64,000 nt of DNA from the NCBI GenBank assembly GCA_964016885.1, contig OZ024748.1:24552001-24616000 (forward strand), read 5' to 3'. The position numbers were made by a program, and so were the translations under genes. The stretch is from Eledone cirrhosa (lineage: Eukaryota). A model generated the notes under the pieces. The model was given only the letters and a program-made list of their open reading frames with translations, was not told the DNA's origin and ran no database searches. The number at the start of each line of letters is the position of its first letter. Within the stretch, counting starts at the first letter, position 1. Positions 1 through 64,000 of the stretch are shown in pieces.

Positions 1-249
1 CAATACCTAGCTGCACGAGGGGCAAATCCCCTGGTTAAGATGGTCTTTTCCTACGAGCTTTACACAAACATGCCAGACTTGTCCGGCGACATCCTAGAGG
101 ACCTCTACGCCAACTGGCTACTGAGAAAGGACCCAAAGAAGGAAGTCCATATAGACAATTTCAGGCACATAACTCGCAGAGTTTAAAATTTTGGCCAAGG
201 TGTTAGTGACGAAATTGGTGCTTGTCATCGGTAGTCTGGTGGGGGATGC

Positions 250-1130
250 GCATACATGCGTACAGATCCATTCACGACAACCTTCACCTCATGCGATACA
301 TCATAGAGAGGGTGGCTAAGGAACCTGGCAAGGGTGGGGCCCTGATCAATTTAGATCAATCAAAGGCTTTCGATACGTCGACCGCCACTACCTTTCGACC
401 ATCCTCAAAGCAGCCAGCTTTGAAGCCGTTTTCAAGGACCGAATCGCTGAAATGCACAGCGACATCTGCTCTGTGGTTAGAGTGAACGGTCACCTTTCGG
501 AACCCTTCAACATCATGCGCTCGGTCTACCAAAGTTTTCCCCTCTCGTTCCATTTGTATGTATTGACTCTTGAGCCATTACTACACAAAATGGAATCCCA
601 CGCGAACCAGGATGTGAGAGATCCGTGTCGGCATATGCCGATGACGTCACCATAGTGTTGTAGGGCTCCAAACACATTAAGATGATCGGCACCAGTCTTA
701 GGGAGTATGAAGCGGTAACAGGAGCACAAGTCAGCCAAGAAAAGTTGGTGGGCCTGCAGCTCGGCACCTGGAGAGGCATGTCCATGCCGTCCAACAGTGT
801 CGTCGGTCGCTGGACGGACGGATCGGTTAAATTACTCGGGGTCTGGTTTGGACCAGACCTCCAGATGGACAAAAAGTAGGAGGAGGAAACGAACAAGGTA
901 GCCTCTCTCACCCAGAAATGGGCCGAGAGGAAGCTATCGTTGAAAGGTCGGGCAGAGGTGGTGAACACGTACATCACGTCCGTTATCTACTACCGCCTGG
1001 GCCGTTGTACCTTGTCCTAGCCCACGTCTAACCTCACTGGAATGTCTACTCTTTCGCTTTTTATGGAGGGGTCAGGTTCCATTGGCCAGGCAGTCTATCT
1101 GCTGTCAACGCCCGCTACGTGGAGGATTGG
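250..1130 (+). pseudogene. Decayed L1/Tx1-clade non-LTR retrotransposon, reverse transcriptase part of ORF2
   Basis: Frameshifted pieces read RSIHDNLHLMRYI, ALINLDQSKAFD, RVNGHLSEPF, gcatatgccgatgac (AYADD) at ~631-645, VKLLGVWFGP and LSLKGRAEVVNTYI. These are typical L1/Tx1 RT and post-RT motifs, broken by stops and frameshifts. Confidence 0.85.
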
Positions 1131-1400
1131 GTATGTATGTATATGTGTATGTATGTGTGTTTATGTATGTATATATGTGTATGTGCGTATGTATGTATGT
1201 ATCTGTGTATGTTTGTATGCATTTATATATTTATGCATATATGTATGTATATATGTATGCATCTAGTATATATCTCTCTGTATATCTGTATGTATATATG
1301 TATGTATATATTTATGTATGTGTGTATGTATGCATGTGTCTATGTATGTATGTATGTATGTATGTATGTGTGTGTATATATATATATGTAAGTATGCATC

Positions 1401-1432
<32 letters not shown>

Positions 1433-1434
1433 TA
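1131..1434. repeat. Degenerate (TATG)n/(TA)n/(TG)n microsatellite
   Basis: Direct reading. Confidence 0.95.
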
Positions 1435-1928
1435 TTCTTCTGGTTTTATAATTTCACAAAGTTTTACCAATAAAGAGAGAGTCGGTTTCTAACATAGACA
1501 CAAGACTCTCTCATTGGAATTTACACAACATCAATGCATGTGTAGATATGGATGTTATTGTATGTGTGGATGTGGATGTTTTGAGTTGTATGTGTGCATG
1601 TGTATATGCTTTGTATCTGTACATGTGTATATGCAGTTATTAGATGCAACATTTTTGGAATGTTTTACATATTTTTACTGTTCCATTAATGGATTGTACT
1701 TGTAGTTTCCTAACTAGTTGTGTTCTTTCTGTTCCTGTGAAGCCTAGCTTCTCAAGATTTGTATTGAGGCAGTTACTAACATATCCCAGTGCCCCAATAA
1801 TCACAGGCATAAACCTGAATGTGTAATCAGGGTGGAGTATCTGCAGATTTCTCATCAGTTCTGCATAAATATTCTCCTTCTCACTAATCTTTGATATTAT
1901 ATTGGCATCTGCTGGGCAGCTAATTTCC

Positions 1929-1930
<2 letters not shown>
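1435..1930 (-). mobile_element. 5'-truncated 3' end of an R4/Dong-like RLE non-LTR retrotransposon
   Basis: Minus ORF EISCPADANI..K..EK..Y......FMPVIIGALG matches the restriction-like endonuclease C-terminus. Stop at 1640, then a 3' UTR. (TATG)n on both sides. Confidence 0.75.
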
Positions 1931-1959
<29 letters not shown>

Positions 1960-2025
1960 TGTATGTATGTATGTATGTATGTATGTATGTATGTATGTAT
2001 GTATGTATGTATGTATGTATGTATG
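1930..2025. repeat. Perfect (TATG)n microsatellite, ~24 units
   Basis: Direct reading. Confidence 0.97.
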
Positions 2026-2238
2026 CCAAGCATGTGGTAGAGAATGTAAATCAGCAGGAGGGCTCAAACGACATGCAAAAGTACATGAACTCCAACCACA
2101 GCCGGCTATTCCCAGTGAATGTTTTGGTTGCCAACTCTGTGCAAGACATTTTAGATCATTGGCTGGACTAAAAAGCCACATTCGATCGCAGCGCTGATAA
2201 TTGCTATCGTGTGTGTGTGTAGATATGTTTATGTGTGC

Positions 2239-2282
<44 letters not shown>

Positions 2283-2420
2283 CATTATTGTTGTTGTTGT
2301 CGTTATTATTATTGTTGTTATTATTATTATTATTGTTATTAATATATATATATATACATATATATTTTTTTTTTCTCGTGCAATGGCCATACTCGATAAC
2401 GAGGGGGCAGCCATCATCAT
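2018..2420 (+). mobile_element. 3' end of an RTE/BovB-like LINE with two C-terminal C2H2-type zinc fingers; 3' UTR interrupted by microsatellites
   Basis: YVCQACGRECKSAGGLKRHAKVH and FGCQLCARHFRSLAGLKSHIRS followed by a stop; the tail ends gcagccatcatcat. Confidence 0.6.
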
Positions 2421-3084
2421 GCATGTATGTATATGTATATATGTATGTATGTATCTATATGTATGTATGTACCAGTAATTCCAAGTCGGGTCGTAGAAGC
2501 ACCGTAGTGACATACGTCGTTTCTTGGGAGTTTAAAACCTAGTAGAAGTCACCCTTTTCCATGAAATACTATTAGGAAATTTAAATACAGCCAATGAGCT
2601 TTGCAGTGGAACGAGAATTCCGACGAATACAAGAATACGAACGTTGAAATGAACGCACGATTGAGCGGGTCATTGTTACAGAAGGTGAACATTATGAAGA
2701 ACATGTCATTGTTGTCGAGAATTAATCTTACAGCGTCTCACACTACACCACCCACACCATTGCAGCGTCTCACACTACCTCAATCACCCATCCCACACCA
2801 TTGGAAGTGCTTCTGTAGTTCCCAGTTGGGAGTAACTGTCACAATGACAGTCAATAAATCAGAATGTTAACTCTAACAACAACAGTTTAAGCAGAACATC
2901 AACGGTATCAATCTTAACGTTCCCGGGGGGGGGGGGGGGAGTGAAGGCCATGAACCCTCCTCCTCCTCGACACATACGTTTTTTTTTTAAATAAAATAAA
3001 ATAATTAAATAAATTACATATGTTTTTCTCAAACGGATCTATTTGTGCGTGGACAGGTATATGTAAGGACAACACAGGGCGGCG

Positions 3085-3420
3085 TGTAGGCGCGTAGTTC
3101 AGTGGTTAGGGTATTCGGCTCACGATTGTAAGATCGCGTGAGTTCGATTCCTGGACCAATCGGAGTGTTGTGTCTTTGAGCAAGACACTTTATTTCACGT
3201 TGCTCCAGTCCACTCAGATGGCAAAAGTGAGTTGTATCTATAATTCGAAGAGTTAGCCTCGTCATATTCTGTGTCATACTGAATCTTCCTGAGAACTACA
3301 GTAAGGGTACGTGTGTCTGTGAAACGCTCAACGACTTGCATGACAATTTCATGAGCAGGCTGTTCCATTTATCGTATCAACTGGAGCACTCGTCGTCGTA
3401 ACTGACGGAGTGCCATTTTT
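3085..3420 (+). mobile_element. tRNA-derived SINE (Pol III A and B boxes, CORE-like body)
   Basis: A box tagttcagtgg 3095-3105, B box gagttcgattcc 3140-3151, then tgtgtctttgagcaagacactt, ending in a T run. Related fragments at ~13220-13480 (-), ~14290-14440 (-), ~34170-34430 (-) and ~57695-57835 (+). Confidence 0.8.
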
Positions 3421-3776
3421 TTTTTTACAAACGGTGACGCCACTAAAGAGAAAATTCACTAATTATACAAAAATTCTGTTGAATATTTTAAAAGTTTCAT
3501 GACTGATCGATCAAAGAACACAGCAAATTAAGCAATTCAAGGCCATAACTATTTTAGACAAAGCTTAAAAAATAAACTATACTGACTGGTGTAGAAATCA
3601 TAGAAAAAAAAAGTTAAAATCACACACTGTTGCCAAGTCAGTAATTTTAGCAGCATGTTGAAAAGTTGTAAATATTCTGTGTCGTGGGAAAATATGAGAA
3701 AAAACGTTTTCTTGTTTTGTTTTTGTTTTTATCCGTTCCTGTGTCAACTACCAACTGTTTGTAGATGTCACAAAAC

Positions 3777-4213
3777 ATTGAGTTACAGTTGAGTTACAGC
3801 AGTTGAGTTACAGTTGAGTTACAATTGAGTTACAGTTGAGTTACAATTGAGTTACAATTGAGTTACAGTTGAGTTACAGTTGAGTTACAGTTGAGTTATA
3901 GTTGAGTTACAGTTGAGTTACAGTTGAGTTACAGTTGAGTTACAATTGAGTTACAGTTGAGTTACAGTTGAGTTACAGTTGAGTTATAATTGAGTTACAA
4001 CTGAGTTACAATTAAGTTACAGTTGAGTTACAGTTGAGTTACAGTTGAGTTATAATTGAGTTACAACTGAGTTACAATTGAGTTACAGTTGAGTTACAAT
4101 TGAATTAGAGTTGAGTTACAATTGAATTACAACTGAGTTACAATTGAGTTACAGTTGAGTTTCAATTGAGTTACAGTTGAGTTACAATTGAGTTACAGTT
4201 GAGTTACAATTGA
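3777..4213. repeat. 11-bp minisatellite (TTGAGTTACAG/A)n, ~39 copies
   Basis: Direct reading. Confidence 0.95.
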
Positions 4214-4479
4214 AACAAGCATTAGGGAAGCACATTTATTATTATTATTAAACATTAGTTAAAATCTCACCGAGATTAGTTTCGCCTTTCATAATTACGG
4301 GGTCGATGAAATAGGGCACCAATAATGCACTGGCGTCGATTTAGACGACTTTCCCCACCCCAAAATTGTTGGCTTTGTGCCTATAGTAGAAATCATTATT
4401 ATGAATTTGATATCTCAGTCATTGATGTTATTTAATTGGAAAATTCGCCCAAATGAACACCAAGCCTCTATCTGCAGCT

Positions 4480-4860
4480 TCAGATATTCGGGACGTATCG
4501 GAGGGTCCTTGCTGTTCTCAGTAGGCATGCATGTTGAAGTGTTCCAAAAAAAGAGGTGGGACTAATATTCTTTAACCAGCCTTGGAAACTCTTTGAGATA
4601 TTACCTAGTGCTCCTTTGACAATGGGGACTACCTTGATCTCATAATAGTCCCAAATCCATTTGAGTTCCCACTTTAAATCCTTGTACCGGTTAATTTTCT
4701 CCTCCTTTTCTTGCAATCTTGTGTCAAAGGGGAAGTTACATCTATAATCAAACAAGATCTTTTTTCCTTGTCAAAAGCCACCAGGTCAGGCCTATTGTGT
4801 TCTAATTCTTTATCTGTTTGTATCTTAAAATCACACGATACCTTCACCCGATCATTTTCT
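4480..4860 (-). pseudogene. Second R4/Dong-like RLE endonuclease fragment (different family from 1435-1930)
   Basis: Minus frames give DFKIQTDKELEHNRPDLV, then a frameshift, then PFDTRLQEKEEKINRYKDLKWELKWIW..KVVPIVKGALG. Confidence 0.8.
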
Positions 4861-4869
4861 TATTAGCTG

Positions 4870-5650
4870 CAGCGTCGAGGACTGGGTATGCTGTGACTGA
4901 TGATGTGAAAACATGCCCTGAGGCTACGACCCCTCCAGCGTTTCCTTGACAGTGAACAGGTGTAGTCGACTTTCGCCACCAGACTCGTGTTTTCCCAACT
5001 CGTCTCCACGATGGAGCTGCAGTCCTGGGTCAAACGAAAACCGAGTGGGAGCTCTTGGAAACTAAAAGGTTTTCAAGCACTCACAACCCTCAACCAGTCG
5101 AGCACTGTGATCGGTGGAAACTCCACCGTGGCGTTCTAAAGAGAATGACGAGTAAAACCGACCACGTTTTTGGAAAGACTGTGAGTGTCGAAGACGAGCA
5201 ACTAGCCGCTGTCTTCCAGAGAATTTTCAGTCCAGGGCCGATGGATAACTTCCAGAAATCTGGGGAGTTTTGCCAGTTCGTGATCAACTCTACCGGCATG
5301 GAAGTGCCGTCAGCCGAGCATGTTCAAGACACGCAGAGGGTGATGAAACTGTCCTGCACGCACTTGTTCTGTACTCGAGCAATGCTGTCCTGAGGTTTAT
5401 GTTGAACTTCTGCTGTCACGTGTAGGACGGATCCGGCTATCAACTGAATTCGTTGTATGGTTGACGCGATTGAAGGGGCTGAAGACAAACACTTTCCTCT
5501 TTGGGGAATCCCTCATCAACTTCTTCAAATTTCACTTACAGAGGAATATCAGTGTGGAGAAAGAAGTGTTGCCTTCCAACCTTTTTGTTGAAAGGTGGAC
5601 GAGAGGCAAACATGGTTCGAGTAAACGGACCTGCCCTTAGTATATGCCTG
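4870..5650 (+). pseudogene. C-terminal part of an L1/Tx1 ORF2 (zf-RVT-like region), probably continuing 250-1130
   Basis: Frames give FQRIFSPGPMDNFQKS, VRDQLYRHGSAVSRACSRHAEGDETVLHAL (decayed CxxC..ET..H..C knuckle) and SLINFFKFHL. Confidence 0.65.
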
Positions 5651-5739
5651 CAAATCGGTACAGAAGACTTGAGAAAAGGCACTTTCCCTAGCGATCAGAG
5701 AAAATGTGGTTTTATGGGGTTTTATCACAAGTAGTCCTC

Positions 5740-6405
5740 GGACTTCTCCTCCCTATTAAGGAATACCATTCTTGATGAGGAGTGCACCCTATTAGAGTAG
5801 TACAGCATTTTGTAATCCGCGTGTGTGAGCCACACAGATGCCCTTGCGTGATGCAGTGGTTGAAAAGTTCGATCTGCACTCGTTATTTTGCCGCCTTAGT
5901 GAAAGCCGGCATCCCCGTCACCGCTGCTATGAATGACATCAGAAGGAGCCACAACGCAGCTAGTTTCCTTTCAAAATTGGAGCCGGCTAGCCTCGACCGT
6001 GGCGGTGGTAAGCGCCCCGACGGATTAACCCTCTTCCCTTTCGAGGGAGGCAAATCCTTAATTTGGAATGCACGTCCAGCGTCTCATTCTCCGCCACCAG
6101 CCTTGTTGCTTCGGCCACACATCCAGGCTCCGCTGCCTGCAATACAGAGGTGAAGGAGATAGTCAAATACCGGTGACTGACCGACCACTACCTCTTTGCA
6201 CCGCTCTCTGCTGTACTTGGACCCCACACTGCTGATTTCCTCCGAAAAGTCGGAAAGACGGAGCCCCGTGGGCTGGAGTGGCTGTGCTCCGGGTGTCTCT
6301 GACCATGTTCCACGGTAATGCTTTTGTCGTTTTGATGCTGTTTGCAGTTGTTTCCCTTCCTAGGATTTGTTGTGGAAAGAAGCACACATCAGTATTTTCT
6401 GACTG
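5740..6405 (+). pseudogene. CRE-clade non-LTR retrotransposon RLE domain and 3' end
   Basis: CEPHRCPC...AMNDI...[29 protein letters not shown] is characteristic of CRE-type RLE domains; frameshifted. Confidence 0.75.
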
Positions 6406-6407
6406 TC

Positions 6408-6795
6408 CCCTCTCTACGACAGTCCCCACTCTATGACAGTCCTTCCTCTACGACAGTCCTCCCTCTACGACAGTCCTCTCTCTATGACAGTCCTCCCTCT
6501 ACAACAGTCCTCCCTCCACGACAGTCCTCCCTCTACGACAGTCCTCCCTCTACGACAGTCCTGCCTCTACGACAGTCCTCCCTCTACGACAGTCCTCCCT
6601 CTACAACAGTCCTCCCTCCACGACAGTCCTCCCTCTACGACAGTCCTCCCTCTACGACAGTCCTCTCTCTATGACAGTCCTTCCTCTACGACAGTCCTCC
6701 CTCTACAACAGTCCTCCCTCTACGACAGTCCTCCCTCTACGACAGTCCTCCCTCTACAACATCCCCTCTATGACAGTCACAACTCCCTCTACAAC
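6408..6795. repeat. 17-bp minisatellite (CTCTACGACAGTCCTCC)n, ~22 copies
   Basis: Direct reading; starts at the CRE 3' end. Confidence 0.95.
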
Positions 6796-6889
6796 TCTCC
6801 TCTTTCTATAATGGTCCTTTAGAGCCCCCCCCCCCCTCCCCATCAACTCGCTGGTCTTGTATCAAATGTAGAAATAGTTATTAATTTAT

Positions 6890-7380
6890 TTTATCGACCC
6901 CGTTTACCTTTCATCCTTATGGGTTCGATAAAATAAAGTAGCAGTAATGCACTGGGGGCGATTTAATCGACTTTCCCCTCTCCCAAAACTGTTGGCCTTG
7001 TGTCTAAAATCAGAAATCATGGATTGGCAGTATCGGTAGAGGGTCGGACGCCATGCTTTGACGCATAGAGTTACGGTCCTTGCCATTCTGAGTTCAAATC
7101 CCGCCGAGGTTAACTTTGCCTTTCATCCTTACGGGGTCGATAAAATAAAGTACCAGTAATGTACTGGGTAATTGCTGTCCTTGTGCCAAAAGTAGAAACA
7201 ATTATTAATAGTAGTAAATTTGCGGCATTCAGCTGAGCTCGAATCCCACTGAGATTAACTTTGCCTTCCATCCTTCTGGGGGTCGATAAAATAAAGTAGC
7301 AGTTGAGCAATTGAGGCTCGATATAATCAACTTTCTACCCACCTCCACCCCACTCCCAAATTGCTGACCTTGTATCTATG
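6890..7380 (+). mobile_element. Cluster of three copies/fragments of the abundant octopus-type tRNA-derived SINE
   Basis: A-box-like tggcagtatcgg, B box gagttcaaatccc, body ccgaggttaactttgcctttcatcc..ggggtcgataaaataaagtaccag and tail ccttgtgccaaaagtagaaac. Confidence 0.85.
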
Positions 7381-7831
7381 TTATGAAGAATTGTTATTAA
7401 TAATAACCGTTGTAGCTATAGTTAATATCAGACCAATTAGTTTTATATATACAGTACAATCGGTTATTGGAATTATTGCTCTGGAAACACAAATACACAC
7501 GTAAAGATGTTTCGTAATTCCAAAATTATGCAGTGGCTAGAAATGTTGTGTAAAAGACACAGACAGAGCGGCTAGCTGTGGGTGGTGGGTAGGTGGGTTA
7601 AATGGTATGTGGGTAGGTAGGGAGACAACAGACATTGATAAAATAAACGTAGACATTTCACTATATCCCCCCCTCCCCCTCTCAAACTATTTTAGTTCTC
7701 AACGTACTAGATGGCTAGCTAGATAGACACATATAGATAGGTAAAGATAGACAGATAGTCGAGCAGGTAGACAAATAAACACAGATGTATATGTACACAC
7801 AAACATACATATAGATAGATAGAGAGAAAGA

Positions 7832-7862
<31 letters not shown>

Positions 7863-8535
7863 CTTTATATATAGAGAAAGAATAAAGAAGTGAGGTGTAG
7901 ATAAGAAGTGTGTGTTATGTAGCAATTAGAAGACGAGTGAGAGAAGACTGAAAAAAAGAGAAAAAGAATATAAATACAGCGAGAGAGAAATATACTGAAA
8001 AAGAGGATAAAAATACAGAGAGAAAGAGAGCGAGGGGCAGAGAGAGTGACGTAGAGAGACTGAGATTAGGATAGAGTGAGAGGCTGATAGAACGAGTGTG
8101 AAAGTAGCATGCTAGTTGTGAGAGAGGTGGCGGTAGGAGTAGTGATGATTTTGGTGGAAGGAGGTGTAATGGTGGTGATGTTAGTCATATAATGGTGGTA
8201 GCGATGGTGGTGTCAGTACATATCGCAGTGTGTAGTAGTAAGAAGAGTTAGTAGTATATTTATGTATGTGTGGTGTGTTATTTTATTCTTTGTATACACA
8301 ATTCACTGCATGTTTGCGTGCGTTTATGTGTGTATGTATGTATTAGCAAATTCAGTGTTTGAGTTCGTGTGATATTTCTAATATATGCATATATATGTAT
8401 ACTCGTATTTGTATGTTGTTTATCTATTTATGTGTGGTTCGTTGTGTGTGTGTGTCACTTATTGGTTTTATATATATGTATTTGCTTTCTATGTGCATGT
8501 ATGTTTGTATATTTATATATATATATATATATGTG

Positions 8536-8587
<52 letters not shown>

Positions 8588-8588
<1 letters not shown>

Positions 8589-8762
8589 TAAGTTATTCCG
8601 GGTTGAATCGGAGGTAACCACAGTAAGTAAGGTACTCAATACATTGCAGAGTATAAAAAGTTTTAATATAGATGAGATTCTAGTGGACTAGAACTGTTTC
8701 ATTCTTGAGAAATCATGGGATTTCTCAAGAATGAAACAGTTCTAGTCCTGTAGAATCTCATT

Positions 8763-8763
<1 letters not shown>
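8588..8763. mobile_element. Short (TA)n-flanked fold-back element, family A (Penelope-like terminal repeat, inferred)
   Basis: Near-perfect hairpin 8672-8761. Homologous copies at 25930-26030, 40515-40557, 50318-50445 and 57017-57196. Confidence 0.6.
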
Positions 8764-8801
<38 letters not shown>

Positions 8802-8977
8802 CAATAATCAACACATATATATATATACGTATTCATGCATATACACATAGATATATAGATATATATATATATGTATACAATTACACACATGTATGAACAC
8901 ACGCATATATATATATATATATAAATACACGTGCATATACAGATATATATATATATCTGAGAGAGAGAGAGAGAAAG

Positions 8978-9008
<31 letters not shown>

Positions 9009-9148
9009 AGTTGCGGTGTCAGTAAGGATCACAATGGTGGTAGCCTGGTATGACAGCAGTAGACAACGAGCAGGCGAGGGAGAGTGTCTCTCTCTCTCTC
9101 TCTCTCTTTATATATATATATAGATATATATACACACACACACACACT

Positions 9149-9179
<31 letters not shown>

Positions 9180-9515
9180 AAATATGTGCACGTGTGTGTG
9201 TGTGCTTGAACGTCTACGTTTCTCTGCGAAAGGTTATGTATGTATATGTGTGTGTAAAGTTAACGCCGTCCCGCCTGATGACTGTCAGACACACAGACAA
9301 ACACACCAAACGACTAGGGAAAGAGAAAGACGAGATGTAGGTATTAGAGAGAGCTAACTAAAAATATAGATAGACACATAAACTGTCTGTTACTGAAACA
9401 CACAACACACACTTTTCGTATCTGTGTACGTGTATATATACATAATATATATATATTTAGATGCGTATATATATATATATATGTATATTTATATGTATAT
9501 ATATATATATGCGTG

Positions 9516-9575
<60 letters not shown>

Positions 9576-9817
9576 CACGCATATATATATATATATAGAG
9601 AGAGAGAGACAGATAGAGATATAAATGCATACATATTTATATAGATAAACATACACACATATATACATAATATGTATAATAACTATGTATTGAGTACTTT
9701 ATAATCATATGTACAAATTCAAACACATATCTATATGAATATTCCTACATATATATATATATTGACACACACACTAACACATGTTCCCCCATATATATAT
9801 GTGTATATATATGTATG

Positions 9818-9886
<69 letters not shown>

Positions 9887-9946
9887 ATATATATGTATAT
9901 ATATTATGAAATACTGTTGGCTTCTTGCTCACATTAATTTCTATAT

Positions 9947-10065
<119 letters not shown>

Positions 10066-10444
10066 ATTTATATTATGACATTTATATAGCCAGACAAACA
10101 GAAGGATGGATAAATAGATGCAGATAGATAGATATGTAGACAGACAGACTGGCAGTTAGATAGACAAGTAGTTAGATAGATAGGCTGATAGACAGACTGA
10201 TAGGTAGGTAGACAGACAGATAGATAAATACATTGACATACAGTTAGATAATCAGTTAGATAGATAGACAGTTTTTGAGGTGTAATAAAGCCAGGTTTTA
10301 TCAAGTGAGAAGAATATATGTCTATGTATGCTGTTGTGTAGACCTAATCGACCGACCTTAAGTCTACGTATGTTTTGTGTTTATGTGAGAGAAACATTTC
10401 GTGCGTCGTGTGTCTCTACAACAAGGCCACAGACTAATGGAACC

Positions 10445-10795
10445 AGTCGTGTCTATATGTCTGTCTATGTGTATATGTCTGCCTATGTATCTACGTCTGT
10501 CAATGTGTATATGTTTGTCTATGTGTCTGTGTCTGTGTCTGTCTATGTGTATATGCCTGCCTATGTGTCTGTGTCTGTCTATGTGTATATGCCTGCCTAT
10601 GTGTCTATGTCTATCAGTGTGTATATGTTTGTCTATGTGTCTATGTGTATATGCCTGCCTATGTGTCTATGTTTATCAGTGTGTATATGTTTGTCTATGT
10701 GTCTGTGTGTATACGTCTGCCTATGTGTGTATGCGCCTGTCTATGTGTATGTGTGTATATATGTGTCTATGTTTGTCTAAGTGTGTCTATATGTA
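10445..10795. repeat. Degenerate minisatellite built from ctatgtgtatatgcctgc / ctatgtgt units
   Basis: Direct reading. Confidence 0.8.
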
Positions 10796-11037
10796 TGTAA
10801 ATGTGAAAGAGGGAATGGTAGTCGCTAATACTAGACAGAAACTATTACACACACACACATGTATATATTGAAGTATAATATACATACGTGTGCACACACA
10901 CATGTATATATTGAAGTATAACATACATACGTGTGTGAACGTGTGTATGAATGTATGTTTACGTGAATAACAGAATTACGGTGTCATAAATAGGCTATTG
11001 TGCGTAGGTGTGTGTTTGACAGTGCATATCACACACT

Positions 11038-11113
<76 letters not shown>

Positions 11114-12220
11114 AGAGCATGTTTGAATGTGTAAGTGAGGCAGTGATGTGCAGAGGTACAGAAAAAAATGGTATGAAAATGTATATAAACTATATTTGAG
11201 ACAGGGATGGTAAGGTAGAAGAAAGTTAGACAATTGTGTGTCTGTTTGTGTACGTCTCTTTTTATGTATGTGTTTGTGGATGTATACGCCTGTTTATGTG
11301 AGAGTGTCTATGTATGTGTACGTCAGTTTGTGTGTTAATTTCTATGTATGTGTGTGAATTTCTATGTATATATACGCCTGTTTATGTGTGTTTTTATGTA
11401 TGCGTTTGTGTATATATACATATGCCTGTTTATGTGTGTTTCTATGTATGCGTTTGTGTATATATACGCCTGTTTATGTGTAAGTTTCTATGTACGTGTG
11501 TGTGAGTGTGTGTATGTATATATATATATATATACGTGTGTGTGAGTGTGTGTATGTATATATATACATACACACACTCACACACACGTATATATATATA
11601 TATATATATATATGATGTGAGCGTGTATAGAGTTGGTGTTAGAATGTGAGTGAGATATTAGAGTAATAGAGAGAGACAAGAGGCAGCTCAGACAGACTAC
11701 TCCAGAAGAAGAGAAAGAAAGGCTGGCTGCCGGTCATCAGACGGAGTTGGCTGGCAGATAGATGGCGCAGTGGAGTGGTGTGATGAAGTATAGTCACTAC
11801 AGCACATATGTGTGTGAGTAGAGACAGACTATATATATGTATAATTTATTATATGTACGTACGTACACACACGCATATATATATATATGTATATAAACAA
11901 ATACGCACAGGTACCTGTATATATTAAAAAACAAAAACAAAAAATATGTCAAATCTTATAAACATTTGTATACATACATTGGTATGTGTGTGTGTATAAC
12001 ATACATTTAGACATGTAGACATGTGTCTATATATAATAGTAGAGTTTATATCGTCTGCCATTATAAATTGAACTGAAATTAGGATGTACAACAAGTGTGA
12101 CTCACATGCATACGAAACTATATACAACCGTGTGTGTGTGTATATATATACACACACACACATAATTTACCGGTGTCTATTCCTGGATGTATATAGTGTA
12201 AGTCTATATAGTCGTATTCT

Positions 12221-12259
<39 letters not shown>

Positions 12260-15200
12260 AAAGAGAGAGATAATATAGTGATTATAGTTATACATTTCTT
12301 GAATGATCTTAGTTATATAAACTAAGATCATTCAATATTACTCTACATTTTATGATGAGTTTATATATATATATATATATATATAAATGAGGGGTATAGA
12401 AAACATTGTAGCAAAAAGCCAACAGTATTCCATAATATATATATATATATACAAATTTTAGTACAGCGTTAACGAAGCCTTAGTTTGCGGCCAAGCTAAC
12501 GAATGCAAATTCGGTATGTAGCTTTAGCACTCGGATGGGAATAGTACCCCATATATATATATATATTAGTTTTTACTGTATCATATATAGATTTGAATAT
12601 ATATGTATATACATATTTATATACATACATTAAAAGTTAATATAAACACATGTAATACGAGACATGTGCACACGAATAAAGTCCTTACATATACATGCGA
12701 ACACATTGGAAATCACCGTGCATGTGTATGATTATCTAAACATATACTATCTCTGTATATTTACACACACACACTTATATGTGTGTGTGAATGAATGCCT
12801 AGGGTACATGTTCCCATACGAATATGTGTGTGCGTGTGTTTGACTGAGGGTATATTTACTGACAAACATATCTGTGTGTGTGCTGATATGAATGCGAATT
12901 AGGTTGGAATTTTGCCAAAGAAATAAAGGAACCGGCGGCGAAACCAGCACCGTCTTTAACAATAGAAAACAACCACAACAGCGCCAATCCCTATAAGTCC
13001 ACACAGCACTCCATCGAGAACCTGACTCCCTTAAATTATCCAACCATCCCGTTATCAAATATATTGCGTGAGCTCACCATGACGTCCACCTGTTTTAAGT
13101 AAAAATAAGGGAATTCTTAATGATTTCTTGTATTAGCCTCAAGAATCCAACACTGTGTGTGTGTGTGTGGGGGGGGGGGGTTACATAGAGTAAAAAAGGA
13201 ATGGGCCTAAGTCGGTTTCGACGATGAATGTTCCAGTTGTTTGATCTACAGATCAACATGTTCGTAAATCTAACGTGTAAGTGTGGTTGAGCAATCCACA
13301 GACACGCGCACCCTTAACATAATGCCCAAAGATTCAGCGTGCCAGTGTGTGCGACAAGGGTAGTCATTCGAATTATAGATACGGTGCATCTGATTGGACT
13401 TCCAAACAGTTTCAATCTACCCAATTTCATTCACAAGTCATGTGTCGACGGATTCTATGGCCAAGATGTTACGAATGATTGCGAAACGAACTTAACTATG
13501 GGCCATGCTGTGTCCACTACCAAGTTAAAAGAAGCCAGCAGCAACTAGGAAAGCTTGTTCGTTATATAACTCCCTTCACAACAACCGTCAGGTAAAGAAA
13601 TACCACTAGTCGACCTGACCTGCCAATGCAGGCATTCCATTCTTTTAAAGTTTATCTCGAACTAAAAACTTTTGAAAGTTATCTCTAAGTTACCGAGCTG
13701 AAAGTCTCTTCCTGATCAAACCAGACTTGAAAATCGTTGACACTCTTCATTACTAAGTTCTCCATAGAAATCTAACGTGGAATTTCCATCGTTTGCGTTG
13801 CTTGACTAGTGGATGTATGCACCCGAGTACTCGACAACATTCCAGATACCTGGACGCTGAAGGTCAGCTCTGATCAAACAAATCTGTGATCAAAGGCGTT
13901 CCAGCTGTGACTTTTTTGTATATATATGACTATATTAGTTAATGTGTCTTTCTTTTTTTTTTGTTATCTGTGGTTTAATGAAATTTTGCTGTTATTTCTA
14001 GCAGGTCAAATTACCTTGTAGAGGGTCCCTCGTTCGGAATACTAGTTACTATTGTAGTGTTTGTTGATTGCAGCTCCGTTTAATTTAACGAACTTTGGAA
14101 AGAAGAAATATGGTTGTTAAACAGCGACCACACCTGTTCACCGCCCAGAATTCTCTGTAAATGTCGTAACCTCAGCGCATTCCTACGTATCTTAGCCACA
14201 CCTTAACAATCCCCTCTGTACTACAAATGGAAGGCACGTCTTTCATAAGAAATGAAAGAGCACGTGTGACAAGGGCGGCTCTTTCAATTACAACTCATTG
14301 TTTTTTTTTTTTTTGCTAACTGAATTGACTGGAACAACGTGAAATAGAGTATCTTGCTCAAGGATACAACGGGTAGCAGGGAATCGATCTCACCACATCA
14401 CATATGTAAGCCAAACACCCCAAACCACTAAGCCACGCTTTTACCAAGTCACCTAGATAGACACGTACATAAAATAATTTATAAAAACGAAGGACCTACT
14501 AGAAATAACAAAATCACATCAAATCACAAACCCATTGTCTTAAAATAGTTCTAATATACAAAAAAGAGGGGATGGTCACAGCTGGAACGCCTTTGTTTAC
14601 AAGTCTGGCCTTGGGCTAAATAATAACAACAATAGTAACCAACACAATTACTATGACAGCAACAACTAAAATAATTAAAATGAAAACGATAAATTTATTT
14701 TCCATTTTCCACATTTTGCAAGCCAGACAGTGCGTGAGTGTGTCTAGTATATATGAGTATGAGTGAGAGTGTGGCTAAACTGCTGTGGAAAAAGGAAGAG
14801 TAGAAAGTGAGTGAGAGAAGTTGTACACGACTTCTAAAAAAAAAACTACTTCTCTTTCTCTTTCTGTCTATCTCACATATTTTTCGACTTCTCTCTGTCT
14901 ACCCAATCTCTCTCTCTGTCTGTTTACCACTCTATCTTTCCCCCTCTCTATCAGTCAATATAGTAAGCTGTTATCTTTCTTCATCAATCTTGTCCTCCCT
15001 TTACTCTTTCTTTATGTCTAACATAATACTCCCCTCTCTCTCTCTCTGTCTGTCTGCACACTACCTCTTTCAGTCTATTTACTTCCTTTCTTTCTCCCTC
15101 TGACTAAACCTCCACTCTTTCTCTTTCACTACCCCTCCATCCGTCAGTCTACTCCCGCTCTCTTTGTTGATTCTACCCCCCATTTTGTCTACCATCTATT

Positions 15201-15537
15201 TGTGTCTTAAATCTCTCTTCCCCCCCTGTCTCTCTCTGTTTATTCAAGCCTGTCTTCTCTTTCTGTGTCTCGACTATCTCCGTCTGTCCCTCCACTCCCT
15301 CTTGTTTCTCTATCTATCTCTCTCTCACTCTGGCTGACTATCCCTTCTGTCTGGCTGGCTATCCCACCCTTCCTCTCTGTCTATCTCCCTCTATTTATTT
15401 CACTATCTGTCTATATCCTCTTTCCTCTCTATCTCAACACACACACATATACAGCTAAACCAGCACACACACATATAAGTGTGTATATATATATTTATAT
15501 GTCTGTATGTCCCTCTCCTTTTCTGTCTGCCTCACAG

Positions 15538-16029
15538 TTCTGCCACCCCTTCTCTCTCTGTCTGCGTGTCTCCCTTCCCGTCTCTGTCTACCTCTCTTTC
15601 TGTCTTTCTCCCCCTCTCTCTCGTTTGTCGTCTACGATCTTCAGTCAGGCCGACAGACAAGCAGCAACTGCAACAAAAACAACAGTAGTCATTATAGAAA
15701 TAAGAAAGACAGACACACACACGCATAAAACCGATCGTCTGAATAACAACATTAATACTAAACTACTATTACAAGTAGCAGCACCAATTGTAAAACAACT
15801 ACTAACACACATCAAAACTAACAACATCGGAAATAACAAAAAGCAAAAAGACTACTTGGTCGAGACGAAACAGGAGTATAAAGCAAGAACACTAAAATCA
15901 ACAGTAATACAGTTAGTAAATAAATACTACTAACTTCTACCCGAAAACCGAACCCCGGTACTCTTTGATCGAAGCTGTGTAATATCGGGTAGACTGGATT
16001 TGTATTAAATTTGAAACTCTAGCTGGTGG
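15538..16029 (+). promoter_or_regulatory. Putative Ski 5' UTR start: AG-free pyrimidine tract ending in TTCAG|TC (splice acceptor, or TCAGTC initiator at 15641-15646), then an ATG-free leader
   Basis: No AG in 15538-15642, no ATG between 15650 and 16029, in-frame TGA at 16012-16014. Acceptor versus initiator cannot be resolved from sequence. Confidence 0.45.
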
Positions 16030-17277
16030 ATGGCCTTGTGTCCATCTCACCGTGTCAGCCCACACATCCAAAGGGTACTGAAACACTACCAGAACAGTGC
16101 AATTAGAAGTCTGTGCGGTCCAGATGCTATTGTAGGGTCATCTGACCCCTACCAGACCAGCCTGGCTGCAGGCGACGACGGTGGAGGGCAGCTAGCTTCT
16201 ATATCACCCACCTTGGACGATCTGTATACGGCGGCGGGACAACATCAACAACAACAGCAACACAACCTCCACCACCAGGGCGAGTTTTTTCCTCCTTCGG
16301 CGACTATTACTACTAATAATAGTAGTAGTAGTGGTGGTAGTTGTATTGCTGTTATTTCTAGTAATTCGTCTAATACTACTACTACCAACAACAGCAACCA
16401 CTACCACCACAACGAGAAAGACAGAAACAGTAGTAGTAGTAGTATTAGTAGTAGTAACAGCAGCAAAATCTACAACAGCAACAAGAAGAACAACAGCAGC
16501 AGTAGCGGTGGCGGCGTCGTCGGCGGCGATAGAGGAGCTGGAAGTACCAGTGGGAGTAATAGAAGCAGCCGTGCTAGTTCTCCTCTCTCCCCACCACAAG
16601 CCACCGCCGGTGAGGCTGGTGTTGTACCCGCGGCCACGTCGTCGTCTACCCCGACTGTGGTTGTGTCTGGAATCAGACCTCCGTCCAGGCCTTCTGGCTT
16701 TGACGACGAAGAGGTCTTCATATATCGAACCCATCGGAATAAGGCCATGAGTGGTGTTGTCGCTACTGCTTCGTCGGCAAACGTCGTCAACCCCACAAGT
16801 AGTAGTAGCAGTGCTAGTGGTAGTAGTAGTAGTAGTAACAGCACCAAGCTACCTTCAGAAAAAGGTTTGGAATTTGATCCATTCACATCTCCACCTCCTT
16901 ATCCCATCCAACAGATGCCTGTCTTTACACCTTACGATTCGTATGCGGAACGTTCGGAAACTATATTAGAAAATGAAAGGATTGCTTGTTTCATTATCGG
17001 TGGCGAAAAACGCTTATGTTTACCCCAAATCCTCAATTCAGTCCTCAGACATTTCAACCTGACTCAAATCAACTCCGTCTGTGACGAACTTCATATCTTC
17101 TGTGCCCGATGTAGCCCTGAACAACTGGAAACATTCGTTGCAGCTGGGATTTTACCATGCAGGACGGCCAGTTGTGGACTCATCACCAAAACAGATGCCG
17201 AAAGACTCTGCCATGCGCTTCTTTACAAACGTACGGCCGCCAAACCAGTTGACCCACCATCACCCAGCAGCTTCAAG
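16030..17277 (+). CDS. SKI: Ski/Sno family Smad co-repressor, first coding exon (416 codons: R-Smad-binding motif, low-complexity insert, Dachshund-homology domain)
   Basis: N-terminal [19 protein letters not shown] resembles vertebrate Ski [49 protein letters not shown]...[18 protein letters not shown] is the Ski/Sno DHD. Phase-0 donor AAG|GTAAAG at 17277/17278. Confidence 0.96.
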
Positions 17278-17478
17278 GTAAAGTAGATCTACCTAACTCA
17301 TTATAAATATATATATACAGTATACAATATATATATATGTATATATGTACAATATATATATGTATACACACACATGTATATATACACATGTGTCTATATT
17401 GTCCTACAACCACCTGTCCATAACTATATGTAATAGCTTTCTTGTAATTTGTCCCACTTGTATGTTTCATGTATATTT

Positions 17479-17540
<62 letters not shown>

Positions 17541-18128
17541 ATATATATATATAATTGGAAATTATATATATATATATATATATATACCCATGTATGTATG
17601 CGTACACACATATGTTTATATGTATGTATATGTAATGTATGTATATAGATGAAAACATACCCGCATGTAGTTTTGTGTATATATACACACACAGGCGTAT
17701 ATATATGTACACCAGCGGAGGTCAAGTGAATAAGAATGTATATAGGAGCGATTTTCTTCTGTACACCCACCCACACACACACATATATATATATACACCA
17801 TATATACATACATATGTGTGAAAGGTCAGTTTGGTCAGTGGATAGTTCTGACCAGAAAATTATTCAATGTTAGTTAATACGAACACGTGTTTTTCTTGAT
17901 GATATAACTTGTAATATAACTCGTAATGTTGTTGTTTTTCAAAAATTTCACAACTCATTCTTTGCAAACCCTTCTTAAACTTGCTTCTTTTCATTTTCAA
18001 ACCATTTTCCCCTTTGATTTTTTAAAACAAGTAATATTCCTCATGTTTTTACCATTTCTCCTGTTGAGTTTTATCATTCTTCTCATATTTTATTTTTGTT
18101 TTCCTGGTGATTTTAGTCCCTATTTATT

Positions 18129-18328
18129 NNNNNNNNNNNNNNNNNNNNNNNNNNNNNNNNNNNNNNNNNNNNNNNNNNNNNNNNNNNNNNNNNNNNNNNN
18201 NNNNNNNNNNNNNNNNNNNNNNNNNNNNNNNNNNNNNNNNNNNNNNNNNNNNNNNNNNNNNNNNNNNNNNNNNNNNNNNNNNNNNNNNNNNNNNNNNNNN
18301 NNNNNNNNNNNNNNNNNNNNNNNNNNNN
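18129..18328. other. Assembly gap (200 N)
   Basis: Direct reading. Confidence 1.
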
Positions 18329-18574
18329 ATTCACTCACACATACTCACCACACACACACACACACACATATATATAAACAAAGCGGTTGACTTAAGAAGC
18401 AATTGGGAAATTTCAAATGTCTACCTCCCAACGCAAATAGCCACAATATCAAGGGATCATTACAAATAAAAGTTGAGATAATACATTTTTTTAAAAGTCA
18501 TAGCTGAGTCTCTGATCGAGTAAGACAGCCGTGATCATGCAACCGCACTCTATGTAAGATTACACACAATAATA

Positions 18575-18900
18575 ATCATTTCTGATTTAGACACAAGTCC
18601 AGCAATTTTGGAGAGGAGAACATCGATTAGATTGACTCAAGTATATTACTGGTACTTTTTTTTATCGATCCCGTAATAATGGTTTCTTATATAGGCACAA
18701 GGCCAGTAATTTGGGGGAGAGGAAAGTCGATTAAATCGACCACAGTGCGTGACTGGTACTTTATTTTATCGCCCCATAAGGATAGGATGAAAGGCAAAGT
18801 TAACCTCGGCGGGATTTGAGCTCAGATCATAAAGAGCCGTAACTCTATGCTGCAAAGCATGGCGTCCGACCCTCTACCGATACTGCCAATCCACCAATGT
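18575..18900 (-). mobile_element. Two octopus-type SINE copies/fragments
   Basis: ggatgaaaggcaaagttaacctcggcgggatttgagctcag...ccgatactgccaatcc. Confidence 0.85.
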
Positions 18901-19239
18901 TTCTACTTTTGGCACATACTGGTGCTTTATTTTATCGATAATAATAAACCGGTTGGGTGTGATATGAGGGAGATTTAGCTGGGATTTCTAGTAGTTCGTG
19001 CAAACACATTTATAATACATGCTAGTGTGTCGTGTTTTACAGACGGAGGCCCTTAGACAAGAAAATTATCATCATCATCATCCTCATCACCACCACAGTT
19101 GATGGTTAAGTACGTACCAGTAATTTACTTAGGTGTGATTTGATATTCCGCTTACTTTATCTTAGATGTAAATAACCCAACTGTTTGTGGCTTCATCTGA
19201 AGGAGGTGTGTAGACGGAGGAGGGAGACTTCTAGACTGG

Positions 19240-19520
19240 TAAAATGTCAGGCTACCAAAAATATATATACACACATACATACCCTCTCAGACTACCATAA
19301 ATATATATACACATACATACTTTATAAATATCAGGCTACCATAAATATATATACATACACTCTTTATAAAATATCAAGCTACTATAAATATATACACACA
19401 TACACCCTTTATAATATATCAGGCTACCATAAATATATACACACACACACATACTCTCTTTATAATATATATACACATACATACACTCTATAAAATATCA
19501 GACTACCATAAATATAAATA
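19240..19520. repeat. ~40-bp degenerate minisatellite (aatatcaggctaccataaatatatacacacatacactctttat)
   Basis: About 7 imperfect copies. Confidence 0.8.
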
Positions 19521-19538
19521 CCTGCACGTACAAAACTG

Positions 19539-21684
<2,146 letters not shown>

Positions 21685-21691
21685 CGACTGC

Positions 21692-21706
21692 GGCGCCAAG
21701 CGGTCT
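21692..21706 (+). promoter_or_regulatory. Candidate BMP-responsive Smad composite element GGCGCC-N5-GTCT
   Basis: ggcgcc aagcg gtct: exact match to the Smad1/5 + Smad4 (Mad/Medea) spacing. Confidence 0.55.
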
Positions 21707-22808
21707 CGGCTTGTTCTCTCTATATCTATCAACATCGTTTTACGTCTATTTTCCATGCTTGCATGAACAACCATTTTCGATCAGTGGGCCGCATAGGATG
21801 TGGCTTATAAGGCGGCCCGCACTACTATACAAAATTCAAGGCCATTTTGAAATTAGGCATGCCATTCAGAAAGCCAAACGGCTCAGTTTGCCCATGACTG
21901 GGTTAGACTGATTACATCACTTTGTCTTGTTCATATAATCTCTTTTGGTACGGGTTCTGTGTTTGGGATGCCCTCCCTAACGCTAGTCACTTTACGACCT
22001 GTACCTAGTTAGATTTTTTTGTCTTGTTTCTGTAGCATTAACACTATTTGTTTTGTGTCGGGGGTGAGGGTGATTCCAACGACCCGAGAGGGAGCAGGCA
22101 ATTTAGAACTGTGACCCCTATCTATACAGTAACATTAAATGATGCCAAACCGAAAGAATTTAGATTGAGGCCATCGACCAAGTGCACGAAACCCCGTGGT
22201 GGAGAGCGAGGTACGATGTACTAGCATGTTACTATTACAGTGACATAGTTTCCCTACTATACTTTACACATGAATTAGCCAAAACAGCAGATAAAGCTAC
22301 TGCCAACCTCCAGCTACCCTAAAAACCGCCTGTAGAGTTTCAAATAGCAGCAAAGGCCGGACTGCCACAGTAATGGTACTACGGCATTCAACGTATTTCA
22401 TTGTTAGCGGGTACCCGCTACCCCTATTCGTTAAACAATAGGTTTAGCTATAAATAAAACGCGAGAAAAACTGTTGAAATGGCAAGGAGACCAACCAACC
22501 AGCCTCTCAACCATCACCCTGGAAATAAAGACAGCGATTGGTGCGGCAGCTCCACACGGGCTGGAATGGGACTCATGGATATTCCATCAGAATAAGAAAC
22601 AAGCAAGCATGGGGGATATTGTGACAGAAGATAGAAAGGATGGGATGATGATTGTGTGAGTGATGTAAGATTAGGAAGGCTGATGTACATGGTTAGAGTG
22701 CAACACTGTTAGGAAAAGAGGAACCTATGGTGGAGCATGTTATGGACAATAAAACCAGTTAGGTTGTAGACAACTCCGCATGACGGTGTATGTTGTGTGT
22801 CCATCTAC

Positions 22809-22944
22809 GGCCAATATTAGACGGTGGGACAGTAGGGTGACCCTCCCAGGACGGTCTCGGGCCAATATTGGGTGGTGGGTCGGTAGGGTGACTCTCCCAG
22901 GACGGTCTCGGGCCAATATTGGGTGGTGGGTCGGTAGGGTGACC
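22809..22944. repeat. 51-bp tandem repeat (~2.7 copies) containing TAGGGTGAC
   Basis: tagggtgac at 22833, 22884 and 22935. Confidence 0.9.
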
Positions 22945-23512
22945 CATACATCTTGCAAGAATATGTCAGACGACATAAGCAAGTGTTAAATATCCGTCCT
23001 CAGCACTAAACCAATACAATGAGAATCGATGTTAAGTTGTTCCTTGGTGTTTTCGACAAAGTCAGTTGAAAAGAACAACGTAGAAGAGTAAATCAAAGGA
23101 AAGACGAGGCAATCCTCTTACTTCTTACTGGTATTTAATAAATATGTGAAAGATTCAGGTGAATGGGTTCCAAGGAAGCATTCGTATTTTCTAGCCTACA
23201 ACAATGCAATACTGAAACATCATTAATTGCATTCTAGCACGGCCTGATATTCACTCACTCACATATCTATATTGCCTTCCGGAGTTGAGAAAAGTACCAG
23301 TTTCGTAATGGGATCAATATAAACGACTTTTTCTCTTTCACTAAATTACTGGCCTTGTGCCAACGTTGGAAAGAATTATACTTGGTAAACAAACAAGTGT
23401 GGTGAGGGTGTCTTCGGATGCACGAGTCGATGTCTCGTCAGGCAATGGAGTAATATAGGTATTTCAGCCCAACATCATCAAATCTAACTACTTGCTCCCG
23501 ATTAGGTATGCA

Positions 23513-23899
23513 CGAGGGTAATTCCAAAAGTAAGGTCCCCAAAGCGATGGGGACGCGGAGAAACTGTTCGTACGGCTGTTGGCAACACTGTTGTGATTGG
23601 TGCTTCCTTCACTCCCAAACAAGCATGCTCGCGCTTCGCTGGGATGCTCAATCTTTGCTTGGCAGCCGTTGAGAATGGAGCTCCCGTTGAACGCTACCGC
23701 CAAGTGCGAATTTCGCAATATATACGAGGGCAATCCCAAAATAAAGTCTCCTTCCTAGGAAAACATGCTTAAAGATCGGCGGATCACTCTGGATGCTCTC
23801 TGCATTTTGGTTCCTGAGGTTTCCCGAAACACCATCCACAGGATTTTAACGGAAAAGTTGTAATATCGGAAGGAGACCTTACTTTTGGGATTGCCCTCG
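23513..23899 (+). mobile_element. Internally deleted mariner transposon with a duplicated left TIR
   Basis: TIR cgagggcaatcccaaaa.taa.gtctcc at 23725, its inverse ending at 23899, and an extra left TIR at 23513. Internal frame ENMLKDRRITLDALCILVPEVSRNTIHRILTEKL resembles the mariner transposase HTH region. Confidence 0.8.
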
Positions 23900-24001
23900 T
23901 TTCTATATTTATAGCAGCCGAGGGCAACTTCTTTTACCGTCTTTAAGGGGGTTTCACCCTATTTCATAAACTATTTTATAGCATCTCCGCACACCTCTCT
24001 C

Positions 24002-24055
<54 letters not shown>

Positions 24056-25217
24056 GAAGTCATTTCTGGTGCCATACCTACCTGAATAGTGGAGTTTCCA
24101 TCCTCCATCTATATCTACAAAACCCCGTAGCATCTGATTTTCACCATTAGTTCCTGCTCCTTATAGCTTTACCTGTAAGAGTTGCCAATTGTTAAGATTT
24201 GCTCCCCATCTGGATTAGTACTTTAGACAAAATAACTGTTGCATGGTTTGGTGAGATGAGAGCATGGATAATGGAGGAGAAAAAATACGTGTGGCCCAAG
24301 AATTTGGACATTCTTTAGTAGCGCCAATAACACACACACACGCACACATACACACAGTGCAACACTAAAAGTAAGTAAATGTGGTGAGAGAGACTGGAGG
24401 TTACAGTATTTGGTAATGGAACAGACAATATAGTGTTTGAGAGGATTCTTTAGTCTGGCTTAAGATACATCATCTCTGCCACGATAAAATACACCCAGTA
24501 CACTCTGTAAAGTGTTAGTGCTAATAACACGATTACATACACCCAATACACCCTGTAAAGTAATGCTGGCGCTACGATAAAAGGCACCCAGTCCACACTG
24601 GAAAGTGGTAGCGCTTGTGTCACGAAAACGTAAGGTGGTTGGCATTATGAAGGGCATTTGGCATCGTACCAAATATAGACGGTAACGAGGAAGGTTTCAG
24701 ACCGTGCTATCCCGTCCAACCCATACCAACTTGGAAAGAAGACGTAAAATGAAGATGATACACACACACAGACACGCGCATCCGTCTATAAACACACACA
24801 CGTACACAGAATTATGTATGTGTCCAACACATTAATTTTATAACTTCAGTCAAATATTTTATTCCAATACTTGTGTGTATTGGAATAAAACACAAGCACA
24901 CTCAGTGGAATTCTGTTATAACGAAATTCATGGTGTATAAAAAAATTCGTTGTAACGAAAAATTCTTTATAACGAGAACGACCGAAACAAATTCGTTATA
25001 ACGCAGTGTATATATATATAGCATGTTTCCGTATATGTGTGTGTATCCAATCACTAGCATTTTTCCATGTTTTCTTAAAGCTAGCGACATTCTGTTACAT
25101 CAGTCGGCCAGTTCACGTAAGTTGGCACACCACATACACACACACACGTGTGTGTGTGTATTTGATTCATTTCATACATAAGTTAAACACGCGTGTTCGT
25201 GTATCTGTATATATATA

Positions 25218-25276
<59 letters not shown>

Positions 25277-25278
<2 letters not shown>

Positions 25279-25429
25279 AAAATTCCGTTATAACGAATAC
25301 CATTATAACGAATTTTTCAGTATAACGAAATTTTTTTTCAATCCCCGGCCACACGCTCAATGTTAGGTCGATCTCGTTATAAAGAATGTTCTTATACCCC
25401 GTGAATTTCGTTATAACGGAATTTTACAG
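25277..25429. mobile_element. Tigger/pogo-like MITE
   Basis: TIRs gtaaaattccgttataacga / tcgttataacggaattttac; related fragment at 24902-25005. Confidence 0.7.
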
Positions 25430-25543
25430 TATATATATATATATATATATACTGTAAAATTCCGTATATATATATATATATATATAATGGAAAAATTTGA
25501 ACAAGGACAAAACAGAGAGGCAGTAGAGAGAGAGAGAGAGAAT

Positions 25544-25581
<38 letters not shown>

Positions 25582-26383
25582 TTATTACAACTATCACCAG
25601 CACCATTATCACCAGCACCACCATCACCACTACCACCACCACCACCACTATTAGAACTACCACTACCTCTACTACTACAAGTGGAGGTAGAGTCAATACT
25701 GATTTGATAATCGAATGTTGGCGATTTCGACTCCAGTTCGCTATTTTCCAACATAAAACAGTTCAATCCATAAATTATGTAATCAGTGATGTATATGTGA
25801 GGGACAGGAAAATATATGGACGGGGAGGGGCTTGTTACATATTCTCCATCTACGGGACAATCCATTTCCACATGTATGTATATATATGTATATATATATA
25901 CACACGTTTGTGTATATATACATATGTATACCTGATGATTTCATACGAATGAAATAGTTCTAGTCCTGTAGAAGTCATTTCTATATAAAATAAAAAAATG
26001 TCTATACTATACCAATATATTGAGTACCTTTTTAAATTGTGCTTACAGCTCGACATATCTCGGGAATCAATCTATCTAAGAAACATATCTATCTATCTAT
26101 ATGAAGCGACAGATCTGAAACTTCGAAGTCACTGCCACCTTTTTACAATTTTACACTCACCCACCAGTATTGAGTACTCATTCAATTAATGTTTGAATGT
26201 TTTAAATACTACGGTATATTAAACACACACACACATGTATATATATATTCCACACACATACACATATATATTCTGTAATTAGCTCCGAAAATTTTCCTTT
26301 TCTTTTTTCTTCGAGCACTTTGTTAGTAGACCCCTCCACAAGAAATATATTCCTTACATTTGTAAAACATTCTATGTAGCTGT

Positions 26384-26451
<68 letters not shown>

Positions 26452-26721
26452 ATGCGTGTGTGTACATATATACACACATACACACATACACACACACACA
26501 GACAGACATTTTCTGTTTGCAATGTGCGTTAGTATGTGTGTCAACATATAGCTAAGTATGTGTAAGATTGAGAGTCTGGCTGTCTACATATCTTTGCATA
26601 TCTGATATACCAGCCACTTCTCTCTCTCTCATATATATATATATAATGCTAACACACACGATACACAAAGATAGTTATACTTATATGTATGTATGTGTGT
26701 GTATGTATGTATGTATGTATG

Positions 26722-26839
<118 letters not shown>

Positions 26840-27329
26840 CGCATATATATATACATACACACACATACATGTGTATCGTGTGTGTTAGCATTCTCCTCTT
26901 GTAGCCATGTGTCTGTGTGTGTGTGTTTGCTATGATATAACATCTACTAAGCAAACCAACACTGACCTTAATTACCCCCTCCCACCACCACACCACCTCT
27001 TCATCTTTACCAGGCCGCCACTTCCTCTCTGACTCTCCTCCTCCCCTTCACCACTCTATACCCTAATACATTAGTTATTTATATACAGTTACGAGTCTCG
27101 CTCATACTTTCTCCCTCCCCCTCATCCCTCTCTCTCTTTTTCCCTGCCAACACACACACACACACACTCTCTTTTTCCCTGCCTACACACACATACTCTC
27201 TCTCTTTCCCTGTCTACACACATTTACACTCTCATCCACTCTCTCCTCCCTCTCTCATAACTTTTATATATCTTTATTCTATTCTTATCTTTAGTTTTTA
27301 TACTCACATCAATTCTATTTCACCCTCTG

Positions 27330-28015
27330 TCTCTGAGATAATTTCATAATATATCTATTTTACTCTCTTTCTCTCGTATATTTTATCTTTTATTTTTCCT
27401 CCTATATTTTATACTATATCTATTCACTCTCTTTCTCTCCTATTATATTTTTTACTATATCTATTCACTATCTTTCTCTCCTACTATATTTTATACTAGA
27501 GCTATTTTACTCTCATTCCCTCCTACTATATTTGCTACTATATCTATTTACTCTCATTCTCTCCTACTATATTTTCTACTATATTTATTCACTCTCTTTC
27601 TCTCCTACCATATTTTATACTATATCTATTCACTCTTTATTTCCTACTACATTTTATACTATATCTATTCACTCTTTCTTTCCTCCTATATTTTATACTA
27701 TATCTATTCACTCTCTTTCTCTCCTACCATATTTTATACTATATCTATTCACTCTCTTTTCCCTCTCTTCTCACCTACTATATTTTATACTATATCTATT
27801 CACTCTCTTTTCCCTCTCTTCTCTCCTATATTTTATATTATATCTATTCACTCTCTTTTCCCTCTCTTCTCTGCTATATTTTATACTATATCTTTTCCCT
27901 CTCTTCTCTCCTATATTTTATACTATATCTATTTACTCTCTTTCTCTGCTATATCTTATACTATATCTATTTACTCTCATTCTCCTATTATATTTTCTAT
28001 ACTTTACTAATATAC
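27330..28015. repeat. Degenerate ~38-45 bp pyrimidine-rich minisatellite (ttttatactatatctattcactctctttctctcctac)
   Basis: More than 12 imperfect copies. Confidence 0.85.
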
Positions 28016-28224
28016 ATATTCCTATACATCTTTTTTCACTCTTTCTGATTTAAAAAAAGATATTCCTCTCCTTATTATTACCCTCGCCATACTCTCTACT
28101 ATCTTTTAATTTATTACTTTTATTTTTGCTATTCCTATCCAACTTTTCACAATAGCTTTCTTCATTTCTCTTTTTCTTAGTCTAGTATTAACACCTTTTT
28201 CTTCTTCATATCTTACTACTTCTC

Positions 28225-28255
<31 letters not shown>

Positions 28256-28396
28256 CGCAGCCCTGCATTATACACTCCCCCCTCTTTTACTAGTCCCTTC
28301 TGTCATATTTTCTGTTATAAGCTATTTGGTTTGTTCTTTTTGCATTTCTTTTATCTACCCTTTCCCACTTTCGCCTGCCTCTATCCTAACATTGTG

Positions 28397-28436
<40 letters not shown>

Positions 28437-28689
28437 TATATATATATATATATTGTGTGTGTGTATTTCATTGATATTTTCACTCTCGATCGATGAATTA
28501 CATATATTTATTCCATTTTTTTTAAAGACAAACTATTTCTAACCACCCTTTATTACTCAACATTGTATATGTATGTATACAACATTTGGTACGCTATCAT
28601 CAGATAAAATACAAAATGTTTTATAAACTATTTGATATGACCAAGGATAATATACATTAACGGTTCAAGCTATCCCTGGAAAGCCCTCT

Positions 28690-28775
<86 letters not shown>

Positions 28776-29192
28776 CACACACACACACATACTATATATA
28801 TATACACACACACACACACACAAACGTCTGCTTCTGTATAACCGATCCCCTATTTCCCATTCAACGTCGTTTACATCTATCCCTTTTAAATGCACCCACC
28901 CAGCACCCTCCATGTGTTCTGTTCTCTTATCCCCCCTCCTCCTCTCGGTTAAAACATCTTGTTTCTTACTGTCTCTATCGTTTATATTTTACTATTTCTA
29001 ATTGCTCCTCCTTGTCTGTCATTCTGTCTATATCTACTCTAACGTACATAACACACACTCACATACATACATACATACATACATACACCGTTTCTATTTT
29101 TCTCCATTCACTACAAATAGTAATATCCATTCTGTGTCTGTATGTATATAATATAATATTAAAGTAAAGTAGTATTCAGTGTTTGTGTTTGA

Positions 29193-29239
<47 letters not shown>

Positions 29240-29515
29240 TAATATTCGGTATGTGTCTGTAAAATTGAGTACGTTAATACTAGATTCACTACAATAGTGT
29301 GAGTATGTGTATGCATGTGTACGTTAATAAAAGACACCCCCCCCCCGACTTCTCAACCTGTCTCTTAGTTACGTGTATGCTCCTTTCAAATTTAAGTAAG
29401 CCGGCCTTACCTGTTATGTTATAATTATTCTACCTTTCTACTTGCAGCAATCTCCTTAGCCACATTTCCCTAACAATTTCTAAGCCTCAATCGCCCTCCA
29501 TCACCCTATTTGTTA

Positions 29516-29561
<46 letters not shown>

Positions 29562-29750
29562 CTGCTCTGTAAAACAACTGATGTTATTACATTGAGCTAT
29601 TTATCTTACTGGTAATAGGATAGTAATTAATGACTATCTTTCACTATTTAGGGTTTGTGTATATATAATATATTACCATTAAAGGTTTTATTGCATACAT
29701 AGCCATAAATAGTACCCTTAATACTATATATATATATATATATATATATA

Positions 29751-29775
29751 ATGAAATACTGTTGGCTTCACGCTC

Positions 29776-29851
<76 letters not shown>

Positions 29852-29890
29852 GTATAGAAATTATTGTGTGTGAAGCCAACAGTATTTCAT
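29751..29890. mobile_element. Inverted pair of ~45-bp elements (family C) enclosing a (TA)n tract
   Basis: atgaaatactgttggcttcac...(TA)n...gtgaagccaacagtatttcat; single copies at 9907-9952 and 12388-12432. Confidence 0.65.
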
Positions 29891-29912
29891 AATGTATAAG
29901 TGACTATAACGT

Positions 29913-29969
<57 letters not shown>

Positions 29970-30059
29970 ATATAGATATGTGTATATATATATATAATTT
30001 ATACGTTTATGTACGTTACATGTTTATATTTGTGCGTGTACGTTTATATATACATACAT

Positions 30060-32611
<2,552 letters not shown>

Positions 32612-32680
32612 CTGAATAGCATTGAATGAATATGACACGCACCCGCAAATACATAATGTACACATACACTCGTGTGTAAG

Positions 32681-32734
<54 letters not shown>

Positions 32735-32765
32735 ATATAATTTAATTGATACGTTTATGTTCGTT

Positions 32766-32798
<33 letters not shown>

Positions 32799-33457
32799 GA
32801 GAGAGAGAGGTTAACTTTGCCTTTCATCCCTTACGGGGTAGATAAAATAAAGTACCAGTAATGTACTGGGTAATTGCTGGCCTTGTGCCTAAAGTAGAAA
32901 CAATTATATATATATATACATATACATATATATACATATACTTACACACGAGTGTATGTGTGTACATTATATGTATTTGCGCGTGCGTGTGTCATATTCA
33001 TTCAATGCTATTCAGTATGTGTGTGTGTAACACCACCAAGTAATGTAGTAGTAGTAGTAACATTAGTAGTAGTAGTAGTAGCGAACACCACGGCTGTCAC
33101 CGCCAGCAACAGTGGTTTCTGGGAATCTTCTACAACTTGCTGTATATGTTTTTCATTTTCTCACTCACTACGTTTCTTTTATCTCTCCTTCTGCTCATCT
33201 CTTTCCCTAACACACTCACACTATCTCCCTCACATACACACATACACACATATACACATATATGTCAAATCTACTACAGCTACTGTCTCCCCCCCCCCCC
33301 CACCAACTCACTTTTTTTCTTTTCTTTACTTTGAGAGTAATGTGTATGTTTCCGTGAGGTCTGGAGCTCGGACTGTCTAGTCTACCTGTCTGGCTGCTCA
33401 CATTTATTGATCTCTCTATCTATATGCGCGTGTCTCTCTCTCTATCTCTCTCTCTCT

Positions 33458-33487
<30 letters not shown>

Positions 33488-33488
<1 letters not shown>

Positions 33489-33683
33489 GGAAAAAGTATG
33501 ACCCCGACGGCAGAGCTCAAGGCGTTTAGAAAAAATTCTAATTTAGTCCAGAAATAGCCGTCGAAACGGCTTGAGCTTTGCCGCCGGGGTCATACTTTTT
33601 CCTATTTCCCACTCTACTACCCTAAGTATTGAGTACTCTGGTGCGTTATGGTCCATCTGGTTCCTTACCACATTTCCTTTGTT
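33488..33683. mobile_element. (TA)n-flanked fold-back element, family B
   Basis: Internal hairpin (aggaaaaagtatgacccc..ggggtcatactttttcct) plus a tail with gtattgagtactc; same family as 59159-59747. Confidence 0.75.
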
Positions 33684-35420
33684 ATATATATATATATACA
33701 CATACAGACACCAAATATCGGCATATTTCGTTAGAGAAGATATCTAACCAATCAGATTTTATTCAATAACTTAGTGTATTTTCTTCATTTAGACACAGAT
33801 TAGTGTTGCTCTGGCTTCATACAATCTTTCAGACGTTTTCTATTTAGTGCAAGATTTTTTAAAAGATATCCATATAATAATCATTTAGTGTTTTCGATCG
33901 TAGCCAGGGATAATTTTTATCCCTTTATATTATATTTATCAAAGAAAAGAGCCATTGTGTGGCAATGATAATGAGTTTTTTCATTATTAATTTAGAGAAA
34001 ATTGCGAATGAAGTTCATGTTCATATTTTTCTTAAGAAAATAAATATCAAACTTATATTTTTCTATGGTTTGAAATTTCTTTTTCCTTTTTCTTTTTCTT
34101 TTTTAAAACTCTCCTTATTCTCTATTGCTAGTTTTATACTTCCCTTAATATAATAATTATAATAGTCGATGGACCTCCGTTAATTTCGAAGATGAGTGTT
34201 CCAGTTATTCGATAAACGAAACAACCGCCTGTTCATGAAATCTTGCACTAAATAGAAAACGTCTGAAAGATTGTATGAAGTGTAAGTGGTCGAGACACGT
34301 GTACCTTTAATGTAAGATTCATACAGGTACAGCCTCCACACGACGGGCTTCCAAATAGATTCCGTCTAGCCAATTTCACTCATAAAGCATTGGTCGACTC
34401 TTGGCTATGGTAAACGACACTTGCTCAAACCTATTGATCAATCAGCCATACTTGTCCACCATATTATATAAAGAAGCAGCAGAACCTAAAAAAAATCAGT
34501 TATTTTATACATCAAAGTATTTGTCTTAATATTTGTCAAACAATGTTTCTCACTTCCAAGATTTTTGTCAAGTATGCCAAACACTCCCAGTAGTTTCATA
34601 TTTCACAAAATATCTCAAGTTTTTCAATAGCCCACTAAAGCAAACTATATTATTACCACAGTTTCGTGGTAATTATGCTGGTTTACGGTTGGATTGGACA
34701 CTCTACTGTCGGTGCCACGATAAAATGCACACAATCCACTTTATAAGGTGGTATCGCTGGTAGTACGATAAAATGTAGCTAGTCCACTCTGTAAAGTGGT
34801 TGCGCTTTGAAAGGGCACCCCGCTTGAGAAAGGATGTCAAATATGGGACGTAACGAGCAAAATTGGTCGCTCCGACCCTGTCTAGTTTCAGGCTGTGACA
34901 ACTTGTCTAAACCATGCCAGTGTGGAAAGGGACGTAAAATGATGATGCAACAGGTAAATGTTTTTGTTCACCCCAAGCAATGCAATAAAGTCACTAAAAT
35001 GCAAGAGGTTACTGAGAAGGACAAGACAGAGAGAACATAATTCAGTGAAAGAGATGACGATTGATGGTGGTTTTAAATTTGTTTAAATTGTAGTGGTCAG
35101 GAAAGCAAGAAGCTGGAATAGAATTTGAATATTCAATATTCGAACAAGCGCGCGCGTGTGTGTGTGTGTGTGTGTGCGTGTGCGTGTGTGCGTGTGTGTG
35201 TGTGTGTGTGTATGTGTGTGTGTGTGTGTGAGAGAGAGATGTTTACCGGAAAACTATCTATCTGACATGGTGGAGCTCGATTAGCTAACTTGCTCGACAA
35301 CGCCAGCAGGCCAATTTCCTGTTCAAAATCACCAGCTTGTGGATTTTGGCAAGGAATATTAGTCCTTTTGAGATCGAATATATTTGCTTGCGCTCTTCGG
35401 AGAAATTTGGAAAATGCCTA

Positions 35421-35488
<68 letters not shown>

Positions 35489-35679
35489 ATAGGTGAAACT
35501 TTTCCAAGCAGACTCCGAGTATGCCTTCATGCTTCACTAGAAATACCACGCCTATTTATCTGCCAGATATTGCAGATTGGTAAGAAAGAACATCGCCACC
35601 ACCATCATTACCATTACCTCTAGTAAATATTGATAATTTAAGATAGCAAATTTGTGAGTAAGAGTAAACTTGACTGCTA

Positions 35680-36030
35680 CTTTATTTTATCGACCTGGAA
35701 TGACGAAGAGCAAAGTTGACCTCGGCGGGATTTGAATTTCAGAATGTAAAGAATTAGAACAAATATCATAATGGCATTTTATCTGTCGCTCCACCAATTC
35801 TGCCAATCCACCATCCTTTACTTGTAATAATAGTTTCTGATTTAGGCACAAGGCCAACAGTTTTGGGAGAGGGGAAAGTCGATTAAATGTTGCTGTTTCT
35901 TTATTTTATTGATCCCGTATGGATGAAAGGCAAAGCTAGCCTCGGTCGGATTTGAAATCAGAACGTAAAGGGACATAACAATATGCCACAAAGCATGCCC
36001 GGCGCTCTACCGATACTGCCAATCCATCAC
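35680..36030 (-). mobile_element. Two tandem octopus-type SINE copies
   Basis: Two gcaaag...cctcgg.cggatttga...ctgccaatcca units. Confidence 0.8.
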
Positions 36031-36321
36031 TTTATTAGTAATAATATTGAGTAATGGGATATACTTTTGGAGACAGTGATCATATTGATTTCATATTTTG
36101 AAGGATAGAGGAATGTATAATGTTCATGCCTTTCCCAAAGGTATTATTAAGCTGTGTAATAATTGAAATCGTTTTTACTATCTTTCGTCCTGGGAGTTGC
36201 GCTTGCTTTCAACTCATAAATTACACCGCAAGAGATAGGCACCTACGTTGGCTGTTGGCAAACTTGATTAGAATCTTTTCTCCTCCACCCCATCACTCCC
36301 CCAATGCGCTGCCACACACAC

Positions 36322-36422
<101 letters not shown>

Positions 36423-38214
36423 ACATTTTCTCACTATCTTACTTTCTCCAGTGTACTATCACACTCTCCCTCCCTTAATTCCGATAGTACACACATACAC
36501 ACAACCGCTGAGGCAAATCTGAAATTCATTCTTTCTGTTAAATTCCTTTCACATTTGTTGTGGTTGAACCGCCATATTTAATGTTTTCATTATTCGTTGA
36601 TCACTTGTATTAAATAACATTTCGTTAAGATATGGAGCCCCACGAGTGGCAGATTATAAAGCAGGAGAGGCCTCCACAGTATCTAAAGGACCACAAATGA
36701 TATCTTTTGTTACCATAAATAATATTCGCCCTCTCCCAATGAAATGTCGACCCAGGGACCCATGTAAGCCTAATCCGTCCCTAGTCCCACAAAATCAACT
36801 TTGTTCTTCATTCTTCCCTATCTAGCAACTACCACCACCACCACCACCACCATCATCATCGTTTTTCCATGCTTGCATGGATTGTATGAGATCTTTTCCG
36901 GCAGTTTTTTTTTTCTACAACCGGATGCCCTTCCTTATGCTAACCCATACCTTATTCTAGATACGGTATATTGATATGTTACCAAAGGCTTGTCGAACCG
37001 CAATCCACGGTATATTGATATGTTACAGGCTTGTCGAACCGCAATCCTGCCGGTCATATTTTTATGGGTGACAGCCAACTGTCACCGCATGCTTTAAACG
37101 GTGACAATATGACACGAGCAGTGACATTGGAACTGACCTGTATTAAGTACTATCTTCCTATTTGATTTACAAACAGTAATTTGCTATGGACCTCATCAGC
37201 ATAGCATAATAGTCTACTGAAGGTGGTTTTAATTAATCGTAGAACCGATTCTTGAAATTATTTCTCCTTCTCTTTGAGAATCGCTAACAAATATTTTTTT
37301 TGGTTCTCTAAAAGTAAAATTTAAATTATTTGTGAATTTTTTGCATTGTACAGTAGTACACTACCCTTTATTATCTAAATTTATGCCAATAGCTCACTTG
37401 AATGATTCTCCTTGGATAATTTTATTTCTTATGCACACACACACACATTGCATTGCTAGATTCTCAAGGTAAAATTGCACCAAATTCCTTTAGTCATGCA
37501 CACACATCTTCCTCTTTCACATACAAAAAGAAGGGAAGATAAGATGCTAATTCAAATAAAATATTTCTTGGAAAATTCCACCATCAATATTCGAAATTAA
37601 ATTAAAAAAATAAATATAGATAGAACGGAAAATAAGTGCCTCCTTCTCTTTCTCAGACATAAAACTCTTAAATTATAATACATCATATATATTATATACA
37701 TCCTATATATTATGTACACTGATCCTTTTTCTCTCGTGTATTTAATTTTTCTTATTCTTTATAATTTAATGTTTTTTTTTTTATATATTCCCTGTCTATA
37801 TCCATATAATTCCTAGTTTTGTATCTCCATTGTTAAATTATAAGATGATATATATATATATATAGATATATATATATATATATATATATATTTGTCCTTG
37901 CTTTTATTCTTTATAATAAAAAAAAAATACTTTTTTAATATAACGATTACTTCTAACTATATCTGCATTTCATTCTCTCTCTATATTTGTTTCTTTTCCG
38001 TTACGTGTATAAACCTCTTTCCAAATTGCTCTCTCTCCTCTTTCATTGTGATTAACTCCCCTTCCTCCTTTCTCCCTTCTCTTAGACCTTTCTCTCTCTG
38101 TCTCCCCTATCTTTAATTTCACTATCTCTACTGCTCCTACTACATTCCCTCCCCTTCTCCCTCTCTGTTGTTCACATATTCTCACCTCTATCTGCCCCTC
38201 TTTCACTTAATCCG

Positions 38215-38300
38215 CTCCTCCTCGCCGTCGTCTAGTCTTGTTGGTCGGTCGGTCGTCTGCTGATAAGAATGGCCGACGCCGTCTCGTCTACCACATAACT
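38215..38300 (+). promoter_or_regulatory. Candidate Smad-responsive intronic enhancer
   Basis: GACGCC-N5-GTCT at 38275-38289, GCCGTC-N5-GTCT at 38224-38238, five GTCT in total and TGATAAG at 38261; CpG-rich island in AT-rich DNA. Confidence 0.55.
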
Positions 38301-38659
38301 TCGCCTGCAGCAATGGGAGCTAGCACTCAAAACAGCTTAGACAACACAGTGTGTAATGGCTTGTGGCTAGTTTCAGTCTCGCCATCCGCTCATTTTGAGT
38401 GGCAGCAATACCACACCACATCACTTCACAACACAGCAGGCGAGCCGACGAGTGAACGAACCGATGCAGGCGCAGTAGACTTACTAGAAATAACAACTAG
38501 GTTTCCTCAAATTATACACTACCCCCATTAAAAAAAAGCGAGGAGTACTAGGCTGATGTAGTCCTAGGTAGTTTGGTAGACTGAAATGCCTTTGATCATA
38601 TATATAGGTCTGTACTGACCTAGGGCTAAACAGTAAGAACAACACAGCGGGCAAATAAT

Positions 38660-40075
38660 AATTGTTTCTACTTTTGGCACAAGGCCAGCATTACTGGTAC
38701 TTTATTTTATCTACCCCGTAAGGATGAAAGGCAAAGTTGACCTCGGCGGGATTTGAACTCAGATTGGAAAGGGCCGTAACTATATGCATCAAATCATGGC
38801 GTCCGACTCTTTACCGATACTGCCAATCCACAGCGGGCAAATAATAATGAAGAGGATGAGGTAGATATATAGAGGGATGTACTGAGAGAGAGAGTAGATA
38901 TATAGAGAGACGTACTGAGAGCGAGAGAGAGAGAGAGATGTAGATATATAATGAGATAAGTACTAAGATAGAGATGTACTGACAAAGAAAGAGGTAGATA
39001 TATAGAGACAGAAGGTATTGGCAGAGATAGAAAAGTCAAAAGTTAAAGATCTAAATAAGATTTCAAATGAAGAAGTGGATAGAGAGAGATTAAAGCAAGA
39101 GTGAAATGGTGTATGCAATATCATACACAGAAAAACAACAGCAGATAGATGAGAATGGGATAGAGGGAAAATAAAGAGAGTGAAACAATACGTTAAGTGG
39201 AAGGAATAAATAGATAAATAAGGAGATTATTCTTTCACGAATTAAACCTCCATTCACGATAAGATTGTAGTAGTAATAGTAGAGGCAGTAATAATAATAA
39301 TAATAATAGCAGCAGTAGTTGTAGTTATTGTTGCTGTATAGGTCAACTATGATCGAATTTTAGTCGTGACCTTCCCAATTATTTTTCTGTCCAGTGTGTA
39401 TCCAGGACTACACTATCTACTGTGACTTTTCTGATTCTTTTATAAAAGAAACTTGTGTTATTATGAGGGAGATTTGGCTACTATTTCTAGCAAAATTGAA
39501 TCACCAACCAACTGTCTGGCTTGTAAATTCTGGTGTTATGAGTGCAGTCTGTCAGATATTTCACTCAGTCTTTTACAGATTCCAGTAATTCTGACGATAA
39601 TTATCAACACCTAGCATTTCTCATGTAACAATATATTATATATTGACTTTGCCTTTCATCCTTACGGGGTCGATAAAATAAAGTACCAGTAATGAACTGA
39701 GTATTTGCTGGCCTTGTGCCTAAAGTAGAAACAAATATATTATGATGTAATATGATTTACTGTTGTATGTTGTAATATCAATGTATTTTATATATGTATT
39801 ATTTACTATGAAGATGTAGCAATAATATGTCATATATGCTGATGTAATAATTGTTTCTACATTTGGCACAAGACCAGGAATTTGAAGGGCAAGGAGTGAG
39901 TCGATTAAATCGACTCCAGTGCGGCGTTACTTGTACTTTATTTTTTTTTTTGGCCTCGTAAGTCACAAAGACAAAGCTAAGCTCGGCAGGATTTGAATTC
40001 AGAACGTAAAGGACCGTAACTCTATGCTGCAAAGCATGTTGTCCGAGATTCTACCGATTCTGCTAATCCACCGCC
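38660..40075. mobile_element. Octopus-type SINE copies in alternating orientation: 38660-38830 (-), 39643-39735 (+), 39848-40075 (-)
   Basis: Shared SINE body motifs. Confidence 0.8.
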
Positions 40076-40211
40076 CCGATATGATGTAATAATGAATGAT
40101 ATGGACTTGCATGCTACAATGCTGTAATGTCCTTTTACAATCATCACACACGTAACTACCACCACCACCACCACCACCACCACCACCACCACCACTACCA
40201 CTACTACTACT

Positions 40212-40246
<35 letters not shown>

Positions 40247-40723
40247 ACACGTATATGCACATTTTTAGTGCAATGAAATTATATACACACACACACACAC
40301 CACACCACACACACTTCCTATGACACGCTTAAAGAACAACTTTCTGTTTTAGGGACAGGGCCAGTAATTTGAAGGGGAGAGGAAAGTCGATTAAATCGAC
40401 CCCAGTAAATTAATAATGCTTTAATTATTCTTTGATCATGCTGAAACGCTATGCTTGTGCCGATATGGTGACGCAGCTACTGAAATAAATACACACAATC
40501 TATTGAAAAGTGACTCTTACAGGACTAGTTCTGTTTCTTTCGGTTAAGGAATCATTTGTGGTTTTAACCGTGCCAAATTCTTACATGTACAAATACATGG
40601 TCCTGTTAGGTTAAATGGGTGGTAGAGTTGTTGAGTGCTCTAATGTCATGGGTATTTTATACCAAGTCTTTACTACAATGTTTTTATATGTATATATGAT
40701 GTGGTGGTGGTGAATGATATGAC

Positions 40724-41000
40724 TCGTTCTCCGCCCTTAACCTTGTTGCTTCGGCTATAAACCCGGGCTCCGCTTCCCGCAATGAAGAGAAGATAGTCAA
40801 ATAACGGGGCTTGACTGACCGTCTCCACTTTGCACCGGTCTCAGGCGAGACCTTTGGTGCCCTTGGACCCCGCCCTGCGGATTTCCTCCGTTAAGTCGGA
40901 AAGACGGAGCCCATTGGGTTTTGGGTTCGTTGTTGGTGTCTCAGGCCATTCTCCGTTTTCTCCGCGTGGTGCGGCTGGAGTGCAGTGACTGTCCCTCCCC
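40724..41000 (+). pseudogene. Second CRE-clade 3' fragment, same family as 5740-6405
   Basis: Shares ccttgttgcttcggc, agatagtcaaata, cttggacccc, aagtcggaaagacggagccc and gactgtccc with 6085-6410. Confidence 0.75.
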
Positions 41001-42350
41001 CTCTTCATTTCTTTCCCTTTTTTCTCATTTTTTACATAACTTTTCTGTTCCCTTATATTTTTCGTAGATACTGCTCAATATGCATTTATTAAGCATATAT
41101 CTGGATAGATGTACGTTTTCGATACTATTAACACAATATGTCAACAGAGTTTATCTATTTCATTTTTCAACGGAAAGTTTGCATTTTCTAAATCCCTCAC
41201 TCTCCGAATCTGCTATTTAAATCTGTCTATCTTTCTCAGTTTCTATCAATGAATTTGTGTCCTAAACTCCTTTAACGCACTATTATCTCCTAGTATCTTT
41301 CTCTCTCTTTTTCACTGATATACTATACCCCCTCATCTCTACTTAATACTTCTATTTTAGCTCACATCTGCCTCTTTCTATTACATTCACATTCTCTCTA
41401 GTATATCACAACCCCTTTTTCCTTCATTTTTCCGCTTTTATTCTTTCTACCATTAATCAACTAACTCCTTTCCTCTTCGCTGCTGACTCCCAGTTTCTCC
41501 TCTTCCCTTCTTACTTTCCCTTCTCTCTTCCATTTCAACAGTTGCTATCGTTTAACCAATGCTTCCCTTTTCCTCTTTCTCTCTCTCACCTACCGCGCTC
41601 TCTCTTTCCACTTGCTCCCTTTCCCTCATCAACCTCAGCCTGTCTGTTCCACCATGCTTTCACTTCTCCCTCAACCCTCTCCTCGGCCCTGTCACCAGTT
41701 TATTTCACTATTTCTACCCCTCCCCCCTCTCATCCCATATCTCTGATCACCCCACCCCCTCCCACTAGTTCTTGCTATGTCGCAATGAAGTTCACACCAA
41801 GTATCGATAGCTAAGTCCTCGATGAGTCTTATAACAACTGATAATAGTTGACAGATTATCTTAGAATTTATTTGGCCATTTTCTAATTATATAACTGCGC
41901 CAAGACATAACACAAAACTACTTTTATATGTGTATGCAAAAACAAAACCGCTTTTAAATATGTATGCATACACACATAAATACACAAAACCACCTTATAT
42001 ATATATGCATAAATACGCAAAATCATCTTACACATATACATTGATATCATAATGTGTATATACACAGGCTAAATATTAATCCCTAATATGTCAATAAATA
42101 TAATCTTTACATATTAAGCCTACACACACGTATATATATAGCCGCGATGAGGCCGGGGAGACCACAAATCAGGGTAATCAGTACGCTATGCACAAAAGTT
42201 TAATATATTTTAATACTTCTAAGTGGTTAATTAATTTATTAATATATCTTGTCCTTTCATTGAGATGCCTTTGTATTAGAGACAGTTAACTTTATAGTTA
42301 TAAATTAAGATATATATATATATATATATTCATCTATCAACTATACGCAC

Positions 42351-42431
42351 ACAAGGTGTTCCAACCAAATGTATATACATTTCAACAACATTCTAATAAA
42401 TATGTGCATACATTTTTGGGGACACCCTGTA
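42351..42431. mobile_element. ~80-bp Tc1/mariner-type MITE
   Basis: acaaggtgttcca...tgggacaccctgta terminal inverted repeats. Confidence 0.6.
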
Positions 42432-42456
42432 TATAATATTTATATACTCATTTATC

Positions 42457-42507
<51 letters not shown>

Positions 42508-42530
42508 GTGTGTATGTATATATATTATAT

Positions 42531-42577
<47 letters not shown>

Positions 42578-42666
42578 GTGTGTATGTATATATATTATAT
42601 TATATTATATATATATATATATATATGTGTGTGGTGTGTATGTATATATATTATATTATATTATAT

Positions 42667-42713
<47 letters not shown>

Positions 42714-42793
42714 ATGGTATGGTATGGTAGGTATATATGTATGTATGTATGTATAATATATATACACACACACTGATCAATACAATCCATTTT

Positions 42794-42870
<77 letters not shown>

Positions 42871-42889
42871 TGATAAATACAATCTTACA

Positions 42890-43120
42890 AGTAAGGCGAC
42901 GCCGGCAACCTTGATAAGAAAGAGAGAAATGGCGGCCATGGCGATTGCAGCCATGCTGGCTATGGCGGCTGTAACGGACGACCTTGATAACTAATAAGGC
43001 GGCACTGTGTCTTCCTTCTTTCTCTCTCTTCTCCCTCTCTCCTGTATGAATAGCTCTCTATCTCTTCGCCGGCATAGTGAATGTATTAGACTGGTCGAGT
43101 TTAGCAGACCAGACAGCAGT
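42890..43120 (+). promoter_or_regulatory. Candidate Smad-responsive intronic enhancer
   Basis: GGCGGC-N5-GTCT at 42998-43012, several GGCG(G/A)C and GCCGGC boxes, two TGATAA sites and a tandem CAGACCAGAC near 43105. Confidence 0.55.
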
Positions 43121-43271
43121 TACATCAAATGGAAACGTCAATAAAACCCAAGTATACTCACTACAGCTATTTCAAATTATTTTATTTCTTTTATTTATTC
43201 CTTTTCTCTATCTATTTCTCACAATGTTTTTCTTCTTTACTTGATTAGCTTTCTCTGTCCCCCTCTCACTC

Positions 43272-43344
<73 letters not shown>

Positions 43345-44153
43345 TGTGTGTACACACACACACATACACCATTTGTCTTTATTATATTTCTTTTTCTTTT
43401 CTGAATCTTTTCCCCCCTTTCCTCTTTTATCTATTCTCTGATTCTCCTTTTTATCTCATTCGTTCTTTCGTTATATCTATCCATCGTTCTTTCCTTTCTT
43501 TTTCTCTTCATTTTTGTTTTATTCGATAAAAATGGGGAATGTTTTGTTCTTGTTTGTCTTTATTCTTTTCTATTATCTTGTCTCACAATGGGGGAAGCTG
43601 GTTGAATCAATAGAGCATCGGGGAAAATGCTTTTTATGGGCTCAGCTTTGGCTTTTTACTTCTCTTTGCCCTTTTTTTCTTTTTTTTTTAAATATAAGAT
43701 GTTAAGTTTTGTGCTGAGCCATTAAAACCTAGCTATCACACTCTCTATTCCATTTTCCCCTACCGTCATACCCCCCCCCCCTGCTATATACTCATATTAA
43801 TACTTCACCTTTCTCTACTGGCTATCACTTCCTTTCTGTTCACACAGTCATGTTTGCCTTGAAAGAACACAGCTTACGTGGAGTAGAAAATATTCTAGCT
43901 TTACCGAGGACAAGACAGCCACTTTAGTGTCGGTGCCATGATGAAATACTCACTACACCCTGTAAAGTGATTCGTGCTAGAACAGTAACAGTGTAAGATA
44001 GAGAGGGTTCTTCAGTTATGTCAATGACATGGTAAGCTCTCGTGTTGTCACAATAAAAGGTACCCAGTTCTCTGTAAAAATGGTTGGTGTTAGGAAGGGC
44101 ATCCCGCAATAAAAAAAAAAAACCCAATGTCAGATGTTTCTTGATCATTATTC

Positions 44154-47332
<3,179 letters not shown>

Positions 47333-47954
47333 ACTGTAAGTTTACTTTATGTATGCTGTGTGGTAATTTGTGTATGTATTTAGCTATTAAAAGACCCTCT
47401 TTAGTTAGTTTCAACATTTTTTTCATAAGAATTCTATATTCTTTATATTGTAACCTTTTAACATATTTCTAATGAAAAACACTGCCTATCATTTTCAAAG
47501 CATTTTGAAAATAATCAAGAATTTGGAGGGAATTAGTAATATAATTAACTTTCTTATTATTAAACTTATGTTTGGAACATAACCTGACAAAGATTTTTAC
47601 ATAAAATTATGACTATTAGAAAAATGTAAATACGAGTGGTTTCAGGTGGGTTACCGAAGACATCAATCTGTTGTCTGATAACACACATACGTGTAACAAT
47701 TTACGGAGTATATATAAACATTTACAAAATGTTTATTTAAAACATCACATTCGGGAAGAGTGGGATTAACATTTATTGCATAACACTAGGATCGTTAATA
47801 TTTGACTATTTCAATCAAATTAAATCGTATCCGACTATTTGAAAAATCATATGTAGACAAGAAATTTTCAAAGGCTGTGTTATGCAATACATATTATTCT
47901 CACTCTTCTGGAATGTGATGTTTTAAATAATAATTGTGTGTGTATGTGGAGAGA

Positions 47955-48017
<63 letters not shown>

Positions 48018-48135
48018 AGAGACTGCGGTGCTGAGACCGGGAGACCACTAATCAAGGGAGTACGCAATGCATGGGGAGATGCAGAGTGGGTATAGAGTTA
48101 GGTAAATTCCCGACCGCAGGGCCACACGGTCAGGA

Positions 48136-48270
<135 letters not shown>

Positions 48271-48508
48271 AGAGAGATGTGTGTGTATATATAGTAGTTT
48301 CAATGTTGTATGTCTATGTTGCGAGTTCCACTGCAGTGTGGTAGCCACCTGCTGCCAAAAGAGCAGCTGCTGATGCATTATTGATTGCACTTGCTGCACA
48401 TTCCTTAGAGACGGATGCATGACAACTTGAAGATTGTGTCTTCAGCTGAAATTAAATTTAAAAAAAAAAGGGGAGATATTGGATTTTTCTAAAAAAAATT
48501 GTCCCTTT

Positions 48509-48539
<31 letters not shown>

Positions 48540-49238
48540 ACGAGCGCTCATATCGGCTTTCTTGTTTGTGTGCCTTCATGCATGCAATCTATGTGTTCAT
48601 GCATGATGTGTGTGTGCGTGCGTGTATATGTGTGTACGAGCATGGTGTGTATTCATACATGCATATGGGTGTGCGTGTGTATATCCATGTGTGAGTATGT
48701 GCATGTATGTATGAGTACGCGCGTGTGTGTGTGTGTGTGTGTGCATATACTTGCATATAGTTGTGCGTGTATATGTGCATGTGTGAATGTATGAATGTGT
48801 GTGCATGAATGCGTGCATGTGCATATGAGTGTGTTTGTTCATACATGCATGTGTATGTGTGCGCGTATTCTTTCGGGCTCTCTGCATGTGAATAGGAATT
48901 AGTAGGTTCTATGTGTGTGTGTGTCGGTACCTATGTGTAAGGTGTGCGCGCGCGTTTCTATATATGATACTGGTGTATCTGTATGTATGTAAATGTGTGC
49001 GTATGTGTTTGTATGTAGATACATTGTGTGTGTGTTTGGTATAAGTATATGTGTATGTATTCCTATGTAGGTAAATGTATATGCATGTGTTGCACGTAGA
49101 GATATATGTGGGCATTTCTATGTGTGTTAGTAGATAAGAGCATGCGTGTGTGTGTGTAAGAACATTGTGTGAGGGTGTTCGTCTACTTATATTTTATGCC
49201 TGAATATGTATGTATGCGCGCGCGCGCACACGCACGCA

Positions 49239-49337
<99 letters not shown>

Positions 49338-49610
49338 TCACAAACACAAACGTGAGTGTGTGTGTGTCTATGTACGTATATATGCCTGTATGTTATGCCT
49401 GTATGTATGAAAATGTATCAGTACAAGGGAACAGACACAAGACTGCCTATGTTTTTAGAAGTATCTGTACATCTTTGAGTCCATATATGTGCATGGTTGT
49501 TTCCGTCAGATAGTATTGTATGGAATGTAAATATGTGTGTATGTGTGTTTGAGTGTGTGTATGGGTGCATATATACATACGCATCTCTCTCTCTATATAT
49601 AAATACATAT

Positions 49611-49709
<99 letters not shown>

Positions 49710-50027
49710 AAAAAAAAAACAACATATACGAACACAAACGCGCGCGCATATGAGAGAGGGGATAGGAAGTAGTTTATTGCGTAGACGAAGCCTTTTAGAT
49801 AACATTAACAGGCTGATAACATTACCCCCCCCCCTCCCCCTGCCCATTGGAATTTAGACTTCATTAACTGTATAGAATTACGCATTATTAGACTTTAGGA
49901 AAGTGTTAAATATTTTCACTGTGCTGCTTACTTCTGGATCGAACTTACAGAATGCTGCTTGAAATGTAAAAAATTCGATCTCTCTCTATCTCTCTCCGTA
50001 GAAATTTCCACCGAAAACAAATGTGGT

Positions 50028-50091
<64 letters not shown>

Positions 50092-50198
50092 TGATGATGA
50101 TCCTGGTGAAACTCCAGTGTAAAAAGTCACATTACTAAACCATAAAAATCTACTTCGGTATTGAGTACTCATTCTCACATGTCAAAATCAGATAGCTC

Positions 50199-50282
<84 letters not shown>

Positions 50283-50579
50283 TAAAACAAAATTTAATAG
50301 AGAAATGGCCCTTTTATGATGATCTCCTTCGAATGAAACAGTTCTAGTCCCGCAGAAGCCATTTCTATATTAAATTTTCTTGTGTATACTCTATTAATGT
50401 ATTGAGTACCTTACCTGCTGTGGTTACCCCCGTTTGAACCCGGGGTTTGTGTGTGCGTGTGCGTGTGCGTGCGCGTGCATATATTCAGATTAATTTTAGT
50501 TAATATATATTGAGTACTCATTTAAACCCAGTAATTTTTTATTTTAATTAACATCTGACATATATATCCCCCTTTCTTC

Positions 50580-50740
50580 ATATCGCCATTGCCCCCCCCC
50601 CCCCATCGCCATTACCACCACTACTACCCCTTCATATCGCCATTGCCACCACTACCACCCCTCATATCGTCATTACCCCCCCCCCCCTCTCCTACATATC
50701 GCCATTACCCCCCCCCCCCACATATCGCCATTACCACCAC
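50580..50740. repeat. Degenerate repeat of (c)atatcgccattacc + C-run units
   Basis: About 6 copies. Confidence 0.8.
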
Positions 50741-50936
50741 TGTACCAAGTTATTCATGTGTCTATATAAGTAGTACGGCGCAGTCTAAGTCTAGACAGTT
50801 TGCAGGAAGTTATGGTAAGAATCTATCTCACCCCACACCTCTGACGCCATTAACTGCTGCTGATGGATGATCATTACTCCTACTACCACCACTACTGCTG
50901 CTGTGAGGCCACTACGGTTGCTGCTAATCTTATCAT

Positions 50937-50969
<33 letters not shown>

Positions 50970-51292
50970 ACTACTACTACTACCACCACCACCACTACTA
51001 TTGATGTTCACTTCTATTGCTGCTGTTGCCCTTTCTTTCGCTTTCATCCCCACCTTCTCCAAACTCCATCCCTCTTTCCCCTCTGCTTTCTCCCCTCCCC
51101 CACACACACTCTCTCTCATTGACGTTAGCTTCTCTTAGTACATACTCTTAACACACACACAAACACAATCAAATCACCACATCATACATACAAACTACTA
51201 CAATCACAATACATACACACACAAAGACAATGCATACAAACATTACAGAGAACAGTTATATAAATACAAAAGTTTACACAATACATGCGCAT

Positions 51293-51364
<72 letters not shown>

Positions 51365-53734
51365 TCATTTCCAGTTGCAGCCAGGTGTGTAGAAACACAC
51401 AGGGTCGGAAAGGCTCATTAGTTATGACAGAGACAAACAACTTAAGGTAGTGTTGGCCCCCGCCTCCCCGTGATATAATGTACTCACTAGAGGGCAGGGT
51501 CGTATGTCCTCCACAGCCCACCTGGTTGACAGGCTCTGCTTACTAACAGGGAGAAACGGACGTTAAACGATGATGATGATATATAATCCCTGTATTCCCT
51601 ATAACCTGATGCTCCTTCTAAACCCTAAGTAATATTTCTATGGCCCTATAAAGCTGATGCTGTCTGAAAGACTATGGACACTCTCCCTTCTCTTACACAT
51701 GATATGGTATGGCCCCGTAACTCGTGATAGAGTCGTAGGGGCGCCGTATTGACATACAGCGTTTCTTGGACATTTTAAACTTGGCGGAGACCATCCCTCC
51801 CCAGGCCTGAGTACAGCAGGTTTCTTCCAGTGAAAGATAGCAAGTAAGAGAGAGGAAAAAAGGTTATAGAGGAAGAATCAACCTCAGTACTAGACTGGTA
51901 TTTTTTTTTATCGACTTCGAAAGGATGAAAGGGAAAGTTGACTTCGGCGGGATTTGAACTCAAAGAGCTGGAAACGAATACCATAAAGCATTCTATCCGT
52001 GCCAATTCACCGCCTATCTCTTACACACACAAGTGATTAAATAAATAATTCTTACTATCTATACCTGGGAAGTATTATAGTGTATATACCACTGCCAATA
52101 ACAGGGTCTCACTCACTCCCTAGCTATATACTGTGCAGCATGGTTGAAAGTTAAGGAGTTTGTTTCACAATCATTAGATAATAGGTTCAATCCCACTACG
52201 TGACATCTTATACAGGTGTAATTTACATAGTCACGGGTCACCAAGTAAACTGCTCAGTTGACTAAACAACAAAAAAGGTCCATTGTTAAAACTGACAGAA
52301 GAATCAATTATCCTGATACTATAGAATGGTTTGAAAATAATAGTTGAACAAAATGGTGGTTGACATCACTGTTGGATTTATTGATGTGTGTTTCTGTTAA
52401 CGCACAGTCTTACCATGAATATAACTTGTAGATCAGTGTTTCTCTAAAGTGGATTCTGTAAAGGATTTGGGAGTTTTGTGAGACAAGGTGTTTTATTCTT
52501 CTCTCCCCAAGCGAGACCAACCAAGCTTATGGATGTTATCAAACCATCTTGCTTGGGGTTTACTTGTGTCTCTTGCCGGTTCCTGCCACAAAATTTTCTG
52601 AATTAACCATTTAACATTTACATTACTCTATATATGTATTTTCGCAGTAAAGGCTTTATGAGATTTTGATATTATTTATTTTGAGAACAATACCTTAACA
52701 TCAGTATGAGTAGCCAGTTACAGCCTGTTTGAACAGAAAGAGGTGAGAGAATTCTGGTCGGTTGGTGTTTACAATATGATTTAATAAAGTTTTTAGATAA
52801 AATTATGATGGAAGCTTTTAATTAAAATATGATTCTTGCCATCCCAGGCTTGGTATAGAAATTGTCAAATCATCTCAAATATTTCGTTTGTCTATTGAAA
52901 TACAGAACAACTTGGAATGGTTTCGTTTTGCTTTTTCACAGTAATATAGAATTGCTGTCTAGTTCCTACCATGAAGAGCCTTCAAGGCAATCTGGCTGAA
53001 TACTGGATGTTGATGGCAGTATAGTAGAGAAAGTAGAAAATACTGTAAATGACAGAGAATCAGTAGTTTCTTCCGTTGGTTGGGCACGTTGTCAGAGGAA
53101 GATCTCTAAATGTGACATGTGAGATGTCAATCAGGTTTTACTAGTAAGATACTCTGATGCAGTGTTGCTTAGAGGGTTGACGGCTGATAAGTTGCATCGG
53201 CAAGTCAGAATTCACTCTACACTCATTCCCCCCCCCCCCCCCACACACACACACACAGATGCAGACACTGATTATATCACATAGTATCAGGCCTGCTGCC
53301 AACCATTGTCATTGTACATTAAGATGAAGGTGAAATATTGAGAAAGAGAAAGAGAGAGAGACTATTAGTTCTGGTCATTTGGTGCAGAATTGTATGAGTG
53401 AGTGACCTCTAGGCTGTGCTGTGTTGTGTTATAAATGTTGGTTGATAAGGATGATGAAAAGAAAATTAATGGTTGATAGGGGGTGGTGTGGGGAATAGTT
53501 GTGTGCCCATAGGCCCATTTTCAGACCCTGTGGGACGTAGTTAATATTCATTCCTCATGAACAATGAGAATGGTGTAAAGATGGCATAATTACCTTAAAC
53601 TTGGCATGGCTTCTTCCAGTGCTAAATAATGGTGACCCTCTTTAACTACACCAGCAGATGATGACGGATGATCCAGTTGGTATTACAGAGAGAGGGAGAG
53701 AATCTGGATTGCCTTCTCTCCACTATATATATAT

Positions 53735-53836
53735 ATATTGTTATACTTTGGGAGGGTCATGTTGCCAATAAGAAACACACGCACTGGTGCGTGTGTTTCT
53801 TATTGGCAACATGACCCTCCCAAAGTATAACAATAT
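53735..53836. repeat. Perfect 50-bp inverted repeat with a 2-nt spacer next to (TA)n
   Basis: Arms 53735-53784 and 53787-53836 are exact reverse complements. Confidence 0.95.
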
Positions 53837-53896
53837 CGGTTTCAACACACATTTTCAGATAAAGAATCTTGCTAAACAAATTCAGAAACGATATAT

Positions 53897-54164
53897 AAAG
53901 GTCTCGGTCCAGTGACATTGTCTTGGAGAGGTGTAAGTGTGTGAGGTCGGAATTTATCAGCTCGTCCCAGGTTTTCCTGGGTCTGCCTAGTCCGTGGCTA
54001 CCATCTATCTTTATTGCCCTGCACTTTGTTATACAGCTGTCGTCTTTCATGCGCATCACGTGACCATACCAACGTAGCCTTCTCTCGAGTAAACAACATC
54101 TGATCCCTCTTATTTCTAATTTTTTCCTTAGTTCGTTTATGCTTTGCCGTTCACGTATATTACT
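53897..54164 (-). pseudogene. Internal fragment of the same RTE LINE family as 60548-62481
   Basis: Highly similar to ~60952-61219 (MRMK.DSCITKCRAIKIDGSHG.GRPRKTWDELINSDL). Confidence 0.92.
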
Positions 54165-54251
54165 AATATATATATATATAAATCAAGGTTTAGCAAATAG
54201 AGAAAAAGTTTTAAAATAAATTTTAAAAAGTCCGCTGTACTTACTATATGT

Positions 54252-54335
54252 ACCCTTACCGTGCGGTTTCAAATCCCGAAATAAATAGATAATCCAGGCG
54301 GACTACCATTGAGAAGGGGATTCTCGTCGGAGGAT
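54252..54335 (-). ncRNA. Type I hammerhead ribozyme fold (U4C variant) in a probable Penelope-like terminal repeat
   Basis: Minus strand AUCCU-CCGACGA-GAAUCCC..GGGAUUU-GAAA-CC-GCAC-GG-UA-AGGGU; stems I, II and III all pair. Confidence 0.6.
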
Positions 54336-55373
54336 TCTTCTCGCTCGGAGAATATAACATTCCCGAATTTAAATCACAAACTGGTGCCATACAAAACTGT
54401 TCCCAGATGAGAGTGAATGAGGAAGGGACCAATTCTGTCTAGTGCCGTGTGTAAAGACAGAAGGCAAGGGAGGACAGGTCAATGTCCTGCCACTAGAAAT
54501 AGCAGCAGTTCAAACGACCAAAATGTTATCTCTACCAGAAATGTTTTTACCCAGTATATTTCAATGCCCAAACCCTCTTTTCAAATGTAAAAATGTACAA
54601 TGTGTTCTTTCCTAACTATATATTCCTACTGCATTGTACCGGTTTGCTGAAACTTATCAATTCCCCTTATTAACTATATTACTTTATCATATACACCAAG
54701 TCTGTCATTAGATCAAAGTTTTACATTTAAATCTAGTGTGTGTGTGTGCACATACATACGTACATATAAATACACGTGCAAGTATTGCACCAAGAAAAAT
54801 ATAAACAGTGGCGAGAAAGATGAGAAATTTATTTGTTTTAACATATGTTTCCATGTCTATTATAATTGTCTACATATGTTGACTACAATATATATTGTTC
54901 AATCGTATGCAACACTTAATTATCTATCACACTTCATCAGAAAGCCTATAATTGTAGAAATGACTATTCACTACATGGTAGTATATTTAGTCTGACCCAG
55001 TAGCATATTTGTTACTCTGGACTTTCTCCGACATGTGGTCAGTTCCCCCAAAAACATTAAATAAACTACTACATTCAGCTATGGCTTTTTCCTCTTTAAC
55101 TAATAGATGTCTGTATATATATTTGTGTGTGTATATTTATATATAGCCAGTTGGTGAGTAATGCTAATTACTACAGGTGGTTGTGTATATATTGTGATTC
55201 TAATTTCCATTTTGTCTGATGAGCAAATTGATCCTTGAGTTAATTTGGTTATAACATATTAAAACTCAGGGCTTTATCATTTGTGAAATGTGTTATGTAT
55301 GATTACAAATAGACATTAAACTGACACTTTTATTTCTCTTTTTTTAATACTTGTATTTATTTATTTATTTATT

Positions 55374-55440
<67 letters not shown>

Positions 55441-55819
55441 CACTTTGTTTTCACATGTTTGTGTTTATTTCAGCTGAGTTCTAGTTACAGCTAGAAACTG
55501 TTTTGTGTTCAGATGTTCATTTATGTATTTAATGTGTTTAATTATATAGTTTCACTGGCATCTCTCTATTTCTTTCTATCTTCTTTATTTCTCTTTCTCT
55601 TTTGAGCTTTGCTCTTCAACTTCTTTCTCTTTTTCATTCCCCACTTAACCTTCCAATTGAAACCACAACCACCAACACTATCACCACCACCACCATCCTT
55701 TCACTCTATCATATAACATTCTAAATGTTTTCTTTTTCTTTTTCTTTTTCATCACTATGTCACGTTATCCCCTATTAAAACTGGATTCTTTATACCATTT
55801 GGACATCTGCTGAACCAAA

Positions 55820-56106
55820 TAACCAACTACTGGATTGACTAAACACCAAAACTATTGGATCAACTAATTGATTGATCAACTAAACACCAACTATTGGATC
55901 AACTAAACATCAAAACTACTGGATCAACTAATTGATTGATCGATCAACTAAACACCAAATCTACTGGATCAACTAAACATCAAAACTACTGGATCAATCA
56001 ATTAATTGATTGATCAACTAAACACCAACTATTGGATCAACTAAACACCAACTACTGGAACAACTAATTGGCTGATCAACTAAACATCAACTATTGAATT
56101 GGATCA
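55820..56106. repeat. Degenerate minisatellite (actattggatcaactaaacacca / caactaattgattgat)
   Basis: About 12 imperfect units, none containing AG on the + strand. Confidence 0.85.
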
Positions 56107-56221
56107 ATATAATCACTGCTCAACTTTCTACTGAATGAACCACCTATGGCTTAATTAATTGATTCACTGGTTAACCAATCAATCTTACAATCTTGCATTC
56201 CATCTTGTCCACACGCACACG

Positions 56222-56300
<79 letters not shown>

Positions 56301-56301
56301 G

Positions 56302-56595
56302 GTCTATCACGAGTGTTTTGGCAAATGCAAAGGAATTATCCAGCCAGATCGCTATCATACACCGGACGCAGAGTGCATCTACTGCACTGAATGCCACGCA
56401 CTTTTTAACCCACAACAGTTTGTTTGTCACTCACACACTCGAATGGAGAACCGTATATGCCACTGGGGCTTTGATTCAGCTCATTGGCGGAACTATTTGA
56501 TGCTTGCCAAAGATCAAGAAAACCTAGAAAAATGCCAAGACATCATTGATCAGATAAAGAACAAGTTTGATGGATGTAAGACTAAACGAAAACAG
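56302..56595 (+). CDS. SKI: Ski/Sno second coding exon (98 codons, SAND-like Smad4-binding domain)
   Basis: AG|GTC...CAG|GTAAGT. Translates VYHECFGKCKGIIQPDRYHTPDAECIYCTECHALFNPQQFVCHSHTRMENRICHWGFDSAHWRNYLMLAKDQENLEKCQDIIDQIKNKFDGCKTKRKQ, retaining the CxxC/HxH zinc ligands and CHWGF. Not in the ORF track. Confidence 0.96.
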
Positions 56596-57016
56596 GTAAG
56601 TGTTGGTTTATTCCATTGATTCTTCTTTAATCTAGTGATGTTGTTTTTTTGTTGTCATATATATATATATATATATTTTAATACCATTCTTCATGTGTCA
56701 GCAGCAGTAGCATCATCATCATCATCATTGTTTAGCTCTTGTTTTCCGTTAGCAAGAGTTGGACTGGACATGTCATCACAGACCGGACGGTACTCAAGAT
56801 GCTGTAAATTTCCCATATTTACATATTGGTTAAGCACCACCACCACCACCACCACCACCATTTTACATCTGCTTTCCACATTGGAATGGGTTGGATGGAT
56901 TGTCATTACGAGACCACAGAGGTTGAAGCAGCCTCATCTTCCTCATATGTTCCATATTTGGCATGGTCTTTCTATGACCTGATGTCTAACCTAACACCAG
57001 CCATCTTATATATATA

Positions 57017-57196
57017 AAGTTAATTTGGGTTCAATCTGGGGTAACCACAGTAAGTAAGGTACTCAATACATAGCAGAGTATAAATATTTAATATAGAAAT
57101 GGTTTCTACAGGACTAGAACTGTTTCATTCGGCTTCCTGATGATTTCTCCCGAATGAAACAGTTCTAGTCCTGTAGAAGCCATTTCTATATTAAAT
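57017..57196. mobile_element. Family A fold-back element with CTGATGA in its loop
   Basis: Hairpin 57086-57196; CTGATGA 57137-57143, GAAAC 57156-57160. Confidence 0.65.
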
Positions 57197-57849
57197 GTCT
57201 ATATATATATATGAGGTTGATGTTAGGAAGGGCATCCAGGTGTAGAAATCAAGCCAGAATCAGTTCCTGTCCCACCCTTGCAAGCAGGGAAAAGCGGACG
57301 TAAAATGAAATGAAAATGAATGAATGATGATATATAAGCATTAAGAAGGGCATCCAGCCATAGAAACCATGCTGAAAACGTGACCATCTGTCTCAGAACG
57401 ACACAACCTGTCTAATTTGTGCGGGCATCTCTAAAACACTTCTGGACACTGCATGATTGAATAGTAAAGAAGTTTGATTCACAATCATTAGGCTCCAGGT
57501 TCAATCCCACTGTATGGTTTCTTGGGAAAATATCATAACTATAGCCACAGATTAACTCATGCTCTCTCAGTGAAACTGGTAGAAGGAAACTGCTTGGAAG
57601 CCTGCCTGCCTGTAATTTGGAAGGCCTCTGAAGGTCATGGGTATCTCTACCTATTCCTTCCTCATGTCTATACCACATATACCTATAGATACATACATAT
57701 ACATGTCGAGACTTCCTGAGAGTTAAGGATAGACGTATCTGGAATGCTCAGCCACTTACACGTTAATTCCGCGAGCAGGCTGCTCTGTTGATTGAACAGC
57801 TGAGACAGTCATCGTCGAAACCGAGGGAACTCCATTCAATAATAGTAAT

Positions 57850-58262
57850 AATAGTTTCTGATTTTAGGCACATGGCCAACAATTTTGATGGAGGTGGGGG
57901 TGGGGTGGAAAGGTCAATTAAATCGACCCAGTGCATTACTGATACCTTATTTTTATCGACCCCGTAAGTCAGAAAGGCAAAGTTCACCTCGGCGTGATTT
58001 AAACTCAGAACGTAAAGAGGCGTAACTATATACCACAAATAATTGTTTCTACTTTAGGCACAAGGCCAGCAAATACCAAGTGCATTACTGGTACTTTATT
58101 TTATCGACCCCGTAAGGATGAAAGGCAAAGTCAACCTCGGCGGGATTTGAACTCAGATCGTAAAGGGACGTAACTGTGCTGCAAAGCATGGCGTCCGACT
58201 CTCTACCGATACTGCCACAAATAATGGTGTCTGACGCTCTGCCGATACTTGTCAAATCCACC
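57850..58262 (-). mobile_element. Two octopus-type SINE copies
   Basis: Shared body motifs. Confidence 0.85.
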
Positions 58263-58676
58263 ACTCTCACTAATAGTACTAATAACAACAACAACAACAC
58301 CAACACCCCTTCTCTTCCGCCTCCCCACCATCCTGCTTATCTATCGATATTTTTTATCTAGAACATTTTCTCGATCAGATCATATAGATGTACTTAATAC
58401 AGTGTGAGAAGCTACATCAGCAGTACATGTGACACGGCACTTGGTCGTCTTAAAAAACAAATCAAAATAAACCTGTTTTTATCACTTACCAGCACAACTA
58501 ACATTCGTTCAGACTTAAACTATGTCCCCCAACAATACTTACACATATATCGGACAGCATTTTCACAGATTTTATTTTTAAATTCTCTTCATTCATACAT
58601 TTTAAAATGTACTCGTACATGTCTGTGTGTGGTGTAATCCCAATAAAACTATGTACATATGATTCTGTGAGCCTCT

Positions 58677-58756
<80 letters not shown>

Positions 58757-59105
58757 TTATTTATATGTATATATATATATATATGTGTGTGTATATATAT
58801 ATATATGTACATATATATATGTTTGTAGATATAAGTATATATGTATGTAGATATATATGTGTAGATATATATGTATATATATATATATATATATACACTG
58901 CATATAATAAGTGTGTGTATGTACACACACACACACGTATGTATGTATATAACAGGTGTTCAAACTTAACTCTATTCATCTATCCAGACTTGGAAGGCCT
59001 CTGAAGGTCATGCACCCCCGCCCCCCATCCCTCATGCCCTATACCACATACACTTACAGGTACATACATATACAATCATAACACTTACACACATAAATGT
59101 GTATA

Positions 59106-59158
<53 letters not shown>

Positions 59159-59160
<2 letters not shown>

Positions 59161-59350
59161 CGAAGGAAAAGTGGTAAGGAACCAGATGGACCATAACGCA
59201 CCAGAGTACTCAATACTTAGGGTAGTAGAGTGGGAAATAGGGAAAAGTATGACCCCCGACGGCAGAGCTCAAGCCGTTTCGACGGCTATTTTGGACTCCA
59301 GAAATAGCCGTCGAAACGGCTTGAGTTCTGCCGTCGGGGTCATACTTTTT

Positions 59351-59400
<50 letters not shown>

Positions 59401-59513
59401 AACGAGTAGGACCCCGGCGGTTGAGCTCAAGCCGTTTCGACGGCTAATTCTGGACTCAGTCCAGAAATAGCTGTCGAAACGGCTTGAGCTCAGCCGTTGG
59501 GGTCCTACTCGTT

Positions 59514-59555
<42 letters not shown>

Positions 59556-59747
59556 AAAAAGTATGACCCCGACAGCAGAACTCAAGCCGTTTCGACGGCT
59601 ATTTCTGGAGTCCAAAATAGCCGTCGAAACGGCTTGAGCTCTGCCGTCGGGGGTCATACTTTTCCCTATTTCCCACTCTACTACCCTAAGTATTGAGTAC
59701 TCTGGTGCGTTATGGTCCATCTGGTTCCTTACCACTTTTCCTTCGTT
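59159..59747. mobile_element. Three family B fold-back units arranged as one large palindrome
   Basis: 59159-59353 is the reverse complement of 59553-59747; the central unit 59398-59516 is self-complementary about 59457. Confidence 0.9.
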
Positions 59748-60085
59748 ATATATATATATATATATATATATATAGATATATATATATATATGTATACACA
59801 TACACATACACATATATATATATATATATGTATACATGTATATATATATATATATGTATATAAAACTATATGTGCGTGTGTGTGTAGGAGTGTCTGTTTG
59901 TGTGTCTGTGTGTGTGTATATGTGTAAGAGGATAATCTGGGATGCAGGTATTGTATCATTGGTGGGTGGAATATATCAGACATTAGACACACACTGTAGA
60001 TGACATGCACTCACACACACACCACCTACACCATCACACATGAGGTGCTTGTTTGTTTAATCCATCACCTTACTGCCTCCTTACA

Positions 60086-60126
<41 letters not shown>

Positions 60127-60199
60127 TCTGGCATTGATTTAATGTTTCTTGTGTACTGAAAGATATTTGCTAGTGTCATTTTACATGTCTCTATTTGAC

Positions 60200-60412
60200 A
60201 ACACACACACACACACATTTATACAAATATATATATATATACACACACACACACATTTATACAAATAAATATATATATATATATATATACACACACATTT
60301 ATACAAATATATATATATATACACACACACATTTATACAAATATATATATAAATATATATATACACACACACATTTATACAAATATATATATATATATAT
60401 ACACACATTTAT

Positions 60413-60494
<82 letters not shown>

Positions 60495-60502
60495 TTATAC
60501 AA

Positions 60503-60537
<35 letters not shown>

Positions 60538-60548
60538 TTTATACAAAT
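60200..60548. repeat. Compound minisatellite (TA)n(CA)nTTTATACAAA, left part
   Basis: The same unit resumes at 62483. Confidence 0.92.
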
Positions 60549-62479
60549 CATCATCATCATCATCATCAACGTTTAACGTCCGTGTTCCACGCTTGCATGG
60601 GTTTGGACGGGGGTAGTCCCACTTGAGGCAAGAGTGATTGTCTTGCTCGCATAGGACTGTCTGGCAGGTTTTCTACAGTTGGATGCCCTTCCTAACACCA
60701 ACCACATTTACAGTGTGGGTCTGGGAGGTTTTTACCGTGTTGCCTACACGGCCACATTACAGCGTGGACTGTGTGTTTTTTTGTCGTGACACCTACACGA
60801 TCTCATTTGTTTCGGCCTGGATGGCGCGGCACCAACATAACTTTACATAGAACGGGGTGGTGTGGATGGGGTGGGGGTGGCGGCGGGAGGGGTGTATTTT
60901 GTTAGAGATGCCTACTGGCAAGGCGGGTCTTCTCTGTTACTGAGTACCGCCAAAGGTCACGGTCCAGTGACATTGTCTTGGAGAGGTGTAAGTGTGTGAG
61001 GTCGGAGTTTATCAGCTCATCCCATGTTTTTCTAGGTCTGCCTATTCCGTGGCTACCGTCTATCTTTATTGCCCTGCACTTTGTAATACAGCTATCGACT
61101 TTCATGCGCATCACGTGTCCATACCAACGCAGCCTTCTCTCGAGTAAACAACATCTGATCCCTCTTATCTCTAATTTTTTCCTTAGTTCGTTTATGCTTT
61201 GCCGTTCACGTATATTACTGTTACACATCCAGCGGAGCATGCAAGCTTCGTTCCTCTCTAGTCTGCGTATATCCTCTGCACACAATGCCCAGGTCTCACT
61301 ACCATGCAACATTGCTGTTCGTATGCAGGCATCGTACAACCTGCCTTTCATTTTTAGGGAGAACCCTTTAGCAGCTAATAGTGGTATAAGCTCTCTGAAC
61401 TTTTTCCAACCAGTTCTGACTCTAGCTACAGTACTTTCAGAGCACCCTCCCCCACTGCTGATTTTATCGCCCAGGTAACGGAAGCTGTCCACTATTTCTA
61501 TAAAACCCTCTGCGCAATTGAAAGAGCTAGTATTTTGTGGGCACTTGCTGCTACTTATTGCACCAGAACACCGGCCACATGTAAAGTCTATGTTCTTAGT
61601 TAGCTTACCTGTGATCCCACTACATCTTTTATGCACCCATACTTTGCATTTAGGACATAAGATGGAGTTTCTACCTACGCCTTTCCTACATACCGAGCAC
61701 GACCATTTCCCAGAAGGGACCGCCGCCTTGTTTTCTTTCCTACAAACTAGAACTTTGGTCTTAGCCAGGTTAATTTTAAGTCCTTTTGACTCTAGGCCGT
61801 GCTTCCATGTTTGGAATTTCTTCTCTAGCTCGGCCATTGATTCCGCTATGAGTGTCAGGTCGTCTGCGTATAGGAGTTCCCATGGGCAGCCTGTCTTGAA
61901 CTCCTCTGTTATAGCCTGAAGGGCAATAATAAATAGTAGGGGGCTGAGAACAGAGCCCTGATGGACGCCAACTTTTACGCTAAACTCTTCACTATATTCG
62001 TTGTTAATTCTAACCTTGCTGACTGTTTCTTTATACATGGCTTGTATAGCCCTCACAAGCCATTCGTCAACGCCTAGTTTTCTAAGAGCCCACCAGATAA
62101 TGGAGCGGGGGACTCTGTCGAAGGCTTTCTCCAGGTCGACAAAAGCTAAGTAGAGGGGTTTACCTTTAGCTAGGTACTTCTCCTGTAGTTGTCGTACTAT
62201 GAAAAGAGCGTCTGTGGTGCTTTTGCCTGACACAAACCCGAACTGCATTTCATCTAGATCAATTCTCTCTCTGATTAGTTGCGCTATTACTTTTTCCGTG
62301 ACCTTCATGACCTGGTCGATTAATTTAATGCCTCTATAGTTACTCCTATCTAGGGCGTCTCCTTTACCCTTATAACAGTTAACGATGATGCTGCTATGCC
62401 AGTCCTTCGGAACAACCCCATTCTGTACGACTTGGTTAACTATGCGGGTGACCATGGTGTGTCCCACCGTGCCAGATGC

Positions 62480-62481
<2 letters not shown>
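60548..62481 (-). mobile_element. 5'-truncated young RTE-clade LINE: open RT ORF (60902-62481), 3' UTR and (ATG)n tail
   Basis: KGKGD..NYRGIKL, QFGF, FVDLEKAFD, GVHQGSVLSPLLF, YADD (61859-61870), FRYLG, RRLRWYGHV, GRPRKTW with no stops; tail ...cggacgttaaacgttgatgatgatg. Confidence 0.95.
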
Positions 62482-63400
<919 letters not shown>

Positions 63401-63627
63401 GTTCAAAGGGTGTGTAGGGGGTGGGGTGGTGGGGTGGAGAGACATATAGCAAAAAGGGGGTGAGAGGAAACGGTGCAAATGAAATTAAAAGTAAAGGCAT
63501 ATATATATATATATATGTTTATGTTTGTATATGTGTATATTTGTGGATGTGCATGTGTATACATGTATACATATAAACACGTTTGTGTATATACAGTATG
63601 TAATATATGTGTGTGTGTGTGTGTGTG

Positions 63628-63780
63628 ATCATTCACCACCGTTTTACGGCCATTCTTCCACGCTAGCATGGGTTAGACGGGTTGTCCTGTTGTGGGCAAG
63701 GCTAGATCGGGTGACCTTGTGTTGCTCGTATGGGGGGAGACTGACTTTGCTTGATTTCTATAGCTGGATGCCCTTCCTTG
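63628..63780 (-). mobile_element. RTE-related 3' tail fragment (aggaagggcatccagc...gcatgg family)
   Basis: Same motifs as the RTE 3' UTR at 60548-60700; similar tails at ~24640-24760, 34800-34945, 36850-36950 and 57220-57330. Confidence 0.65.
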
Positions 63781-64000
63781 TGTGTGTGTGTGTGTGTAAA
63801 AACTTTTTTTTCCAACTTTCCAACCATCTCTCCAAATTTTACTATTTTCTGAAGGACTTCAGTCCAATACGTTGAAACCCTTATTTACTTCTTCCCAAGT
63901 GTGAATCTAATATGACTAGAGTATTCTTGCATCTCTATGATTGTCTTGTTTATTCTTGAACTGTGTATGTGTATGTGCGTGTGTTTTATATAACCCCCCC

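Follow-up and report, generated by a model that had tools for sequence, protein, structure and literature searches.

Ski exon 2 and its acceptor

The window, that is, the whole stretch of 64,000 nucleotides of Eledone cirrhosa DNA that was analysed, contains two exons of a Ski gene:

16030 to 17277, + strand: coding part of Ski exon 1, carrying the Ski_Sno/DHD domain (PF02437, Pfam), located by tblastn with O. vulgaris Ski and ending in ...SSFK
56302 to 56595, + strand: Ski exon 2, 294 nt, phase 0-0, carrying the SMAD4-binding domain (PF08782, Pfam) and starting with VYHECF

Both features of the Ski/Sno family are present, the DHD in exon 1 being followed by the SMAD4-binding domain in exon 2. 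The donor of exon 1 is in phase 0 (AAG/GTAAAG), that of exon 2 is the consensus CAG/GTAAGT, and exon 3 is located further downstream. The locus is single-copy and lies on a 60-Mb contig of a 3.0-Gb assembly; the length of intron 1 is approximate because the intron contains an assembly gap of 200 N (18129-18328). Inside intron 2 there is an open frame of 561 codons on the minus strand (60905-62587), the translation of which resembles a non-LTR retroelement reverse transcriptase. Exon 2 is symmetric (phase 0-0), and its skipping would remove the SMAD4-binding domain in frame; no exon-2-skipped isoform was found among 28 cluster members and seven search hits.

A sequence-only reading of the window had named the AG at 56300-01 as the only acceptor that restores the Ski frame. 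The conserved peptide is indeed obtained from 56300-01 alone, but the AGs at 56312, 55472, 55493 and 55511 are also in frame arithmetically. The exon 2 protein matches O. vulgaris Ski at 98%, and the junction SSFK/VYHECF, with nothing inserted, is found in Ski of O. vulgaris, O. sinensis, O. bimaculoides and Argonauta. In addition, a contig from the same species (X4) has no mismatch over 56309-56595 and continues from exon 2 into exon 3, indicating that it represents spliced RNA; it holds a further 855 letters upstream of the match and does not overrun the start of the stretch at 56302. Since (CA)30 should be impassable to an assembly built on 31-mers, and since the sole AG in 55607-56308 is that at 56300-01, the acceptor would be 56300-01. 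Were the upstream letters exon 1, they would place the beginning of the contig at 16430, where a GTA repeat begins, which fits. From the contig, partly by this reasoning, and from the conserved cephalopod peptide, we conclude that the AG at 56300-01 is genuinely used. That the site is an assembly artefact, or that another acceptor is used, seems highly improbable: the CA tract is seen in the assembly alone and the identity of X4 upstream of exon 2 was deduced, but all 36 sampled words of 56271-56650 were present in three runs (possibly of the source sample, and hence not independent), and neither the match of X4 to exon 2, spliced to exon 3, nor the single-copy state of the locus would be expected of an artefact.

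The intron between 17277 and 56302, now 39 kb, was likely gained in coleoids, judging from sequence comparison. In 23 of 27 non-cephalopod Ski loci (some on contigs that are possibly transcript-derived), the frame upstream of exon 2 reads through into the DHD; three of the remaining loci are open but diverged and one is a distant match. One octopus protein and one squid-like protein read from SFK into intron-like sequence. Together, the read-through and these two proteins suggest a coleoid gain at AG/GT. Among the 27 metagenome matches, none was a cephalopod genomic locus for the orthologous intron end. The genomic contigs X5, X11 and X13, from three other organisms, end 49, 31 and 30 nt upstream of exon 2, which is at most a weak hint that a repeat is present there in other octopods.

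The AG-free zone and the bare acceptor

The intron's 3' end is composed largely of repeats:

55607 to 56299, + strand: AG-free zone, 693 nt
55822 to 56185, + strand: AG-free minisatellite, with its core at 55822-56093 and a decayed copy at 56094-56185 that includes TTAAC 56171
56191 to 56209, + strand: weak pyrimidine-rich stretch (2.8 bits, 27th percentile)
56210 to 56269, + strand: (CA)30 with three CG interruptions, the 3' arm of a predicted helix
56270 to 56301, + strand: (AAT)10 and then the acceptor AG, with TAATAAT copies resembling branch points at -27 to -18

The extent of the zone was confirmed exactly, AGs being present at 55605-06 and 56300-01 and absent from the 693 nt between them. 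G, which had been described as common there, accounts for only 54 of the 693 nt (7.8%), versus 14.7% across the intron. The minisatellite is present as the sequence-only reading had noted, and its decayed copy (score 43, reached by 2 of 500 shuffles) extends to about 56185. Repeats with AG-free units make up 66% of the zone; in the 549 nt from a pyrimidine tract at 55728-55750 to the AG, they account for 454. Four longer AG-free runs occur within the same window, every one in low-complexity arrays listed by TRF, and 39 of 142,620 AG-to-AG intervals (1.26 Mb, both strands) are at least 693 nt long. With repeats masked, the unmasked AG-free stretch of the zone was the longest among 28,093 intervals, although this figure is inflated by the decayed repeat that remained unmasked. 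Among other arrays with an AG-free consensus, 8 of 27 were also without any AG. Outside the repeats, the zone has 11 non-GG G positions, none preceded by A, an outcome expected about 1% of the time at the intron rate of 0.34. The 693-nt zone is therefore uncommon, yet less so than its length implies; it is rare, not unique.

Several other properties of the zone were noted. A 24-nt perfect palindrome, GATCAATCAATTAATTGATTGATC, lies at 55992-56015 within the minisatellite and is predicted to form a hairpin. The spacer 55751-56301, folded alone, gave a z of -3.35 and a centroid that was almost unpaired. The minisatellite was rejected as a dispersed family, its genome matches being only 66% and low-complexity, and 55440-55830 was rejected as a mobile insertion, its matches being short and low-complexity only.

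For comparison, acceptors were sampled from dynein genes in 13 gene regions, with junctions called by protein alignment without tract scoring; 313 of 335 calls were kept, each having no rival call within 100 nt and a margin of at least 5. These acceptors ended in CAG in 194 cases, TAG in 99 and AAG in 20. Their exclusion zones had a median of 40 nt; 21 were at least 100 nt, two were at least 500 nt and none reached 693 nt. The two longest, of 625 nt (G000:C9 at ~34555 kb; C9b, 84374) and 609 nt (G000:C7 at ~40287 kb; C7c, 46351), were both AG-free minisatellites at true acceptors with a normal tract. The dynein introns are short (median 980 nt), and in the 43 of 313 that are at least 3 kb, the longest zone was 161 nt. 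Counts of exclusion zones of at least 100 nt, first versus second, were 10 and 12 of 281, with no excess, and the probability that a zone of at least 40 nt extends to at least 150 nt was 0.025 at acceptors versus 0.033 at random intronic AGs, with similar decay beyond 40 nt. A second set drew on 30 loci of myosin genes and on 8 of 30 of channel genes and gave 37 scored acceptors, which were picked by profile score and are thus tract-biased. In the dynein set we also observed, at G000:C19:6751272-6762301, two identical inverted sets of dynein C-terminal exons (L007 and L008), representing either a recent inverted duplication or an assembly artefact.

The Ski acceptor differs from all of these. 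Its pyrimidine fraction at -33 to -4 is 0.30, versus a minimum of 0.43 in the 313 acceptors, and its longest pyrimidine run is 1, which bears out the earlier remark that no pyrimidine tract adjoins the AG; such a tract-less AG is unique among the sampled acceptors. CA and AAU repeats are rich in purines and poorly suited as a substrate for U2AF65. By an acceptor profile covering positions -45 to -4 (trained on 311 acceptors and ranked on the same dynein set), the bare Ski acceptor scored 3.4 bits, and 7 of the 313 true acceptors scored no higher. In-silico removal of 56213-56299 yielded, as had been foreseen, an ordinary though modest acceptor (7.3 bits, above 18% of the 313), and the stretch 56191-56209 is a possible relic of an earlier proximal tract. 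A microsatellite lay within 50 nt of the exon at 16 of the 313 acceptors (the closest at 7 nt) but within 5 nt at none, suggesting that the last ~15 nt are normally protected, which is not so in Ski. None of the 37 myosin or channel acceptors abuts a microsatellite either. The suggestion that repeat-rich cephalopod introns are generally spliced in this way thus fails in these samples, where 0 of 313 and 0 of 37 acceptors abut a microsatellite and long zones are not enriched; the Ski acceptor is an outlier, a rare site and not the normal splicing mode of this genome. The sample of 313 is, however, too small to detect a rate like that estimated for distant-branch-point exons in human, 1/160-1/400 (0.25-0.6%), in the available sections of PMC1431707.

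Candidate branch points for exon 2

Candidate branch points were located at -24, -127, -577 and -977. The nearest lies in (AAT)10 itself, where TAATAAT copies in tandem would act as branch points at -27 to -18; the acceptor would then be proximal and tract-independent, with the strong donor carrying a weak acceptor by exon definition and the upstream features being incidental repeat DNA. TAATAAT can form four Watson-Crick pairs and one GU pair with U2, level with the best candidate, TAA[CT] and ATAAT peak at -40 to -20 of the genome's acceptors, and 7 of 313 true acceptors score no more than the 3.4 bits of the site; moreover, a microsatellite in place of the tract is known in human APOA2 (via the review PMC5622345, in the part available). 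However, the pyrimidine content is the lowest in the sample, and the AG-free zone, a tract of 14.3 bits and the mirrored repeat arms described below would all have to be chance, so that we regard this explanation as unlikely.

The nearer site that the sequence-only reading had named, TTAAC at 56171-75 (or TTAAT at 56151-59) with the tract 56191-56209 and a scan of 127-147 nt over the microsatellites, appears very unlikely. With the microsatellites collapsed it would become a plausible ordinary acceptor of 7.3 bits at canonical distance, but TTAAC sits in the decayed minisatellite copy, forms three Watson-Crick and two GU pairs with U2, is followed by a weak tract (2.8 bits, 27th percentile) and offers no explanation for about 550 nt of the AG-free zone. 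A strong pyrimidine tract is required for AG-independent splicing.

Further upstream, the pyrimidine tracts that had been pointed out at 55621-55650 and 55728-55750 are both present, and the second is joined to a branch-like motif:

55719 to 55750, + strand: candidate distant branch point TTCTAAA (A55724) with a pure, U-rich pyrimidine tract of 23 nt at 55728-55750

The best unit of the zone by the profile was 55708-55749, the 14.3 bits of which outscore 99.7% of 311 true acceptors and were attained, among half-overlapping windows, in 2 of 1226 of dynein introns and in 2 of 115 of Ski intron sequence. In dynein introns, the frequency of pure U-rich tracts of at least 20 nt is 0.037 per kb; of 144 AG-free runs of at least 300 nt, 6 contain one. 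Within the zone there are only two chances for an AG upstream of A55724, so that the cassette is effectively at the 5' end of the zone, and the sequence downstream is AG-free for 550 nt. CTAA, TAAA and TCTA are enriched at -45 to -15 of the genome's acceptors, the motif at A55724 forms four Watson-Crick pairs with U2 and is moderate (A at +1), and the tract is predicted to be single-stranded (0.91). The tract in turn consists of a short (T5C) repeat and has T-rich surroundings with two more tracts of 12.3 bits. In the available sections of Gooding et al. 2006 (PMC1431707), true distant branch points combine a strong tract with a branch motif near the 5' end of the zone, whereas AG-free zones made of repeats are described as false leads.

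We give about an even chance, from sequence features, to the proposal that the branch point of exon 2 lies far upstream (~580 nt, near A55724), the first downstream AG then being taken and the spacer being filled by repeats. U2AF65 and U2 would bind the remote cassette, the consensus donor CAG/GTAAGT may help via exon definition, and the first splicing step would proceed without need of an AG; the spliceosome would then take the first AG downstream of the branch point, and the spacer would be free to gain repeats so long as these were AG-free. A distant branch point would account jointly for why the zone is so long, for the orphan tract and for the lost protection of the last 30 nt, and exon 2 as a distant-branch-point exon inflated by tandem repeats is the best explanation we have, as apt to prove right as wrong. 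In this respect, the idea in the sequence-only reading that the branch point is distant and that repeats expanded before the AG holds as the best single reading when placed at the upstream cassette 55728-55750, but not at TTAAC 56171. Several observations speak against it: repeats supply 66% of the zone and 8 of 27 arrays with an AG-free consensus are likewise AG-free; 2 of 313 normal acceptors have zones of more than 600 nt with no sign of a remote branch point; the branch motif is moderate and the tract is a (T5C) repeat in a T-rich region; no exon-2-skipped isoform was found among the members and hits searched; and the predicted 60-bp UG:CA helix would cut across the scanning path and reduce it to ~197 nt. 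If a stable stem forms between branch point and AG, it can block the second splicing step.

The predicted helix, the UG arm of which had been overlooked in the sequence-only reading together with the branch-like motif and tract at its base, offers another explanation:

55189 to 55349, + strand: old dispersed repeat, a transposon-like relic 70-88% identical to at least 21 other copies, the end of which supplies CTGAC and the tract
55321 to 55345, + strand: CTGAC (A55324) as candidate branch point, with a pyrimidine tract of 19 nt, both at the base of the predicted helix
55355 to 55438, + strand: 5' helix arm, (ATTT)n and then (TG)31, with (UG)31 at 55376-55438, about 770 nt upstream of the CA tract
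55471 to 55606, + strand: eight AGs in the predicted loop, including the decoy acceptors CAG 55473 (10.6 bits) and GAG 55606 (7.4 bits)
58680 to 58754, + strand: (TG)37 in intron 2, which could instead pair with the CA tract just as strongly (-121.8 kcal/mol) and would then loop out exon 2

According to the folding models, (UG)31 may pair with (CA)30, weakly extended by (AUUU)n:(AAU)n, and bring the CTGAC branch point and its tract near the AG; in that case the AG-free zone would represent a relic or serve as a fallback route. The helix (-124 kcal/mol) appears in both the minimum-energy and the centroid structures, with ~60 expected pairs at 37 and at 12 C, and the inverted repeat, with 82% complementarity, reaches 92 nt and stops at the AG. 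The effective path from A55324 to the AG had a median of 34 nt (range 3-39) in 200 sampled structures, versus 977 nt linear. An ATT/ATTT 5' flank is found in only 2 of 76 (TG) arrays of at least 12 units, which are the two arms of the helix, and a tract of at least 9 bits at the upstream arm alone. CTGAC forms four Watson-Crick pairs and one GU pair with U2, and its unit, joined in silico to the real G/GT, scored 13.0 bits (82nd percentile). The tract of this repeat copy scored 10.2 bits, versus a mean of 4.7, SD of 2.0 and maximum of 7.9 in 13 alignable other copies, of which one has CTRAY (8 of the 21 were not alignable at the end). Precedents for bridging by a helix exist in yeast (PMC3239191) and fish (PMC4691745), as described in the sections available.

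On the other side, CA arrays commonly have a TG array in the 800 nt upstream of them (10 of 60, and 10 of 39 for the Ski region); eight unpaired CA arrays (45398-51362), transcribed earlier, could capture the UG arm first (-129 kcal/mol); the AU extension contributes only a few kcal/mol; the AG-free zone and the 14.3-bit tract are left unexplained; and the features of the helix were found by exploration, post hoc. We therefore hold it possible, though doubtful, that a microsatellite zipper delivers the transposon-end branch point and tract, 980 nt upstream, across 780 nt to the bare AG, leaving an older or fallback remote tract in the loop; the pairing of (UG)31 with (CA)30 as the means of splicing is likewise tentative. 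Pairing of (TG)37 with the CA tract could loop out exon 2, resulting in in-frame loss of the SMAD4-binding domain. The remote branch point at A55724 was ranked above the helix because its features were predicted beforehand by published criteria. The two are compatible, and one could have remained as a relic of the other or act as its fallback.

Some further observations concern the same repeats. The eight long (CA)n arrays at 45398-51362 are all on the sense strand, with only one short (TG)n among them, and the dispersed repeat of ~160 nt ends in TTAATA, often followed by TA, TG or CA microsatellites. An insertion splitting an ancestral CTGAC...AATAG acceptor was considered and dropped, the unit being the end of the dispersed repeat. 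An Rfam match to SCARNA7 on the minus strand over the UG repeat (27.8 bits versus a threshold of 65) was taken as chance, and one to SNORD45 was below threshold.

Ski exon 2 compared with known systems

The Ski site provides a natural test of whether a metazoan spliceosome finds an AG distant from the branch point by scanning or by RNA structure, and shows one way for an essential exon to survive in a microsatellite-rich genome. Its value is limited to one locus, with no sign in the samples of a genome-wide mechanism. If the zipper is true, microsatellite length, temperature and rival UG/CA arrays could control inclusion of the SMAD4-binding exon. Among the matches listed, no paper dealt with distant branch points in cephalopods or with a UG/CA helix that links branch point and AG. 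The words "invertebrate", "mollusc" and "octopus" are absent from the main text of PMC4691745, the 24-genome supplementary table of which may bear on novelty.

The fish (AC)m-(GT)n introns described in the available part of Lin et al. 2016 (PMC4691745) share with Ski complementary dinucleotide repeats, a predicted long helix and a tract-less acceptor. However, the polarity is reversed, GT being upstream and AC downstream in Ski, and, with 38 kb between donor and upstream arm, the helix would bridge branch point to AG, whereas the fish helix bridges donor to acceptor. No AC repeat of the fish type is present in the first 60 nt of the intron (the criterion being at most 40 nt from the donor) and no GT repeat lies within 40 nt of the acceptor, which carries CA and AAT; Ski was therefore rejected as a fish-type AC-GT intron. 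The yeast COF1 and UBC13 stems (Gahura et al. 2011, PMC3239191, sections available) are closer to the helix model, in which the stem likewise would shorten the distance from branch point to AG and hide intervening AGs. Unlike them, the Ski stem would be made of microsatellites, span ~950 nt, also bridge the tract and lie in a 39-kb metazoan intron. The (GT)16 of human APOA2 intron 2 and the (TG)m of CFTR (via PMC5622345, in part) resemble the Ski acceptor in having a microsatellite at the position of the tract, with possible length effects, but those repeats are UG-rich, whereas those of Ski are CA and AAU.

Distant-branch-point exons are the nearest parallel to the preferred reading, with a remote branch point at A55724. 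As described in the available sections of PMC1431707, exons of this family, such as PTB exon 11 (the branch point of which is predicted at -566 in Fugu) and GABBR1 exon 23, have a long AG-free zone, a 5' tract with a branch-like motif, and none at the AG. Against the threshold of at least 150 nt for the AG exclusion zone, Ski has 693 nt; its strong tract (55728-55750, 14.3 bits) is accompanied by a moderate branch motif, and the conventional position has no tract, but TAATAAT motifs at -27 to -18. Human spacers of this kind are reported as unstructured (PMC3239191, in part), whereas the Ski spacer is 83% tandem repeat, is predicted to be crossed by a 60-bp helix and ends in a microsatellite that abuts the AG; Ski exon 2 further differs in being apparently constitutive, in encoding a core domain and in belonging to a cephalopod. 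Ski exon 2 thus has the sequence characters of the distant-branch-point family in part, and the chances that it works like such an exon are, in our estimate, evenly balanced.
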